Below are positions 1 to 64,000 of a DNA stretch of 64,000 bases, piece by piece. Position numbers and translations under genes: made by a program. Each line of letters starts with the position of its first letter. Position 1 is the stretch's first letter. The notes beneath the pieces were generated by a model. It was not told the DNA's origin and made no database searches. It saw nothing but the letters and a program-made list of their open reading frames with translations. Origin of the DNA: Nitrososphaerota archaeon. Lineage in GTDB: Archaea > Thermoproteota > Nitrososphaeria_A > Caldarchaeales > Calditenuaceae. The DNA is taken from assembly GCA_041641295.1 (NCBI GenBank), contig JBEPYO010000001.1, forward strand, positions 928,001 through 992,000, written 5' to 3'.

Positions 1-440
1 ATTATGAGGGCGTTGTTGGGGTTGATTCCAAGCCTCCTTAAGAGCTCCTCAAGCTCGGCCTTGGGCGTGAACCTGTTGTTGACATAGTGCCAGTATTCGC
101 CGCTCTTCTTGATGTAGCGGGTGACAGTTATCTCGTCCGACTTGATGGAGGAGACTGGCCGCTCCCCATCTACTGGAGAATTGTCTAGGACTACTGTGAG
201 CCTTGCGGCCTCTTTCCCCCTCCTTATAAGGTCGCTCAGCCTCTGCCCCCTCTCAGTATAGGTCTGGCCCAGCGCTACAGAGAGGCCGAGCAGGATTGAG
301 GACTTGCCCGAGCCGTTGGGCCCGGTGATGACGTTAAGCCCGGGCTCAAGCCTTATTCGGGAATACTCGTGGGACATGAAGTTCTCGAGTATGACTTCGC
401 GTATGTGAGTTGGTCTCGCCTCGACCCCCACCTGCCCCAA
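1..440 (-). CDS. SMC-superfamily ATPase, Smc5/6-like (coalescin/ClsN-like); N-terminal part only, runs off the window; start approximate
   Basis: Manual translation: HIREVILENFMSHEYSRIRLEPGLNVITGPNGSGKSSILLGLSVALGQTYTERGQRLSDLIRRG...GINPNNALII. SMC head with Walker A; not in ORF track. Confidence 0.85.
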   Translation of the reverse strand, partial: MGQVGVEARPTHIREVILENFMSHEYSRIRLEPGLNVITGPNGSGKSSILLGLSVALGQTYTERGQRLSDLIRRGKEAARLTVVLDNSPVDGERPVSSIKSDEITVTRYIKKSGEYWHYVNNRFTPKAELEELLRRLGINPNNALI

Positions 441-618
441 CCGAGCCCTAGCCAACCTCTCCAACCCTTCAGAGAAGGCCAGCCACAATAAAGAGTATCT
501 CCAGTAGAGTGAAAGTGTAATACACGATGTGGCACCCCCTGGGGGGGTGTTAAAAGGGCTATGAGCTGAACGTTTAAGGGCTGCGGGCTCCTGTTATATA
601 GGCTGGAGAGGGGCTGGC

Positions 619-1056
619 ATGGAGCTTGACGTTAAGACGGCGCTGGAGCGCTTCAGGATGTTCATCATCTATAACACCTGCCTTAGCCTCATTCCGAGAG
701 GGTATCTGAAGGACCCGACAATCTTCCCGGAGAGGGACCCGGATAAGGGCGAGATCTATGTGGAGGCGGCCAGCAAGATCGAGTTGGCCAAGATCAGGGA
801 TATCAGGTTTGTGAAGGCAGCAGATATACTAGGCGTGATATACAGGTCTAAGACGGGGAACACCTACCTCAAGTGGAGGCAGATCCGGGGGAATATAGGG
901 AGGCTGACAGGCGTAGCCTCCCCAAACTCCATAGTCAACCTGCTAGAGGCAAAGGTCCTGACCAGAGAATACCTAGAGGAATATCTGAAGCAGAGGGGCG
1001 AGACAGCCAAGACGGAGGACCAGGGCCAGCCAAGCACCACAACCACACCCCAATAA
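619..1056 (+). CDS. hypothetical protein (145 aa)
   Basis: Clean ORF with upstream GGAGAGG and TATA-like sequence; no family recognised. Confidence 0.7.
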   Translation: MELDVKTALERFRMFIIYNTCLSLIPRGYLKDPTIFPERDPDKGEIYVEAASKIELAKIRDIRFVKAADILGVIYRSKTGNTYLKWRQIRGNIGRLTGVASPNSIVNLLEAKVLTREYLEEYLKQRGETAKTEDQGQPSTTTTPQ

Positions 1057-1159
1057 ACAGCCGATAGCACCCACACACCACTCAAAGCATGGGAATATTC
1101 GCCAGGCGGCCTGATGCTACTCTCCCCACACCAGTTATTCCTGCTTTTTGCTTGGGTGG

Positions 1160-1660
1160 CTATTTATTGAGTAGGGCTCGGCATTTGGGGCAGGGTTCCA
1201 TGCCTTTTAGGTCTGTGTCGAGGATGCTGTTGCTGAAGAACATGACGCATCGGGGGCTGGGGCAGTGTTTTAGGCCGAGCATGTGGCCTACCTCGTGGGC
1301 GACCTCCTTCCTAAGCCTCTCAAAGAACTTCTCGGCGTTTGGGTGTTTTAGCCTGTAGGTTGAGACGACGGCGGAGCGGCTTGATGCGAGGCCGAAGCAG
1401 AAGTTGAACCTGTCGAAGTATATGTCGAGCCCTGTGATGTGTAGGTGGTAGTGGTTTCCGCTGTACTCTCTTGCGAGGGCTTCTACCAGCCTCAGGGCTT
1501 CCACCTGCCTCCGGATCGGGTTGACATGGTTTAGGGCGGGGTCCCTCTCAAGCTCCAGCTCCTCTGTGGTGAGCCCATAGACGATTGCCGCAGTCTCCGC
1601 CGCTATGCCCCTCTCACGGCTGAGACTCCTCGGCGAAGAGACGACAAGTCTCGCCGGCAA
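1160..1660 (-). CDS. amzA: archaemetzincin Zn metalloprotease
   Basis: HEVGHMLGLKHC...CVMFFS...CPKC motif. Confidence 0.9.
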   Translation of the reverse strand: MPARLVVSSPRSLSRERGIAAETAAIVYGLTTEELELERDPALNHVNPIRRQVEALRLVEALAREYSGNHYHLHITGLDIYFDRFNFCFGLASSRSAVVSTYRLKHPNAEKFFERLRKEVAHEVGHMLGLKHCPSPRCVMFFSNSILDTDLKGMEPCPKCRALLNK

Positions 1661-1981
1661 GCCAAGATAAATCCCTGCGCGGGCTCTGATAAATGTGAAA
1701 TGGTCGGGTGTGATTGCCTCCGAGCTCGCCCCATGTAAGCCTCTCTCTAAATCTGGTCTTCCCCCGGCGTTGGATGGTGTAGGGGCTTCTGGGTGGGCTT
1801 TCCAAGGCCTCGGGGGTTGGATAGGTTAGGTGGGTCTATGCGGGATGGGCTCCGTTTATTTTTGGAGATAGTGTCTTCAGAGACGTAATTGGTGCTGGTT
1901 TTGGGGGTTGCCTGCTCTCTCATGTTCTAAGGCTTTTATATCCTTTTTTCAAACAATTTGGCTAGCGTGGATGTAGGGGGG

Positions 1982-3874
1982 ATGGAGGGGCTTAGTAGAA
2001 GAAAGTTTTTAGCATTAACGGCCTCTCAGTCGGCTGGCATAGCTGTTGGTGCTGCTCTAGCTGGTGGGATAGGGGGATATTTGCTTGGCCTTAGAAGCGG
2101 AGGAGAAGGAACCGTAACTAAAACAGAAACCGTGACACAGGAAAAAACTATCGTCTCAACCACAACCATCACTCAGAAAGAAGTATACACCACAACCCAA
2201 ATAATACCAACCACAAAAATCATCTACGGCCCCAAACTAGATACAGCCGAATTTCTCAAGGTATATTCAGGAAACAATTTAGAAGTTTCTGCCAAGCTAA
2301 CATTTAACCCCAGAAGTGAAGTTATTACTGCAGATTTAGCTTTTATTTATCCCCAAGAAGCTACTTTCAAATTAGAAAGAAAAGAACCAAATGTTTATGT
2401 AGGTAGAATTTCCATATACAATCCAAAACCTGTGTATTATTTAGCAGTATGGGATGCTACTACAAAAGAGGGTGTAAAGGCTTCTAATGGATTAAGGGAA
2501 AATGATAGAACTGTAAAAATGCAGATGCCTTTAAGAAGGGAAGAGTATGAACCTTTTAAAGAATTGGCTGATTCATTGTTTGAATATACTCTCGGTTTAG
2601 ATAGACTAAATCCTGAAAAGACTTTTAAAATAAGTTTTGATGCGTTAGTTCAAACTAATAATACTAATGTTGATCAAAAAATCAGGGAAGCTGTAGTAAA
2701 ATATGCGTTAAATGTGACAAAATATAATTTGCAGCCCTATGAATTAAGTGCTTTAGCAGCTTTTACTTCAAATTTTCAAAATCTGCTAACACAATATCCA
2801 ACTATATTGGATTCAGAAAGATCAGCCCTTCAGCAATTAAATGAACAACAAGAATATTTGGAAAAATACTACTTTTATCCTTATTTAATAAGCAATATAC
2901 CTGAATTACAGAAATATCGATTTTTTGCTAATGCCGCAGCTTTACATTCAGCTAGAATAATTAAAGATTATCTATCCTTAAATTTGGCTAATTCTAATGA
3001 TAGAGAAAAAGCTTTCTTAGTTTTAGATAAAGTTATTATTCCTAGAGTAAAAGCTAGAATAGATTGGTTTGAAAAAGGAGAAACTGTATTACCAATTACT
3101 GGGAACGATTTAATAGATTTAATGGGAAGTGAAAAAGTTGCTTTAGTAAAACTTGCTGATATAGTAACACATGCAGATTTTCAATTTTATTCATTTAGAG
3201 ATATAAATAAAGATAATGTTTTAATGCCAATTAAACCCCAATCTACAACTGAACAAGATGATTTTATCAAAAATGCAATTTACAATACAGAAAATATGTT
3301 AAATGGAAATACTACTATAAGCCATAAAAAAGTGTGGCGAGATATACACGATCCAGAAAAAATTAAAATTTATTTAGAGGGTAATGCTTCAATTCCTGAT
3401 CCATCACATCCGTATTATGAACTTTATAAATTTTGGGCAGAAGTTTATATGCCATTTATTTTGCAAAATGGAACAAATAGCGACAGAATTGCTTTATTAT
3501 GGTTTAGGTACGGTCCGCTAAATTTATTAAAAAAATCTAATGGTGAATATATTCACGAAGAAAATAGAAAATATATATCACAAATGGCAGCAGAATCTGT
3601 TGGTGAGTCGGTTTATGTCACCGATCAGACTCTTCCATTCAGACCTACTCTTCATGGTGATATAATGATTTCCTTATCTGAAAAAATATGGAAGAGCATT
3701 CTAAACAATAAAGAGAAATTTTTAACTCCTTTTTATGTTGAAATAGTTAATGGTATTCCAAATGCGTATGGAATAAAAGAGAAATGGCTTGAGCCATTTA
3801 GAAAATATGGTACTAAACCCTGGTTTGTTTGGTATACTTCTCCTGCAACTCAGTTAGTCATATATCAAGAGTAG
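1982..3874 (+). CDS. Tat-signal exported/anchored hypothetical protein with Thr-rich linker, AT-rich
   Basis: LSRRKFL twin-arginine motif, hydrophobic helix, TVTKTETVT...TTTIT linker. ATG at 1982 (ORF track starts at TTG 1958). Confidence 0.8.
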   Translation: MEGLSRRKFLALTASQSAGIAVGAALAGGIGGYLLGLRSGGEGTVTKTETVTQEKTIVSTTTITQKEVYTTTQIIPTTKIIYGPKLDTAEFLKVYSGNNLEVSAKLTFNPRSEVITADLAFIYPQEATFKLERKEPNVYVGRISIYNPKPVYYLAVWDATTKEGVKASNGLRENDRTVKMQMPLRREEYEPFKELADSLFEYTLGLDRLNPEKTFKISFDALVQTNNTNVDQKIREAVVKYALNVTKYNLQPYELSALAAFTSNFQNLLTQYPTILDSERSALQQLNEQQEYLEKYYFYPYLISNIPELQKYRFFANAAALHSARIIKDYLSLNLANSNDREKAFLVLDKVIIPRVKARIDWFEKGETVLPITGNDLIDLMGSEKVALVKLADIVTHADFQFYSFRDINKDNVLMPIKPQSTTEQDDFIKNAIYNTENMLNGNTTISHKKVWRDIHDPEKIKIYLEGNASIPDPSHPYYELYKFWAEVYMPFILQNGTNSDRIALLWFRYGPLNLLKKSNGEYIHEENRKYISQMAAESVGESVYVTDQTLPFRPTLHGDIMISLSEKIWKSILNNKEKFLTPFYVEIVNGIPNAYGIKEKWLEPFRKYGTKPWFVWYTSPATQLVIYQE

Positions 3875-3914
3875 AAAACATTTTTTATATATTAATTCCC
3901 TCAAATAATAATTA

Positions 3915-4133
3915 ATGAGAAAAGGGCAAAAGGAGTTTAAAATTAAAATAAATATCTTTTATTTTGTTTTGCCCATAACTTTTTATTTAATTTACATTTT
4001 TAATTTTCACTTAGTACTTTTTCAATCTTTGCTATCAAAAACTTCAGTTTTAATTTTAATTCCAATATGGAGTTTTACATTTTTAGCATTAACAAAAGGA
4101 AAGTTTGTTTTATTCTATAATGTGAGAAAATAG
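3915..4133 (+). CDS. small hydrophobic hypothetical protein (about 2 TM), AT-rich
   Basis: 72-aa ORF following the Tat gene; may be spurious in AT-rich DNA. Confidence 0.35.
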   Translation: MRKGQKEFKIKINIFYFVLPITFYLIYIFNFHLVLFQSLLSKTSVLILIPIWSFTFLALTKGKFVLFYNVRK

Positions 4134-4493
4134 TACTGACCTAGTGTGAAATATTGCGCGTTAAATTTAAGATTTCTGGGGTATGAAATTAGTGTATAGT
4201 TTTTGTGTGTTTGTATGGCTCTTGAGATGTTTTCGGAGGATTATATTCCGTGGTTTGTGGTAGATGGGGGGAGGTGTAGAGGGTCTATTGGTCTTCTCGA
4301 GGATGTTTAGGTTTTTCTCGTCTCCTCGGATATGACCACCGCAGAATAGGTGTGTCGTCAAACTATCTCTATATAAGCCTCCCCCACTTCTTAGATGGGA
4401 TGAAGTCAGACTCGTTAAACACCAACAGGACTAGATTGTCAACCACACCCACCCGTCACAGATAGTGTCAGGATAAGGAGGGTATCGGAAGGC

Positions 4494-5057
4494 TTGATGA
4501 AGGCATACCTCGTGGCTGGGACGCCCGGCGTGGGCAAGTCCACCGTAGCATCAGGGCTAGCGGAGAGGATAGGTGCGCTTATGCTTGAGCTTAGAGAGCT
4601 GGCAGACCCCGGCGAGCTTGAAGTCCACCCCGCAAAGCTGTCTGCGAGGGCGGGCGCCAGGATTAGGAGGGCGGGCAGGGACGCGGTGATAGCCACACAC
4701 ATTATCTTCAAGCCACGCGGCATTCCTATTGGTGCTGTTATTGTTTTGAGGCGGAGCCCACTGAAGCTCTTGGAGGAGCTGAGGCTTCGAGGATACCCGG
4801 AGGAGAAGGTGCTTGAGAATGTTGAGGCAGAGCTGCTGGGCGTCGTGTATGTTGATGCGCTCCGAAAGATGGGTGAGGGGCGCGTATTCCAGATAGATAC
4901 TACTGTGAGAGGGGTTGCGGAGACTGTGGACCTAGCCTACCGGGTGCTGCGGGGTGAGTGGGGTGGTGAGGAGGTTGACTGGGTCTCGCAGCTGGAGAGG
5001 GATGGTAGCCTTCAGGGGCTCCTGTCCAAGCTCTCAGCCAGAGGTGCGAGGGCCTAG
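4494..5057 (+). CDS. adenylate kinase AK6/Fap7 family
   Basis: GTPGVGKS P-loop; RGYPEEKVLENVEAE motif. Confidence 0.88.
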   Translation: MMKAYLVAGTPGVGKSTVASGLAERIGALMLELRELADPGELEVHPAKLSARAGARIRRAGRDAVIATHIIFKPRGIPIGAVIVLRRSPLKLLEELRLRGYPEEKVLENVEAELLGVVYVDALRKMGEGRVFQIDTTVRGVAETVDLAYRVLRGEWGGEEVDWVSQLERDGSLQGLLSKLSARGARA

Positions 5058-6100
5058 AGGCTGTCGAATATCTTCACGGCCTCCCTCGCAATGGCGTCGG
5101 CCATCTCCAGCGTGCTTGCGTTGCCGTTAAGGTCGTAGGTTACAGTCTTCCCCTCCTCAATCACCTTCTCCGTCGCGGCGAAGATGCTCTTAGCGTATCT
5201 ATGGTAGCCGAGGTAGTCTAGCATCCAGGCAGCCGAGAGGATTGTTGCTGTGGGGTTGACCTTGTAGAGGCCCTTATACTTGGGAGCGCTCCCATGTGCA
5301 GGCTCAAACATCGCGTATCTATCCCCAATGTTCGCTGAGTATACGAGGCCTATGTTCCCTATCAGTGAGGAGGAGAGCTCCGAGATAACGTCCATGAAGA
5401 GGTTCGTGCTTAGGAGAACAGTCTGGTTAAACCTCTGGGGATTCTTGACCAGCTGCTGAGCCATATTATCTATGTAGTATTCCTCGAGCTCGATTCCCGG
5501 GAACTCTTTAGACACCGCCTCGACGCTGTTCCAGAAGACCGAGTCCGTCAGCCTCAGTATGTTACGCTTCGTGATGGCGATGACCTTCTTGTATCCTCGG
5601 TTGACAGCCTCTCTGAACGCGACCCGCGCAATCCTCTCCGAGCCCCTCCTCGTTATCTTCCTGATGGCTATCGCCGTGTCCTGGTCAAGCATGACCTCAG
5701 CCCCTATGTAGAGGCCCTCAGTCGCCTCCCTGACGCATAGAAAGTCCACCTCCCCGAGCGGGCCAACCCTCCCCTTGAACGTCTTAATCGGTCTCAGGTT
5801 GGCGTAGAGATCCATCCTCCTCCTAATGTTTACTGCCACGCTTCCAGGTGCGTTGGGGTCTGGAGGGGTCGTGGTCGGGGCCTTGAGACACGCGTCACTG
5901 TTCATAATGGCCTCCCAAGTCTCAGGCGGTATAAGGTTAGGGAGGTTGGGCTTCCCGGCTGAGAGCCACCACTCATACCCCGCCTCACACCGCACAACCT
6001 CAATATCAGGGCGGAGAGCATCTATGACACGAAGCGCAGCCTCGGCAAGCTCTGGACCAGTCCCATCACCATTAATAACAACAACCCGCTTCCTGGCCAT
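5054..6100 (-). CDS. isocitrate/isopropylmalate dehydrogenase family
   Basis: GDGTGPE, LYANLRP, FEPAHGSAPKY, VNPTATILS. Confidence 0.92.
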   Translation of the reverse strand: MARKRVVVINGDGTGPELAEAALRVIDALRPDIEVVRCEAGYEWWLSAGKPNLPNLIPPETWEAIMNSDACLKAPTTTPPDPNAPGSVAVNIRRRMDLYANLRPIKTFKGRVGPLGEVDFLCVREATEGLYIGAEVMLDQDTAIAIRKITRRGSERIARVAFREAVNRGYKKVIAITKRNILRLTDSVFWNSVEAVSKEFPGIELEEYYIDNMAQQLVKNPQRFNQTVLLSTNLFMDVISELSSSLIGNIGLVYSANIGDRYAMFEPAHGSAPKYKGLYKVNPTATILSAAWMLDYLGYHRYAKSIFAATEKVIEEGKTVTYDLNGNASTLEMADAIAREAVKIFDSL

Positions 6101-6144
6101 TCAGCTCAACATTAGAACCCTTCTTAACTAATTTTTCTCCGCGG

Positions 6145-7425
6145 CTAGGCCTTCGGCTTTAGAACGGTCCTCCCCCTCATGTAGGGCTGGAGGACCTCAG
6201 GAATCTCAACCGAGCCATCCCTCCTCTGATAATTCTCCAATATCGCAACAATAGTCCTCTCCGTGGCTATGGCCGTGCTGTTGAGTGTGTGGACATATTT
6301 AGTCTCCTCGACGTGGGGTGCCTCCCTATACCTGATCCTAAGCCTCCTAGCCTGGTAGTCCGTGCAGTTGCTGCAGGAGACAACCTCGCGGTATCTCCCC
6401 TGAGCAGGCATCCAAACCTCCAAGTCATACTTCTTGGCCGCTATGGGTCCCAGCTCCCCGACACAGATGTTAACAACCCTGTAGGGCAGGCCGAGCGACC
6501 TGTAGAGCTCCTCAGCATTACTGATCAAGAACTCATGCTCCTCCCAGGACTGGTCCTCCCTGCAGAAGCTGAACTGCTCTACCTTCTCAAACTGGTGAAC
6601 CCTGAATATACCCTTAGTATCCTTGCCGTGGGCACCCGCCTCCTTCCTGAAGCACGGGCTCACACCAGCGTACCTCAAGGGAAGGATCCTTCCGTCGAGT
6701 ATTTCATCGGCGTGTAGGCCCGCTATTGCGTGCTCAGCGGTGCCTATGAGGTAGAGGTCCTCCCCCTCAATCTTGTAAATCATGTCCTCAAAGTCCTTCA
6801 GCGAAATTGCACCCGCTAGTATATCCCTCCTGATCATGTAGGGTGGTTGGATGATCCTGAAGCCCTTGGCGGCTAGGAAGTCGAGTGCGTAGTTTATGAG
6901 TGCTAGGTTCAGGAGGACGATATCGTCGAGAAGGTAGTAGAATCTGGCCCCCGCCACCTTTGCAGCACGCTCCAGATCGGCCATGGCTAAAATGTTGAGG
7001 AGGTCGACGTGGTCTCGCAGATAGTCATCCGAGCGCGGCTCCCCCCAACTCCTAACCACGACATTATCCTCCTCAGAGGTCCCATCTGGTACAGACTCGT
7101 GGGGGATGTTAGGCAGGTTGAAGAGAGTGTCTCTCAGGAAGCCCTCCACCTCCTCCAACTCCTTCTCCAGCCTCTCAATCTCGACGCCGATCTGGCTGCT
7201 CCTCGCCCTCAACTCTTCAACCCTAGCCTCGTCGCCTCTAGCCTTCCCTATCTCGGCCGCGATCCTGTTCCTCTCATGTCTCAGCTCCTGCAGGCGCTTT
7301 ATCAAAGCCCTCCTAGCCGCATCCCTCTCAATGATAGTATCCACTATCGAGGGGTCGATGCCCCTCCTCGCCAGTCCGGCCTTGAAATAATCAGGTCTCT
7401 GCCGGATCTGCTTAATGTCTAGCAA
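6145..7425 (-). CDS. serS: seryl-tRNA synthetase
   Basis: MLDIKQIR start (TTG 7425), GTAEH, FRKEAG, FRVHQFEKVEQF, HTLNST. Confidence 0.97.
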   Translation of the reverse strand: MLDIKQIRQRPDYFKAGLARRGIDPSIVDTIIERDAARRALIKRLQELRHERNRIAAEIGKARGDEARVEELRARSSQIGVEIERLEKELEEVEGFLRDTLFNLPNIPHESVPDGTSEEDNVVVRSWGEPRSDDYLRDHVDLLNILAMADLERAAKVAGARFYYLLDDIVLLNLALINYALDFLAAKGFRIIQPPYMIRRDILAGAISLKDFEDMIYKIEGEDLYLIGTAEHAIAGLHADEILDGRILPLRYAGVSPCFRKEAGAHGKDTKGIFRVHQFEKVEQFSFCREDQSWEEHEFLISNAEELYRSLGLPYRVVNICVGELGPIAAKKYDLEVWMPAQGRYREVVSCSNCTDYQARRLRIRYREAPHVEETKYVHTLNSTAIATERTIVAILENYQRRDGSVEIPEVLQPYMRGRTVLKPKA

Positions 7426-7453
7426 CCCTAAGAGACTGTCGGTCCAGCTGTAT

Positions 7454-7996
7454 TTAACATAGTTCCGCCTCTCCGCGGAGTAGGCTCCTGAGGCCTGGGT
7501 CTCTGATCTCTTGGAGTGCTGACCGGGTAAACTCCTCTGCCAAGCCCTTCGCAGCCCTCCCCTCTCTCTCATAGGCTATGGCCTGAAGCGCCATCTCCAG
7601 CTTGTCCAGCTGTTTGACAAGCCTCGCCTCCTCGCTCGACTGAAAAGCATACTCGTTGTATAGCTGAAGTATGAGGGCGCCGACTCCCGATGGGACTTTC
7701 TCAGCTATCCTCTTCATGGCTTCCTTTTCTGCTTCCACGTAGTCCATGTTCGACCTCTTCTCGCTGGGGGGTATGTCCCCTGTCACAGCCTCTGCGAGGT
7801 CGTGAACTATTGCTATCGCGGCTGTTTTGAACGGGTCTAGGCCCCGCTCCGCTGCGAGGAGCATCGAGAGTAGTGCGAGGCTGTAGGAGTGGTCGGCTAC
7901 GGATTCAGGCTCCCTGACACCCCTCCTAACCCAGCCCTCCCTCCTCAACCCCTTAAGCGCCGCAGCCAGCCCAAAGATGGTGGCTACCCAGCTCAC
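7454..7996 (-). CDS. HD-domain hydrolase (YfbR/5'-deoxynucleotidase-like)
   Basis: RxGW...PESVADHS, HDLAEAVTGDI, DKLEMALQA. Confidence 0.9.
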   Translation of the reverse strand: MSWVATIFGLAAALKGLRREGWVRRGVREPESVADHSYSLALLSMLLAAERGLDPFKTAAIAIVHDLAEAVTGDIPPSEKRSNMDYVEAEKEAMKRIAEKVPSGVGALILQLYNEYAFQSSEEARLVKQLDKLEMALQAIAYEREGRAAKGLAEEFTRSALQEIRDPGLRSLLRGEAELC

Positions 7997-8002
7997 TCCA
8001 CA

Positions 8003-8155
8003 TTAACCTCTCTCCACACCCTCACTGGCTCTCAGCTCACTCTCGCTCAGCATTCTGGAGGGCGGGTGTGGATTGACTAGGTCTCCGCCGCATACTGGGC
8101 ACTTGTCTGTCCGTAACGTGTAGCGCCAGCAGACCGCGCATCTCCGAAGCCTCAT
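8003..8155 (-). CDS. nop10: H/ACA RNP protein Nop10 (50 aa)
   Basis: Manual translation MRLRRCAVCWRYTLRTDKCPVCGGDLVNPHPP... (CxxC-YTL-CPxCG-HPP); ATGA overlap with aIF2-alpha stop, a conserved archaeal gene pair. Confidence 0.85.
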   Translation of the reverse strand: MRLRRCAVCWRYTLRTDKCPVCGGDLVNPHPPSRMLSESELRASEGVERG

Positions 8156-8934
8156 TTCTTCTCCTCTTCAATTGCTGCTACGCCGCCGTGTTCCGACATG
8201 ATCTGCGCCATCCTGTTCAGCGCCTGTTGTTTAAGCTCTTCCACCCGCTCAGGTGTTGCAGCCTCGACCCTCAAGAGATACCTCGGCGGGCCTACCACCG
8301 TTATTGATAGCTTCTCGCCGCTCCCTGCAAGGTTCATCGCCTCTTGGGCCGCCCTCCTGATAACTTCAACACCACTCCTCCCGGCATAGAGCCTGACAAA
8401 TACTTTCGAGACGCTCACTGTCTTCTTGATCTCTTTCCTACAGAGCTCGACTAGGGCGTCCTTAACCTCTTTTGGAAGGTTCACCCACTGGGGCACCTCG
8501 TCCCCAGAGGCTATGTCCTCCATAAGCCCATACAGGTCTACGTGCCTCTCGGCCGCGGGCTTGACCAGCCCCTCCTCTATCACCGTCTTGTCAACACCTG
8601 TCTTCTCTGCCAGGATTGAGAGCATCTTAGAGACCTTCACGACCCTGTTCCACTCAGCCATCTTCTCAGCCCTCTCCTTCAGCGTAACCCGCCTCAGCGA
8701 AACATCGACCTGGAGGTTCTCAGGCGAGCTCCTAACCACCCTGAAGACCGTCCTCTGACCCTCCCTCAGATAGTCCCTGATGTTTCGCACCCACTTCATC
8801 GAGATCTCCGAGAGTGGGACGAATGCCTCTAGCCCATCATACTCCTCGAGTCTAACATTAACCCCATGCCTCATCACCCTAGTGACCGTCCCTATGACCA
8901 GCTCTCCCTGTTGAGGAAACCTCTTAACGCTCAC
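8152..8934 (-). CDS. eif2a: translation initiation factor aIF2 alpha
   Basis: S1 domain PxxGELVIGTV...WVRNIRDYLREGQ, VDVSLRRV, GPPRY. Confidence 0.93.
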   Translation of the reverse strand: MSVKRFPQQGELVIGTVTRVMRHGVNVRLEEYDGLEAFVPLSEISMKWVRNIRDYLREGQRTVFRVVRSSPENLQVDVSLRRVTLKERAEKMAEWNRVVKVSKMLSILAEKTGVDKTVIEEGLVKPAAERHVDLYGLMEDIASGDEVPQWVNLPKEVKDALVELCRKEIKKTVSVSKVFVRLYAGRSGVEVIRRAAQEAMNLAGSGEKLSITVVGPPRYLLRVEAATPERVEELKQQALNRMAQIMSEHGGVAAIEEEKK

Positions 8935-8973
8935 TCCCTCAACACCACCCTTCAATTAGGAGACCCTAGGCTT

Positions 8974-10200
8974 TTAGCCCTTCGACCCCAGGCCGCGCCC
9001 CAGCCTCATGTGTGCCTTGACGAGGTGGTGTGCTGCAAGTGCAGCGACGAGTGATACCTCACCAGCCAAGACGGTTGCAGCCACTATTTCCGCCATCTTC
9101 AGCGCGTTGGCTCCCACAGGGTCGCCCGGCCCCGCCACACCCATCAACTCCAAGGCCGCTCTCTGTGCCGGCAGCCAAGTCCCTCCGCCGACCGTCCCAA
9201 GCTCTAGGCTGGGAAGCGTGACTGAGACGTAGACCCCCTCCTCGAGAGCCTCAACCATCGTGAGGCAGAAGCTTGACTCGACGACTTGGGCCGGATCTTG
9301 GCCGGTTGCGAGGAATATCGCTGCGATTACGTTTGCAGCATGGGCGTTGAAGCCTCCGAGCACCCCAGCCCTAGCCGAGCCCAGGTAAAACTTTGTCATC
9401 GCAACCTTCTCCATCGCCTCGGGTGTCGTCTTGAGTCTTTCTTCAACAATCCTCCGCGGAATCGTGACCTCAGCCGTTACCGTCTTCCCCCGACCCAGTA
9501 TCCAGTTGACCGCCGCCGCCTTCTTATCCGTGCAGAGGTTCCCGCTCAGGGCTATGTGTCTGGCCCAAGGGTTGGCCTCCACTATTTTCTCGGCCACGCG
9601 CTCCGCCCCCCGGGTTACCATGTTCATGCCCATGGCGTCGCCTGTCCTAGCCTCTATCCTGAGAAAGAGGTATCTTCCTACGACGAATGGCTTTAGGTCG
9701 AGCATCTCGCCGTGGCGCGTTGTCTCGCCGAACGCCTCCTTGAGCCTCTCCTGCTCCCTCCTCACCCAGCCTGCAAGCTCCACACTATGCTTCACGCTGG
9801 GCGTCTCGAAGACGGGCGCTCTGGTCATCGCGTCGGCGACGACAGCTGCACTGGCGCCCCCAGCCTCCCTCACAGCGGCGCAACCTCTGTTCACACTGGC
9901 GACCAGAGCGCCCTCGGTCGTGGCGAGGGGGACATAGTATTCGCCGCGAGCGTATGTGCCCTCGACCTTTATGGGCCCAGCAACGCCTACAGGAATGCTC
10001 ACAGCGCCGATCGTGTTCTCGCAGTTCCTCCCTACTATCTGGTCGAAGGGAAGGTCTGACTTGAGTGCCGAGAGGTCCTTACCCAGCCTCTTCTCTAGAA
10101 ACCTCCTCCTAGCCTCCGTCGCCTTCACACTGCTTCCGAGAAGCTCGTCCAGCTTGTAGAGGGCGATCTCCCCCCTCTCAAGCGCTTCCTCTACATCCAT
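8974..10200 (-). CDS. hmgA: HMG-CoA reductase (NADPH, class I)
   Basis: CENTIG, PLATTEGALVAS, TGDAMGMNM, SGNLCTDKK, GTVGGGT. Confidence 0.96.
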   Translation of the reverse strand: MDVEEALERGEIALYKLDELLGSSVKATEARRRFLEKRLGKDLSALKSDLPFDQIVGRNCENTIGAVSIPVGVAGPIKVEGTYARGEYYVPLATTEGALVASVNRGCAAVREAGGASAAVVADAMTRAPVFETPSVKHSVELAGWVRREQERLKEAFGETTRHGEMLDLKPFVVGRYLFLRIEARTGDAMGMNMVTRGAERVAEKIVEANPWARHIALSGNLCTDKKAAAVNWILGRGKTVTAEVTIPRRIVEERLKTTPEAMEKVAMTKFYLGSARAGVLGGFNAHAANVIAAIFLATGQDPAQVVESSFCLTMVEALEEGVYVSVTLPSLELGTVGGGTWLPAQRAALELMGVAGPGDPVGANALKMAEIVAATVLAGEVSLVAALAAHHLVKAHMRLGRGLGSKG

Positions 10201-10232
10201 ACCCCACACATCCTGCCCGGCGCGGCTTATAG

Positions 10233-11831
10233 TTATGCCGGGTCAACGTCGTCTATGGGCCGCCCCTTCTTCTCAAACTGCCTCTGATACAGGGTCCTGA
10301 GGCGTTGGAGTGTGTCGACCTCTAGTGGACCTTTGTCGCTCCTTATTCTGACTATCCTGGCGAACCTGAGGGCGAGGCCACTCTCGTAGTGTGGGCTCTT
10401 CTGAATCTCGTTGTAGGCGACCTCGACGACTATCTCGGGCCTAACCGTGACTCCCCACTCTGTCTCACCCGTCTTTATCGAGAGGAGCCGCTCAGTCATT
10501 TGTTGGAATTCCTCATCTGTCAGACCCTTAAACGTCTTCCCCACGACGGCGAAGCTGCCTGTCTCCTCGTCGAGGACGGCGAGGTGGTAGTTGCTCAGCC
10601 ACCCCTTCCTCCTGCCATGCCCCCACTCCGCCGCGACTATCACCACGTCGAGCCTATCGGCTGGCTTCAGCTTAAGCCACTTAGCCCCCCTCCTCCCCGG
10701 TGTGTAGATGCTCCTAAGATCCTTCGCAACGACTCCCTCATGCCCCTGCTCCAAAACCCGTTTCAGGAACTCTTCTGCGGTGGCCGGGTCTCTAACCACG
10801 AGGCGGGGAGCGAGTATGTCCTGCTTGACGATTGACTCAAGCCTCCTACGCCTCTCCTCGTAGGGCTTGTCTATCAGGACCTCGCCGTCGATGTATAGCG
10901 CGTCGAATATCCAGAGCTTCAGTGGCAGCCTCCTAACTGCCTCCAGCACATCCCTCTCCCTGCCAACCCTCCGCATGGTCTCTTGGAATGGCATGGCCCT
11001 GCCTGTCTCGTCTACGGCTACAACCTCGCCGTCAAGAACAGCTGAGCCCGCAGACACAGCCCCGCGGACAATCTCCACAACGTCCGGAACCCTCTCGGTA
11101 ATATCGGTTAGGCGCCGGGTATAGATCCTGACCCTCTGGCCCTCCAAGTGTATCTGCACCCTAACGCCGTCGTATTTCGGCTCTAAGCTAGTTACGCCCC
11201 CGTGAATTGTAATAGCATCCTCGACCCTGTCGCACATCTCCGCGAGCATCGGTCTCACCGGCTGGAAGAGACGGAGCTCGACGCCCCTTAGCTCACCGGC
11301 GACGGCCAGCCTCACGAGCTCGCCGATATCGTTCACAAGCATGTCCACCCTCCTCACAAACTCTGGGTCCGCCCCGGTCATGAATGCGACAGCCTCGAGC
11401 ATCAAGCCGTGGTTAACGCCGTGCCTCATCTCGCCTGAGAGAATTCTCAAAACCCATTCAAGCTCATCCCTACTACACCTCTGGAAGATGGACTGTAGGA
11501 CAGCCACCCTCCTAGCCCGCGAGCCAGACCCCTCCATCGAGGCTATGGCCCTGAGCGAGGACCACAGGTCTTGGAGCGTGAGAGGCTCCTGAACGAGGGT
11601 CGAGGTTGGCCTCTGGTTGAGCGCCTCACTGATGGTTGACCAGCCGACACTCAGCGGCCTCCTCCCCCTGACATCTGGCGGCAGACCAAGCAGGAGATAC
11701 GTAGCTATCTTCGCGTCCCCTGGCGACAGCCTCCTCAGATACTCAGAGAGAAGCCTAACCTTTGCATTCCTACTACTCGTCGCCTCGAGAGACCTGCAAA
11801 GCTCCGCAAGCTCGCTGAAACTGGAGCCCAC
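10233..11831 (-). CDS. lig: ATP-dependent DNA ligase
   Basis: PMLA, EPKYDGVRVQIH, LDGEVV, EGVVAK, WLKLK, LRFARI. Confidence 0.95.
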   Translation of the reverse strand: MGSSFSELAELCRSLEATSSRNAKVRLLSEYLRRLSPGDAKIATYLLLGLPPDVRGRRPLSVGWSTISEALNQRPTSTLVQEPLTLQDLWSSLRAIASMEGSGSRARRVAVLQSIFQRCSRDELEWVLRILSGEMRHGVNHGLMLEAVAFMTGADPEFVRRVDMLVNDIGELVRLAVAGELRGVELRLFQPVRPMLAEMCDRVEDAITIHGGVTSLEPKYDGVRVQIHLEGQRVRIYTRRLTDITERVPDVVEIVRGAVSAGSAVLDGEVVAVDETGRAMPFQETMRRVGRERDVLEAVRRLPLKLWIFDALYIDGEVLIDKPYEERRRRLESIVKQDILAPRLVVRDPATAEEFLKRVLEQGHEGVVAKDLRSIYTPGRRGAKWLKLKPADRLDVVIVAAEWGHGRRKGWLSNYHLAVLDEETGSFAVVGKTFKGLTDEEFQQMTERLLSIKTGETEWGVTVRPEIVVEVAYNEIQKSPHYESGLALRFARIVRIRSDKGPLEVDTLQRLRTLYQRQFEKKGRPIDDVDPA

Positions 11832-11966
11832 CAGCCACTAGAATGGGCCCCGCCGCTATTATACAGGCTCTCCCCTCCAGCCCCCACCCCATCCCCCAGG
11901 TGATACCCGCCGTGGATGGGAAGGGATAGTCTTTTATCACCCCGTGATGCGGGTTTATGGCAGTGG

Positions 11967-12470
11967 TTGGTTAGACCAGAGACGGCCCCGCGCGATATAG
12001 GCGTCGTCATCAGGCCAGTTAGGGAGGAGGAGATTCTAACAATCATGAACATCAACAGGATATGCCTCCCAGAGAACTACTCTTACTCCTTCTTCTACTC
12101 CATCTTCAAGAGTAATCCTGAGAGCTTCCTAGTAGCGGATGTGGAAGGAGTAATCGCGGGTTATGTCATGTGTAGGGTCGAGTGGGGAGGCTCCAAGATA
12201 GATACGCTGAGGCTTCGCAAGCTGGGGCACATAGTCTCGATTGCAGTGTTGCCAGAGTTTCGCAGGAGAGGTATTGGGAGGGCGCTTATGCTGGAGGCGC
12301 TCAACGTGTTGAGAAACGTCTACGGGTGCGACGAGGTCTACCTAGAGGTGCGGGTAACCAACACCCAGGCAATAAACCTCTACTACTCTCTCGGATTCAA
12401 AGTAACGCGGGTCGCCAAAAACTACTATATCGATGGAGAAGACGCATATGTCATGGCCCTCAAATTCTAG
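11967..12470 (+). CDS. N-terminal acetyltransferase Ard1/RimI
   Basis: CLPENY, GHIVSIAV, RRRGIG, LEVRVTN, YYIDGEDAYVM; start estimated. Confidence 0.92.
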   Translation: MVRPETAPRDIGVVIRPVREEEILTIMNINRICLPENYSYSFFYSIFKSNPESFLVADVEGVIAGYVMCRVEWGGSKIDTLRLRKLGHIVSIAVLPEFRRRGIGRALMLEALNVLRNVYGCDEVYLEVRVTNTQAINLYYSLGFKVTRVAKNYYIDGEDAYVMALKF

Positions 12471-12790
12471 AAAGGCCCGAGCCCATGCTCCTTAACCCTG
12501 AGGACAAGCACGCTCACATGGTTGGGCTCAAGCGACACACTGTCCCCGAATGAATACTTCCCCGACACTCTGTCAACATGAATGTACCGTCCACCGGGTG
12601 GCGCCGCATCCTTCACGTAGTAGACTATGAAGCCCCCTAGCACACCCCCCGTTACAATGAAATAAGCCCTATCAGATTCCGAGTAGTTCAGGAGGGAGAG
12701 AGGAAGAGATGATGCCAGAAGAACAATATCCGTCAGGCTCTCCAGCAATACCTTGATGACGGTCGGCCGCGGCTCTCCAGCTCCTGCCAT
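12467..12790 (-). CDS. conserved archaeal hypothetical protein
   Basis: Compact ORF downstream of the nucleotidyltransferase; ATG 12790. Confidence 0.6.
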   Translation of the reverse strand: MAGAGEPRPTVIKVLLESLTDIVLLASSLPLSLLNYSESDRAYFIVTGGVLGGFIVYYVKDAAPPGGRYIHVDRVSGKYSFGDSVSLEPNHVSVLVLRVKEHGLGPF

Positions 12791-12839
12791 ACTTAGACTC
12801 GTCCCCTCTCCAGATAAAAACGTTGAGCCGCTAGCGGAT

Positions 12840-13565
12840 TCAACCCTTAGCCCCGGCTCCACCAATGCTGGTCAGAAACTTCTCAACCTCTTCTAAATCT
12901 TTGTGGGTCTCTATGCTCTTCCAGAAGACATTACTGAATGGAACCGCCCTCAGCCTGCCCAGAGATGAGAGCTTGGGCAGGACGTCTATCTCGAGAGAGC
13001 CGCGCTCAGGCAGAAAATCGAAGATCTCACCAGTAAACCCGTAGACCCCAGCGTTTATCCAGTAGTCCTGAATTACCGGCTTCTCCCTAAACTCTTGCAC
13101 CAGATGTGTCTTTGGGTCGAACTTGACTATGCCGTAAATGGAGGGCAGGGGGACGAGGCTTATGGCGCCAACCGCGTCTCCAAGAGCCTCCATGGTCATC
13201 ACTGGGTTGATATTGGTTATTATGTCGCCGTTAATCACGAGTATCCTATCCTCACCGCTGCAAAGCCTCTCAGCATTCTTCAACCCGCCGGCCGTGCCTA
13301 GCAGCTCCTTCTCAATGGAGTAGTGTATCTCGACCCCCATGCTGGAGCCGTCTCCGAACTTCTCAACAAACTTCTCGGCAAGATAGCCCACGCAGAAGAC
13401 TATCCGCTTAAACCCATGCCTGATGAGCCACTCGAGCTGCCACTCAGCAATCACCTTCCCACCAACCTCTATGAGGGGTTTAGGAGTCTTGTCAGTCAAG
13501 GGTCTTAAACGCTTCCCCAAACCACCTGCGAGGATGAGAGCTATCAACCGCTCATCAACCTTCAA
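12840..13565 (-). CDS. NDP-sugar nucleotidyltransferase family
   Basis: LAGGLGKRLRPLT..PKPL, LGTAG, NGD, EKP, INAGVY. Confidence 0.9.
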   Translation of the reverse strand: MKVDERLIALILAGGLGKRLRPLTDKTPKPLIEVGGKVIAEWQLEWLIRHGFKRIVFCVGYLAEKFVEKFGDGSSMGVEIHYSIEKELLGTAGGLKNAERLCSGEDRILVINGDIITNINPVMTMEALGDAVGAISLVPLPSIYGIVKFDPKTHLVQEFREKPVIQDYWINAGVYGFTGEIFDFLPERGSLEIDVLPKLSSLGRLRAVPFSNVFWKSIETHKDLEEVEKFLTSIGGAGAKG

Positions 13566-13595
13566 AAGCCCTATGGGCCTCGTCGTAAAGAATCT

Positions 13596-15041
13596 TTATC
13601 TCAAAACCCTGAACCGGGGGCCGCTCGCCGTATCCTCCACTTGGATGCCAGCCTCCCTCAACGCCTCCCTTATCATGTCCGCCACCTTGAACTCCCCCGC
13701 CCTCCTAAACTCCTCCCTCAGCCTCAAAATCCTATCAACCACGAGATAGAGCCTCTCTCCATCACCCTTCAGCTCAGGCGGCTTAAGGCCTAGGACCTCG
13801 AACACGTCTGCGAGGGCTTGTTTAGCCTTTTCCAAGTCTCCGCTGGTTGGAGTCTTTGTCGAGTCTAGGAGTGCGTTCACTGTTTTGACGAGTTCCATCA
13901 GGTATGCGGAGGCGTGGGGGGTGTTGAGGTCCTCGCTGAGGCTGGCCATGAAACCCTCAAAGATGCTGTCAACCCTGCCGGCAAACTCTCCGCTCGGCTT
14001 ACCCTCCACACCACCCTCCACTAGGGCCTCGAGAACCCTCGCATAGCACCCCTCCACCCTCCTCCTGATCTCCACGAACTGGTCCATAACACCCTCAGAA
14101 TAGTCCAGAGGGGCTCTGTAATGGGCGCTGAGGATGAAGAGCCTGATGTCGTTGGCCGTGTATCTCCTCAAAGCGTCTTTTATCGAGACATAGTTGCCGA
14201 GGCTCTTAGACATCCTCTCACCATTAACGGTCAAGTAGCCCACATGGACCCAATACTTCACGAAGGGCCTCTTACCTGTGATGCACTCCGACTGGGCTAT
14301 CTCGTTCTCGTGGTGTGGGAAGATCAGGTCCTGTCCGCCGCCGTGTATGTCGAGCTGTTCTCCGAGATGTTTTATGCTCATTATGCTGCACTCTATATGC
14401 CAGCCCGGGAACCCCTCGCCCCAGGGACTATTCCATTTCAAGAGGTAGCCGGACTCAGCCTTCTTCCACAGCGCAAAGTCCGCCGGATTTCTCTTCCCCG
14501 GTGCGGGCTCGACCCTATGCTTGACTAGCTCCTCCCTCCTGACCCCCGAGAGCTGCCCATAATTCTCATAACTTGAGACGTCGAAGTAGATGTTCCCGTC
14601 CACGACGTAGGCGTGTCCCTTCTCTATCAGCTTGCTGATTGCCTCCCACATATCTACGATATGCATCGTTGCGCGGGGCTGTATCGTCGGCCTCCTGATG
14701 TTGAGCCTGTCCATGTCGCTGAAGAAGCTGAACATGTATTTGTCGACGAGCTCCATCGGCGCGAGCCTCTCCCTCTCCGCACCCACCAAGATCCTATCAA
14801 CCTGAGTGTCCTCCCTGAGATGCCCCACATCGGTTATATTCCTCACATACTTGACCCGGTAGCCTAGAAATGTTAGAAAGCGGTACAAGACGTCGAAGAC
14901 TATATAGGTCTTAGCGTGGCCCAAGTGGGCGAGGTCCTGCACAGTGGGGCCGCAGACGTACATCTTGACGTGGGGCGGGTCTAGGGGTTCAAAGGCCTCC
15001 ACAGACCGGCTGAGAGTATTGTAGATTCTCAGAGACCGCAT
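13596..15041 (-). CDS. cysS: cysteinyl-tRNA synthetase
   Basis: [47 protein letters not shown]. Confidence 0.97.
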
Positions 15042-15181
15042 CCTCGAGCATCCCTCCCCTACCCATCCACCCCACTCCTTCAAATAATCCTTTACACCCA
15101 CATACTCGATTAGCGGTAGCTAGGCACTTAACCCACACTGGCCTACGCAATGATTTAAAATCTGACCGGCTCCACCATCAG

Positions 15182-15709
15182 TTGGGTGGATGCGTGAGGG
15201 CGCGGAGTGCTGGAATACTCCTCTACCGGCGGAATGGCGCCCGTATTGAGGTGTTGCTCGTCCATCCTGGGGGGCCGTTCTGGTCGGGGAAGGATGAGGG
15301 TGCATGGTCCATACCTAAGGGTCTCGTAGAGGAGGGTGAGGACCCGTTAGAAACCGCTAAGAGGGAGTTCAAGGAGGAGACGGGCTTCGAGGTGGATGGC
15401 GAATTCATAAGCCTAGGGGAGGTGCGCCTCGCCAGCGGAAAGATAATCCAAGCATGGGCCCTTGAAGGCAACATCGACGCCGAAAAAGTCACAAGCAACA
15501 AATTCGCGATGGAGTGGCCCAAAGGCTCGGGGAAGACTCAAGAGTTCCCCGAGGTAGACAAGGCGGCCTGGTTCAGCCTGGAGGAGGCAGCCAAGAAAAT
15601 CCATAAGGGTCAGCTCGAACTCCTAAACCGACTCAAAAAACACCTCCAAGAGATGGGAGACGGAGAGAAGGTAGCTGAAGGACAACAGCCACTCGACAGA
15701 TTCTTCTAA
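15182..15709 (+). CDS. NUDIX hydrolase
   Basis: LVHPGGPFW, WSIPKG...AKREFKEETG Nudix box, FPEVDKA. Confidence 0.9.
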   Translation: MGGCVRARSAGILLYRRNGARIEVLLVHPGGPFWSGKDEGAWSIPKGLVEEGEDPLETAKREFKEETGFEVDGEFISLGEVRLASGKIIQAWALEGNIDAEKVTSNKFAMEWPKGSGKTQEFPEVDKAAWFSLEEAAKKIHKGQLELLNRLKKHLQEMGDGEKVAEGQQPLDRFF

Positions 15710-15836
15710 AATCACTTGAAAAGAGCCTGCTAAATCGTCTCAAGGGTCTTCCCCGGTTAGACGTATAGTATTTATCACACCCCTCTTTATTGATGGCTTT
15801 GCGGGTTCCAACTCTCACTGGAGGACTGCATATCAG

Positions 15837-16715
15837 TTGGATGACATGAAACTCCCAGAATACTGGGACTGGGTTGCAGAGCACTCATTCCATCTAAGGC
15901 AGCCTAACCCCTCTATAACCGACATCTACTACAGAAAACTCGTACTCACACTAATCAACCAGCTAGGCTCAGGGAACTGGAGGAGAATCCTCAAGCTTGA
16001 TGCCTATAACGAGGCCACCAACACGCAATACGGGCTTTACTTCATAAAAGATGGCGGCGACCTCATACTTGTCGACATCTCCTACGGAATAGCTAGGAAG
16101 GCTCTTGTGAAGGCTGCAGAAAAGAGGCTCAGCCACCGCATCCACCTCATAGTGGCCGATTTTCGAAGAATGCCCCTGCGCCCTGAATGTGTTGACATGT
16201 CATGCAGCTTCGGCAGTATAGAACATGTCCCTGAATACAGCCTAGCCTTCTATGAGCAGGTCCGCGTGGTCAGGGAGGGCGGCGAAGTATTTGTAGGAGT
16301 ACCAAACCTTCTCAACTTCTCGCTGAGAGCTCTTTCAGCGAAGATACTCCATATAATGGGTCTTATGACGAGGATGACTAATCCGGAAAGACACTTCCTC
16401 GGATCTCAGCTAATATCCCTCGCCAGAAGCCTAAACTTAGATGATATAGCCCTCACAGGATACCACCTCTTCCCTAAACAGCTGAGATGGCTAGACTTGT
16501 GGATGGCGTACCGAGGTGTAGATACGTTGAAGAGAAGCCGCCTCTTCCGCTGGCTCCTGAAGACATTCACATTGATGGAGCTGAAATACTCGTTTGCGAG
16601 GGTCTTCGCAGAGATGATTATTGTTAAAGGTGTTAAAAGATGGGGACGGGGTACAGCGCTACGAAGTTTATCAGGTGAAGCAATAGATATAGACCAGCAG
16701 CCCCAGTCCACCTGA
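15837..16715 (+). CDS. class I SAM-dependent methyltransferase
   Basis: VDIS, ADFRRMP, SIEHV, RVVREGG...VPN; motif I atypical. Confidence 0.75.
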   Translation: MDDMKLPEYWDWVAEHSFHLRQPNPSITDIYYRKLVLTLINQLGSGNWRRILKLDAYNEATNTQYGLYFIKDGGDLILVDISYGIARKALVKAAEKRLSHRIHLIVADFRRMPLRPECVDMSCSFGSIEHVPEYSLAFYEQVRVVREGGEVFVGVPNLLNFSLRALSAKILHIMGLMTRMTNPERHFLGSQLISLARSLNLDDIALTGYHLFPKQLRWLDLWMAYRGVDTLKRSRLFRWLLKTFTLMELKYSFARVFAEMIIVKGVKRWGRGTALRSLSGEAIDIDQQPQST

Positions 16716-17904
16716 CCTTTTGCGTTGCCCACTCCTCCTGTAGGCGGGCTCCAAGATACTGTGAAATAGCTATGATGACAGGGGGGAGGAGTGGCAGTAA
16801 ATAGAAGAGGTAGACAAGGCCCCTGAAGACAGAGTTAACTACTATCCACCCAAACAACCCACCAAACCAGTAGAAAACTAGGAACATTGCGGCCTGGTCA
16901 CGCGTTGACCTAAGAAGCGAATAGACCATTACGGGGAGCATGAAGATGATTATCGTCCAACTAACTTGGACGAAGTAGGCATATAATACACCTGGGGTTA
17001 AGAGTGGGCCTGTAGCTACGTTGGACGGGCTTAGACCTGAGCCTGGCTGCACCCCCACTGCTTTTGTCACGGGGTAGTTGAAGAACCATTGCCAGATCTC
17101 GCTTCGACCGACTGCTCTAGGATTACTTATGCTCAGCCGCGAAACCATCAACATTATCCTCTCAACGATATTGGACGCCCTGGGAACCAGTATAACCCAC
17201 TCAAGGAAATACCACAGTGCAACAATAGATCCTCCAGTAGCTGCAAACAATAAAAGGACTGTCTTCCAATCATATCTCAGTGTCTGTCCACCCCTTCTCT
17301 TCTTAACCACTTTTAAACCCGTGTAAAGCAACAGAGGAACGACCACCACCAGTACAGCCTCTTTTGCGAGGAATGAAGCAGCGAAAAAAGGCGCTGAAAA
17401 TATCTTTCTACGAGGCCGCTCATCGAGTAGGAAGTAGATTCCCGCCAGCAAGAATACGAGCATAAATATGTCTATGCGCGCAACCCTCGAGAAGTAAAAG
17501 GTCAGCGCCTCGAAGGCGAATAGAAAAGAGGCTATAATAGTGGCGAACTCCACCTCTTTTCTGCCGCTGAATAAACGCTTGACTGTGAGATAGAATAAAG
17601 GAATGGCCGCCGTTCCCGCTATGGCAGACATAATGCGCCAGCCGAATGGTTGATCACCGAATAGAAAGATTCCAAGCGCAATCAGCATCTTGCCCAAGGG
17701 CGGGTGGGCAGGTCGCGGGTCCATTGGGACTCCTTCCTCACCCCATCCAAGTATGCTTCTCGCAGCGGGCACATAGTATACCTCGTCACCAATCAGTCTA
17801 TCAGGTATGTCGAGCCTATGCACCCTTAAGAGTAAGGAGAGGGTGGTCAAAGCGATAATGTAGATAGTGGTGCGCTTCAAATCCTGCGTAGGGATTGGTA
17901 CCAT
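16633..17904 (-). CDS. GT-C glycosyltransferase, PMT/GT39-like (lipid-phosphate-sugar dependent)
   Basis: DEVYY, HPPLGK, FGWR, SRVARID; multiple TM helices. Confidence 0.88.
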   Translation of the reverse strand: MVPIPTQDLKRTTIYIIALTTLSLLLRVHRLDIPDRLIGDEVYYVPAARSILGWGEEGVPMDPRPAHPPLGKMLIALGIFLFGDQPFGWRIMSAIAGTAAIPLFYLTVKRLFSGRKEVEFATIIASFLFAFEALTFYFSRVARIDIFMLVFLLAGIYFLLDERPRRKIFSAPFFAASFLAKEAVLVVVVPLLLYTGLKVVKKRRGGQTLRYDWKTVLLLFAATGGSIVALWYFLEWVILVPRASNIVERIMLMVSRLSISNPRAVGRSEIWQWFFNYPVTKAVGVQPGSGLSPSNVATGPLLTPGVLYAYFVQVSWTIIIFMLPVMVYSLLRSTRDQAAMFLVFYWFGGLFGWIVVNSVFRGLVYLFYLLPLLPPVIIAISQYLGARLQEEWATQKVRWTGAAGLYLLLHLINFVALYPVPIF

Positions 17905-18001
17905 ATCCTTAAAAATCTAATTATTCGGCAGCGCCCCTTTACATGCAATCCAAGCCAACTGACAGCAGCGGTGGTGTCAGATTTCATTCAAATAGAGTTT
18001 C

Positions 18002-18232
18002 TTAAGGCTTTTGAGAAGGTCTGAAAGTAATCTTGGCGCCGCCTATCGGTATTCCAGCTAGCGCCGACTTTAAGGTCATGCATCGAGCCAGCAGCTCTAT
18101 TTCCGCTCGCGTGACGTCGCTCTGTATCCTAATTCCACCCCAGCATAGGCCCATTATAAAACAGTCTGCTACGAACCATCCGCGAGCGTCTCCGAGATTC
18201 AGCTCGAGTACTCTGCCATTAGAGACCAGCAA
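18002..18232 (-). pseudogene. Glu/Leu/Phe/Val dehydrogenase N-terminal fragment
   Basis: GGIRI...LARCMTLKSALAGIPIGGAK, then stop at 76 aa; no continuation seen. Confidence 0.75.
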
Positions 18233-18279
18233 ATCCCTCGTTTACACGACGGCCAATACACATATGAGTTTGTCGGGGT

Positions 18280-18675
18280 TTACTTGAGTGGGACGTACAT
18301 GCTCGACTTTGTTGCGCCTACGCCGGGTCTGCCGTGCTGTACTCGCTTGTTTGTGATTGCGAACTCGCCCAGCCTGTGGCCTATCATTTCGGGCTGAATC
18401 TCTACGGGTATGAATTCTTTACCGTTGTGTACCCAGATTGTGAGGCCGACCATCTCTGGGAGTATGATCATGTCCCTTGCATGTGTTCTGATGGGTTTGT
18501 TGATGTTGTTTTGCTTGTATTTTCTTATTTTTATTAGGAGTTTTCGCTGGGCCTCTGTGAGGCCGCGTTTGAGGCTTCTTCTCTGACGGCTGGGGAGGAG
18601 GTTGATGAGCTGGTCTGTAGGCATCTCGAGTAGCTGCTGTAGCGTGTAGCCGCGGTAGGTGAATTCCCTGACCAT
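18280..18675 (-). CDS. rps19: 30S ribosomal protein uS19
   Basis: [40 protein letters not shown]. Confidence 0.97.
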
Positions 18676-18736
18676 CCCTCCTTAACCAAGAAATACTACT
18701 CGGTGTCGATATATATTTGTGAGCCGCCTTCCACAG

Positions 18737-19240
18737 CTATTGCCGCGCCCTTACACGGGCTTGTCTCGGAGGCCAGGCGGTCTCCTCGAGCCTAGAGAGT
18801 GGTAGCTTGGTGGTCTCCTTAATGGTTCTAAGTATCAGCTTTGTGTCAGTGGATACGACGCCGTCGAGCCTGCCGATCTTGTCCAGTAGGGCTGCGAGTT
18901 CTTCCTTGGACCGTGTCTTGACCTTTAGTATGGCGTAGTAGTCTCCTGTAACGTCGTGTATCTCGGTTACTTCTGGGAAGTTGGCGAGCTGGCTTAAGAC
19001 CTCGGCGTATTTCGAGGGTGTAGCCCTCAGGCCTATGAAGGCTCCTATGCCGAGGTTGAGCTTAGACTCGTCGAGTATTGCGGTAAACCCTTTGATTACT
19101 CCCTCCTTCACTAGCTTGTTGACGCGGGCGTATACTGCCGCCTCGCTTATATTCAGCTGCTTTGCAATGCTGGAGTAAGATGCCCTACCGTCCTCCTGTA
19201 GAATACTTAAAATCTTGACATCCCTCTTATCAAGCTTCAT
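18737..19240 (-). CDS. Lrp/AsnC transcriptional regulator
   Basis: LDKRDVKILSILQEDGR HTH, GVIKGF, VTGDY. Confidence 0.92.
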   Translation of the reverse strand: MKLDKRDVKILSILQEDGRASYSSIAKQLNISEAAVYARVNKLVKEGVIKGFTAILDESKLNLGIGAFIGLRATPSKYAEVLSQLANFPEVTEIHDVTGDYYAILKVKTRSKEELAALLDKIGRLDGVVSTDTKLILRTIKETTKLPLSRLEETAWPPRQARVRARQ

Positions 19241-19330
19241 GCCAGACTATAACAGCTAGGCCCCCCACTAATTAAGATTCTGCAGAAAACCTCCAATATT
19301 CCTAGAAATCCCTATGAAAGTGAGGCTATA

Positions 19331-20176
19331 CTACCTCCATACACTTGACAATAGTTCATAGTCTTTGGGCGAGAGGCGCCAGCCGCAGGCCCCCGCATTC
19401 TCCTCTAAATGCTCCCTCTTAGAAGCTTTCGGTATTGTTATGACATTCTCCCTCCAGATGACCCAGTTGAGGGAGATTTGTATTGGGGTCTTCCCGTACC
19501 GCTCCGCGAGCTCCTGTAGTATCTCGGTCCTCCTCGTCTTGGCCTTGAGCTCCATAACGATTCTCCCCTGTCCCAAGGGGCTGTAGGCCGTCACGGTTAT
19601 TCCATTTCTCTCACAGTATGGGAGAAGGTCATTCTCTATTGACCTGTCGTGGAGGCCGTACTCGACCTGGTTCGCAACGATCTCTGTGATTGAGAGGTTG
19701 CTCTGCGCCTCCTCGATGAGCCGGGGAGAGAAATTGCTTACGCCTATGTATCTAATCTTCCCTTCCTTGTAGAGCCTCTCCATGGCCTTCATCGTCTCTG
19801 AGAGGGGTATTCTCTCGTTTGGCCAGTGGATCATGTAGAGGTCCACGTACTTCACACCGAGCCTCTTGAGGCTTCTCTCACACGCCCGTAGCACGTCGTC
19901 GTAGCGTAGATTTGTGTACCAGACCTTCGTGGCTATGAAGACCTCGTCGCGTGGAAAAACCTTGATCGCCCTCCCCACAAGCTCTTCAGAGTGCCCGGCC
20001 CCATACATCTCGGCGGTGTCTATGTGGTTCATGCCCAGCTCCACCGCATGTCTGATGACCTCGACGGCTTCTAGGTCGTGAGAGTAGTCCGGCGACATTG
20101 AGCCTCCAAGCTTCCAGGTACCTAGGCCTATCGCGGCTATCTTCTCATCTGTCTTTCCGAGGCGCTTGTACTCCAT
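19331..20176 (-). CDS. aldo/keto reductase
   Basis: GLGTW, IDTAEMY, ATKV, DLYMIHWP, IGVSNF, AYSPLG, IPK. Confidence 0.95.
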   Translation of the reverse strand: MEYKRLGKTDEKIAAIGLGTWKLGGSMSPDYSHDLEAVEVIRHAVELGMNHIDTAEMYGAGHSEELVGRAIKVFPRDEVFIATKVWYTNLRYDDVLRACERSLKRLGVKYVDLYMIHWPNERIPLSETMKAMERLYKEGKIRYIGVSNFSPRLIEEAQSNLSITEIVANQVEYGLHDRSIENDLLPYCERNGITVTAYSPLGQGRIVMELKAKTRRTEILQELAERYGKTPIQISLNWVIWRENVITIPKASKREHLEENAGACGWRLSPKDYELLSSVWR

Positions 20177-20274
20177 TTTATCACCACATAATCCATGCCT
20201 CTGAGAGGCTTATATTACTGACGTGGTCTGAAGGAGACATGTTTTTATCCCCTATGCGCAGGTGATGTCTTGGG

Positions 20275-21198
20275 ATGCTATATATTGCTCGTGGAGAGGA
20301 GCTGCTGAGATACAGCTTCAGCGGGGCTCATCCCATGAATAAGACTAGGCTCGAGTCCTTCTACAGGGCTCTTGACGAGTCAGGCGTGAAATACAGCGTA
20401 TTCAAGCCGGTGATGGCCAGCTTAGAAGAGCTCCGCCTCTTCCATGATGAAGACTACATCAAGTTTGTCCAGTATGCCTCGTGGCAGGGCTACGGATACC
20501 TCGATTACGGAGACACGCCCGCCTACCCCGGCGTCTTCGAGGCAGCATCATACGTTGTCGGCACAACACTTGGCCTAGTAAAGCTCGTATTGAGGGAGGG
20601 TTGCAGGGGCTTCAACCCGATGGGTGGGCTCCACCACGCCATGAGCAGCAAGGCTGGAGGGTTCTGCGTCTTCAACGACGCCGCCGTAGCCATCAAGTAT
20701 CTCTTAGAGAGGGAGGGGGTTAGGGCGGTGGCCTATGTTGACATAGACGCCCACCACGGCGACGGAGTTTACTATGAGTTTGAGGAGGACCCGCGCGTCA
20801 TCTTCTTCGACATTCACCAGGACGGTAGGACGCTCTATCCAGGGACCGGATTCAGGTATGAGGATGGGCGCGGAGCGGGGAAGGGGAAGAAGCTCAACAT
20901 CCCACTACCCCCGGGTGCGGGCGACGTCGAGTTTAAGAACGCATTTGACGAGGGCCTAGCCTTTCTTGAGAAGCATGACTTCGACTTTGTTCTCCTGCAG
21001 TGTGGGGCCGATGGTATCGAGGGCGATCCTTTAACACGGCTCGAGTACTCCCCCGCGTCTCACAGGTATGCTGCGACGGCTCTGAGGAAGCTGGCTGCTG
21101 AGAAGTGTGGCGGCAGGATAGTGGCTATGGGCGGTGGAGGATATAATCCCGAGAATGTGGCGAGGGCTTGGATGGAGGTGGTCCTGTCGCTGGCTTGA
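20275..21198 (+). CDS. HDAC/AcuC family deacetylase
   Basis: HPM, GGLHHA, GFCVFND, DIDAHHGDG, YPGTG, GGGGY. Confidence 0.93.
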   Translation: MLYIARGEELLRYSFSGAHPMNKTRLESFYRALDESGVKYSVFKPVMASLEELRLFHDEDYIKFVQYASWQGYGYLDYGDTPAYPGVFEAASYVVGTTLGLVKLVLREGCRGFNPMGGLHHAMSSKAGGFCVFNDAAVAIKYLLEREGVRAVAYVDIDAHHGDGVYYEFEEDPRVIFFDIHQDGRTLYPGTGFRYEDGRGAGKGKKLNIPLPPGAGDVEFKNAFDEGLAFLEKHDFDFVLLQCGADGIEGDPLTRLEYSPASHRYAATALRKLAAEKCGGRIVAMGGGGYNPENVARAWMEVVLSLA

Positions 21199-21803
21199 GC
21201 CTTAGAGAGTTCTCCGCCTTTAAGCCCGGATTCAGGGTCTTCGGAGTGGCTGAGAGCTTCAGGCCGGTTTTAGGCGATAAGTCCTTCCTTGCAGGGGTTG
21301 TGATGCGGGCAGACTTTCTCCTCGACGGGTTCGCTGTGGGAAGATGCACTGTGGGAGGGATGGACGCGACAGACAGCATAATCGAGATGTACAAGATTCT
21401 CGATAGAAGTGATATCAACCTCATAATGCTTGGAGGCTGCATCATAAGCCTCTTCAACATAGTCGACCTCGGCCGGGTCGCGTCTGAGACAGGCGTCCCA
21501 CTCCTCTGCGTAACATACAACCCCTCCGAGGGGCTCTCCGAGATCATAAAGTCCAGATTTCCCAGCGACTGGGAGGAGAGGCTCAGGGTCTATGAGTCCA
21601 ACGGAGCGAGAGAGGAGTATGTCCTCAAGACAGGCTACACAGTCCACGTAAGAAGGATCGGAATCTCCCGAAGGTCTGCCGAGGTAGTCTTGAACAGGAT
21701 GACTGTTAGTGGACGAGTCCCAGAGCCCATAAGAGTTGCGAGGCTGCTTGCACGCTCCTTATTGAGGAGTGAGGCTAAAGCACGTCTCCAGGCTCCGCAG
21801 TAA
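21195..21803 (+). CDS. DUF99 (endonuclease V-like / EndoDU) protein
   Basis: GVAESF, TVGGMDAT, FNIVD, PEPIRVA. Confidence 0.85.
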   Translation: MSLREFSAFKPGFRVFGVAESFRPVLGDKSFLAGVVMRADFLLDGFAVGRCTVGGMDATDSIIEMYKILDRSDINLIMLGGCIISLFNIVDLGRVASETGVPLLCVTYNPSEGLSEIIKSRFPSDWEERLRVYESNGAREEYVLKTGYTVHVRRIGISRRSAEVVLNRMTVSGRVPEPIRVARLLARSLLRSEAKARLQAPQ

Positions 21804-22824
21804 GATAGGGTGGAATAGTGGCGCCGGGAGAGACGATCACTGGCTTCTCGCGGAGGCCCTTTAGCTGGCATCCAGCGCCAGTCCTGCCTCCCTCGCCTAC
21901 GATTGTGTAGGAGAGTCGAGAGCCAGCCTCGACGACTGCTCCCTCAAGCAATACTACTGAATCTAGGGCCACGTCCTCGCCAACCTCGACGCCATCCATC
22001 AGGACTGAAGACCTCACCTCGACGCGGCTACCCAGCCTAACTCCTCCGCCGAAGTATGAGCCTCGTAGGTTTAGCTCCTGGAGCGCGAGTAGGTTTGCCT
22101 CGAGGTAGCTCGCAGGGGTTCCCACGTCAAGCCAGTATCCATGTGGATGTCTGTAGACCGCGATCCGCCGTCCTTTCTTCACGAGCCTGGTTATCGCGTC
22201 TGTGAGCTCGTATTCACCCCTAGGTGATGGCTCGATCTCTTCGGCTGCCTCTATTATCTCACCTGGCAGTATGTAGACTCCGGAGTTTATCAGGGCTGGA
22301 CCAGATATGTTTTCGGGCTTCTCGACTATGCCTTTCAACAGTCCACCTTCTTCATGCAGCACGCCGAACCTCCTCGCATCCTCCAGCTGAATGGCCAAGA
22401 CTCCTCCGTCAAACTCTATTCCAACATGCTCAACCAGTCCCAGGAGCATCCCAGCCTCAAAGAATAGGTCGCCATAAACTAGGAGAAACTTCTCCTCTCC
22501 TTCGACGAAATTCTTGGCGGCGAGGAGTGCGTGTGCCGTGCCCAGCGGCCTCTCCTGTATTCCGCGTCTTAGGATTGGTCTTTCCACCCCTTTTAGGGCG
22601 TCAATGATGCGGTCGCCTGTGGGGCTGGTGATGATGCAGGCCTCGCTCACGCCGGCCCTTTGAAGTGCTCTGACTGTTCTAAGAATTAGTGGGGTGCCTG
22701 CGACGGGTAGGAGGGGCTTGGGCCTATTCCTAGTCAGTGGGTCAAGCCTTCTGCCCTCACCCGCAGCAAGCACTACAGCCTTCAACCTTTCGCCTATCCG
22801 GCCTCCTGTGGGAAGATTTTCCAC
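21775..22824 (-). CDS. sugar-1-phosphate nucleotidyltransferase (GlmU/RmlA-like)
   Basis: LAAGEGRRLDPLT..PKPL, LGTAHA, EKP, SPRGEYELTDA, C-terminal beta-helix. Confidence 0.88.
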   Translation of the reverse strand: MENLPTGGRIGERLKAVVLAAGEGRRLDPLTRNRPKPLLPVAGTPLILRTVRALQRAGVSEACIITSPTGDRIIDALKGVERPILRRGIQERPLGTAHALLAAKNFVEGEEKFLLVYGDLFFEAGMLLGLVEHVGIEFDGGVLAIQLEDARRFGVLHEEGGLLKGIVEKPENISGPALINSGVYILPGEIIEAAEEIEPSPRGEYELTDAITRLVKKGRRIAVYRHPHGYWLDVGTPASYLEANLLALQELNLRGSYFGGGVRLGSRVEVRSSVLMDGVEVGEDVALDSVVLLEGAVVEAGSRLSYTIVGEGGRTGAGCQLKGLREKPVIVSPGATIPPYLTAEPGDVL

Positions 22825-22894
22825 ACCCCTCTATATGTCCTTCACCCCCTCTTTTCAGAAGATGCGTTTATCACCTCGCCGATAGGTTGCATTC

Positions 22895-23926
22895 GTGGTG
22901 CTGAGGCTAGTAGGGCTTGGGCTCGGTCCTCCTGAATATATGACGCTAAAGGCCATCAAGGTGCTTGAGGAGTCGGATATAGTCTATCTGGACACCTACA
23001 CAAGCCCCCTGCCCAGCGAGCTGGTGGAGTTTCTGAGGTCGAGGCTGGGGGAGAGGTTGAGGCTGGCTGATAGGTCGGACCTCGAGGATAGGGTTACTGA
23101 GCTGGTGGAGAAGGCTGCATCCATGAGCGTCGCAGTAGCCGTCCCCGGAGACCCGCTAATCGCCACAACCCACATCGCAGTCCTGGTGGAGGCGGCAGTC
23201 AGGGGTGTTGGTTTCGAAGTAGTCTACGGCGTGTCCTCCGTCTCGGCAGCCATCGGATCATCCTGCCTCTCCTCCTACAGGTTTGGCCGCACAGTAACAG
23301 TTCCCAGAGACGCCAGCGGCGAGAATCTCAAGACCATCTATAGGAGCATAGAAGAGAATATCGAGGCCGGCCTCCACACATTAGTCCTCCTAGACGTGGC
23401 TGGGGGAGGGCTCACCGCATCCGAGGCCGTGAGGAAGCTGCTTGACGTGGGTGCCGAGATGGGGGGCAGGCTTGGCCCTGACAGCATCGTAATAGTCTTG
23501 GCTAGGCTGGGCTACAGGGACGAGATTAGGGCCCTGTGTAGGGCCTCTGAGGTCTCAAACCTCCAGCTCCCACCGCCGCCACACATAGTTATTATTCCGG
23601 CCGAACTCCGCTCCTATGAGAGGGATGCAATCAAGAAATTGATGCAAGTAGATGAAGAACTTCTCAAACCCCATAAGCCTGCAAGCCAGCGCAGGGCTCG
23701 GGCCGAGAGATATGTGGCCAAGGCCAGCGGCGCCCTCAACCGACTCCAAATACTCACCAGCGACGCCGAGACACTAAAAGTCCTAGAACTCGCCAAGTCA
23801 TACATCGAAGACGCTAGATTCTTCCTCAACTCAGACATGATTGACGACTCCCTCATAGCCGTATCATATGCGGAGGGGCTGCTGGACTGTCTTAGAGCAC
23901 TGGGGAAGGTTGAGTTCACTTGGTGA
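22895..23926 (+). CDS. dph5: diphthine synthase fused to C-terminal DUF357
   Basis: LVGLGL, YLDTYTS, GDPLIATTH, YRFGRTVT, HTLVLLD; C-terminal SYIEDARFFL...YAEGLLD. Confidence 0.92.
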   Translation: MVLRLVGLGLGPPEYMTLKAIKVLEESDIVYLDTYTSPLPSELVEFLRSRLGERLRLADRSDLEDRVTELVEKAASMSVAVAVPGDPLIATTHIAVLVEAAVRGVGFEVVYGVSSVSAAIGSSCLSSYRFGRTVTVPRDASGENLKTIYRSIEENIEAGLHTLVLLDVAGGGLTASEAVRKLLDVGAEMGGRLGPDSIVIVLARLGYRDEIRALCRASEVSNLQLPPPPHIVIIPAELRSYERDAIKKLMQVDEELLKPHKPASQRRARAERYVAKASGALNRLQILTSDAETLKVLELAKSYIEDARFFLNSDMIDDSLIAVSYAEGLLDCLRALGKVEFTW

Positions 23927-24390
23927 GAAAGGTTAAGACTGTGCTCACCACTGGCGTCTTCGACATCCTACACCCAGGCCACATATATCTGCTCCGGTAT
24001 GCGAGCAGGCTGAAGGGAAAGAATGGCCGCCTAGTCGTGATAATAGCGAGGGACGAGACTGTGAGGAGGAGGAAGAAGAGACCGCCGATCTTCAGCGAGA
24101 AGGAGAGACTGATTCTCGTCAGGAGCTTGAAATTCGTCGACGAAGCCCACCTAGGCTACAGGCCTTTCAGCTTCAGAAAAGTGATTGAACGGTTCCACCC
24201 AGACATTGTAGTCTTCGGCTACGACCAGGACAAGATCCGCAACGAGTTTATAGGGGAGGCTGAGAGGGAGGGGTGGAGGGTTAGAGTAGTTAAGGCGCCT
24301 AAAATGTCCTCCGCGAAGCTGAACAGCTCCACCAAAGTCCTCGCAAGAATAGCCAGACTAGTCTCTAGCAGGAAGCTTAAGCCCCCGTAA
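23920..24390 (+). CDS. ribL: FAD synthase (cytidylyltransferase family)
   Basis: GVFDILHPGH, IARD, PDIVVFGYDQ, SST. Confidence 0.8.
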   Translation: MVRKVKTVLTTGVFDILHPGHIYLLRYASRLKGKNGRLVVIIARDETVRRRKKRPPIFSEKERLILVRSLKFVDEAHLGYRPFSFRKVIERFHPDIVVFGYDQDKIRNEFIGEAEREGWRVRVVKAPKMSSAKLNSSTKVLARIARLVSSRKLKPP

Positions 24391-24456
24391 GATTCAACAC
24401 CACTTAATTGAGCGGGATAATGAGGGGGTTATACAGAGGTCTAAGTTGTGGCTGGC

Positions 24457-25308
24457 CTACACACCACTCTCATACTTCCTCCCCCTTATCAACGACGCGA
24501 CTCTCACCGCCTCAAGGCTTTCACGGACGTTATGCGTTCTAATCACGTCGGCGCCGTTGTAGACCACTAAGGCTTCTGCAGCGACTGAGCCTATCAGCCT
24601 CTCCTCCGGATCCTCTTTCCCAGTCGCTCTGCCTATGAAGCTCTTCCTAGAGACACCTACGCAGATCGGCCTTCCCAAAACCTCTAACTCTCTCAACCGC
24701 CTCAATATCTCTGCATCCACTAAATACCACTCTTCTCGAAGGTTGCGGTGGAAGCCGATTCCCGGGTCTACTATGATATGCTCTTGTTCTATTCCCGCTG
24801 ACAGGGCTTTCTCAACCGCCCACCTCAGCTGGTCGATTATGCCTAAAATTACGTCTTCCGTCCTCTCAACATTGTTGGCCATGACGATGAGCGAGGCTGA
24901 GTAGTCTTTTACAACCTCTACCATGTCGGGTGAGTGTCTCAGGCCTGATACGTCGTTTATCATCTCGGCGCCTAGCCGGAGAGCCAGTCTTGCTACACTG
25001 CTTCTTGTAGTATCAGCTGATATGGGTATATCGGCAACATTCTTCACAGCCTGCACAGCCATAGCCATTCTCTCCATCTCTACTTCTTCGCTCACCCACG
25101 TCTGTTTATAGGGGGCGCTAGACATCGCCCCAATATCGATGATGTCTGCACCCTCCTCGACCATCCTCAAAGCTTTCTTCTCGACCTCGCCCTGCGTCAA
25201 GCAGACGGAGCCTGGGTAGAAGGACTCCGGGCTCACGTTAATGACGCCCATCAAGCGGACCGGCTGCCCCTCGCCTACCCACAACTCCCCAACCCGTGCA
25301 AGCCGCAA
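24457..25308 (-). CDS. folP: dihydropteroate synthase
   Basis: MGVINVSPESF, IDIG, INDVSG, DPGIGF, GVSRKSFIG, RTHNV. Confidence 0.93.
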   Translation of the reverse strand: MRLARVGELWVGEGQPVRLMGVINVSPESFYPGSVCLTQGEVEKKALRMVEEGADIIDIGAMSSAPYKQTWVSEEVEMERMAMAVQAVKNVADIPISADTTRSSVARLALRLGAEMINDVSGLRHSPDMVEVVKDYSASLIVMANNVERTEDVILGIIDQLRWAVEKALSAGIEQEHIIVDPGIGFHRNLREEWYLVDAEILRRLRELEVLGRPICVGVSRKSFIGRATGKEDPEERLIGSVAAEALVVYNGADVIRTHNVRESLEAVRVASLIRGRKYESGV

Positions 25309-25417
25309 TGATACCCCCCTCCTAGAAGGTGCTCTATTATTTGCCCGCTATTTGTAATATCAGTGTTGGGCAGAAGGGGAGGCCACCACAAGGGTGAAGG
25401 GCTGGTGTTGACGAGCG

Positions 25418-26668
25418 TTAGGGGCGCAATCCAAAGACGCTCTTCTCGAGGCTTATTGACTCGAATGCGAGCCCCAGCTTTTTCGCATACCTGTAGGCCT
25501 CGAGTATCTCCTCCTTTGTCGGTCTCCGAGCTATCTCGCTGTAGCGGGGGTCGAATTCGGGGCTTAGGGGGTCTGCGAAACAGTCGGGGTGGTACTGGTC
25601 CATCACGTTGACTGGAGTGCCGGGCATATTCTCCGCTATCCATGAGAGGACCTTCTTGGTGCAGCACTCGACGTGGTTGGGCATGACCAAGTGCCTAATC
25701 ACTATGTCCTCGCCCCAGTCGTAGATTGTCTTGTGGTTGGATGATACGGTCTCCCAGTACCACGGGGTCCTCGCCAACTTTATGGAGCAGGCGTTACTTC
25801 CAAACTTGAAGTCTGGGAGCCAGATGTCTACTAGCTCCCTCAATATCAGGAGGGTCTCCATGCTCATGTACATGTTTGAGTTCCAGAGAATGGGTGTGTT
25901 TAGTTCTCCGTCGTAGAGGTACTGGGATGGCTCTAGCCTCCGCCACCTGAGGGCGTCGGGCTTCATCATCCACAGGTAGGTCAGCTTATCCCGCGTGGGC
26001 TGGACACTGCCTAGCAGGGATATGGCCTCGACTATTGTGTGGAGGTGGATTGTCGGCTCGCCGCCTACCAAGTTTATGTTGTGACACCCCTCCACCCTTA
26101 ACTCCCACATCATCATAGCGAGCTGGCTCGGGTCAACTATCAATCCATTATCCTTGTCCTTGCTTATGTCGCCGTTCTGGCAGAAGCCACACCTCATGTT
26201 GCAGGAGGTGAAGAATATCGTCCCAGAGCCCCTAACTCCACGTATCGGAAGCTCCTCGCCTAGGTGGTGAAAGTATGAGCTTACACGAGAGATATGGTCT
26301 AGCATGCAGGCCCCCTTCTTCGAGCCTTCACTCCTATCGACCCTGCACCCCCACCTGCAGAAGTTGCAGTGCCTCAGCATCCTCTTCACCAGCTCAACCT
26401 TCAGGTCCATGAAGCTCTTGCCCGGTCTCTCAAGCTCCCGGAGGGTTAGCTCGCCCTTCTTGATGCCTGTGTGAATCTGCTGGAATGTCTTTGCCGCCTC
26501 CCTATGAGCATCCCAGAGCTCCTCCTCGCTCGCACTGAAATCCACATCAACAGGTATCCTCCGACATATCAGATACTTTGCAGGCATCTTGTTAGTCGAG
26601 ACCGCGAGATACCACGACAGCCTCTTTACGACCTGCTCATCACGCCAAATCCAGAGTGTCTCAAGCAT
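25418..26668 (-). CDS. radical SAM protein, PflX family
   Basis: CNFCRWGC, GSGTIFF, CNMRCGFCQN, NINLVGGEP, RHLVMPNH. Confidence 0.88.
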   Translation of the reverse strand: MLETLWIWRDEQVVKRLSWYLAVSTNKMPAKYLICRRIPVDVDFSASEEELWDAHREAAKTFQQIHTGIKKGELTLRELERPGKSFMDLKVELVKRMLRHCNFCRWGCRVDRSEGSKKGACMLDHISRVSSYFHHLGEELPIRGVRGSGTIFFTSCNMRCGFCQNGDISKDKDNGLIVDPSQLAMMMWELRVEGCHNINLVGGEPTIHLHTIVEAISLLGSVQPTRDKLTYLWMMKPDALRWRRLEPSQYLYDGELNTPILWNSNMYMSMETLLILRELVDIWLPDFKFGSNACSIKLARTPWYWETVSSNHKTIYDWGEDIVIRHLVMPNHVECCTKKVLSWIAENMPGTPVNVMDQYHPDCFADPLSPEFDPRYSEIARRPTKEEILEAYRYAKKLGLAFESISLEKSVFGLRP

Positions 26669-26768
26669 TCCTCTACCGATTCTGTCCTGAGAGGGGCTTA
26701 AAAGATTTGTTTAGCTACAAAAACCCAATCACGGACGTCTTTCCGTGGGGCCGTAGCTTTAAATCAGC

Positions 26769-28214
26769 TTGCCCAGCTATTCCGAGGACATGAGGGTGCG
26801 GGGGTTCGGGGGTGTGGGCGAGGTTGGGGGGAATAAATTCTACATCGAGGCCCGGGGAGAAGGCATATTCATCGACTTCGGCATAAGCTATGCCTGTAGG
26901 AGACGCTATTTCGGATTCTTTCTGAGGCCCAAAAAGTTCTCGCTACTTGCCTCGCTAATTGCATCTGGCTCTGTTCCTCTTATCAGAAACCTCTACGACG
27001 GAGAACTCTTCGACCCCACCGGCCTCACAGGCGAGGTCCTTCGCAAGGCCCCAGAACTGAACGTACAGGGCATAGTTGTCAGCCACCCCCACACAGACCA
27101 CATAGGCCACATCTCGCTACTGCGTAAAGACATCCCCGTCTATCTCGGTGAAGGGAGCTATGAGATAGCCAAGACGAGGGAGATGACCAAGACAGCGAAG
27201 ACGATAGAAGATAAAATATTCGTTGATGGAGAGAGGCCGGTCCACCTCTTCAGGACGGGCAGCAAGATTAAGATAGGCTCGTTCGAAGTGATTCCAATAC
27301 ATGTGGACCACTCGGTTCCAGGCTCTTACGGCCTTATAGTACACTCGCCGGAGGGGAGTGTAGCATATTCGGGTGATCTGAGGCTTCATGGGCCTAAGAG
27401 CGAGTTTACAGAGGAGTTTGCAGAGGCCATCGCTTCACAGGGCGTTGACGTGGTGATGATGGAGGGGACCCGGATAGGCGAGGAGGACCAGGCGACGGAG
27501 GCGGATGTGGAGAGGAGTCTAACCCGCAACATTGCGGAGAGGAGGGGATTAGTAGCGGTGCTCACAGGTCTCCTAGACTACGACCGCTTCCGCTCAATCG
27601 TCTCAGCCTCCGAGGCAGCGGGAAGAATAGTCCTCGTCTCACCTAGAATGGCCATGATGCTCAACACCTTTAGAAATCTCAGAGTCATGCCTGAGGACTT
27701 CCTCCCGGGCAAGGGGAAGGTTGAAGTTCTGGTCGAGAGGAAGGGGAGCGGTCTGCTTGACAAGCATGACTACCATGGCTGGGAGAGAGAATACTTGGAT
27801 AAACTCCTAGACAAGGGTTTGCCGTTGCTGACAGACTTGGACGTCGCGGCCTATCAGAACAAGTACACAGTAGTCCTAAACTCGCCTGACGACGTCTTAG
27901 ACCTACTACTGATGAGGCCCGTCGAAGACTCCATTTTCATCTACTCGACTAGCGAGCCTCACAACGAAGAGCAGGAAATAGACAGGGAGCGGATAGACAA
28001 CTGGCTCTCAATACTTGGCATGAAGAGCGTACAGGCCCATGCCTCAGGCCACGCCGGCAGGGGGGAGCTGGAACACATAATACAGACTGCCCGCCCCAAG
28101 AGGGTAATACCGATACACACCGAGACCCCAGAGCTATTCCAGCCCCTTCTAAGCCGGGCCGCCCCCGGCTCAACGCTTATAAACCTCCACCCCAAGACCC
28201 CAACCACAATATAA
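26769..28214 (+). CDS. metallo-beta-lactamase/beta-CASP ribonuclease (RNase J-like)
   Basis: GGVGEVGGN, SHPHTDH, VDHS, YSGDLR, HASGH, PIHTE. Confidence 0.85.
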   Translation: MPSYSEDMRVRGFGGVGEVGGNKFYIEARGEGIFIDFGISYACRRRYFGFFLRPKKFSLLASLIASGSVPLIRNLYDGELFDPTGLTGEVLRKAPELNVQGIVVSHPHTDHIGHISLLRKDIPVYLGEGSYEIAKTREMTKTAKTIEDKIFVDGERPVHLFRTGSKIKIGSFEVIPIHVDHSVPGSYGLIVHSPEGSVAYSGDLRLHGPKSEFTEEFAEAIASQGVDVVMMEGTRIGEEDQATEADVERSLTRNIAERRGLVAVLTGLLDYDRFRSIVSASEAAGRIVLVSPRMAMMLNTFRNLRVMPEDFLPGKGKVEVLVERKGSGLLDKHDYHGWEREYLDKLLDKGLPLLTDLDVAAYQNKYTVVLNSPDDVLDLLLMRPVEDSIFIYSTSEPHNEEQEIDRERIDNWLSILGMKSVQAHASGHAGRGELEHIIQTARPKRVIPIHTETPELFQPLLSRAAPGSTLINLHPKTPTTI

Positions 28215-28305
28215 ATAGGGAACGACGCAGGTAATACCCTCTGCATGGCGGCTAATAGCGCCAGATAAACCTAAAAAGCATCCTTTAGCAGTTTTTACCG
28301 AAACC

Positions 28306-28482
28306 ATGCCACGGGAGTTTGTCGTTGTAGAGTCAAAGGTTAGGGAGCTGCTGCCGGAGGGTATTAGACTGAGCAGTGACGCACTCCAGGGACTCGACGC
28401 CGTCGTCAGGCAGGCGATCCAAAAAGCCGTAGAACGCTGCAAGGCAAACAACAGGAAGACAATAATCAAGGAAGACTTCTAA
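28306..28482 (+). CDS. short histone-fold protein (58 aa), face-to-face/HTkC-like type
   Basis: Manual translation MPREFVVVESKVRELLPEGIRLSSDALQGLDAVVRQAIQKAVERCKANNRKTIIKEDF: RLS loop, RKT-x4-D motif, VVxSKV N-terminus. Confidence 0.88.
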   Translation: MPREFVVVESKVRELLPEGIRLSSDALQGLDAVVRQAIQKAVERCKANNRKTIIKEDF

Positions 28483-28540
28483 ACAGCCCAACAGGCCAAG
28501 AGACACCAACATTTATCTCCCAAATTTTTAGGCTATACTG

Positions 28541-28595
28541 TGGGTGATGATAGCGGGTATTTCTGAGCTGTGATGAGGATACCCGCTCTGACCCA
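28541..28595 (+). ncRNA. box C/D sRNA
   Basis: C GTGATGA 28544-50, D' CTGA 28563-66, C' GTGATGA 28570-76, D CTGA 28588-91; 12- and 11-nt spacers; terminal stem TGGG/CCCA; TATA-like TTTATC at about 28512. Confidence 0.9.
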
Positions 28596-28737
28596 TAATC
28601 AGGCCGCCTATCCTATCCAAACAGAGAGCTATTCAGCCAGCTTATCACTATATTCTGGGTAAAAACTTCATCGAGATATTCCTGGAGTCCGTCGCAAAAC
28701 AATCAAAAGAATCTATGTGGTCGTCAATAGGTTTGTC

Positions 28738-29061
28738 TTACGGGTATATTGTTGGGACTCTGTCTATATCCTTTACGAGGTCAGCTATTGGTGTGACGAG
28801 GTAGATCTCCATGTCAAGGAAGTGGAAGAAACCTGCCTGCATAAGAAAATCTCTGACTGCCTCGGCGCTTGGTGCTTCAAGCAACATAAGGCCCTTGTGA
28901 GCAGGGTCGAGATGAATGTATGGCACAACAAGTTTAACACCAAATTTCTTAGCTACGTTTTCCACCTCTGGAAATATTTTCTTGAACCATTCTCTTGCAC
29001 CTTTACTCGCAACTGGGCAATTCCCGGGAGGATGTTCCTGCAGTATAACGTATTGTGGCAT
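28738..29061 (-). CDS. small ferredoxin-like-fold protein (DUF3303/GYD-like)
   Basis: H-x4-CP N-terminus, H...LLEAPS.EAV pattern; upstream TATA; family call tentative. Confidence 0.6.
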   Translation of the reverse strand: MPQYVILQEHPPGNCPVASKGAREWFKKIFPEVENVAKKFGVKLVVPYIHLDPAHKGLMLLEAPSAEAVRDFLMQAGFFHFLDMEIYLVTPIADLVKDIDRVPTIYP

Positions 29062-29286
29062 GTGGAGCTTTGTGGCGCATCATATATAAGCCTTGATTAG
29101 AGGGACATTTGGGTGTAGGTTAAAAAGTATTATTAACGTCTCCAATTTAGACAGGTTGCGATTCTTGGAAACTGTATTATCATTTTGAACTCTGCACGAA
29201 GGTTCTTCAGAGTTTTCATACAGCTGGATTTTCTAGCCACAAAATCGTGTCCAGTTAATGGGGTGGTGATGTCCTTCGCGTTTAAC

Positions 29287-29640
29287 TCATACTTCAATCT
29301 CGACGCATACGTCGAGCTTAGAGTAGTACCTCTTAATCGAGGATTCGCCATACTTACTCTTGAACAGCTTAACCACCTTCTCTACACTATCCTTATCGCT
29401 TAACGGTCTCGCCACCACTGTGAGCCGTTTACCGCCAGCTGCCAGCTCCATAGATGGGTTTGCCAAGAGATTCCTATACCAGTTAGTATCCGAGCCCTTC
29501 ACGGGCAGGAGATAGATCTTTCTATCCTCGTTAACGAACCAAACGGGCAGGCTGATACGCCTCCCACTTCTCCTACCCACCGTGGTAATCTCCAGCTCAT
29601 ATGTGCTGCGGAGGGCCTTGAGAAATTCTTCAGCGGCCAT
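29287..29640 (-). CDS. deazaflavin (F420)-dependent nitroreductase/Ddn family
   Basis: ITTVGRRSG...PVWF...NWYRNLLANP. Confidence 0.85.
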   Translation of the reverse strand: MAAEEFLKALRSTYELEITTVGRRSGRRISLPVWFVNEDRKIYLLPVKGSDTNWYRNLLANPSMELAAGGKRLTVVARPLSDKDSVEKVVKLFKSKYGESSIKRYYSKLDVCVEIEV

Positions 29641-29738
29641 GTCAGCTAGCCTTACTCGTAGCCGATAAAAAGTCTTTCCTATGGATACGGCTTGGGAGTA
29701 ATGCGTATTTAGGTGTGTGGTAACTAGATGTCCTTGAA

Positions 29739-30989
29739 TTGGATGCAGATGTCATTATTGTTGGTGGAGGCTTCGTCGGCCTGCACACAGCATATCGGCT
29801 GCATAAAGATGGGTTCAGAGTAGTTGTTGTCGGCGGTGAGGCGCCGCGTAGGGGGGCCTCTTGGGGTAATGCGGGTCTGATACATCAGGGCTCGACGACC
29901 ACTGTGCCGGAGATAATGGGCTTCTGGCGCGTGGTGAGGCTGGCCCTGAGACGTGGATCCTACATATCGTCGAATCCTTGGGTAGCTTTGCGGGAATCCC
30001 TTCCCGGCGGATGGATCTGGAGGTATGCGCGCCTCCTCAAAAAGGAGCAGCTAATCGAGCGCGCGGCGCTGTTGTCTAGTCTAGTCCGTGAGAGTAAGAG
30101 GCTGTGGCTTGAGATAATCAGGGGCGAGGGGCTTGATGCGGAGTTGTTGGAGCGTGGCTCTATTGAGGCATATTTCTCCGAGGAGCTTTTCCGTCTTGAG
30201 TCCCGCGTTGTCTCGGAGGAGGCGTCTAGGCTGGGATACCGTGTCCAAGTTCTCGACGGCGAGAAGTGCAGGGAGATGGAGCCCCTCCTGAGAGAAGGAG
30301 TCGCAGGTGGGATCTACTATCTAGACGACGCTTGGGTAAACCCCTCCAAGACGCTGAACTCCTTCATCTCCGCCCTCCAGCGGCTAGGAGTGAAGATAAT
30401 GTGGGAGAGGGTTAGAGGGGTTAGAGAGGAGGGAGATGGTGTGAGGGTTGAGGCGGAGAGCGGCGGTCTGAAGGCGGCGCATGTAGTTTTGGCAGCAGGG
30501 GCTTGGACCAGAAACCTACTTAGGAGCATCGGAGCCAAGATACCTCTGATCGCTGGTCGTGGATATCTCGCAATATCAGAGCCGGTTAGAGAGAGGCTGG
30601 CTAGGCCACTATTCTACGCTGACGAGAAGATAGTTGTCGGCCAGACAGCAGACGGCAATTTACGGCTCACAAGCTATTTCGAACTCAACAACCCGGACGC
30701 GCCTCTCGACCGGTCCAAGATAATCCAGATGGTGAGAAAAGTGAAAGAGGCCCTCAAGCTCGAGGGCGAACTGCGAATAATTGATGAGTGGGTGGGCTCA
30801 AGGCCCTGCATACCAGATGGATTGCCAGTAGTTGGTAGGGTCGGAGGTAGGGGGCGGGTCCTAGTTGCTACGGGTCTTTGCAGGCTCGGCCTTACCCTAA
30901 GCCCAGCAACCGCTGTGCTCGTCGAGGATATTATAACGGGGCGCGAAAACCCGCTGCTACAACACTTCTCACCCGCGAGATTTTCATAA
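29739..30989 (+). CDS. FAD-dependent D-amino acid dehydrogenase (DadA-like)
   Basis: VGGGFVG, GASWGNAG, LAAGAW, GSRPCIPDGLPVVG. Confidence 0.85.
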   Translation: MDADVIIVGGGFVGLHTAYRLHKDGFRVVVVGGEAPRRGASWGNAGLIHQGSTTTVPEIMGFWRVVRLALRRGSYISSNPWVALRESLPGGWIWRYARLLKKEQLIERAALLSSLVRESKRLWLEIIRGEGLDAELLERGSIEAYFSEELFRLESRVVSEEASRLGYRVQVLDGEKCREMEPLLREGVAGGIYYLDDAWVNPSKTLNSFISALQRLGVKIMWERVRGVREEGDGVRVEAESGGLKAAHVVLAAGAWTRNLLRSIGAKIPLIAGRGYLAISEPVRERLARPLFYADEKIVVGQTADGNLRLTSYFELNNPDAPLDRSKIIQMVRKVKEALKLEGELRIIDEWVGSRPCIPDGLPVVGRVGGRGRVLVATGLCRLGLTLSPATAVLVEDIITGRENPLLQHFSPARFS

Positions 30990-31141
30990 GTAGCGGAGGC
31001 ACAGTGAATCAACGCTAGGCTTTTTAAACTTTGCACGCTGTGTCAGGCGCGATATATATGCCAGACTCTGTCTCAGGAGGACTCGAAGACAGGTTTTCAA
31101 AAATAGCTTATATCCCACACTCCGAATACTGATTATGGCTC

Positions 31142-31912
31142 TTGCCTAGGCGCCATGAGTTACTGGTCATGTCGCTTGCAGTGATTCTAGCTTTATTATT
31201 CATCCTCTTTAACTCGCCACCCCTATCACTCTCATCATCGAGCGCCATCGCCTATGTATCCAACATAGCCTCTCCAGTTCAGGGTGGGATCACAGTAAAG
31301 GTTAGAGTGACACACCAGATAGGAAATGAGACTCCCAAGCCGCCAATCAACGGGCTGGTTTTCGTCGTCTTAGGAGGTAATATTGCAGACGTAGACGCTA
31401 AAGGTGAGGCGATTTTCAGCTTACCCCCAGGGAACTATAGCCTCATAGTCTCATGGCGCGACGGGATACTCTACCCGTTCAGAACAATCGTGAAGGTTGA
31501 GAAGCCGTTATTGATTCTGGTCTCGTTTAGGGAAGAGAAGATTATCCCCGACTCCTTGGTATTGATGGTAAACTACACCACAGACTCCAGCAGGGTTGAA
31601 ATGCAGTATATGCCGCCATCAGATAAGATTATATACGCTTCAACCCCAATCATAACCACTATAGATCAAATGGGTAGAAAGCTTGTCTACCCCACACACG
31701 AGACCGTGGCATGGCACATAACCCCCCGCCCCTACTATATCAGTCTACAACCGTCGGCTGTCTACGTCTTGTACGACGTAGTAGTACCAGTCCTCTCGAG
31801 CACAAATACGTTAGTCCCATGGAGCATTTTATCCGTGGTAAGTGACGAGACCTTTATCCCCATCCAGATCACCAACGCTACTATAGTTGAAGGAGATATA
31901 GAATGGAGCTAG
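31142..31912 (+). CDS. secreted/membrane-anchored beta-rich hypothetical protein
   Basis: N-terminal hydrophobic helix; D..G.A.F.LPPGNY carboxypeptidase-regulatory-like segment. Confidence 0.6.
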   Translation: MPRRHELLVMSLAVILALLFILFNSPPLSLSSSSAIAYVSNIASPVQGGITVKVRVTHQIGNETPKPPINGLVFVVLGGNIADVDAKGEAIFSLPPGNYSLIVSWRDGILYPFRTIVKVEKPLLILVSFREEKIIPDSLVLMVNYTTDSSRVEMQYMPPSDKIIYASTPIITTIDQMGRKLVYPTHETVAWHITPRPYYISLQPSAVYVLYDVVVPVLSSTNTLVPWSILSVVSDETFIPIQITNATIVEGDIEWS

Positions 31913-32328
31913 ACATAATTTATAGTCCTATATTCTGGCTGGTACTCAACATTCTTGTGGCATTCGGGATATTAAAGCTGAGGAAAAGCTTGAGCACTGT
32001 CTCAAAGGGTAGTGTGGAGGAGTTTGCGGAGGGCCCATTTTGGAGGCTCGAAAGGGCTCTTAGCATGGAAGTGACCAGTGAGAGGCAAAGAGAGTATCTT
32101 AAAAACTGCATCAATATTTTTCTCCAACTGCTAGACGAGCGCAAATTATTAGATGTTAAACCATACTCTACGGTCAGAGAGATTCTACAGACCATCAACA
32201 GGAGGGAAGCCTTAGAGTTGGTGGAGCTTTATGAAGCCGCCCGCTTCGGCCAGAAGACACTCAGCGAGGAGGAATTGAAAGTTTTTAGGACGAATCTCAG
32301 ACACCTTGCGCGTATGATGATCCACTAA
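31903..32328 (+). CDS. DUF4129-like membrane protein
   Basis: N-terminal TM; TVRE...LYEAARFG motif. Confidence 0.65.
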   Translation: MELDIIYSPIFWLVLNILVAFGILKLRKSLSTVSKGSVEEFAEGPFWRLERALSMEVTSERQREYLKNCINIFLQLLDERKLLDVKPYSTVREILQTINRREALELVELYEAARFGQKTLSEEELKVFRTNLRHLARMMIH

Positions 32329-33283
32329 TCTCCTTTATAATCTCGTCAAGCAATATCATTGCTTTTCGCGGAGTTGGGCCTAGGGGTCCGCCAAGAACTA
32401 GGCCGTCCAAACCGAGTGACGAGACCTCTTCCAGTCTAGACCTCACATAACTGGGAGTGCCAGCGATCGAGAACAACTCCACAGCCTCATCAGGAACCAC
32501 TCTATGAATCTCAAGCCACATCCTAGCCCGAACCATAGATCTTATCTCTTTAAGGATCCCCTCGCTTATCCGCAGCTCTTCCACCATCTCGGGCGACAAG
32601 CCTTGCATGACTACTCCTACGTATGGTTTCACTGTCTTGCGAGCCTTCTCTGGGTCTTCGTGAACAGAGACTAGAGCCTCCAGCTCTATAGAAAATTCCG
32701 CGCGGCGGCGCCCCGTCTCGTCAAGTGTCTTCCTGATGATGTCGAGGGGTCTTTTAGGGTTTGGGAGCCAAGAAGTGTTGATTAGGGCCCCGTCTCCCAG
32801 CTCGGCTGCGAGTCGAAGCATTTTTGGCCCCTGCGCCGCGATGTAGATCTGGGTCTGTCCCCAGGCTTTGAAGTCTAGGCCTATGGCCCCGCTGTGGCCC
32901 TTATCGCTGAGAAGCTCCCTTACAGTCCTTACAGCCCACCGCACCTTCTCTATAGGTCTCTCCTGAGCAATTCCCAGGCTGTCGAGAATATTTCTATCAC
33001 CCGCTCCAATGCCTATCGAGACTCTGCCGGGCGCCATCTCAGATAGCGAGGCGGCCATTTGCGCCATAGATACAGGGTGATAAATGTAGGGGTTCATGAT
33101 GCCTAGGCCGATTCTCGCCCTCTTAGTCACCATGCACATGGCAGTCGCTGCTACGGCTATGTTCCGGTTATAGTAGTGGTCGCTGAGCCATATCGTGTGG
33201 TAGGAGAGAGTGTCTGCGAGGTGGGCGTATATCTGGAGGCGCCAGATAGGGTCTTTGGGCGGGATCTCGATAGAATATCTCAT
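32297..33283 (-). CDS. LLM-class (Mer-like) F420-dependent oxidoreductase
   Basis: WLSDHYYNRN, NPY..HP, GIGAGD, AAQGPKML, GGPLGP. Confidence 0.88.
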   Translation of the reverse strand: MRYSIEIPPKDPIWRLQIYAHLADTLSYHTIWLSDHYYNRNIAVAATAMCMVTKRARIGLGIMNPYIYHPVSMAQMAASLSEMAPGRVSIGIGAGDRNILDSLGIAQERPIEKVRWAVRTVRELLSDKGHSGAIGLDFKAWGQTQIYIAAQGPKMLRLAAELGDGALINTSWLPNPKRPLDIIRKTLDETGRRRAEFSIELEALVSVHEDPEKARKTVKPYVGVVMQGLSPEMVEELRISEGILKEIRSMVRARMWLEIHRVVPDEAVELFSIAGTPSYVRSRLEEVSSLGLDGLVLGGPLGPTPRKAMILLDEIIKEISGSSYAQGV

Positions 33284-33558
33284 GTCCCTTGGACGAGTCC
33301 GTGGTTCTTGAGCACCTTTAAGGTCTTCTCAGGCTCAGCCTTCAGGCTTAAATCGACTAGCATGTAAACTGCATCAGGCGAGTCAAGTCCTCCAGCGATA
33401 AATTGCCTAACAATCTCCTCTCCCTTCTCGGGAGAGACCACCGAATAGTTGTAAGTGGTCAATAAAATATCGAGTAGGTCCTCGGCCAAAAGGCTCCTTG
33501 ATTGAAGCGACCTCAGCCGTGATTTGAACTCATCCGAGTCCACGCCCACCCAGCCCAA
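33280..33558 (-). CDS. hypothetical protein
   Basis: Translationally coupled (ATGA) to the LLM gene. Confidence 0.6.
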   Translation of the reverse strand: MGWVGVDSDEFKSRLRSLQSRSLLAEDLLDILLTTYNYSVVSPEKGEEIVRQFIAGGLDSPDAVYMLVDLSLKAEPEKTLKVLKNHGLVQGT

Positions 33559-33592
33559 ATTATATACAACCCTCTAAACCACCTATTATGAA

Positions 33593-34288
33593 TTGTTGGG
33601 ATATGTTAGTCCCAAGGCCCGGTGTAGAGGCCACATATCTCACGGCTCAATAATCCTCGGAAATACAGAGGTTGGCGAGGGGTCTTACATCGACTTTAAC
33701 ACGGTGATTGGATATCCTTCAAGAGAGAAGCTGCTGCAGGGACGGCCTACATCGATTAACCAGCTTGACGCTCTGAGTTCTGGTGCTAGGATTGGTGTGG
33801 GATGCTTGATACGGTCTGGCTCCGTGATATATGAGGAGGTGGAGTTGATGGACGGTGTGGAGCTGGGGCACAATGTCTTAATTAGGAAGGGGTCAAGAGT
33901 GGGGCGTTCTGTGAGGATTGGGAGTGGAAGCCAGCTGGACGGCGAAGTAGTAATCGGAGATGACACCAACATACAATCAATGGTCTACCTTCCCCATCTC
34001 TCAAAGGTTGGCAGAAAAGTCTTCATAGGTCCTCTCGTATGCGTTACCAATGACCGCTACCCACCAAGCCGAAAACTAACAGGCGTAACAATAGAAGATG
34101 AAGCCGTGATAGGTGCGGGCGCCCTCATAATGGCTGGCGTGACGATTGGCTCAAGGGCTGTTGTCGCGGCCGGCTCAATAGTTGTGAGGGATGTCGAGCC
34201 GAACCAGCTAGTCATGGGCTCGCCGGCAAGGCCTGTCTCAGACAGGGAGATGTTTGAGCAGAAGAAAAAGAGCTATGAGTCAGGCTAA
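33593..34288 (+). CDS. hexapeptide-repeat N-acetyltransferase (WbpD/WxcM-like)
   Basis: Left-handed beta-helix repeats, VFIGP...TNDRYP, GSPAR. Confidence 0.88.
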   Translation: MLGYVSPKARCRGHISHGSIILGNTEVGEGSYIDFNTVIGYPSREKLLQGRPTSINQLDALSSGARIGVGCLIRSGSVIYEEVELMDGVELGHNVLIRKGSRVGRSVRIGSGSQLDGEVVIGDDTNIQSMVYLPHLSKVGRKVFIGPLVCVTNDRYPPSRKLTGVTIEDEAVIGAGALIMAGVTIGSRAVVAAGSIVVRDVEPNQLVMGSPARPVSDREMFEQKKKSYESG

Positions 34289-34351
34289 ATTCGCTTAACA
34301 TTTATATCCCTCTAGAGTCCTAAATCTTGCGGAGGGTCTAGGAGAGCAATA

Positions 34352-34660
34352 ATGGCGGAGATATGCCCCACTTGCGGGCTCCCCAAGAATCTCTGTGTGT
34401 GCAAAACTATAGACTATGAGCAACAACGTGTCAAGATAAAATTGGAGACCAAGAAGTGGAACAAGACTATGACGATTATCGAGGGCCTCGATTCAAGCAA
34501 CATCGACATAGAGGAAGTAGCCTCTATCCTCAAGGCCAAATGTGCCTGTGGAGGAGCAGTGAAGAATGGAGTAATAATGTTGCAGGGTGACCAGCGCGAC
34601 AAGGTGCCGAAGATTCTTGTAGATCTTGGTATACCGCCCGAGAACCTAGAGATAATCTAG
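34352..34660 (+). CDS. translation initiation factor aIF1/SUI1
   Basis: CPTCGLP..LCVC, LKAKCACGG, LQGDQR. Confidence 0.95.
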   Translation: MAEICPTCGLPKNLCVCKTIDYEQQRVKIKLETKKWNKTMTIIEGLDSSNIDIEEVASILKAKCACGGAVKNGVIMLQGDQRDKVPKILVDLGIPPENLEII

Positions 34661-34965
34661 CTGGACGCCGCGCCACCGAGCTTCTCATTTATTAGAGATA
34701 CTATCTCTTCTTTCCTAAGTCCTTCCGTGACGATATTTAGCTTCCTCGCCGCCTCTATGAGCTGCCTATCAGCTATGTCAACAGCCTCCACACCGGGCTT
34801 GATAAGCTCTTTAACATATCTATCCGCCTCCATCCGCGCTTTCTGAATTTCATTCATAAATCTGCCGAGGGCCCTCGCAATCTCCGGTATCTTCTCCGGA
34901 TTCCATAAAATCATAACTAGGACTACGCCTATAACCATCACCCACTCAATTCCCTCGATAGGCAT
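34657..34965 (-). CDS. tatA: twin-arginine translocase TatA/E family
   Basis: TM followed by PEKIPEIARALG amphipathic helix; archaeal A.KL.I.TEG tail. Confidence 0.8.
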   Translation of the reverse strand: MPIEGIEWVMVIGVVLVMILWNPEKIPEIARALGRFMNEIQKARMEADRYVKELIKPGVEAVDIADRQLIEAARKLNIVTEGLRKEEIVSLINEKLGGAASS

Positions 34966-35064
34966 CCCTAAATCGCCCTATTCTTCAATGGCTTTTATCC
35001 TTTACTTAGCCTATTAAAAAAATGTAGGGAGGAAGCCTCCCTTCAGTTAGAGTGTAGGTGGAGA

Positions 35065-36003
35065 CTATACAGCCTGTGCTGTGCTTTCTAGTGCCTCCTT
35101 TAAGCCCTTGAACCTGTTCCTGACCGTTACTTCTGTGACGCCTGCTGCGCGTGCAATGTCCTTCTGGGTTATGTTCTGCATTGTCTCTTGGCATGCCATG
35201 TAGAGAGCTGCGGCTGCTATGCCCACAGGGTCCTTGCCCACGGTCGCACCCCGAGATGCTGCCTTGTTTAGAAGGTTCAGTGCCTCCTGTACTGTCCGCT
35301 CATCCAGCCCAACCCTAGAGGCGATCTTCCTGACATACAGGCTGGGCTCCACTACAGGTATCTTGATGTTCAGGTTCTTGACTAGGAGTCTGTAGCCCTG
35401 TGCAATGGTTTTTCTCTTCACTAGTGGATAGACGCGCTCAAACTCTCTCAGGTCCCTCGGCATCCCGCTCATTCTGCAGGCAGCGTAGGTCGCGGCCGCG
35501 ACTATGCTCCTGATGGATCTACCCCTGACCAGTCCTGCCTTCAGAGCCTTCCTGTAGATCGACATGGCCATCTCTGCCACCGACTGGGGTATGTGGAGCT
35601 TGTCGACATAGATCTCGAGGACGTTTGCCGCCTGCTGGAGGTTTCTGTTCTCAGAGGCGTTCACCTGGGATGTCTGGTCAAGCTTCTTCAGCCTGAGCAT
35701 CTTCTCCCTCATCTCTTTGGGGAGACGCCTCCCACCCGCATCCTCGCCAATCCTGTTAATCACAGTCGAGAGGCCGTGGTCTCTGTACATTATGGAGAGC
35801 GGGGCTCCAGTTCTAGCCCTGCTCTGCTGATCATCATCAAGGCTCCTCCACTCAGGCCCTCTGTCAACATCCTTCGCCAAGAGGACGTATCCACAGTCAC
35901 CACAGCTTACCTCACCTGTCCTAGAATCGGTAATTATGTTGTCACTACCGCACTCAGGGCAGATGTAACCCTCTACACGCCTATTAGGAAGTGCCATACA
36001 CAC
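35065..36003 (-). CDS. tfb: transcription initiation factor IIB
   Basis: CPECG..CGDCG ribbon, GPEWR, GRSI, GKDP.G, TEVTVRNR. Confidence 0.96.
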   Translation of the reverse strand: MCMALPNRRVEGYICPECGSDNIITDSRTGEVSCGDCGYVLLAKDVDRGPEWRSLDDDQQSRARTGAPLSIMYRDHGLSTVINRIGEDAGGRRLPKEMREKMLRLKKLDQTSQVNASENRNLQQAANVLEIYVDKLHIPQSVAEMAMSIYRKALKAGLVRGRSIRSIVAAATYAACRMSGMPRDLREFERVYPLVKRKTIAQGYRLLVKNLNIKIPVVEPSLYVRKIASRVGLDERTVQEALNLLNKAASRGATVGKDPVGIAAAALYMACQETMQNITQKDIARAAGVTEVTVRNRFKGLKEALESTAQAV

Positions 36004-36207
36004 CTCCCTCCTGGGGATTGTTTCTGGTGAAAAGCTTTAAACCCCTTCACCTCATCAAATATAACCTTTTACCGCTTAATATATCTTATGTATATCCGCG
36101 ACTTAAAACAATATACAGTATATACTGTGGGAATCCAGCCTAAAACGCCGCATTACCCAGCATAAGAGAGGTCAACGCCGTTTAAAAGTATAAAACGGGT
36201 TTTAATC

Positions 36208-36675
36208 TTGCTTCCCGGGGGCAGATTATATTTGAGACCAATCCATGTTGCCATGGCTTCCGTCATAGCTGTAGCGGTCGTCATAGTTGCTGTCATGTTG
36301 TTGTGGGGACAACTCAGCGGAGCTTCCGGGGTTTCAGGCCAGCCTCCTGGAAAAACATATACCATCAGGAGCATGAAGGGCTCCTATCTTCCACCTGAAG
36401 GGTGGAAAGTGGGAGACCCTCCAGTAATTGACGACAAGTATTACAACCCTGCCAGGCTCTCGATAAGGGTTGGCGACACCGTAGTCTACGTCAACGAGGA
36501 CGAGGTTCCACATACCTTCACCGCAAGCGAGGTCCCCAGCGGCGCAAGCAGGTTCAGCTCTGGCCCCGTGAACCCCGGCGACAGTTATCGCTACACCTTC
36601 AGGGTTCCCGGCACCTACAAATACCTCTGCATGCTCCACCCCCATAAAGGCGGAATAATAGAAGTCTCTCCTTGA
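36208..36675 (+). CDS. membrane-anchored cupredoxin/plastocyanin-like protein
   Basis: TM; VGDTVVYVN, PHTFT, PGTYKYLCMLHP. Confidence 0.88.
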   Translation: MLPGGRLYLRPIHVAMASVIAVAVVIVAVMLLWGQLSGASGVSGQPPGKTYTIRSMKGSYLPPEGWKVGDPPVIDDKYYNPARLSIRVGDTVVYVNEDEVPHTFTASEVPSGASRFSSGPVNPGDSYRYTFRVPGTYKYLCMLHPHKGGIIEVSP

Positions 36676-36707
36676 ACTTAATCTAACTGGCTGGAGAGGG
36701 TTAGGGT

Positions 36708-37496
36708 ATGAGGATAGTTACTCTTTTGACAGATTTCGGAGTCTCAGACCCCTACGTAGCGGAGACCAAGGGTGTAATCTTGTCTAAGTGCGGAGACGTA
36801 GAGGTAGTGGATATAACCCACCAAGTGGAGCCCTTCAACATCAGACAGGGTGCATTCCTACTCTTCCTCTCCTACAAGTTTTTCCCACCCGGGACGATTC
36901 ATGTCGCGGTCGTCGACCCGGGTGTAGGTACGGAGAGACGCGGATTGGTTCTAAGGACGCGTAACTACTGGTTTGTTGGGCCTGACAACGGCCTCCTCTA
37001 CCCTGCCGCGGTGAGTGATGGGCTTGAGGAGTGCTTCGAGATAATGCTGGAGAAATATCCTCGGATTGGTGGACACACATTCCATGCGCGCGACGTGTTC
37101 GGCCCTGTTGCCGGAGAGTTGGCAGCTGGCTTAAGGCCCGCCCTAAGGGAAATCGACGCCCAATCAATCGTAAAGCTCGAGCTGGCCACTGCCAAGTTTA
37201 TAGGCGGGAGGGTTGAGGCTGAGGTTCTACACGTAGACAGATTTGGGAATGCAATTCTTAACATAGATTCAAGCGGTGTGCCTGAAGGCTTGGAGTTCGG
37301 CGATGAGGCTTTTGTAGAGCATGGAGGGCGGGTCTACAGTGTGCGGTATGTGAAGGCCTACGGCGACGCGCCTTCTGGCTCTCTTCTAATTACTTTCGGC
37401 GGGACGGGGCTACTCGAGTTAGCGGTGAGTAGGGGAAGCGCCTCTACGCTACTTGGGCTCAAACCGGGTGATAAGGTTCGGATCCGGCTACAATAG
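36708..37496 (+). CDS. SAM hydroxide adenosyltransferase (DUF62)
   Basis: TLLTDFG, DITH, VVDPGVG, GPDNG, TFHARD, VDRFGN. Confidence 0.93.
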   Translation: MRIVTLLTDFGVSDPYVAETKGVILSKCGDVEVVDITHQVEPFNIRQGAFLLFLSYKFFPPGTIHVAVVDPGVGTERRGLVLRTRNYWFVGPDNGLLYPAAVSDGLEECFEIMLEKYPRIGGHTFHARDVFGPVAGELAAGLRPALREIDAQSIVKLELATAKFIGGRVEAEVLHVDRFGNAILNIDSSGVPEGLEFGDEAFVEHGGRVYSVRYVKAYGDAPSGSLLITFGGTGLLELAVSRGSASTLLGLKPGDKVRIRLQ

Positions 37497-37581
37497 GCAT
37501 TTAATGAGCTTGGAGGGTGTTGCCCGGCTTAATTAGGCTTATTAGATGGGCTCGCAGAAGTTTTAGAACAGACGAGAAGAG

Positions 37582-37971
37582 ATGGTGTCTAAGGACCTAG
37601 TGTCCGGCCTCTTCACGACGCTGCAGAATAACGAGGCGGTGCGTAACAAGGAGTGTATATACTATTATTCACGGCTAATCGGCGACATTTTGAAGACACT
37701 CCAGAGACACTCCTACATCGGCTCCTTCGAGTATATCGAGGATGGCCGGGGAGGCAAGGTGATAATCCAGCTACTAGGCCGAATCAATAGGGCCGCACCG
37801 ATTAGACCCAGATACAGTGTCTCGCGGAACGGATACGATAACTGGGCTAAGCTATATCTGCCGGCTAAGGACGTAGGGATCCTGATTGTGACAACCAATC
37901 AGGGCGTGCTGTCGCATAGGGAGGCGGCTTCCCGCGGGCTTGGTGGAAAGCTTCTTGGATATGTGTATTGA
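37582..37971 (+). CDS. rps8: 30S ribosomal protein uS8
   Basis: YIGSFEYIEDGRGG, GRIN, LIVTTNQG, GGKLLGYVY. Confidence 0.95.
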   Translation: MVSKDLVSGLFTTLQNNEAVRNKECIYYYSRLIGDILKTLQRHSYIGSFEYIEDGRGGKVIIQLLGRINRAAPIRPRYSVSRNGYDNWAKLYLPAKDVGILIVTTNQGVLSHREAASRGLGGKLLGYVY

Positions 37972-37984
37972 GGTGGGGTGAGCG

Positions 37985-38554
37985 GTGTTGGCCCAAGAGT
38001 CTATTTCTAAGATGAAGTTTCAAGAAGACACGGTCAAGATTCCTCAGGACATAGAGGTTGAGCTAACCCCTCCAGCTCGGGTGAAAATTAAGGGGAAGCT
38101 GGGTAGTATTGAGAGAGACTTCGGCCATGCTGGTGCCGAAGTTAGCTTGGACGGCGATGTATTGCGTATACGGGTCTATGGGAGGGGGCGGAGGTGCCTT
38201 GCGAGGCTAGGAACAGTGAAGGCAACTATTAGAAACATGATAATAGGTGTAACACAGGGTTTCACATACAAGCTGAAAATAGTTCAGAGCCACTTCCCCA
38301 TGAGTGTTAAGGTTCAGGGGAGTAATTTGATCGTCGAGAACTTCGCAGGGGAGAAGTATCCGCGGGTAATCAATCTCCCCGAGGGCGTAAAGGTTCAGGT
38401 AAAGGGAGACGACGTAATAGTCACGGGAATTGACAAGTACCTAGTAGGCCTCGCAGCAGGCCGCATAGAGCAGGGGACGCGGATAACTCGGAAAGACCTC
38501 AGAAAGTTCCTCGACGGAATATATGTCTACGAGAAAAAGATTGGCATAGGTTAG
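37985..38554 (+). CDS. rpl6: 50S ribosomal protein uL6
   Basis: NMIIGVTQGF, SHFPM, NFAGEK, DLRKFLDGIYV. Confidence 0.95.
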   Translation: MLAQESISKMKFQEDTVKIPQDIEVELTPPARVKIKGKLGSIERDFGHAGAEVSLDGDVLRIRVYGRGRRCLARLGTVKATIRNMIIGVTQGFTYKLKIVQSHFPMSVKVQGSNLIVENFAGEKYPRVINLPEGVKVQVKGDDVIVTGIDKYLVGLAAGRIEQGTRITRKDLRKFLDGIYVYEKKIGIG

Positions 38555-38622
38555 CGAGGACTGGTTTTTCGGCAATTGGTTAATATTTCCCTACCACATA
38601 TTACAGTTAATGGTGGTGTTAT

Positions 38623-40422
38623 ATGGCGAAGGCTATCGGCATTGACCTCGGAACCAGCAACTCGGCCGCGGCCGTGGTTATTGGCGGCAGGCCGACGCTG
38701 ATTCCGAGCGCCGAGGGTGTCACACTTTATGGCAAGGCTTTCCCCTCCTATGTCGCGATAACTAAGGATGGTCAGCTCTTAGTCGGTGAGCCTGCCAGGC
38801 GGCAGGCTGTCACCAACCCTGAGGGTACTGTCACTGGTTTTAAGAGGAAGATGGGCACGGACTACAAGTATAAGCTGCACGGCAAGGAGTTTACTCCCCA
38901 GCAGCTCTCCGCCTTCCTCCTCCAGAAGATTAAGCGCGACGCTGAGGCCTACCTAGGCGAGGAGGTTAAGGAGGCCGTCATAACTGTGCCCGCCTACTTC
39001 AACGACAACCAGAGGCAGGCGACGAAGGATGCTGCCGAGATAGCTGGGTTGAAGGTTCTTAGGATAATTAATGAGCCCACGGCCGCCGCACTAGCCTATG
39101 GTCTCGATAAGTTGGAGAAGGAGATGAGGATTCTAGTTTTTGATTTGGGCGGTGGGACACTCGACGTCACGATAATGGAGTTCGGCGGCGGTGTTTTCGA
39201 GGTGAAGGCCACTTCAGGCGATACCCAGCTAGGAGGCAGAGACATGGACGAGGCAATAGTCAACTACCTAGTCGAGACATTTAGGAAGGAGACAGGGATC
39301 GACCTGACAAAAGACCCGGTAGCCATGAATAGGCTCCGGGAAGCCGCTGAGAGGGCCAAGATAGAGCTATCAAACGTATACGAGACGGAGATAAACCTGC
39401 CATTCATAGCCCAGGACGCCAGCGGGCCGAAACACTTCACCCACGTCCTGACGAGGGCTAAGCTCGAGGAGCTGATAGCACCTATTGTCGAGAGGTGCAG
39501 GGGGCCGATAGAGCAGGCGCTGAGGGATGCCAAGCTCAGGCCCGAAGACATAGACAAGATCATCTTGGTTGGTGGTCCTACGAGGATGCCGATTATAAGG
39601 GAATTTCTAAAGAAGACGCTTGGCAAAGAGCCTGAGCGTGGGATAGACCCGATGGAGTGTGTTGCTGCGGGCGCGGCGATTCAGGCCGCAATACTGACCG
39701 GGGAGCTGAAGGGCAAGGACATAGTCCTCCTAGACGTTACGCCGCTAACGCTTGGTGTCGAGGTGCTGGGCGGGCTTGTCGAGCCGCTAATAGAGCGGAA
39801 CACAACAATACCAGTCCGGAGGAGTAAAATCTTCACGACCGCCTCCGACTTCCAGACATCGGTGGAGATACATGTTGTTCAGGGTGAGAGGCCGATGGCT
39901 GCAGACAACGTGTCGCTTGGCAGGTTCATACTGGATGGCATTCCACCAGCCCCGCGCGGTGTTCCGCGAATAGAGGTTACGTTCGACATCAACGCTGATG
40001 GAATTCTGACCGTTACGGCTAAAGACTTGGGTACGGGAAAGGAGATGAGTGTGAAGATAACCGCTCCACACAGGCTCTCTCGCGAGGAGATTGAGCGGAT
40101 GATCAAAGAGGCCGAGCAGTATGCGGAGCAGGATAGGCGCAGGAAGGAGGAGGCAATGCTGAAGAACGAGGCCGAGTCCCTACTCTACACGGTAGACAAG
40201 GCGATGAGCGAGTATGGCTCGAAGCTCAGCGAGGAGACAAGGAACAAGATAAAGGAGGCCTCTGACAAGCTAAGGGATGCGCTGAAGAAGTCCGACATAC
40301 AGGGAATAAAGTCTTCAATGGAGTCCCTGAGGAAGGTTGCGCAGGAGATAGGCGCAGTAATCTATCAGCAGAGCAGTAGTAGCAGTAGCGCGGCTGGCAA
40401 GGAAGAGCAGAAAGGACAGTGA
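38623..40422 (+). CDS. dnaK: chaperone DnaK (Hsp70)
   Basis: [46 protein letters not shown]. Confidence 0.98.
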
Positions 40423-40430
40423 CGCCCTAA

Positions 40431-40823
40431 ATGCCCCTCAGGTCCTCCACACAGATCAGAATCCAGATTGAGGGTGGCGTTGAACTGCAGGGGGAGCTTA
40501 ACAGGTATTTGGCTCCGATGACTTATGACCGGTTGGTCAGGGCTCTGCCCCTGAGTGGCGCTCTGGCACTGTCAGGCGGGCTTGCATACTTCCAGGTCGA
40601 GATAAAGAGGGGGGCTGAGAAGGAGGCCAAAAAAGTTGAGCCTGGGGACATTCTCTACTGGCCCGCGATCCCAGCCATCGCCTTCGTGGTGGAGCCGATA
40701 GCGCCTCCAATGCAGGCGGTCAGGATTGGTAGGCTGACTAGCGATCCCAGCAGTCTCAAGAACCTGAAACAGGGTGCACGAATAGTAGTCGCGGAGGTTA
40801 GGGGTGAGTCTATTTCTTCTTAG
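40431..40823 (+). CDS. cyclophilin-like fold protein (DUF369)
   Basis: LAP.T...LP, GDILYWP. Confidence 0.75.
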   Translation: MPLRSSTQIRIQIEGGVELQGELNRYLAPMTYDRLVRALPLSGALALSGGLAYFQVEIKRGAEKEAKKVEPGDILYWPAIPAIAFVVEPIAPPMQAVRIGRLTSDPSSLKNLKQGARIVVAEVRGESISS

Positions 40824-41193
40824 GCTTAGCGGCCTTCCCCTTGGCTTTTTTCTTAGCCCCAGTGTCCACAACTCCTTCTTCTCCTTCAACTGGTTGTGCG
40901 GCGGTCTGAGGCTTGTGTGGAGTGATCTTAACCTCGGTTGTTGGTACGTATAGCTTTAGTCTCGTGACGCCTTCAAGTGGTCTTAGAATCCCTTTCTCGG
41001 CCAACTCTCTCAGAAACTTCTTAGCCACAGAAAGTCTGACACCAAACCTCTCTGCAATCAGGTATGGGGTGAGGTAGGGCTGGGATTTGGCGAAGGACTC
41101 GACCTCGGCGACATTACTTACAGATAAGCTGAGCACGCGCTTCTCCGCTGCCTTAGTCTTTTCCGCCTGTCTGGTCTGCTGTTTCTGAGACAA
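40810..41193 (-). CDS. rps25e: 30S ribosomal protein eS25
   Basis: YLTPY.IA.RF.V.LSVAKK.LREL...G winged helix; Lys-rich tails. Confidence 0.8.
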   Translation of the reverse strand: MSQKQQTRQAEKTKAAEKRVLSLSVSNVAEVESFAKSQPYLTPYLIAERFGVRLSVAKKFLRELAEKGILRPLEGVTRLKLYVPTTEVKITPHKPQTAAQPVEGEEGVVDTGAKKKAKGKAAKPKKK

Positions 41194-41233
41194 CTACCTA
41201 CCTTCTAGCCGGCCCCTATATAGGTGTTAATCT

Positions 41234-41707
41234 CTAAGTAGGCACGACTATATCGCCCACCACGCCGCCGGTCAGCCTCTGAATATCGGCCGGAGAAATC
41301 TCGACTAGTGCGTTCTGGCTTCCCCCACCACCATAGACCCTATCGAGGCGTACAACCTCGGAGTCGATGACCACGCGAACGCTCGGCCTCAATCCCACTG
41401 GAGGAACAGCACCAATCTCGTAGCCCGTGTGGGCCAGAGTCTCTTCCGGCGTTGCAATCCTGACACTCCTCGCACCAATCAGTCTAGCAAGCTTATACTC
41501 GCTCACCCTCCTGTCGCCTCGAACAACGGCGAGGACAGGCCCACCCTTATCATCTATGAACAGGATACTCTTGATTATTCGCTCGGCCCCCACGCCCAGC
41601 CGCTTAGCCGCAGCGGCCACAGTCTTCACATGTCCCTCAAAAAATATCAGGCGGGCATCCACCCCATGCTCCTTCAAGTAATCCTCAAGCGGGGTCGTCG
41701 CCCTCAA
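41234..41707 (-). CDS. YbaK/EbsC aminoacyl-tRNA deacylase family
   Basis: IIKS, TGYEIGAVPPVG, GGG. Confidence 0.9.
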   Translation of the reverse strand: MRATTPLEDYLKEHGVDARLIFFEGHVKTVAAAAKRLGVGAERIIKSILFIDDKGGPVLAVVRGDRRVSEYKLARLIGARSVRIATPEETLAHTGYEIGAVPPVGLRPSVRVVIDSEVVRLDRVYGGGGSQNALVEISPADIQRLTGGVVGDIVVPT

Positions 41708-41803
41708 AGCTATCGCCTACTCTGTATGCGGCCCCAAGATTTTTCCTTTTCCAGATCGAGGGGTTACGGTTTTATCTATGGGCCCGGGTTAAGTGTTTTT
41801 GGA

Positions 41804-42565
41804 GTGGTTAAGCTGTTTGGCGGCGTGGCATTGGTTAGGCCGGAGGAGTCGAGCGACGTCGAGGAGACAGTCAGGCGGATACTGGAGAGGCATCCGAACG
41901 TTAAGGCGATACTGAGGTACTGGGGGGTGGAGGGTGAGTATAGGAGGCCGAGAATAGAGGTTCTCTGGGGCGCCACACCCGACTCAATAGTTTATCGAGA
42001 GTATGGCGTGGAGTTTGAGCTCGACCCCGCCAGCCTGATGTTTTGTCTTGGAAACAAGTTTGAGAGGATTAGAACCGCTGCCATGGTCAGGAGCTGGGAG
42101 GTGGTCGTAGACATGTTTGCAGGCGTGGGACAGTTCAGCATCCCGATAGCCTACCACGCCAGGCCCAAGAGGGTATATGCAATCGAGATTAACCCAGCCG
42201 CATACGGATTTCTCGTCAAGAACATTGAGAGAAACAAGGTCTCGGAGATAGTTGAGCCCCATCTCGGAGACTGCAGGGAGGTTGCCAGGCAGATAGGTCA
42301 GGTAGCGGACAGGGTCATCATGGGGTATCTCCACGACACAGTCAGCTTCCTCCCATATGCACTGGGTATGCTCTCACCCGCTGGAGGAATAATTCATCTC
42401 CACAGCCTAGCCGTGAGGGGGAGAGAGGATGACCTGGCAGCCAACGCCCTATCCACTGCCGAGAGGCTGGGATACAAGGCGAGGCTCCTAGGCCGGAGGG
42501 TCATTAAGAGCTACTCCCCATCAAAACTCCACATAGCCGTCGAACTCTTCGCCATCAAGCAGTAA
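41804..42565 (+). CDS. Trm5/Taw2 family SAM-dependent tRNA-modifying enzyme
   Basis: MF..GN..ER, VVDMFAGVG.F, EINP, ADRVIMGY; start re-set to GTG 41804. Confidence 0.85.
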   Translation: MVKLFGGVALVRPEESSDVEETVRRILERHPNVKAILRYWGVEGEYRRPRIEVLWGATPDSIVYREYGVEFELDPASLMFCLGNKFERIRTAAMVRSWEVVVDMFAGVGQFSIPIAYHARPKRVYAIEINPAAYGFLVKNIERNKVSEIVEPHLGDCREVARQIGQVADRVIMGYLHDTVSFLPYALGMLSPAGGIIHLHSLAVRGREDDLAANALSTAERLGYKARLLGRRVIKSYSPSKLHIAVELFAIKQ

Positions 42566-43448
42566 GCACAGCCCTGATGAGCGTGAATTCTTTAAGACTC
42601 TCAATAACTTTCGACAACGCCACAAACAATGTATAGACCCGGCAATCTTCCACCCCTCTGCCTGTCAAAACCTCCTCCACCTTCTCCCCCACCCTCTCTA
42701 ACGCCTCATAATCACCGCCGATGGCGTCTGTGAGCTCGGAGACAAGCGTAGCAAAGGTCTCGACCAAATGTGAGAAGCCTCCCCTGCCTACAGTCGCAAC
42801 ATCTTCAAAAGCCTCGCAGAGGTCTAGCATCCGGGCTGAGACCAAGCTAGCTAGTGGAAGGGCTCGAACTACCAAGTCTCTAGAGGGTTTTGTTATCAGC
42901 CCCGAGGCGTATCTGAAGAGGGCGAGGGCGTATAGGCGGCAGTCGGCCAGCTCATCTGGTAGAGAAGCGCTGTCCCCAGAGCCCACATTTTTCGCAGCCG
43001 ATTGGGCGGCTGAGACAAGAGTCGTCAAAAACACCCTGATGCCTTGTTCTAGACTTGCGAAGACCTCGTCAGAGAATGAGGCCAGAACCTCGTTCTCGCT
43101 GGGGGCGGTGGCGATGAGGCCGTGAACCTCCCCCCTCATCCTCCTAAGCCTACCAATAACCTGTTGAGTTGGACCGCGGGTCCTAAACCTCACCTGACCC
43201 ACACCGATCTTATACAAGGCCCTAGTCAACTCCTCAAGCCTCCCCACACCTATTACGTCCAACTCCACATCCACTAAAGGTCCGACAGCCCTCTCCCCCG
43301 GAACAACTATCAGGAGCCCCGGCTCCGTGAGTAAGAAAACACTAGACCCTTTACCGAGCCCCAGCTCCTCCACCCAGTCCTTCGGGAGTGTCAAAACATA
43401 CGAGCTTCCCCGGAGTTGCTGTAGCCTCCTCTCCTCAAGCCTTGGCAT
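42555..43448 (-). CDS. AbrB-domain / PhoU-like regulator (divergent)
   Basis: RRLQQLRGSSYVLTLPKDWV AbrB N-terminus, LY..G. Confidence 0.75.
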   Translation of the reverse strand: MPRLEERRLQQLRGSSYVLTLPKDWVEELGLGKGSSVFLLTEPGLLIVVPGERAVGPLVDVELDVIGVGRLEELTRALYKIGVGQVRFRTRGPTQQVIGRLRRMRGEVHGLIATAPSENEVLASFSDEVFASLEQGIRVFLTTLVSAAQSAAKNVGSGDSASLPDELADCRLYALALFRYASGLITKPSRDLVVRALPLASLVSARMLDLCEAFEDVATVGRGGFSHLVETFATLVSELTDAIGGDYEALERVGEKVEEVLTGRGVEDCRVYTLFVALSKVIESLKEFTLIRAVLTA

Positions 43449-43567
43449 GCAATAACTATTCTTGCACCAGTGTTATAACGCTTATCCCGCGACAAGCCCT
43501 AACCCACAGAGGCTAGGATACCAAGGTCTCAATACATCAAGCTATGAGAAAACTTTTCTACCCTTCT

Positions 43568-43580
43568 AAATAAAAAATTC
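43568..43580 (-). terminator. oligo-T terminator of acidic microprotein gene
   Basis: Minus strand GAATTTTTTATTT about 20 nt after the TAG. Confidence 0.55.
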
Positions 43581-43599
43581 AGGTTAACGGTGGCTTAGA

Positions 43600-43734
43600 C
43601 TATACTTCCTCCTCTTCCTCTAACTCCTCCTCTTCCCACTCTTCTTCCTCCCACTCTTCCTCCTCTTCCTCGAAGTCTTCCTCCCACTCCTCCTCTTCTT
43701 CCCACTCCTCTTCAGAGAACCTGATGTGGCTCAT
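43600..43734 (-). CDS. ultra-acidic Glu/Trp microprotein (44 aa)
   Basis: MSHIRFSEEEWEEEEEWEEDFEEEEEEWEEEEWEEEELEEEEEV; GGTGAT SD-like, TTTTATA at 43769-75, T-tract downstream; mixed GAA/GAG codons. Confidence 0.75.
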   Translation of the reverse strand: MSHIRFSEEEWEEEEEWEEDFEEEEEEWEEEEWEEEELEEEEEV

Positions 43735-43887
43735 AATCACCGTGCCTGAAGCTCACTAATCTCCTGAATATAAAAGTATTGTGAGCCAGTAGAACCGCGA
43801 AGGACGCCAGAATTAAAGCCTTATCCATTCTATCGGCCTAACGGCCAGCGCAACATACACCGTGCGCCATGCCCTTGGCCAAACCAT

Positions 43888-44757
43888 CTATCTCCACTCC
43901 CTAGGATACCTCCAGTCAGACCCATGCGATCTAGCACTGAGCCTGAATATCTCGGGCAGCTGCCTCTTATGCTGTGTCTGCTTCACCATTCTCATGACCT
44001 TATCCACAACCTCTCTATCAATCCCTAGGCGTGATGCGACCTCCTCCTCGCTGAGCCAAGCGTCAAACCTGAGATATAGGATGCTGTCGAGCAGGTCGTA
44101 TGACATCCCCAGCTCAGCCTCTGCGGTTTGTCCAGGCCAGAGGGCTGGTGATGGCGGCTTCACGATAATCTCTTCGGGGACACCAAGGTATCTTGCAAGC
44201 TGCCTGATCTGGGTCTTGTAGAGGTCGGCGAGGGGCATTACATCCACTCCCGCGTCCCCGTACTTCGTGAAGTAGCCTATGGTTAGCTCCGACTTGTCGC
44301 TTGTGCCTATGACGAGGCAGTTATGCTTCGCCGCCTGTGCGTGGAGTATAATCATTCTAACCCTCGCGGCTATGTTTCCGACTATGAGGGGGTTCTCGGC
44401 CCTGAGCCTCTCAGCGAATGCTCTCACAATGTCGTCGATGTTTATCAGCTCGTAGTTGTCCTCAGGTATTCCAAGCTCTTCTATTACTGTCTGGGCAAGC
44501 CGTATGTCGTGTTGCGGCGTGGCCGATGTTGGGAGAATATAGCAGAAGAGGTTCTCGGGCTTTAGTGCGCGGGCCGTGAGATAGGCGGCGGTAGACGAGT
44601 CTATCCCACCACTCAGACCTATAACCCCTCCCCGCCTACCAGCGTACTCGAAGACATAGTGTCTGAGCCTCTCACAGAGGTAGTTGGTAACCCTCTCAGC
44701 ATCGATCTCCAACTCTTTGATTGGGATACTCACCCTAGTGGCCAATTCTCCCTTCAT
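43888..44757 (-). CDS. nadE: NAD+ synthetase (synthetase subunit)
   Basis: GLSGGIDS, N..ARVRM, GYFTKYGD, DLYKTQ, PSPALWPGQ. Confidence 0.95.
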   Translation of the reverse strand: MKGELATRVSIPIKELEIDAERVTNYLCERLRHYVFEYAGRRGGVIGLSGGIDSSTAAYLTARALKPENLFCYILPTSATPQHDIRLAQTVIEELGIPEDNYELINIDDIVRAFAERLRAENPLIVGNIAARVRMIILHAQAAKHNCLVIGTSDKSELTIGYFTKYGDAGVDVMPLADLYKTQIRQLARYLGVPEEIIVKPPSPALWPGQTAEAELGMSYDLLDSILYLRFDAWLSEEEVASRLGIDREVVDKVMRMVKQTQHKRQLPEIFRLSARSHGSDWRYPREWR

Positions 44758-44809
44758 CCAACGATTCCAGCCTCAGCGGGCTTAAAAATATGCCTATGTG
44801 AGAAAGTTT

Positions 44810-45646
44810 CTAGAGCTTAGATAACGCGTGATGGAACTCCCTGAGGTGCATCCTGAAAGAGCTGAACCTTCTCGCCCTCGCGTTTTCTGAGAGGTCTATC
44901 TCGCAGATTTTAAAGTCCTCCTCCATGGTTTTGCATTTGGCCAGCTCTACACCGTTTGGCCCCACAATCCTTGACCCTCCCCAGAAGAACTCCTCATCCT
45001 CCGGCCCAGCCCTATTTACGAAGACCACGTGAACTGCATGCGTCAGTGCGGTTGCATTTAGTATCGAAGTCCATGCGTGGTCGATCCACGGCCTACCCTC
45101 CACTGGACTATTCAGTCCCCGAAGAGGAGATGATGCTATACAGATAAGCACCTCGGCCCCCAGTCTTACGAGGGCCTCAGCAGGCTCCGGATGCCAAAGG
45201 TCCTCGCAGATCAAGACTCCAAACCTGTCATCAAAGATTTTGAGGTCCCTGAGAGGGTCGCCGGGCATGAAGTAGCGCGCCTCCTCGAAGAGTCCGTAGG
45301 TCGGCAGATAGAATTTCGGCACTACACATTTTATCTCTCCATCGCCTATGATGGCTGCCGCGTTTTGTATGATGCCCGGCCTAACCTCTCTAACCATCCC
45401 TATTACTGCGTGAATGTCGCGGCAGGCCCGTTTAATCTCCTCTAGGGCTTTGCTACAGGTGTGGGGGACCTCGTAGGCGACGTCTTTCAGCAAGTAGCCT
45501 GTCAGCGATAGCTCGGGGAAGACGATTAGGTCCGCTCCCTCCCTCCGTGCCCTCTCGATATACTCTATATGCTTCTCCTTATTCGCCTCGATGTCGCCTA
45601 TTCGTGTCGAGACTTGCGCGAGAGCTATCTTAACTCTTCCGGACAC
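44810..45646 (-). CDS. nitrilase-family amidohydrolase, probable glutaminase subunit of NAD+ synthetase
   Basis: FPELSLTGY, KFYLPTYGLFEEARYF, ICEDLW; directly upstream of nadE. Confidence 0.85.
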   Translation of the reverse strand: MSGRVKIALAQVSTRIGDIEANKEKHIEYIERARREGADLIVFPELSLTGYLLKDVAYEVPHTCSKALEEIKRACRDIHAVIGMVREVRPGIIQNAAAIIGDGEIKCVVPKFYLPTYGLFEEARYFMPGDPLRDLKIFDDRFGVLICEDLWHPEPAEALVRLGAEVLICIASSPLRGLNSPVEGRPWIDHAWTSILNATALTHAVHVVFVNRAGPEDEEFFWGGSRIVGPNGVELAKCKTMEEDFKICEIDLSENARARRFSSFRMHLREFHHALSKL

Positions 45647-45752
45647 CGATATGTAACAACGTAAACCAATATAAAGCATATACTACCTGCGGAGCTGTGC
45701 ATAAGCTCGGGATGGTTTAAGAGCCGGTGATGCCCTCTAGCCTGAAAAGCAC

Positions 45753-46565
45753 TTGAACAGCCGGGTCATTCTAATTTCAAGGGCCGACAGCTCGTCAATG
45801 CTGGTCAGGAAGTGTCTTGTGGAGAGGTTTGGGTTTGAGCCCGTTCAGACGTCGGGTGTGGAGATGCTGCGCGGCCGCCCAGTCTCAGCGATAGTCGTCG
45901 ATAAACACCACCTCTACCTCGAGGAAGAAGAGATACTGGGGCTCGGCGCAGACCTCATCGTAGTTGCCTCCTCTCATAGGTCTGAGAGTGGGCAAAAAGC
46001 CCTCACCACGCATGCAACCGGCAACTGGACTGGTGATGTGAGCATGGGAGGCAGACCGCGCGCACTATCCCTAACACTAGCCGGCGCCATTAGGGCGGCC
46101 TACAACTCTCTTAGACGCGGTATCGAGGAGAACAGCAGTCTGAGGGACTGGTGGGTGGGTCTCGAGGTAACGCACCACGGCCCCTACTCGCCCGTACCGA
46201 TGGTTTACGTTGAGTTCGGTGGCCCTGTCGAGGCCAGGGCTGACGAGAGGGCGGCAGAGGTTGTCGCTGGAGCGTGTATTGAGGCCTGTCTTGCGGGGCC
46301 GTCAAGGTCTGCTGCCATAGGTGTGGGTGGAGGACACTACGCACCCACCTTCACCCGGCTGATGAGTCTCGGCGAGTATGACTTTGGACATATACTCCCA
46401 AAATACTTCATTCCTGAGGCGGTCGACCTTTTGGGGGAGGCTGTTAGGAGTGTTGTTGACGGATGTGGTGTGGCGGTTATTGACTGGAAGGGCATCCAAG
46501 GTCAGTATAGGGGGCTTGTGGTTGAGAGGCTCCAGCAGCTTGGTGTCGAGATAGTTAAACACTAA
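45753..46565 (+). CDS. dtdA: D-aminoacyl-tRNA deacylase (DTD2)
   Basis: SSHRS, LTTHATGN, EVTHHGP, GGGHY, GHILPKY, DWKG. Confidence 0.92.
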   Translation: MNSRVILISRADSSSMLVRKCLVERFGFEPVQTSGVEMLRGRPVSAIVVDKHHLYLEEEEILGLGADLIVVASSHRSESGQKALTTHATGNWTGDVSMGGRPRALSLTLAGAIRAAYNSLRRGIEENSSLRDWWVGLEVTHHGPYSPVPMVYVEFGGPVEARADERAAEVVAGACIEACLAGPSRSAAIGVGGGHYAPTFTRLMSLGEYDFGHILPKYFIPEAVDLLGEAVRSVVDGCGVAVIDWKGIQGQYRGLVVERLQQLGVEIVKH

Positions 46566-46641
46566 AACTTCTGCATAGAGTGCCCTGTACCGGCATCTTT
46601 AGTCCATAAAAGATTTTAATGTATTATGTTATGGAAATGGT

Positions 46642-47823
46642 TTAATCTACTTCCTCGTGGGCTTCTTTCTTCTTTGCGGCTGGTGCCTTCGCGGTTGGCT
46701 TCTCCTCGTATGGCTTAAACCTCGGCTTCAATGTCTCTAGGATTGAAGGTAGTGTGGTGTACTCCATCTCCTCGTGGCCGAGGCGTGCAGGCTCAAACTC
46801 ACCCATCGTCCTCAGATAAATCGCCAGCTCGGCTGCCTTATGCCTCACATAGTCCCAGAATGGGTCGGCGAACAGGTCTGCAGGCTCTTCACCGTCAACA
46901 CCTATCAGCTTGCCGTTACTCACCTGCCAGCCCATCGCAATCACCCTCGGCGGACCATCAAAGTACGAGACGACGTTCTGCCCATTCTTGAACGAGACAG
47001 GCATCAGTGGACCTCTATGCGAGCCTCTCATCCATCCACTCACTATCGGTGGAACAGCGAAGGCGGCCAGTATCTCTCCTACTGCGGGGAATCCGGACTG
47101 AGCCCTAACCACAAGCACCGGGTCATCCTTGCCCACATAGCGCCCAGCAATCAGACTCAGCCTCGTAGTGCTGGCTGCGGCTGCGGGCTCTCCATCAGCG
47201 GCCCGCCTGACGCGGGCCACGGCGTAGCGGCCAGGGGTCCCAAGCAGTCCAAGGAGCATGTAGAGCTCCTCGGGGGTCTTCAGCTCCACAATCTGGCTCT
47301 CGTATAGGTCGAGGACCTCGAAGATGAAGCCCTTCTGGAGCTGTGGGTCGATGACTAGGCCTGCCGTGTTGTCGGGTGAGGCGAATATCCTGTAGAGCGG
47401 TAGGTTCCAGGCGCCTGGCTCGGTCTTGTCGGCTGCGAAGACTACTACGGGGTCCGATCTCCTCTCCTCGAACTCTATCTCGGCAACGCCTGGGCCGAGG
47501 CCTCTCACGTTGCCGCTAAAAGCGTCGCTTAGCAGGTCTTGGCCGGCTCCGTAAAGCTTCATAGGCTTTGCCACGTTTTCGGTTATCTCTTTGAAGATTC
47601 TCCAAGCGAGGCCGTGAATCTCAGCATCATTCTCACCCCTATTATGTGTCATGACTAGTATTATGTCGTCTCCTGCGTGGGTTACGTATCCGCTGTTGAT
47701 GAGACCTGTTGTCTTGGCCTCATTCAGCTTCTTCTGGGCGTAGCGCAGCATCTCGTTGTGTGGCTTGTAGTGCCCGGATACGCTTCCGACATCCGCCTTA
47801 ATGACGGAAAGAGTTGTCTTCAA
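46642..47823 (-). CDS. fbp: fructose-1,6-bisphosphate aldolase/phosphatase
   Basis: SVIKADVG, GDD, LYGAGQDLL.DAFSGN, YVGKDDP, GWMRGSH.GP, EYTT; start TTG 47823. Confidence 0.97.
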   Translation of the reverse strand: MKTTLSVIKADVGSVSGHYKPHNEMLRYAQKKLNEAKTTGLINSGYVTHAGDDIILVMTHNRGENDAEIHGLAWRIFKEITENVAKPMKLYGAGQDLLSDAFSGNVRGLGPGVAEIEFEERRSDPVVVFAADKTEPGAWNLPLYRIFASPDNTAGLVIDPQLQKGFIFEVLDLYESQIVELKTPEELYMLLGLLGTPGRYAVARVRRAADGEPAAAASTTRLSLIAGRYVGKDDPVLVVRAQSGFPAVGEILAAFAVPPIVSGWMRGSHRGPLMPVSFKNGQNVVSYFDGPPRVIAMGWQVSNGKLIGVDGEEPADLFADPFWDYVRHKAAELAIYLRTMGEFEPARLGHEEMEYTTLPSILETLKPRFKPYEEKPTAKAPAAKKKEAHEEVD

Positions 47824-47950
47824 CCTATTTTCAACCTCTTTTTCGGCACTAGGGCGGACGTGGCTCAATTTTAGTTTTCCCCCAATCCTCGGTGGATGGT
47901 GGCTGAAGACTGGGCGATACACTCATTTACCCGCCGCTAGTCCTGATAAG

Positions 47951-48970
47951 ATGTTGAAAGCAGTAGTCCTTGAGCGGTACGGACCGCCTGAGGTTCTCGA
48001 GTATAAGGATGTGGCAGACCCAGTGCCGGCGGGGGGAGAGGTGCTTGTCAGAGTTGCGGCAGCAGGCGTCAACAGGGTCGACGTGTGGATTAGGACTGGG
48101 AAATACCAGGTAAAGCTCCCCCACGTCTTGGGGGTTGACGTTGCTGGCGAAGTTGTCTCTTCGACGGCACCAAACCTCAGGAAGGGTGATAGGGTAGTGT
48201 TGTTCCCCGACATGCCCTGTGGCAAGTGCAGATACTGTCTAACTGGGCGCTTCCAGCTCTGCAGGAACGGCTCAAGGCTCGGCTCTACACGTTGGGGAGG
48301 GTATGCGGAGCTGGTGGCTGCGCCTGCATCGACAGCAATTCCCCTCCCGAGTGGGGTCAGCCTAGAGGAGGCCGCCGCCCTCCCAGTAAACTATTCAACG
48401 GCTTGGAGGGCACTGGTCACGGATGCTGCCGTCGGTCCGGGGATGTGGGTTCTAGTTGTTGGTGGTAGTAGTGGGGTTGGTGTGGCTGCTACGCAGATTG
48501 CCCGCCTGTCAGGGGCAAGGGTGATATCTGTTGTTGGGGATGACTGGAAGGAGGAGCGTGCCTACAAGGCCGGCGCGGACTATGTAGTTAACCGCAACAA
48601 GAAGGATGTGGTTGAAGAGGTTTTGAAGACGACGGGCGGCGAGGGTGTGGACGTAGTACTAGAAATGGCTGGGACTCCTTTCTGGGAGAAGGCCCTACAA
48701 TGCCTCGCGCCAGGCGGCACACTCGTAGTGGTGGGCGCGACAGCAGGCGACCAAGTCTCATTCAACGTGAGGCCCTTCTTTAGAAAATACCAGCGGATAA
48801 TCGGGAGCGGTGTAGGCACTCAAGGCGAGTTTCTCAGAATCATAGAACTCTTCTCCCAAGGCAAGCTCCGCCCAGTTATCGATAGAGTCTTCAGCCTCAA
48901 GGATGCGGCCGAGGCCCATAAGAGGTTGGAGGCCGGCGAGCACTTCGGGAAAATATTGTTGAAGCCATAG
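47951..48970 (+). CDS. zinc-binding MDR dehydrogenase / quinone reductase
   Basis: YGPPEVL, CGKCRYC...C, GGSSGVG, HFGKIL. Confidence 0.9.
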   Translation: MLKAVVLERYGPPEVLEYKDVADPVPAGGEVLVRVAAAGVNRVDVWIRTGKYQVKLPHVLGVDVAGEVVSSTAPNLRKGDRVVLFPDMPCGKCRYCLTGRFQLCRNGSRLGSTRWGGYAELVAAPASTAIPLPSGVSLEEAAALPVNYSTAWRALVTDAAVGPGMWVLVVGGSSGVGVAATQIARLSGARVISVVGDDWKEERAYKAGADYVVNRNKKDVVEEVLKTTGGEGVDVVLEMAGTPFWEKALQCLAPGGTLVVVGATAGDQVSFNVRPFFRKYQRIIGSGVGTQGEFLRIIELFSQGKLRPVIDRVFSLKDAAEAHKRLEAGEHFGKILLKP

Positions 48971-48971
48971 A

Positions 48972-49841
48972 ATGTTGGAGAAGGTGTCTGAGATAGTTTT
49001 TGATAGGCGGGGCGGCTCCTCCCAGATAGCAGTGAACCTCCTCAGCTATCTGGCGGAGGCTGCGCCTGAGGGGGAGCCTGACGTCGTCAGATTTTTCCTC
49101 GAGGAGCTGTATGCGACTGTCCTTAAACGGAGGAGCCTCATAGCACCGATAAACCTCGTCAGCATCCTGAAGCAGGCCTACACCACCTCGCTGGGGGAGA
49201 GCGAGACTAGGCCATATTTGCGGGAGATGATACGTGGGCTGCTCCGAATGTATGAGGCGGTCCTCGAGGCTGCTTTGAGGGCTGCTGAGAAGAGGCTTGC
49301 ACAATACGACACAATACTCACGCTCAGTAAGAGCTCACAGGTGATATCGACGTTGAAGAGGATTGCACCTCGCGAGACTAGGGTCTTGGTGGGCTGGCCT
49401 CTAATGGATGGTCTAGCAGCCTATAGAGAGCTCAAGGCCGCAGGCATAAACACCGTCCTACTCCCCGACCTCTCAATCCATGAAGCCCTCAAAGACGTTG
49501 ACGTCCTTCTGCTGGGATGTGATGCGGTGTTACCTGACGGCTCAGCCGTCAATAGGTCCGGCTCGCGCATAGCAGCACTGGCCGCCCACGAGGCCGGGGT
49601 CCCCACACTCATAATCTGCGACTCAACCAAGCTCGACATAAACAATCTATGGACAGCAGAGAAGTGGAGCCTAACAGTTGAAGGGGCTACGGTAGAGTTC
49701 CAAGTATTTGAGAGAATCGACTCCGGTTTAGTTACAGAGTATATCTCGGAGCTCGGCTGCCTCGCTCCAGCCCTCTTTGTAGATGCGGCAAGGGAGGAGG
49801 TGGGTTCTTGGCCGAGAAGGCTAACCGCCCAGCAGCGATAG
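48972..49841 (+). CDS. eIF-2B/sugar-phosphate isomerase family protein
   Basis: ILTLS.S, LLGCDAV..DG...N..GS, FE. Confidence 0.75.
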   Translation: MLEKVSEIVFDRRGGSSQIAVNLLSYLAEAAPEGEPDVVRFFLEELYATVLKRRSLIAPINLVSILKQAYTTSLGESETRPYLREMIRGLLRMYEAVLEAALRAAEKRLAQYDTILTLSKSSQVISTLKRIAPRETRVLVGWPLMDGLAAYRELKAAGINTVLLPDLSIHEALKDVDVLLLGCDAVLPDGSAVNRSGSRIAALAAHEAGVPTLIICDSTKLDINNLWTAEKWSLTVEGATVEFQVFERIDSGLVTEYISELGCLAPALFVDAAREEVGSWPRRLTAQQR

Positions 49842-49878
49842 GTTTAGCTCAAAGCCTAGAGCCTCTGGAGGATTAGAC

Positions 49879-50502
49879 GTGGAGAAGGTCTACTACGTTA
49901 GTGTAGGACCCCTGAGAAGTAACTCCTACCTGCTTGTCGACGGTGGCAGCGGCGAGGCTGTGATCATAGACGCGGGCGACGAGCCTCACAAAATACTTGG
50001 AATGCTCAGGACCGGCGTCAGGGTCAAGAAGATAATAGCGACGCACGGGCATTTCGACCACGTCCTAGCCGTGGATGATATTAGAGAGGCTCTCGGGGTT
50101 GAGTTTCTAATCCACCGCGCAGACCAAGCAGTGCTAGACATCCTGCCCCAAAGCACCCTCCGGGTCCTTGGAGTAAGCCTGAAGCCGCCTAGGCCTGACG
50201 GCTACTTGGAGGACGGTGACACAATCCAAGTCGGGGGGCTGCAGCTAAAGATTATCCACACGCCGGGACACTCACCCGGAAGCTCCTGCCTCCTGACAGG
50301 CAAGACCTTGTTCAGCGGGGACACACTCTTCCAAGGCACAATAGGCAGGACAGACATACCACTGGCAGACCCCCAGAAGATAATAGAGTCGATAAAATCG
50401 AAGCTATACACCCTACCCGACGACACTCTTGTATATCCGGGGCACGGGCCATCCACAACTATAGGCTATGAGAGGCGGAACAACCCGTTCGTCAGGGCAT
50501 GA
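49879..50502 (+). CDS. MBL-fold hydrolase (glyoxalase II-like)
   Basis: THGHFDH, TPGHSPG, FSGDTLF, YPGHG. Confidence 0.92.
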   Translation: MEKVYYVSVGPLRSNSYLLVDGGSGEAVIIDAGDEPHKILGMLRTGVRVKKIIATHGHFDHVLAVDDIREALGVEFLIHRADQAVLDILPQSTLRVLGVSLKPPRPDGYLEDGDTIQVGGLQLKIIHTPGHSPGSSCLLTGKTLFSGDTLFQGTIGRTDIPLADPQKIIESIKSKLYTLPDDTLVYPGHGPSTTIGYERRNNPFVRA

Positions 50503-51224
50503 AGCCCCAAGACCAGCCTGAGAAGAGACTGGCCGAGATAAGGGGCAGGATAGTCTCATGCACTAGGTGTCCCAGACTCGTGAGGTACAGGCAGGAGGTT
50601 GCGCGACACCCTCCAAAGAGATACGCGGCCGAGACCTATTGGGCCAAACCCCTACCGGGCTTCGGAGACCCTAACGCCTCCATCCTCGTAGTAGGCCTAG
50701 CACCTGCAGCGCATGGAGGAAATAGGACGGGCCGAATGTTCACTGGGGACAGCGCCGGCAACACTCTAGTCAGAGCCCTCTACGCAAACGGTCTGGCAAA
50801 TATCCCCCACTCGGTAAGCCGCGACGATGGGTTGAGACTGACCAGGTGCTTCCTGACAGCTGCCCTACGATGCGTTCCACCACATAATACGCCGCTTAAG
50901 GAGGAGCTGGAAAACTGCTATGGATATCTAAGCGAGGAGTTCGATGTGCTTGGAGGGGTAAAAGCAATTGTGGCGCTGGGAGGACTGGCATTCAGCACGT
51001 CTGTGAGACTCCTACGGGATAAGGGATTCACACCAGAGGGTGGTAGACCCGTATTCAGACACGGCCAAGTCTACAAATTTACTCAGGGGCAAGGTGGACG
51101 CATTGTCTGGCTACTTGCGACATATCACCCGAGTAGGAGGAACACGCAGACACGACTATTGACCCAGAAGATGTTAAACAACGTGTTTAGACGAGCAGCT
51201 AGGCTCGCAGGTGTTAAAACATAG
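50499..51224 (+). CDS. uracil-DNA glycosylase family 5
   Basis: CTRCPRL, GLAPAAHGGNRTGRMFTGD, YHPSRRNT. Confidence 0.93.
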   Translation: MKPQDQPEKRLAEIRGRIVSCTRCPRLVRYRQEVARHPPKRYAAETYWAKPLPGFGDPNASILVVGLAPAAHGGNRTGRMFTGDSAGNTLVRALYANGLANIPHSVSRDDGLRLTRCFLTAALRCVPPHNTPLKEELENCYGYLSEEFDVLGGVKAIVALGGLAFSTSVRLLRDKGFTPEGGRPVFRHGQVYKFTQGQGGRIVWLLATYHPSRRNTQTRLLTQKMLNNVFRRAARLAGVKT

Positions 51225-51228
51225 CTGT

Positions 51229-52278
51229 TTAGGGAGGGTTAACTGCTTGGACAATATTCGTGTTCATTCTCACAAACTTGTTCAACGCAACTTCCGCAAT
51301 CATCCTAACCGAGTCCAGTATTGCCGAGAAGTGCATCAGTGAGACCCTGAGGGAGAGGGATAGCTCGACATCACTCACCTCCTCAATCAACTCGCGCTCG
51401 GTTGACTCGATCTCGTCAGCCATATTCTCCAAGGAGTCGAGGACACTATTTATCGTCTTGAGGTCGAGTGTCAGGAAGGCGTTGACGCCATTTGTGAGGA
51501 GGCTCTGGATATCTTCTGCCAGAGAGACGAGCCTATCTACAATCTTTTTCTTAGTTGGTGCTCCCTTATGCCTGATGTTGAGGCTCTCTTTAGCTAGTGC
51601 GATTGCATGTTGTCCTGCTTCTTCGAGAGCCTTTGCGACAAGCCTGTATCCCAGTACGGCGATTGGCATGTCGATTCCTATCGTGTGTGCGAGTGATGGG
51701 TTTCTGAGGGCGAGGATTAGCTGCCTAACGGCTATGGAGTAGAGCTCCTCGAGCTTCTTTCCCGTGCTAATGACATCTCCAGCCTTCTCAGAGATTCCGC
51801 GGACAAGCGAGTCTATTGCAACACCTAGCATCGATATGACCAGAACGTTAAGGCGTCTGATTATGGCTTCGACCTTAAACCTCGCCGGGTCAATTATTGC
51901 CTGTAAGACTATCTGCCTCGGAGTCTGCTCAATAACCTCAAAACCTGGAAGAGACTCAACCGCAGCCAGTATGGCTTGGGATTGACTACCCGTGAGCCCC
52001 ATGTTGGATGTGACCTTGACTATGTCGTATCCCTGTAAGAAGCAGGAAGTTACTATCCTAGCCAGAACCTCGGGCTTCTCCACCTCGTCGGCGTTTATTA
52101 CCACCGACGCAGGCTCACGTACGACTTCTCTACTATGTATGGTGAGGTTGTCTCCGTTTACCTCTATGTAGACTATGTCGCCGGGCTTCAGTCTCCTCTC
52201 GGCCACCCACTGTTTAGGCAGTGATACTACGAGTGTGGTCGTGCCTAACCTCTGAAGCCTCCGGGGATAAATGGTCAT
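51229..52278 (-). CDS. phosphate uptake regulator (AbrB + PhoU domains)
   Basis: RRLQ..G.TT.VVSLPKQW, GFEVIEQ, AKALE...HA. Confidence 0.85.
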   Translation of the reverse strand: MTIYPRRLQRLGTTTLVVSLPKQWVAERRLKPGDIVYIEVNGDNLTIHSREVVREPASVVINADEVEKPEVLARIVTSCFLQGYDIVKVTSNMGLTGSQSQAILAAVESLPGFEVIEQTPRQIVLQAIIDPARFKVEAIIRRLNVLVISMLGVAIDSLVRGISEKAGDVISTGKKLEELYSIAVRQLILALRNPSLAHTIGIDMPIAVLGYRLVAKALEEAGQHAIALAKESLNIRHKGAPTKKKIVDRLVSLAEDIQSLLTNGVNAFLTLDLKTINSVLDSLENMADEIESTERELIEEVSDVELSLSLRVSLMHFSAILDSVRMIAEVALNKFVRMNTNIVQAVNPP

Positions 52279-52284
52279 TTGCCT

Positions 52285-52301
52285 GTATATGTAATGTATA
52301 T
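52285..52301 (-). promoter_or_regulatory. direct-repeat operator candidate GTATAT-N5-GTATAT
   Basis: Lies between the TATA (CTTAAATA, minus strand) and the ATG of the PhoU regulator; 11-bp spacing. Confidence 0.45.
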
Positions 52302-52355
52302 ACTATTTAAGCATAACGCTTATCAAAACAGCGGGCCACATCATAACCGTAAGAG

Positions 52356-52568
52356 GTGAGGGATATGGCATCCCTACAAGAAACAGAGACCGTAAGAATC
52401 CCAGCCAGGAGAAGCTATGCCGCCGGTTATAAATACTGTAGCAGATGCAGGACATACCACCTAACAGACAGCGTAAGGTGCCCCTACTGCGGAATACTAC
52501 TGAGGAACTCGCCGAGGAAGAAGAAGCCAGTCGACTCGTCCAAATACATTCAAGCGCCGATAGTGTAG
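52356..52568 (+). CDS. small zinc-ribbon protein
   Basis: Y..G.KYCSRC...RCPYCG..LR..PR. Confidence 0.75.
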   Translation: MRDMASLQETETVRIPARRSYAAGYKYCSRCRTYHLTDSVRCPYCGILLRNSPRKKKPVDSSKYIQAPIV

Positions 52569-52681
52569 GCTGGGTGTCCGGGATCTCTTTTTCAGAGAAT
52601 CCCGCAGTATTATTAGAGGGTAGATCTAGGCTCTGGGGATATAACGGCTAAATATACCGCTACTCTCGCATGTAAACCTGA

Positions 52682-53260
52682 ATGCTGAGAGGGACACTCG
52701 CGGCGGTATCACTTCTGCTCTTGCTGGGTGTATATTATACGGCAGGTGTTCAGCTTCCGGTTTATGACCCCCAGCGGGCTGTCGTGGGGGAGCTTCTCAA
52801 AGCGGTTTTCTTCCACTTAACACCCCTCTCCAGCCTCCTCGGTGGAGGCGTGAAGATAACAGGTGTAAACTTTGTGCTAAGCTCCAGCTACGGCCCCCTC
52901 CCCCTACTATCACTTATCCTGGCTGGGCTTCTTGTGGGGCTTATGAGCCGCTCTCTCCCACAGGCTATAACAGCCGCCCTGACAACCTCAATGCTCCTCA
53001 TGATAATGGCCATAATGCTCATGATCGGCTTTCTACCCACCCTTCCAATGCAGAGTGAGGATCTCAGATGGCAGATAGACACCGTGTTCTCGACAATTCT
53101 CTTGGAGAAGCCGCTCGAACTCCCAGTAATGGTTGCAGCGCCAATAATCGCATCAATCCCAACCGGCATAGTAATGGAGAGGCTCTGGTCTCAACAGCTC
53201 CGCGATGAGAGACCCCTATTTAGCTGGAGAAGACGGACACATCTCAAAAGCACAGCATAG
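52682..53260 (+). CDS. hypothetical membrane protein
   Basis: About 4 hydrophobic segments. Confidence 0.6.
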   Translation: MLRGTLAAVSLLLLLGVYYTAGVQLPVYDPQRAVVGELLKAVFFHLTPLSSLLGGGVKITGVNFVLSSSYGPLPLLSLILAGLLVGLMSRSLPQAITAALTTSMLLMIMAIMLMIGFLPTLPMQSEDLRWQIDTVFSTILLEKPLELPVMVAAPIIASIPTGIVMERLWSQQLRDERPLFSWRRRTHLKSTA

Positions 53261-53373
53261 GCCGCACAAATGCTCAGTACCCCAGACACAGGTATTGCGT
53301 CTCTCTAGGCTCGCCTTTTAAAGACCACCCAGCAAATCTGCACATCACACAAATATAGTGGCTTCTGACAGTT

Positions 53374-53721
53374 GTGCAGGCGGGCTTGAGTCTACCCGAG
53401 ATTGATATCACAGAGTTTAAGCGGGTTGAGATGCGTGTTGGAAGGGTAGTAAAGGCGGAGCGCGTGCCCGCTACTGACAGGCTTCTAAGACTGGAGGTCG
53501 ACTTCGGCGGCCAGAGAAAACAAGCCATCACAGGTCTAGGCCACCTCTACGGCCCAGAACACTTCGAGGGCCGGCTCTACGTCTTCGTCACAAACCTGAA
53601 GCCTAGGAAGGTTCGAGGCCTAGTCTCAGAGTGCATGATACTGGCCGCTATGACAAGCGAGGAAAAGATCGTCCCTATAGCTCCAGAGGCAGAGATAGAA
53701 CCTGGCGCTGGTGTACAATAA
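53374..53721 (+). CDS. tRNA-binding OB-fold protein (Trbp111/CsaA/MetRS C-terminal-like)
   Basis: MRVGRV, NLKPRKVRGLVSECMILAA. Confidence 0.9.
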   Translation: MQAGLSLPEIDITEFKRVEMRVGRVVKAERVPATDRLLRLEVDFGGQRKQAITGLGHLYGPEHFEGRLYVFVTNLKPRKVRGLVSECMILAAMTSEEKIVPIAPEAEIEPGAGVQ

Positions 53722-53807
53722 GAGCCATAAACATACATCAATCCGAGAAATCATCCATCGATTTTAATTTATCAATAGCCTCCATAGAGGAAAAGGTAGA
53801 ATAGGAA

Positions 53808-54932
53808 ATGCCGGGGGCCAAGAAGGACTACTACGAAATACTGGGCGTCCCGCGTAACGCTACGAAGGATGAGATTAAAAAGGCGTATAGGCGGCTCGTC
53901 CTTCAGTATCACCCTGACAGAAACAAGTCTCCGGAGGCAGAGGAGAAGTTCAAGGAGATCAGCGAGGCCTACGCCGTACTGATGGATGACGAGAAGAGGC
54001 GGATATACGACATGTACGGCCACGAAGGGCTGTCAGGCACCTACACTAGGGAGGACTTCTTCAGGTCTAGGATGGAGGACTTCGAGGATATTTTCCGGGA
54101 CCTCGGACTAGGAAGTTTCAGCTCGCTCTTTGAGCGGCTATTCAGAGATTTCGGCTTCGGCATCTACGAGGAGAGGACTGCTAGGGAGGTGGTTGTCGAT
54201 GTAGAGCTCTCTCCAAAGGAGTTGTTTAACGGTGCGAGGAAGACTGTTCAATACTCTGTGTTAGAGGTATGCCGCAGTTGTGGGGGTAGTGGGGCTGAGC
54301 CCGGTGGGCTGAAGACATGCTCCAACTGTAGAGGCACTGGTCAAGTTGTGAAAACAAGCGTTTTAGGCTTCATGACATATAGCATGGCTAGGACATGCGA
54401 AGTTTGTGGTGGGACAGGGCGAATAGTAGAGAGGCCCTGCAAGACGTGTAGGGGCAGTGGTCGGGTCCAAAGCTTCAGGAAGCAAGACATCGACATTCCC
54501 CGAGGAATCTCGGACGGCTCCATCCTCCAGTTTAGGGTGCCGGAAAGCTCGAGCCATGGTGGTGGCGAGACAATACTTGTCGTCAGAGTAGGTGTTAAGA
54601 AATCCCCATACTACTATGTGAGGGATGGCGACCTCGTCGTGAGGGCCCCTATATCGCCTAGTGAAGCGGTCTTGGGTACGACAGTAAAGATACAGGGTGT
54701 TGACGGGTCCCTAGAGGTGAAAATACCGCCTAGGATGCGCCCCGGTGCATCGGTTGTTGTAAAGGGGCGTGGGCTTTGGAGGCGGACGGGCGTGCGGGGA
54801 GACCTGATCGTGAGGCCTGTAATTGTGGCTCCTATTAGAAGTGAGGAGGTCAAGAGGCTGTATGAGCAGATACATAGGAGTGAGAAGGCGGTGATGGAGA
54901 GGTGGAGGGGAAAGGCACTCAGACTTGAGTAG
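53808..54932 (+). CDS. dnaJ: chaperone DnaJ
   Basis: [12 protein letters not shown], four CxxCxGxG repeats. Confidence 0.96.
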
Positions 54933-54957
54933 CTCTAGGCTTATTTAGTGCCGCGGA

Positions 54958-56073
54958 GTGTTTGTCGGCAGAATGAGCTCGAGGTATAAGGACAGGATTG
55001 AGAAGTTTGCCGCACGGCTGGAGCTCTCCGGATTCAACGCCTACATATGCACTAACGAGTCTAATATTTTCTACTTTACAGGGCTGCCGGGTCCAGCAAC
55101 CCTCCTAATCCGCCAGGACGGCTCAGCAACCCTCTACGTCTCGCCCATGAATTATGGGCTGGCAGAGAAGGAGGCCTCTCAGGAGCTTGAGATAGTTCAG
55201 TTAAAGATGGGGGTTGCGCCCGAGGCACTTCTCGCAGAAATTCTCAGCCAGCTAGGAGGAATGGTGGGAATAGACAACCTAGATATCGATACCTATAGAA
55301 AGATCAGCGGCCTAATCGGCGGTATAGACCTGCGACCGCAATCAAGACTCGTATGGGACATGAGAATGTCGAAGGACTCATATGAGGTGGAGGTGATTAG
55401 GGAAGCCTGCTCAATCTCCGACAGGGTCATGAGGGCAGCCTCAGACCTCTTGGTCCCAGGGATTAGGGAGAGTGAGGTTAAGGCAGAGTTGACCGCTGAA
55501 ATCTACAGGCGGGTGGGCCAAGAGCCCGCCTTCACACCAATAGTTGCCTTCGGCGAACGCTCATCATTTCCCCACGGGCCAATCCTAAGAGGCACGGCTA
55601 GAGACAGGGTCTTAAAGAAAGGGGATGTCGTAATTATCGACTTGGGTGTTAAAGTCGAGGGATACTGCTCGGACATTACCAGAACCTTCTACATCGGAAA
55701 AGAGATGGATGAAAAGCTTCAGAACGCGTTTGAATCCGTCATAAATGCTAAGACACTAGCTCAAAGCATAATGAGGCCGGGCGTCTCATGCAGCTACGTC
55801 GACGACATAGCCCGCGACTCACTCAGCAACAAGGGTATGGAACCCTACTTCACCCACAGCCTCGGCCACGGCTTGGGAATTGAAATCCACGAGCCTCCGA
55901 GAATAGGCCCTGGTAGCCAAGACCAGTTCATGGAGAACAACGTGGTGACCTGTGAGCCGGGCGTCTATTTCATAGGAGAGTGGGGCGTCAGAATGGAGGA
56001 CACGGTTTTGGTCACTGAGGAGTCTGCCATTCCGCTCACCTCCTACCCCCTTGACGAGTATCTTGTCTATTAG
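54958..56073 (+). CDS. Xaa-Pro aminopeptidase (M24)
   Basis: PH, DLG, SDITRT, HSLGHG.G.EIHE, EPGVY, RMED. Confidence 0.93.
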   Translation: MFVGRMSSRYKDRIEKFAARLELSGFNAYICTNESNIFYFTGLPGPATLLIRQDGSATLYVSPMNYGLAEKEASQELEIVQLKMGVAPEALLAEILSQLGGMVGIDNLDIDTYRKISGLIGGIDLRPQSRLVWDMRMSKDSYEVEVIREACSISDRVMRAASDLLVPGIRESEVKAELTAEIYRRVGQEPAFTPIVAFGERSSFPHGPILRGTARDRVLKKGDVVIIDLGVKVEGYCSDITRTFYIGKEMDEKLQNAFESVINAKTLAQSIMRPGVSCSYVDDIARDSLSNKGMEPYFTHSLGHGLGIEIHEPPRIGPGSQDQFMENNVVTCEPGVYFIGEWGVRMEDTVLVTEESAIPLTSYPLDEYLVY

Positions 56074-56855
56074 CCGCCGAACCTGCGCGTTCTTTGCTGG
56101 TAGGTCCTGATGGCCCGTAGAAGGTCTATCCTTCTAAAGGAAGGCCAGTAGACGTCTAGGAAGACCAGCTCGCTGTAAGCTATCTGCCAGAGGAGGAAGT
56201 TGCTTATCCTCTCCTCGCCCGATGTCCTGATGACTAGGTCAGGGTCAGGCTTGGGAAGTCCATTAGTATACAGGTTCCGCTCGATGGTCTCCTCGTCCAC
56301 TTGGTCTGGCTGAAGCTCGCCCTCCGCAACTTTGCTACAAATCTTTCTGACAGCATCGACTATCTCTGCCCTACCACCATACGCGACTGCAATATTCAAA
56401 TGGAATCTGTCATGATGCATCGTCTCCCTCTCCAGCCTCCTAAGACTCTCTGCAACTTCCTCGGGCAGATAATCCAGCCTGCCTATCACCCTAAACCTAA
56501 CCTTCTCCTTCCAGACCGTCTCATCCTTCAAGAACCTCTCAGCCCTCTCCATTAAGAGCCGGTAAATCTCCTCAAGCTCCTCCTTGGGGCGCCTCATTAT
56601 ATTCTCAACAGATAAGACATACAGTGTAACGATTTTAATCCCAATCTTAAGACACCATCTTAGAAGCTCCTCAACCTTGTCGGCGCCGAACCTGTACGCC
56701 TTGCTGGGAGGAATACCTACGCTCCTAGCCCAGCGTCTATTACCGTCTAGAATTACTGCAAGGTGTTGGGGAATATCGCCGCTGCCTATAATTCGCTCTA
56801 ACCATCTTTCATAGAGCGAATACACCCCTAAAATCCTCAGTATCTTCTCAATCAT
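56070..56855 (-). CDS. uppS: cis-polyprenyl diphosphate synthase
   Basis: ILDGNRRWA, YGGR.EI, PDLVIRTSGEERISNFLLWQ, RRFGG. Confidence 0.96.
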   Translation of the reverse strand: MIEKILRILGVYSLYERWLERIIGSGDIPQHLAVILDGNRRWARSVGIPPSKAYRFGADKVEELLRWCLKIGIKIVTLYVLSVENIMRRPKEELEEIYRLLMERAERFLKDETVWKEKVRFRVIGRLDYLPEEVAESLRRLERETMHHDRFHLNIAVAYGGRAEIVDAVRKICSKVAEGELQPDQVDEETIERNLYTNGLPKPDPDLVIRTSGEERISNFLLWQIAYSELVFLDVYWPSFRRIDLLRAIRTYQQRTRRFGG

Positions 56856-57991
56856 TGCTTGGGCGCCCTCATGCCTCTAACTGCTCTTATAATTGTGATC
56901 GAGGTTAGAAGCGAGGCGAAACCTATCAACGCGACCAATACAAGCTGTATGAGGTAGACAATGCTCTGTGTGGTCAGGAAGGTGCCGAGCAGCCTCATCA
57001 TAATCCAGAGGAAGAAGAATATCAGCATGGCTTGAACATGCCTCCAAACCCGAGGACTCTTCAACTGGTAGTAGTAGAATATGTTATAGGCCGTGTTGAG
57101 GAAGGCAGCGATAGCTATCAAGTCTATACTATTGACTATTAACACGCCTATGAATGGTCCAAGGTAGGGTAAGACTTGCTCGAAACCCAGCGGCCCACCC
57201 CTTAAAGCCGATTGAAGATAGTTTAAGGCCGCTTGAAAACCCGCTACGAACGCGACTATTATTAGAATCAGGCCGACAACCGCTGTGAAGATACGCAGCT
57301 GTACTATACCAGGTTTATTCGATATCTCGGCCAGCCTCCGTATTAGGCCTGAGAAGGCCGCGTCTATTCCAAACCCCCGAATGAGAAGTGCTATTCCTAT
57401 GAAGACGAGGAGAAGTGGCAGGCTGAGCAGATTGAAAAAATAAAGCGTCCCCATCAGCAATAGTAGTACTCCTGGGACCCCGAGAATTATTCTCGAATAT
57501 GGGGCGTCGTAGACAAGCATTCTGAGGTATCTGAGGAATAGAATCCAGCTAGTCTCTATCGTCTGGCTCTGCTTAACAATTACTGTTCTGGACGAGACTA
57601 TCTTGATGCGCGAGCTGATAATTGATGAGAGCGATGGAGTGAGTGGGCCGTCTGAGACTACAATACACTCGGTAGCCCCCAGCTTCTTGATAACGCTTTC
57701 TATCTCCCGGGAAATCTTGAGGTCAGACTCTAGTCCACCGTTATGTTTGCCTGTCACGGTAGCTATCTCGACGCCGTTAGGCCACCTACTTGACTCATTG
57801 TCAAGTATCTTGATGGCTGCGAACATAGCATTGGCATCAGCATCCTCGGGGTCTGCCATAACAAGCTTCAGGGCCGCTTCTAGGTTTTTCTCACGCCCTA
57901 TGATGGGGGACTGGACCCCGGCCTTAACCCCCACATCATCATCCTCATCGACCACCAGTATCAGGAGCGGCCCCTTCGACTCCTCCGCCAT
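56852..57991 (-). CDS. DUF373 family membrane protein
   Basis: VDEDDDVG.K, DPEDADAN..F, VSDG, VKQS; start ATG 57991; usual uppS neighbour. Confidence 0.85.
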   Translation of the reverse strand: MAEESKGPLLILVVDEDDDVGVKAGVQSPIIGREKNLEAALKLVMADPEDADANAMFAAIKILDNESSRWPNGVEIATVTGKHNGGLESDLKISREIESVIKKLGATECIVVSDGPLTPSLSSIISSRIKIVSSRTVIVKQSQTIETSWILFLRYLRMLVYDAPYSRIILGVPGVLLLLMGTLYFFNLLSLPLLLVFIGIALLIRGFGIDAAFSGLIRRLAEISNKPGIVQLRIFTAVVGLILIIVAFVAGFQAALNYLQSALRGGPLGFEQVLPYLGPFIGVLIVNSIDLIAIAAFLNTAYNIFYYYQLKSPRVWRHVQAMLIFFFLWIMMRLLGTFLTTQSIVYLIQLVLVALIGFASLLTSITIIRAVRGMRAPKQ

Positions 57992-58154
57992 CCAACCCCA
58001 GCCATATACGATTGCCCCTTTAAATTTAAAAAAGTCTCCGGCACGACGTATATAAAGCTTGGAAAGAAGGACTTCTCCGCAGCCATCCAGTCTCAGCCTT
58101 GGCCATTTCCCACCACTTGAATGTATAAATCTTGGGCCGCCCGGACTATGCCGC

Positions 58155-58496
58155 GTGACCCAACTCTTTAGAATCGATGAGGGTGTCTGGGCAAGTTCTT
58201 CGGGGAGGGTCTCGGTTCTGGTCAACGAGTCTATGAGCAAATTAATGATGGCTGGGATAGTTGTCGTGAATCCTGGGCAGCGTCTTCCAGCTGAGGGTTA
58301 TAGTCTCCACGAGTCGAGTGATGAGCTGTCTTATGTTGTGGAGGGGGAGATTGTTTTTGGGACAGAGTCTGGAGAGAGGCTTTTAAGGGCTGGAGACCTG
58401 TTCTTTAACCCGCGGGGGACAAGACACTACGTCAGAAACGATGGAGATAAGCCCTGTAGGGTTATCTGGGTACTGTCGCCTCCCATTAAACTATAG
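58155..58496 (+). CDS. cupin domain protein
   Basis: H...DE..YV.EG, GD....P.G..H; start estimated. Confidence 0.85.
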   Translation: MTQLFRIDEGVWASSSGRVSVLVNESMSKLMMAGIVVVNPGQRLPAEGYSLHESSDELSYVVEGEIVFGTESGERLLRAGDLFFNPRGTRHYVRNDGDKPCRVIWVLSPPIKL

Positions 58497-58603
58497 GGGC
58501 CCGTGTTCTCAAAAAGTTGCCTATAAACGATGCCAGACTATGGTAGAATAGTTTGAGACAAGCGTCTAAAAGTCCTCTAAGAGTTTAACTTTCCTCCTAT
58601 TGC

Positions 58604-59503
58604 CTATGATTGGCTTGCTCCGCCGTTTGTCTGCCAGAGGGTCTCATCCTCCAGCAGTATCTTCATCTCCTCAAACTCTAGCTTCTCCCCTCTCTCCAGC
58701 TTCTCGATGGCTTCCTTCTTTCTCTTGGCCTTGACCTCGCTGATCCTCCTCTTTAGCAGCTCCTCTCTCTTACCCCTGAGGAGTCTGTAAAGCTCGTATA
58801 TTCTAGATGCCGCCAGTATTCTCTCGGCTTCAAGCCTGTCCCTCTCCTCTCTAGCCTCGATATAGCTGGAGTGATGTCTATCCGCCTCACTCTTTAGATT
58901 GTCGTAAAGATTGTTGAGCGCCTCCATCTCCATCGATATTTGGCTCAGCCTAGCCGTCACACTCTCTAGCCTCTTTCTCTTCTCTTCAAGATCTCTCCTA
59001 ACCTCCTCCATCTGGGGTGAGAGCTCGTTTAGTGAGAGGTGTATCTTTAGGGCTTTCTCATAGTCTATCAGCATCGCCTCAAGCTTTGAGGCCTCTTCGA
59101 AGAGCTTTCTCTCCTCCTCTCTACTCACTCTGTGGGATGCGAGATAGAGGTCTATCTCGTCGAGCCTCTTCTTTATCCTATTCACATCCATAGAAAGTCT
59201 CAGATTCTTCAGCTCGCCCTTTAACTGTCTCTTCTCTATAACATAGTTGAGCAGCTTCTGTCTCAGCTCTCTCACCTCTCGTCTCAAGGTTCTGCTCTCT
59301 TCAACGAGTGATGCTTTCTCCTCCTTGAGCTTCTTCACCTTCTCCCTTATCTCTCTCATCTTATCATGTGCCTTGTCTCTCTCCGCGATGCTTTTGTTAA
59401 TTTTAGCGTTTATTTCCTCAATCTTCCTGTCCAGCTCGCTTATCCTGTCCTTCAGCTCGCCTATCTCCCTCGAAATCTCGTCCTCGACGCTCATAAGGAC
59501 CAC
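58604..59503 (-). CDS. archaeal coiled-coil protein (COG1340-like)
   Basis: Heptad repeats, A...H, EKL..GEKL...E C-terminus. Confidence 0.75.
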   Translation of the reverse strand: MVLMSVEDEISREIGELKDRISELDRKIEEINAKINKSIAERDKAHDKMREIREKVKKLKEEKASLVEESRTLRREVRELRQKLLNYVIEKRQLKGELKNLRLSMDVNRIKKRLDEIDLYLASHRVSREEERKLFEEASKLEAMLIDYEKALKIHLSLNELSPQMEEVRRDLEEKRKRLESVTARLSQISMEMEALNNLYDNLKSEADRHHSSYIEAREERDRLEAERILAASRIYELYRLLRGKREELLKRRISEVKAKRKKEAIEKLERGEKLEFEEMKILLEDETLWQTNGGASQS

Positions 59504-60265
59504 CTATCTGAGCTCATATTCACCCTCACTGAGTGCTCTAGTGACGGCGCCGTGAAGCGCCCCCATCCCTTCCAGTGTTTTAGAAGACACCGCAATAACT
59601 GGAAATGTTCTGCCAATGTCGTGCAAGATATGAACAATATCGCGTGTTATAAGCATTTGCATGCCTTGGCTCCTAGACTCTATATCAACCTCGAGGGCTT
59701 CCTGTGAAGAGATCCACCTGCGGATCCGTCTAAGTATTCTCTTCGGGACTATGTCGATCTTCGATATCGCGATGATTGATTGGAGGTTGAGTGAGAGATA
59801 GACCGATGTTGCGAGGAATAGTGAGGAGGCGAACAACCTCGTCGTGTGGCTCGCGACTGGATCCATTAGATATATTATGATGCTTGGAACCTTCCTGAGT
59901 GCCTTAACAATAACTCTGCCCTCCTTCCTAAAGGCGAATAACTCTAGCTGACCGGGCGTGTCGATCAGCACATAGTCTACTGAGAGGTCCATGATCTCTG
60001 AGCAGAGCGTGTCAATCTCTCTCACGGCCTCTCTCACCGAGGCTATTAGTGCGGCGTTGGGGCCGAGGTTATACGTGAGCATCATTCGCTCGTAGTCGAC
60101 GTATTCTCTGATGTCTACTTCCGGCTCGTAGGGGAGGACTGTAGCGGCCGGGTCGAGGTTTACTGTTGCGACGCTCTGCTCATTCTGCTTCAGCCACTCC
60201 GCATAAGCCGCGGTTAGCGAGGATTTCCCAGACCCTGCTGTCCCGACAATATAGGCTATCCGCAA
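59504..60265 (-). CDS. GPN-loop GTPase
   Basis: GTAGSGKS, VNLDPA, LGPN, DTPGQLELF. Confidence 0.93.
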   Translation of the reverse strand: MRIAYIVGTAGSGKSSLTAAYAEWLKQNEQSVATVNLDPAATVLPYEPEVDIREYVDYERMMLTYNLGPNAALIASVREAVREIDTLCSEIMDLSVDYVLIDTPGQLELFAFRKEGRVIVKALRKVPSIIIYLMDPVASHTTRLFASSLFLATSVYLSLNLQSIIAISKIDIVPKRILRRIRRWISSQEALEVDIESRSQGMQMLITRDIVHILHDIGRTFPVIAVSSKTLEGMGALHGAVTRALSEGEYELR

Positions 60266-60319
60266 ACTCTAACCCAGCTGTCACCTAGTAGAATTTAACT
60301 ATGAGTGGGCTCGCCCCGG

Positions 60320-61891
60320 CTAGTAGGCCTCTATCGTGGCCGGGGGCTTGGAGGTTAGGGCATAGGCCACCATCACCACACCCCCCACCTCGTTTGTTAT
60401 TCGCCGCGAGATCCTGTCCATCAGCTCGCTTGGTATAGGATACCAGTCAGCTGTCATACCGTCCTCGCTCGTCACAGCCCTAACAATAACTATGTGGCCA
60501 ACGCTTCTGGCATCCCCCTTAACACCCACCCACTTCGAGTCAAGCACAACGGCGAACGCCTGCCAAACCGATCCGTACAGGCCTGCTCTACGGAACTCCT
60601 CCTCGACTATAGCGCCTGCTTCCCGGCAGATTCGAAGCTTCTCCTCAGTCACCTCCCCCTCAATCCTGACTGCTAGGCCGGGGCCGGGGAATGGGTGCCT
60701 CTCTATTACGGAGGCTGGCAGCCCTAGGGCCTTTGCGACCTCTCTGACCTCGTCCTTGTAGAGGTCCTTTAGCGGTTCTATGAGCTGTAGGCCGAGTCGC
60801 TCGGGTAGCCCGGCGACGTTGTGGTGGCTCTTTATGAGGCTTGTCAGTGCTCCGGTCGCCCCGCTCTCCACCCTGTCCGGATATATCGTCCCCTGTGCGA
60901 GATACTTTGCACCTCCTATACTGGATGCGGCCCTCTCGAAGACCTCTATAAAGAGCCTCCCTATAATCCGCCTCTTCTCCTCGGGGTCTTTTACTCCTCG
61001 AAGGGCCATTAGAAATTCCTTGCTCGCATCGATGAAGTGCACATTCTTGATATTAAGCTGCTTCAGACTCTCAAGCACAAGCTCCCTCTCTCCCTTTCTG
61101 AGAAGCCCATGATCTATGAATATCACGTGAAGTCTGTCGCCTATTGCCCTCTGGATTATTGCCGCGGTTGTCATGGAGTCTACTCCTCCGCTGACACCGC
61201 AGATGACCTTCTCATTCTCTCCAACAGTCTCGGCGACGCTCTTCACCACCTCGTCCAGAATGTCTATTGGCCGCCAATCGCATCTACAGCCGGCCACATT
61301 CTTGAGGAAGTTTTCAAGAATCCGCCTACCAAGCGGTGTATGCTTTACCTCTACGTGAAACTGCACCGAGTATAGCCTCTTCTCCGCATTCTCCATGGCC
61401 GCGATGAGGCTGTCCTCAGAGACTGCCGTCACTTTGAAGGCCTTCGGCGGCTCTAGCACGGCGTCGCCGTGGCTCATCCACACCTCAATACGCCTGTTAA
61501 GAGATGCGAAGAGCGCCGAGTCCTCAACCACGTTAACTATCGCTCTCCCATACTCTGCCTTAGAGCCCCGCTCTACTTTGCCTCCAAACTCTTCTGCGAG
61601 GAGCTGGTGGCCATAGCATATGCCAAGTACGGGTATGCCCATTTCTAGCACTCTCTTGTCAGGGTGTGGCGCTCCCTCTTCGTAGACGCTCCTAGGTCCT
61701 CCCGACAATATCAGCGCCTTAACGTTACCATAGCGGCTTATCTCTTCGGGGGATATGTTGAAGGGCACTATCTCCGAGTAGACACCAACCTCCCTACACC
61801 TCCTAGCTATGAGGTGGGTGTATTGGCCTCCGAAGTCAAGGATAAGCACTTTCTCCCGGGCGGTCGCTCCTCCATCCCCTCTAGGTGTCAT
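60320..61891 (-). CDS. guaA: GMP synthase (fused GATase + synthase)
   Basis: LDFGGQY, GICYGHQ, SGGVDS, IKSHHNV, HPFPGPGL, KPPATIE. Confidence 0.97.
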   Translation of the reverse strand: MTPRGDGGATAREKVLILDFGGQYTHLIARRCREVGVYSEIVPFNISPEEISRYGNVKALILSGGPRSVYEEGAPHPDKRVLEMGIPVLGICYGHQLLAEEFGGKVERGSKAEYGRAIVNVVEDSALFASLNRRIEVWMSHGDAVLEPPKAFKVTAVSEDSLIAAMENAEKRLYSVQFHVEVKHTPLGRRILENFLKNVAGCRCDWRPIDILDEVVKSVAETVGENEKVICGVSGGVDSMTTAAIIQRAIGDRLHVIFIDHGLLRKGERELVLESLKQLNIKNVHFIDASKEFLMALRGVKDPEEKRRIIGRLFIEVFERAASSIGGAKYLAQGTIYPDRVESGATGALTSLIKSHHNVAGLPERLGLQLIEPLKDLYKDEVREVAKALGLPASVIERHPFPGPGLAVRIEGEVTEEKLRICREAGAIVEEEFRRAGLYGSVWQAFAVVLDSKWVGVKGDARSVGHIVIVRAVTSEDGMTADWYPIPSELMDRISRRITNEVGGVVMVAYALTSKPPATIEAY

Positions 61892-62056
61892 TCCCCTACA
61901 AGGGTTACGCGCAGTCTCCATGATAAAAATCGTCGGTTACCCGGGAGAAGAGGAGTGAGAAGGAGGCAGGCCTACAAGTCTGGGCTGCCTGCTGGGCTGG
62001 TTTATGGGGGTGGGGAGCTGCTTTAATACCGGTGTAGGGGTTTGTGTGTCGAGTCC

Positions 62057-62923
62057 ATGGGCATAGAGGAGCTCAAGGCAGTCCTCCCCCTCGCAGGCTT
62101 GGGAACAAGGATGCTTCCAGCCACTAAGGAGCAGCCGAAAGAGATGCTCCCAGTCTTTGCTAGAAGTGAGAATGGGTCCCTCTGTGTGAAGCCTATTGTG
62201 CAGCTGATCTTTGAGCAGCTCTTCGACGTGGGTATTCGGGAGTTCATACTCGTGGTTGGTAGGGGGAAGAGGGCGGTGGAGGACCACTTCACACCCGACC
62301 AGGGCTATCTCGAGTTTATTAGGAGGAGTAGGAACTCTCTGTTGAGGGACTTCGAGGAATTCTATAGGAGGATTAGCGAGTCCGTCCTAGTCTGGGTTAA
62401 CCAGCCCCAGCCCCTAGGATTTGGGCACGCGGTCCTGATCTGCGAGAAGACCGTGGGCGACTCGCCGTTCATCGTTCACGCTGGGGACACCTACCTAGTT
62501 AACGGCTCTCAGGCCATTGAGCGTATGTATAGACACTTCGAGACTGTAGGTGCTGAGGCTGTTCTTCTGCTGCAAGAGGTTGAGGACCCGAGACAGTACG
62601 GTGTCGCAGAGGTCTCCGAGATAGGAGGTCATTTACGGGTAACGCGGGTTGAGGAGAAGCCCAAAGAACCCCGCTCAAACCTGATGATTGTCCCCCTCTA
62701 CATCTTCCGGAGCTCGATATTCAGGGCCCTCAGGTCTATTGGACGCGGTGTTGGTGGCGAGCTTCAGCTAACTGATGGGATACAGCGCCTCATTGAGTGG
62801 GGGTACAGAGTTGACGCGATCAAGCTTGAGGATGGTCTGAAGATGGATATTGGCACGCCTCAACTCTATTGGGAGGCCCTCCAGCTCTCATACAGGCTCT
62901 CAACATCAGGGTCAACGCGATAA
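62057..62923 (+). CDS. galU: UTP-glucose-1-phosphate uridylyltransferase
   Basis: AGLGTRMLPATKEQPKEMLP, GFGHAV, EKP, ELQLTD. Confidence 0.88.
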   Translation: MGIEELKAVLPLAGLGTRMLPATKEQPKEMLPVFARSENGSLCVKPIVQLIFEQLFDVGIREFILVVGRGKRAVEDHFTPDQGYLEFIRRSRNSLLRDFEEFYRRISESVLVWVNQPQPLGFGHAVLICEKTVGDSPFIVHAGDTYLVNGSQAIERMYRHFETVGAEAVLLLQEVEDPRQYGVAEVSEIGGHLRVTRVEEKPKEPRSNLMIVPLYIFRSSIFRALRSIGRGVGGELQLTDGIQRLIEWGYRVDAIKLEDGLKMDIGTPQLYWEALQLSYRLSTSGSTR

Positions 62924-62987
62924 GACCACATCCGCCTCCCAGCAAACCCTAAAACTAACTAGAGGGAGCATATTCCGGAGTATTGGC

Positions 62988-64000
62988 ATGTTAGCAGGCG
63001 ATTTGGGCAGGGGGATCGGAGTCATAGGCGCCGGATACGTGGGCCTGACACTCAGCGTATTCCTAGCCTCGAAGGGTGTGAGAACAATATGCGTGGAGAA
63101 GGACGAGGTAAAGGCTGGGAAAATTATGAGGGGTGTGTCTCCGATACATGAGCAGGGCCTCCCCGAACTTCTTCAGCGCGTTGTAAGGGATGGCATGCTG
63201 GAGGCTCGAACCGAGGTTGGAGACATGCTGGAGAGGGTTGACACTGTCTTCATAACTGTTGGAACGCCTACTGGCAGCGACGGAGCTCCAGACCTCACAC
63301 AGGTCAAGGAAGCTTCAAGACAGGTAGGAGAAGCCATGTCAACCAGCAGGACCGCTACACCTCTCATAGTAGTTAAGAGTACTGTTCCGCCGGGGACGAC
63401 CTGGCATGTTGTGAGGCCAATCATCGAAGAGGCTAGCGGTAGAGCCTGCGGAGATGGATTCCACCTATGCGTAAACCCTGAGTTCCTGAGGGAGGGCTCT
63501 GCACTCCAAGACACCATGAATCCAGACAGAATCATTATAGGTGCAAAGCACAGCGAGGCGGCGGAAAGACTGAAAAAATTCTACGAAGCCCTCTACCACC
63601 CCTCAAAAATCCCAACCCTAGTCACAACACCAGCCAACGCCGAACTCATAAAACTCGCAACTAACGCATACCTAGCCCTCAAGATCAGCTTCATCAACCT
63701 GATCTCACAAATCTGCGAAGCAACCGAAGACGGAGACGTGGGCGTAGTGGCGGAGGGGTTGGGTCTCGACCCAAGGATTGGGCCCCTATTCCTGAGGGCG
63801 GGTCTGGGGTTTGGGGGGAGTTGTCTCCCGAAAGACCTCCGCGCCTTGAGATGGTTTGCAGCAAGCCGCGGTCTGGACACTTCTCTCTTCGATGCGATAA
63901 TCGGGATTAATCGGGCCCAGAGGCTCAGGGTTGTGGAAAAAGCTGAGTCGAAGCTGGGCGGCCTAGCGGGGAAGAGGGTTGCAGTACTGGGCTTGGCCTT
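62988..64000 (+). CDS. UDP-glucose/GDP-mannose dehydrogenase (runs off the window)
   Basis: Manual translation: GVIGAGYVGL, TVGTP, KSTVPPGT, NPEFLREG, AELIK..N, GFGGSCLPKD, VLGLA. Confidence 0.93.
   Translation, partial: MLAGDLGRGIGVIGAGYVGLTLSVFLASKGVRTICVEKDEVKAGKIMRGVSPIHEQGLPELLQRVVRDGMLEARTEVGDMLERVDTVFITVGTPTGSDGAPDLTQVKEASRQVGEAMSTSRTATPLIVVKSTVPPGTTWHVVRPIIEEASGRACGDGFHLCVNPEFLREGSALQDTMNPDRIIIGAKHSEAAERLKKFYEALYHPSKIPTLVTTPANAELIKLATNAYLALKISFINLISQICEATEDGDVGVVAEGLGLDPRIGPLFLRAGLGFGGSCLPKDLRALRWFAASRGLDTSLFDAIIGINRAQRLRVVEKAESKLGGLAGKRVAVLGLA

Follow-up and report, generated by a model that had tools for sequence, protein, structure and literature searches.

The window (the whole 64,000-nt stretch of DNA that was analysed) carries a box C/D sRNA on its plus strand, between positions 28540 and 28596. 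Reading from the 5′ end, the pentanucleotide GTGGG (28540..28544), predicted to form a terminal stem with CCCAT (28592..28596), is followed by box C TGATGA (28545..28550), with G28544 directly before it as the purine of the consensus, by the 12-nt D′ guide TAGCGGGTATTT (28551..28562), box D′ CTGA (28563..28566), a D′-C′ loop GCT(G) whose G28570 precedes box C′ TGATGA (28571..28576), the 11-nt D guide GGATACCCGCT (28577..28587) and box D CTGA (28588..28591). All four boxes correspond to the archaeal consensus, as the preliminary description of this locus had stated. The element has what is expected of archaeal box C/D sRNAs: RUGAUGA and CUGA motifs near the ends (here, GTGATGA and CTGA) flanked by a short terminal stem, and, in the interior, boxes D′ and C′ with a short loop between them and guides close to 12 nt in length (12 and 11 nt). 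The predicted fold of the naked sRNA has an energy of −25.9 kcal/mol (z = −4.15), and none of 200 shuffled sequences was as stable. Genes for the partner proteins fibrillarin (302.5 bits) and Nop (226.2 bits) are located next to each other on contig C1 of the same genome.

A search of the window with Rfam at gathering thresholds returned no matches. Below these thresholds, four generic C/D families match the element over their full models and share its box architecture and length, but their guide regions do not align with it: snoPyro_CD (RF00095; 38.3 bits, gathering score 45), which covers the whole element, sR2 (RF01139; 35.2 and 42), sR3 (RF01133; 30.1 and 41) and sR28 (RF01136; 18.9 and 39). 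For Rfam sR28, it is the consensus guides that do not align with the guides of the present sRNA, and a whole-genome search with this model did not return the sRNA locus. We take the Rfam sR models to be Pyrococcus families that are distinct from the Pca sR28 discussed below.

The sRNA begins 58 nt downstream of a 58-aa ORF (28306..28482, plus strand), the distance given in the preliminary description. The designation of this ORF as a histone gene remains unproven, its match to the Pfam model CBFD_NFYB_HMF being 17 bits at a cut-off of 21.4; the product is best called weakly histone-fold-like. Just upstream of the ORF, a 481-aa metallo-β-lactamase protein with an RMMBL RNA-specificity domain (RNase J/aCPSF-like) is encoded at 26769-28214 (plus strand). 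The synteny of ORF and sRNA extends to six of the genus's seven other genomes, namely G002-G007, whereas the match in G001 was confined to the ORF part; in other families, the sRNA is located elsewhere. A TATA-like element had been reported in front of the sRNA, and it is found as TTTATCT (28512-18), after which comes an A/T-rich block (whole region 28511..28532, plus strand). The block, ATTTATCTC..AATTTTTAGG, is kept in 7/7 genomes of the genus, and the sequences further upstream are unrelated in G007, G002 and G004. In family f4, an A/T-rich TTTATTTA block is present at a similar distance from the sRNA. Judging by its sequence, the 28511..28532 region is probably the sRNA's own promoter.

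Complements of both guides were found in the 16S rRNA of the same genome. The D′ guide forms 10 contiguous Watson-Crick pairs with TAATACCCGCTC (A532-U541) on the 3′ side of helix 18, its N+5 position, T28558, being opposite A535; at least nine pairs to rRNA or tRNA and a Watson-Crick pair at N+5 (here U:A535) are what is expected of an archaeal guide. The D guide is in register with GTCGGGTGTCA (C512-C519), the 5′ strand of the same helix, to which it pairs over eight contiguous positions (seven Watson-Crick pairs and one U:G pair at G517) with a C:G pair at N+5 (C28583 opposite G514); in the window's genus, this duplex has a mismatch at guide position 2. Helix 18 is the 530 stem-loop of the decoding centre, in which 512-516 pair with 535-539. 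The E. coli numbering used here was checked against Dennis et al. 2015 (PMC4644070), according to which G507 corresponds to G530 and A512 to A535. Since the D guide/rRNA duplex of eight pairs is below the nine-pair rule of that paper, methylation of G514 is less certain than that of A535. For double guides, PMC4644070 relaxes this rule and accepts U:G wobble pairs, and it is only under the relaxed version that the D guide qualifies.

The preliminary description had proposed looking for targets in rRNA and tRNA, and for both guides the search led to 16S helix 18. The tRNAs offered nothing convincing: the best of 35 predicted tRNAs had 6-7 Watson-Crick pairs along with G:U pairs and mismatches. 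An alternative D-guide site in 23S rRNA, GGTGGGAATCC, was rejected because of an internal mismatch at position 7. An exact complement of either guide is absent from the whole genome (1.56 Mb), apart from the antisense strand of the sRNA gene itself; when one mismatch was allowed, there were eight other sites for the D′ target, none of them in an rRNA gene, and 42 for the D target. The 16S gene (C1:443156-444647) and the 23S gene (C1:529899-532964) are ca. 85 kb apart and therefore unlinked, and a small contig (C4:923-2555) carries a second, partial 23S copy that is either a duplicate or foreign. A literature search for RiboMeth-seq yielded no archaeal 16S map that covers the two sites, and h18, O-methyl, modified nucleotides and sRNA are absent from the main text of a cryo-EM paper on the S. 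acidocaldarius ribosome.

Homologues were collected from the class that comprises Caldarchaeales/Aigarchaeota (Caldarchaeum, Wolframiiraptor, Calditenuaceae), represented by 76 genomes of four families. A pattern consisting of box C and the D′ guide matched 52 of the 76 genomes and had no match in the reversed control. Three genomes (G025, G022 and G057; loci L103, L104 and L108) were dropped because their matches were without boxes, G040 and G065, each with a second sRNA copy, entered the count once, and 49 genomes were parsed as containing the sRNA. The D′ guide is nearly invariant across all 49, with GGGUAUU present in 47 (G063 and G037 differ), and in every one of them it pairs with 16S rRNA over 9-12 positions that include N+5. 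The core of the D guide (positions 3-9) is kept in 42/49 homologues and pairs with the 5′ strand of helix 18 over 7-10 positions, while positions 1-2 beside box D vary freely. These pairings were scored with helix 18 as recovered from 43/76 genomes, the family consensus being assumed for genomes without an assembled 16S gene; within the 43, the helix is invariant save for position 511, which is U in family f1 and A in the other families, and for a variant with C541 and a single case of U512. In the seven genomes of genus g6, the D′ guide is kept and the D guide is unrelated. The 16S matches of G003, G021, G027, G030, G036 and others span 1.8-3.2 kb, compared with 1478 positions in the model, which suggests that the 16S genes of several relatives contain introns.

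sRNAs that target helix 18 through both guides have been described before. According to PMC4644070, Tte sR114, Pca sR28, Sac sR115 and Iho sR21 have a D′ guide aimed at 16S A512 (E. coli A535) and a D guide aimed at G491, 21 nt upstream on the opposite helix 18 strand (given there as E. coli G515). The authors infer that joint binding of the two guides has been under strong selection. In the present sRNA, the D′ guide targets A535 and the N+5 position of the D guide is G514, so the spacing is the same (535 − 514 = 512 − 491 = 21). The two sites, the D′/D order and the 21-nt spacing are therefore shared with the four published sRNAs, a likeness drawn from the published description of the sites rather than from the sequences of those sRNAs. 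The element is thus a Caldarchaeales member added to the already described family of helix-18 double guides. The family members differ in that the Caldarchaeales sRNA has a U:G pair at G517 and a guide-guide complementarity of 8-11 pairs, compared with 3-8 in the Thermoprotei homologues considered below. A second precedent is provided by Nanoarchaeum equitans sR17 and sR15, the guides of which bind opposite strands of one rRNA helix (h28 and h30) and for which a chaperone role was proposed (PMC4644070) and repeated in a 2021 review (PMC7994747). The h28 and h30 strands are hundreds of nucleotides apart, whereas the present sRNA addresses two strands of a single local hairpin that are 21 nt apart. 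Within the searched passages of PMC4644070, PMC7994747 and PMC6009581, neither Caldarchaeales (Aigarchaeota) nor mutual complementarity of the guides is mentioned, and full-text searches did not return a statement of the latter.

The feature that originally drew attention to the locus is the complementarity between the guides. The segments AGCGGGTAT and ATACCCGCT are exact reverse complements that form nine contiguous Watson-Crick pairs, or 11 pairs with two G:U, just as had been described. Runs of at least nine contiguous Watson-Crick pairs occurred in 23 of 300,000 random 12-mer/11-mer pairs of the genome's composition; the mutual complementarity is above chance. The same genome has 11 further C/D-like candidates that match rRNA, and their inter-guide runs are 3-6; this background sample is small, since a strict regular expression recovered two candidates and a looser one combined with an rRNA filter recovered 12 (reversed-genome control, one). 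Degenerate boxes are common in this genome, and simple expressions therefore recover few sRNAs. Other double-guide candidates at C1:1310486, C1:1392322 and C1:262584 (all on the minus strand) have guide pairs that target nearby rRNA sites (23S 2727/2705; 23S 1824/1843; 16S 907/1360).

The guides are complementary to each other because they address opposite strands of one helix. Since 512-516 pair with 535-539 in the rRNA, at least five complementary guide positions are forced, and the guide-guide complementarity is a geometric by-product of the two targets. The greater length of the self-helix in Caldarchaeales comes mainly from a single U at D position 8, the one that forms the wobble pair with G517. 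This U is present in 39 of the 42 homologues with a conserved D core and, together with further pairs beyond it, extends the guide-guide helix to 8-11 pairs. In G027, G044 and G049, which represent two events (G027/G044 and G049), position 8 is C, which makes a Watson-Crick pair with G517 and a mismatch to the D′ guide.

We next consider homologues outside the class. A degenerate pattern applied to one genome per prokaryotic species retrieved 46 loci, 21 of which, with the same architecture, come from Vulcanisaeta, Thermoproteaceae, Desulfurococcales, Sulfolobales and Fervidicoccaceae; since the search pattern itself prescribed GTATT for the D′ guide and RYAC for the D guide, this Thermoprotei set is ascertained at those positions. 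The D′ guides are xxxCTGGTATTx-like or have TTGG, with T opposite 16S position 538 in 16/21 and A in the other five; the D guides are xxGACACCAGxx-like, with A opposite position 513 in 21/21. In four Thermoprotei 16S sequences, the two helix 18 strands read CUGGUGUC...ACCAGCC (CUGGUGUCAGCC...UAAUACCAGCC). The rRNA pair 513:538, a G:C in Caldarchaeales, is accordingly a U:A in these four Thermoprotei, and the two guides have changed with it: D position 4 and D′ position 8 are C:G in 42/42 Caldarchaeales and A:T in 16/21 Thermoprotei. The preliminary description had suggested looking for compensatory changes between the spacers; those at D4/D′8 track the rRNA pair 513:538. D position 8 is C in 19/21 Thermoprotei and interrupts the guide-guide helix, leaving runs of 3-8 pairs. 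The four-way covariation (the rRNA pair 513:538 and both guides) supports the published idea of coupled binding of both helix 18 strands.

On these grounds, we consider it highly probable that the element is a canonical archaeal box C/D double-guide sRNA acting on 16S helix 18. It would be transcribed from its own promoter with the TTTATCT element and would assemble with L7Ae, Nop5 and fibrillarin. The complex would then bind both strands of the nascent 16S rRNA while helix 18 is still open, directing 2′-O-methylation to A535 and probably also to G514. Upon its release, the two strands could anneal and the hairpin close, which would amount to a chaperone effect. Out of the three readings offered in the preliminary description, it is that of a guide that opens both strands of one target helix which fits, the two strands of helix 18 being those paired by the guides. 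The description had also put the locus forward as an undescribed system. This part has to be given up: the same two sites, the same D′/D arrangement and the idea of strand sequestering are in print (PMC4644070), and, by and large, each spacer has a target of its own and homologues lose the mutual complementarity, which is the outcome that the description itself had named as speaking against its proposal. The finding adds the Caldarchaeales (Aigarchaeota) branch to a family of guide RNAs that modify the decoding-centre hairpin and has little significance beyond annotation. It also shows that, where the guides of a C/D sRNA are complementary to each other, a comparison with the two strands of an rRNA helix should come first.

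The strongest case for a different function can be made in the window's genus, g1, where the D spacer might no longer be an active guide and might mainly serve as the intramolecular partner of D′, closing a hairpin lid; opening of this hairpin would gate RNP assembly or target binding and would be either auto-inhibitory or stabilising. The genus has the longest self-helix (10-11 pairs) and one of the shortest D guide/rRNA duplexes (eight pairs) in the class. D positions 1-2 (CT) match the D′ guide and not 16S 510-511, and the C at position 2, found in 7/7 g1 genomes, makes a Watson-Crick pair with D′ and a mismatch to U511; in genus g2, conversely, an A at this position pairs with U511 and is mismatched to D′. 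The prevalence of U8 in the class is in line with a lid as well. In silico, the self-helix persists at 80 °C (−6.4 kcal/mol) and at 90 °C (−3.5 kcal/mol), and a Sulfolobaceae homologue is unfolded at 80 °C, although energy parameters at such temperatures are extrapolations. However, the states of g1 count as one event, all of them being within one genus, and the U:G wobble that weakens the rRNA duplex is accepted in double guides (PMC4644070). Moreover, U8 is changed to C in three genomes and the whole D guide is replaced in seven, with the D′ guide kept in both cases. We therefore regard the loss of guide function in favour of a lid as unlikely. When the guide-guide run is compared with the D guide/rRNA run, it is the longer of the two in 20 of the 42 homologues and the shorter in 19, with equal lengths in three.

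A related reading, in which tuning has made the Caldarchaeales sRNA a closed, thermostable mimic of the helix 18 hairpin, so that the self-helix is selected and not a by-product, seems to us quite improbable. Tuning would consist in the use of U instead of C opposite G517 and in the matching end positions of the window's genus. If the reading were true, it would imply a hairpin-to-hairpin strand exchange with nascent rRNA or an opening step that gates RNP assembly. The modelled persistence of the self-helix at high temperature is the sole unusual feature of the sRNA, and it depends for the most part on a single wobble position.

The D′ guide could also, or instead, bind 23S rRNA at AAGUGCCCGCUA (LSU 1144-1155 of this genome), with which all 12 of its positions pair (10 Watson-Crick and two G:U pairs). 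The final A of the site pairs with the genus-specific 5′ U of the D′ guide, and the 12-nt site is unchanged in 37 of 39 matches from 37/76 genomes (G028 and G061 differ). Yet the two G:U pairs fall on N+3 and on N+5, the methylation position; GGGUAUU, the form present in nearly all homologues, is the Watson-Crick complement of AAUACCC in 16S rRNA and not of AGUGCCC in the 23S site; and in Thermoprotei, the D′ guide follows the change in 16S rRNA. We consider a role of the 23S site very unlikely.

Finally, the two other functions proposed in the preliminary description, namely self-targeting, in which one sRNA copy methylates another, and a decoy, in which the closed RNA titrates L7Ae/Nop5, hardly deserve credence and are not needed. 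In their favour, 11 pairs could form in trans between the D guide of one molecule and the D′ spacer of another, and the genome has no exact complement of either guide apart from the antisense strand of the sRNA gene. However, the complementarity is not conserved (3-8 pairs in 21 Thermoprotei and 4-5 in the seven g6 genomes), both guides track the rRNA sequence instead, and the boxes are indistinguishable from those of ordinary guides.

Several homologous loci deserve a separate comment. The g6 loci (L044-L048, L109 and L110) have the same box C and D′ guide, a longer structured D′-C′ loop and a D guide ending in …TCCGTGCAGGAA, whose best rRNA match comprises eight pairs only, at ca. 1381 of 16S rRNA, in the helix-44 region. 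In G044 and G027 (L078 and L079), the variant D guide AACGCCCGTT and its CTGA are directly followed by the D-guide core typical of that genus, CAATACCCG. The arrangement suggests that a new module of guide and box D has been inserted before the old guide, which would be an instance of guide-module turnover. Two sRNA copies were detected in one bin in G040 (C2 and C33), which also has two helix-18 matches, and in G065 (C98 and C168); they could be due to true duplication or to mixed strains in the bin.

Follow-up and report, generated by a model that had tools for sequence, protein, structure and literature searches.

In archaea, the C-terminal tail of the ribosomal stalk protein aP1 (P1/P2 family, PF00428) has an acidic stretch followed by hydrophobic residues. 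According to PMC6125642, its last 18 residues form a helix in the NBD1 cavity of archaeal ABCE1 with a Kd of 3.9 uM, and the stalk tail is described as recruiting translational GTPases. In eukaryotes, the maturation of ABCE1/Rli1 is served by Lto1 (PMC10245660). Among other short acidic sequences, the CIA tripeptide [LIM]-[DES]-[WF]-COOH places an acidic residue before a C-terminal Trp or Phe, and the tiny LysW/ArgW proteins carry an acidic tail with the motif E-D-W-G-E.

The small, disordered and very acidic DSS1/Sem1 proteins use conserved Trp/Phe residues as anchors in basic grooves of several partners. The eukaryotic factor eIF3j/Hcr1, which associates with ABCE1, has an N-terminal acidic segment centred on Trp.

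The microprotein discussed here is encoded in a 64,000-nt stretch of the genome of a Nitrososphaerota archaeon of the phylum Thermoproteota, order Caldarchaeales and family Calditenuaceae (C1:928001-992000), hereafter called the window. It resembles the aP1 tail in combining acidic with hydrophobic residues and in forming a helix, in its case a modelled one, and members of its family are encoded beside ABCE1, whose NBD1 is bound by the aP1 tail (PMC6125642), beside aEF2 or beside an Obg-like GTPase. Unlike P1/P2 proteins, the microprotein lacks an N-terminal dimerisation domain, matches nothing in Pfam and is free-standing instead of ribosome-tethered, and its binding is a proposal; both the Ribosomal_60s domain and the C-terminal L-x-x-L-F-G are absent from it. 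The aP1 of the same genome has an ORF of its own, of 114 aa or, counted from the ATG, about 103 aa, and its tail (…EEEALAGLSALFG) ends in ALAGLSALFG, a hydrophobic motif that differs from that of the microprotein.

The other described systems differ as well. eIF3j is a protein of about 250 aa with further domains, to which no Pfam sequence match leads. DSS1/Sem1 (PF05160) is eukaryotic, 70-90 aa long, richer in Asp and endowed with a C-terminal helix, and its profile matched neither the window microprotein nor 9 relatives at E<=10. The likeness to LysW/ArgW is closer at the level of the family, which contains internal E-D-W-G-E-E and E-D-F-G-E-E motifs and whose tail is fused to a LysW-like zinc ribbon in some lineages. 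The window microprotein nevertheless differs from LysW/ArgW (NF041070) in lacking Cys, a zinc ribbon, a C-terminal Glu and any NCBIfam match, and no lysine or arginine biosynthesis genes are found near its gene. Finally, the C-terminal Trp or Phe that most members carry behind an acidic residue recalls the CIA tripeptide, from which the family departs at the first position and the window protein also by its terminal Val.

The microprotein and its gene

The ORF, its expression signals and the gene downstream are located as follows.

43600..43734, minus strand: microprotein ORF of 44 codons plus a TAG stop (ATG at 43734-43732, TAG at 43602-43600)
43767..43774, minus strand: TATA-like promoter box TTTATATT, 32 nt upstream of the ATG, in a block invariant in 8/8 genus sequences
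43736..43741, minus strand: GGTGAT, one base from the ATG, present in only 4/8 genus sequences
43568..43577, minus strand: T-tract TTTTTTATTT, 22 nt past the stop
43473..43478, minus strand: TTATAA box 24 nt ahead of the ATG (43448) of the next gene downstream
42555..43448, minus strand: gene of a 297-aa protein with an AbrB/MazE domain (Pfam PF04014, E 4.4e-9) and a PhoU-like remainder

Translation of the 44 codons yields 29 Glu, 1 Asp, 4 Trp, 2 Phe and no Cys, 30 of the 44 residues being acidic. A short hydrophobic and basic N-terminus (MSHIRFS) is followed by Glu runs interrupted by W, W, (D)F, W, W and L, as the earlier note had read them, and by a C-terminal Val. The hydrophobic residues of the acidic part are spaced by 6, 4, 7, 5, 5 and 6 positions; W17 and F21 stand at i and i+4 and belong to the core motif W-E-E-D-F (W-E-E-D-F-E-E-E). 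Glu codons are mixed (18 GAG and 11 GAA), the long ORFs of the genome using 79% GAG. In a six-frame scan of the 1.56-Mb genome the ORF provided the top acidic window, with 21/25 D/E against 14/25 for the runner-up, and is thus a unique acidity outlier. An AlphaFold2 model folds residues 8-43 into a single helix (mean pLDDT 89.8), which may fail to hold in a poly-Glu peptide at neutral pH without a partner.

The expression signals were compared in eight sequences, from this genome and seven others of the same genus. The expression unit proposed in the earlier note stands as regards its TATA box, ATG, TAG and T-tract, and only partly as regards GGTGAT as a Shine-Dalgarno sequence. This hexamer lies too near the ATG for a classical Shine-Dalgarno, which makes a very short leader likelier, and GGTGAT is probably part of that leader. 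The T-tract is likely an archaeal terminator: an uninterrupted T6 run follows the stop in 6/8 genus sequences and the remaining two are T-rich.

The gene sits between the NadE gene and the AbrB/PhoU-like gene, with no link to ABCE1 at this locus. The TTATAA box of the AbrB/PhoU-like gene, within a block GATAAGCGTTATAAC conserved in 7/8 genus sequences (two of these with 1-2 substitutions), shows that this gene and the microprotein gene have separate promoters. The AbrB/PhoU-like gene is a conserved downstream neighbour in family f1, and residues 7-209 of its product align with an AbrB+PhoU protein (L274) encoded next to the microprotein gene in family f28. As a functional partner this neighbour was considered and set aside: adjacency holds in f1 and f28, but in f4 the paralogs lie far off, and it is retained as context.

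Evidence for a protein-coding gene

A GA-rich tract is free of stop codons in any frame, so that the openness of the frame is no evidence in itself and the evidence has to come from relatives. The gene was present in all seven same-genus genomes, in six of them within the order CN-hydrolase, NadE, ORF, AbrB-like gene; in the seventh (L007), CN-hydrolase and NadE were seen and the AbrB-like match was absent. While the neighbouring proteins have diverged to 64-77% identity within the genus, the frame, ATG, stop, TATA box and T-tract have been retained. Between genus sequences of equal length, differences fall 15 times at the first codon position, 26 times at the second and 114 times at the third, and 91 of the differing codons are synonymous and 38 are not. 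Codons TGG, GAY and TTY do not change, while the Glu codons switch between GAA and GAG. The indels measure 9 and 12 nt and keep the frame. The view of the earlier note, a stand-alone coding gene distinct from a microsatellite, is borne out by synteny, third-position bias, conserved start, stop, promoter and terminator, and these in-frame indels. The ORF is very probably a genuine protein-coding gene.

Distribution and sequence features of the family

Searches with the peptide sequence fail because of its composition. Pfam (window microprotein and 9 relatives) and NCBIfam (window microprotein) gave no match at E<=10, it being understood that HMMER composition filters may mask weak Pfam matches for such peptides. 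A phmmer search of the PDB with the window microprotein returned 0 matches at E<=10, and none of 433 candidates scored in a search for homologous proteins reached E<=0.01. Exact look-ups of 12 sequences found none in a collection of 15 billion proteins. The exact window sequence is present in the ESM Atlas, where its neighbours are uninformative (best score 0.85), and a broad contig scan gave at least 120 matching stretches, mostly from unrelated bacteria with few archaeal examples. Literature searches found no description of such a protein. A profile built from 17 members recovered the family in 18/18 genomes of f4 and only 1/18 of f1, and did not re-find the copy of this genome at E<=0.001; it was replaced by degenerate DNA patterns with reversed-pattern controls.

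The EEDFEEE pattern matched 33/76 genomes of the order, once each except for one genome with two adjacent copies; by family, it matched 15/18 in f1 and 17/18 in f4, and the reversed control gave 1 match. All 30 loci fetched from these matches contain a tiny acidic ORF with its own TATA-like box. A second pattern required EEEEE, then a codon of aromatic type (TDB, a code that also covers Leu and Cys) and lastly a stop; it matched 150 of the 401 genomes sampled from the phylum, and its control gave 8 matches. Such microproteins were found at 28/30, 18/20 and 35/40 of the fetched loci. At least 150 of the 401 sampled genomes thus encode similar proteins of 27-55 residues rich in Glu, Trp and Phe, the last residue being Trp or Phe in most. 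Counts by fixed pattern are low in some families (f5 0/56, f15 2/25, f25 1/12). In 33 related loci a TATA-like box lies 20-55 nt upstream, and T-runs follow the stop in most related loci.

The window microprotein shares with the family a length of 27-55 residues, a Glu content above one half, a Trp or Phe every 4-7 residues and a single copy in its genome, according to both the pattern match and the six-frame acidity scan. The core E-(E)-D-[FW]-E-E is present, and related E-D-W and E-D-F motifs exist in other families. The window protein departs from the family at the C-terminus, which is Trp, Phe or Tyr in the family, most members ending in E-E-W or E-E-F; the last residue is Val or Ile in its genus and mostly Phe in sister genus g2 and family f4, with Leu in one g2 member. 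Homology to the wider family rests on composition, spacing, the short motif and single-copy status and is supported by no alignment statistic; on these grounds the window microprotein is likely an ortholog within the wider Glu/aromatic family. This family is mostly single-copy, undescribed and spread through the Thermoproteota and some genomes of the Thermococcus phylum. Poly-Glu tails with an aromatic end are also found on TBP (26/30 fetched Thermococcus-phylum loci), on LysW-like zinc ribbons and on an unknown 70-aa domain.

Association with ABCE1 and translation genes

Among 111 loci, 30 in 11 families have ABCE1 within about 0.6 kb of the microprotein gene. ABCE1 (NF009945, 661 bits) follows on the same strand at 42-102 nt in 16 loci and, with one small zinc-ribbon gene in between, at 307-509 nt in 12 loci; in 2 loci it is divergent, with the same zinc-ribbon gene between. 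The microprotein gene likewise lies by ABCE1 in 2 loci of Bathyarchaeia MAGs. A search from the ABCE1 side in families missed by the pattern found the microprotein beside ABCE1 in 2/5 genomes, representing 2 further families. Other translation neighbours are aEF2 in f45, an Obg-like GTPase in f31 and AspRS with a tRNA-binding protein in f2/f3. Further neighbours elsewhere are diverse and include SufC, MoeA, AdoMet decarboxylase, Ogg glycosylase, AbrB/PhoU, Usp and a RAM-domain protein.

None of the Caldarchaeales loci examined shows adjacency to ABCE1. In the present genome, ABCE1 (C1:653716-655485) is 316 kb from the microprotein gene, with no acidic ORF adjoining, and in six genomes with a microprotein copy elsewhere no acidic ORF lies within 1.5 kb of ABCE1. 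The ABCE1 link therefore reaches the window gene only via homology. In addition, T-tracts between the ORF and ABCE1 mean that adjacency alone does not demonstrate co-transcription. A complex prediction combining the ABCE1 of this genome (44-row alignment) with the window microprotein (17-row alignment) scored 0.00, which speaks neither for nor against binding. ABCE1 is still the most frequent neighbour of the phylum-wide family, which favours translation over chromatin, and a function of the family tied to translation or to ABCE1 may tentatively be proposed.

Proposed function and alternative explanations

The best overall explanation, itself held with some reserve, is that of a real gene belonging to an ABCE1-linked family and encoding a trans-acting ligand of a translation factor. 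We infer that the microprotein is probably a polyanionic, helix-prone ligand of translation factors that resembles the ribosomal stalk tail. In many lineages the gene lies directly upstream of ABCE1, and in the lineage of the window it would have moved to its place between nadE and the AbrB/PhoU-like gene. The peptide, disordered or helix-prone, would act in trans, its aromatics and negative charge docking on a basic and hydrophobic surface of a translation factor. The prime candidate partner would be ABCE1, in the way the acidic and hydrophobic aP1 C-terminal tail binds the NBD1 cavity, and docking could modulate ribosome recycling or factor recruitment. Docking in the specific manner of the stalk tail is conceivable and rather unlikely.

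A general polyanion that has no single dedicated partner, and that mimics nucleic acid or electrostatically chaperones or buffers basic ligands such as ribosomal proteins, DNA/RNA-binding proteins, polyamines, Mg2+ or K+, would accord with the extreme charge (30/44 acidic residues), with the same aromatic-ended poly-Glu tail on proteins as unrelated as TBP, LysW-like zinc ribbons and the 70-aa domain, with the diversity of neighbours and with the AdoMet decarboxylase gene, devoted to polyamine synthesis, directly downstream at 9 loci in 8 of the 11 f14 genomes examined. The single Asp and the aromatic positions (W-E-E-D-F) are conserved, however, which points to specific recognition over bulk charge; there is one copy per genome, and ABCE1 recurs as a neighbour over 11-13 families. 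Such a generic role appears rather unlikely.

An adaptor for Fe-S delivery, whose acidic-aromatic C-terminus would bring ABCE1 to the cluster-assembly machinery like the [LIM]-[DES]-[WF]-COOH tripeptide or the C-terminal Trp of Lto1, is a poor candidate. ABCE1 does have two 4Fe-4S domains (Pfam), SufC (TIGR01978, 317-322 bits) is directly upstream in the sister genera g2 and g4 of the window family, and an E-E-W or E-E-F C-terminus is the rule among family members. But this adjacency is limited to those two genera, the genus of the window ends in E-E-V or E-E-I, and the motif position reserved for L, I or M is Glu throughout the family.

It is just as improbable that the microprotein is a detached module, namely the split-off acidic tail that elsewhere is fused to a LysW-like zinc ribbon or to TBP, working with a tail-less partner. 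In the 4/4 genomes examined of f27, a family without a separate microprotein by pattern, the tail is indeed part of a protein with a LysW-like zinc ribbon (37 bits for NF041070, whose cut-off is 75), and in 14 loci a small zinc-ribbon gene separates the microprotein gene from ABCE1. No zinc-ribbon gene adjoins in the window, however. The version in which the microprotein is a detached TBP tail was rejected, since the TBP C-termini of 10 Thermoproteota genomes are not complementary to microprotein presence; the TBP of this genome lacks an acidic tail, but so do those of a pattern-negative family.

Translation of a poly-Glu/Trp leader peptide (uORF) could also act in cis, sensing ribosome or recycling status and controlling the downstream gene, ABCE1 elsewhere and AbrB/PhoU-like here. 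The ORF is upstream of ABCE1 on the same strand in 28 loci, and likewise of the AbrB-like gene in f1. Such control is quite unlikely given the T-tract after the stop and the downstream gene's own TATA box, the convergent next gene in f4, which leaves nothing to control, the divergent ABCE1 in f7 and the conservation of the peptide sequence across differing contexts.

The histone chaperone or chromatin factor suggested in the earlier note fares worse still. Eukaryotic histone chaperones typically carry acidic stretches with aromatic anchors, and in f12, across 9 genomes compared, the microprotein gene lies 3-6 kb from a histone gene; in the same family ABCE1 is much nearer. The microprotein is common in families nearly free of histones: it is found in 21/23 and a histone in 1/23 of f14 genomes, against 5/5 and 0/5 in f20 and 3/3 and 0/3 in f24, and one f21 genome has the microprotein gene beside ABCE1 while f21 histones number 0/15. 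The histone gene said to be encoded in the window amounts to a sub-threshold PF00808 match, scoring 16.6 bits where the cut-off is 21.4 (E 0.014), in a 58-aa ORF at 28306-28482 on the plus strand. The genome has a single clear PF00808 match, at C1:371229-371411, which falls outside the window and lies 600 kb from the microprotein gene. A role in chromatin is therefore highly improbable.

Least credible of all is an ORF that is no gene, either a GA-rich simple repeat open by chance or a non-coding RNA, in spite of purine-rich tracts free of stops in any frame, weak periods of 9-33 nt detected by Tandem Repeats Finder and an ORF missed by gene callers and by the exact look-ups, as this is contradicted by the third-position bias, the constant TGG, GAY and TTY codons amid variable GAA/GAG, the conserved ATG and stop and a motif conserved as amino acids across two families.

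Possible implications for archaeal translation

Returning to the ligand of a translation factor, its most specific form is speculative and on the unlikely side: in the Thermoproteota and some genomes of the Thermococcus phylum, a free stalk-tail-like peptide would bind ABCE1, and perhaps aEF2 and other stalk-dependent factors, and would either be an essential aid to ribosome recycling or slow it by competition. It would be a functional counterpart of eIF3j/Hcr1, and the window gene would be its displaced ortholog in the Calditenuaceae. Should the family indeed act on ABCE1 or stalk-dependent factors, archaeal translation includes a widely conserved component that has gone unnoticed, likely because its small size and low complexity put it beyond the reach of gene callers and profile searches. 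Since ABCE1 is common to archaea and eukaryotes, an archaeal accessory peptide would bear on the control of recycling and re-initiation. Whatever their function, aromatic-ended poly-Glu tails constitute a portable archaeal module, found either as free peptides or attached to TBP, LysW-like zinc ribbons and other domains, and this portability suggests that a common reader protein awaits discovery.

A conserved acidic microprotein gene

The 44-codon Glu/Trp frame lies on the minus strand of the window (43600-43734), and its product P0001 comprises 44 residues, among which are 29 Glu, 1 Asp, 4 Trp and 2 Phe. Its N-terminus is the short stretch MSHIRFS, and its last residue is Val. Its description in the earlier note as an ultra-acidic microprotein is borne out by a six-frame scan of the entire 1.56-Mb genome, in which it holds the most acidic 25-residue window (21 D/E, against 14 for the runner-up).

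Features of the microprotein gene and of the gene downstream
ATG 43734-43732 to TAG stop 43602-43600, minus strand: microprotein ORF (translation)
32 nt 5' of the ATG, minus strand: TATA-like box TTTATATT (sequence)
22 nt 3' of the stop, minus strand: T-tract TTTTTTATTT (sequence)
24 nt 5' of the ATG of the downstream gene: TTATAA box, conserved in the genus alignment

The GGTGAT string proposed in the earlier note as a Shine-Dalgarno sequence is present, but it lies one base from the ATG and is kept in only four of eight genus sequences. Of the Glu codons of the ORF, 18 are GAG and 11 are GAA. This GAA share of 38%, as compared with 21% in long ORFs throughout the genome, could be explained by a need to avoid perfect repeats or internal GGAGG strings. 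A further block, GGCTTTAATTC (43811-43824), situated about 40 nt 5' of the TATA box, is conserved in seven of the eight sequences, two of the copies carrying one or two substitutions, and may serve as an upstream promoter element or as a signal on the opposite strand.

Since the GA-rich tract is open in all frames, openness of the frame is uninformative and relatives were examined for coding evidence. On the minus strand, the genes for a CN-hydrolase and the NAD synthetase NadE, the ORF and the gene for a 297-aa AbrB/MazE-domain protein follow one another, with a TYW2/Trm5-type methyltransferase gene nearby on the plus strand. The protein query matched 9 of 61 relatives, including a single match in each of the seven same-genus genomes. 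The ORF is located between the same genes in six of these seven; in the last one (locus L007), the CN-hydrolase and NadE were matched and the AbrB-like and methyltransferase matches were absent. Identity of the flanking proteins within the genus descends to 64-77%. In the DNA alignment of eight sequences (own genome and seven same-genus genomes), all eight retain the TATA block and the ATG, and six retain the T6 run 3' of the stop. The codons TGG, GAC/GAT and TTC/TTT are fixed, and GAA and GAG exchange with each other. The alignment contains two length differences only, of 12 and 9 nt, and none of the frame-breaking indels that the earlier note had named as telling against the gene. Among five sequences of equal length, pairwise differences at codon positions 1, 2 and 3 number 15, 26 and 114, and the differing codons are 91 synonymous and 38 non-synonymous. 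The conserved TTATAA box that belongs to the downstream gene marks the ORF as a separate unit. This comparison of sequences makes it very probable that the ORF is a protein-coding gene under selection.

Distribution of the family

HMMER-type searches with the microprotein failed owing to its composition; therefore degenerate DNA patterns were used, each controlled by the reversed pattern. The EEDFEEE pattern occurs in 33 of the 76 genomes of the order, once in each except for one genome with two adjacent copies, and its control gave one match. All 30 fetched loci encode tiny ORFs of like build: Met or leaderless GTG, 6-9 hydrophobic or basic residues, then Glu runs punctuated by Trp or Phe, with a final residue that is mostly Phe. 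The second pattern, five Glu codons followed by a codon of aromatic type (TDB, a code that covers Leu and Cys as well) and a stop, was found in 150 of the 401 genomes sampled across the phylum, with 8 control matches counted, and its distribution is sharply family-specific.

Pattern matches by family among the sampled genomes (f1, the window's own family)
EEDFEEE: f1 15/18, f4 17/18, f2 0/4, f3 0/35
Second pattern, positive families: f3 23/25, f2 3/3, f14 21/23, f28 11/12, f13 7/8
Second pattern, negative families: f5 0/56, f10 0/17, f21 0/15

Microproteins of this type made up 28/30, 18/20 and 35/40 of the loci fetched in three batches. The exceptions were two large proteins and one unrelated 137-aa ORF, together with proteins bearing the same tail, namely two of 102-106 aa on a domain of no Pfam match and four LysW-like zinc ribbons. 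The second pattern is conservative: it misses the window's genus, whose proteins end in Val, and a look anchored on ABCE1, the ribosome-recycling ATPase, found members in two of five genomes from pattern-negative families (f21, f10). In the main texts of open-access papers, no description of such a microprotein was found.

Genomic neighbours

The strongest recurrent neighbour of the microprotein gene is ABCE1, present at 30 of 111 microprotein loci. Further linked cases are two Bathyarchaeia MAG loci and the f21 and f10 genomes.

Neighbours of the microprotein gene across the phylum
ABCE1, same strand, 42-102 nt downstream: 16 loci (f6, f13, f18, f26, f30, f43)
ABCE1, 307-509 nt downstream, one zinc-ribbon gene between: 12 loci (f12 nine times, f37, f46, f61)
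ABCE1, divergent, same zinc-ribbon gene between: 2 loci (f7)
aEF2, convergent: f45
Obg-like GTPase: f31
AspRS, methyltransferase, tRNA-binding protein: f2, f3
Ogg/HhH-GPD glycosylase: f19, f45
AdoMet decarboxylase: f14
AbrB and PhoU: f28

T-tracts lie between the microprotein ORF and ABCE1. The intervening gene of about 100 aa is conserved (L247-L256, L271, L273, L235, L278); its product combines an N-terminal zinc ribbon of RPB9/TFS type (PF02150, E 1e-6; 33 bits with the TFS model, below cut-off) with a basic linker and a C-terminus that is acidic and helical. Where the copy sits elsewhere, in six genomes including that of the window, no acidic ORF was found within 1.5 kb of ABCE1, so there appears to be one copy per genome, either adjoining ABCE1 or displaced. 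An ABCE1 of 96% identity bears the name 'Candidatus Calditenuaceae archaeon HR02', which places the window in the Caldarchaeales.

In f1, an AbrB/PhoU-like gene lies downstream of the ORF in three genera, and on the upstream side there is NadE, SufC or the gene of a periplasmic binding protein. SufC (TIGR01978, 317-322 bits, above cut-off) is directly 5' of the microprotein gene in f1 genera g2 and g4 (L027-L031, L033), and neither SufB nor SufD was seen in these 3-kb loci. In f4, MoeA precedes the ORF, and a convergent RAM-domain gene comes after it together with a Usp or permease-Usp gene. Three Caldarchaeales families (f4, f3 and f1 g4; L010-L029, L262-L265) have genes convergent to the microprotein gene, namely one for a stand-alone RAM-domain protein of Lrp/AsnC type (94 aa) and a Usp gene or permease-Usp fusion.

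Acidic tails on other proteins

In the phylum of the Thermococcus MAG, the second pattern occurs in 62 of 133 genomes. The 30 fetched loci comprise 26 C-termini of the TATA-binding protein (TBP), three microproteins and one LysW-like protein. The TBP tail (among L291-L318, G471-G504) consists of at least four Glu followed by Trp, or by Phe in one locus, the same ending as in most microproteins. Some genomes of this phylum encode a free microprotein as well, whose start is rich in Lys (L290, L303, L310). The idea that the microprotein is a detached TBP tail found no support: in the 10 Thermoproteota genomes compared, TBP C-termini and the presence of the microprotein are not complementary.

LysW-like zinc ribbons of 59-95 aa (f27 L239-L242; L289) have a long poly-Glu/Trp tail whose last residue is Trp or Phe. 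They score 37 bits with NF041070, below cut-off, and their genes adjoin Na/H-exchanger and TldD/PmbA genes, not lysine biosynthesis genes. Genome G106 encodes two paralogs, of 102 aa (L221:1450-1755, minus strand) and 106 aa (L222:1213-1530, plus strand), with the same tail as its own free microprotein; their Cys-containing domain of about 70 aa has no Pfam match.

Histones

The earlier note had suggested a histone chaperone, a reading that the distribution of histones does not support. Across the sampled phylum, the PF00808 profile matched 306 of 401 genomes, and it is almost missing from families in which the microprotein abounds.

Histone (PF00808) and microprotein by family
f14: histone 1/23, microprotein 21/23
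f20: histone 0/5, microprotein 5/5
f24: histone 0/3, microprotein 3/3

In f12, a histone gene lies 3-6 kb from the microprotein gene, and ABCE1 is nearer. The genome's clear histone gene lies outside the window (C1:371229-371411, contig numbering). What the earlier note had seen is probably a 58-aa ORF (28306-28482, plus strand), which looks like half a histone fold and whose PF00808 score of 16.6 bits falls short of the cut-off of 21.4.

Structure and proposed function

AlphaFold2, run with a 17-row alignment, predicted one helix at residues 8-43 (mean pLDDT 89.8, pTM 0.59). Formation of such poly-Glu helices may be limited to conditions in which a partner neutralises the charge. The microprotein would act in trans as a polyanionic peptide with specific aromatic anchors. 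A tested parallel is offered by the archaeal ribosomal stalk protein aP1: according to PMC6125642, its acidic/hydrophobic C-terminal 18 residues bind as a helix, with a Kd of 3.9 uM, to a cavity on NBD1 of ABCE1, and ATPase activation requires them.

That the microprotein is a general polyanion or a mimic is an unlikely alternative. Still less probable, and about equally so, are an Fe-S adaptor resembling the [LIM]-[DES]-[WF] signal (PMC10245660) and a tail that has split off from a zinc-ribbon protein. A leader peptide is slightly less probable again.

Adjacency to ABCE1 has been lost at the Caldarchaeales loci examined, and the window's protein has a C-terminal Val. For the window's own gene, a role in translation or with ABCE1 would follow from homology only. 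The grounds for this homology are composition, the spacing of residues, a short motif and the single copy per genome; alignment statistics are not among them. For the family as a whole, the data fit best with a trans-acting polyanionic peptide with aromatic anchors, tied to the translation apparatus and above all to ABCE1.
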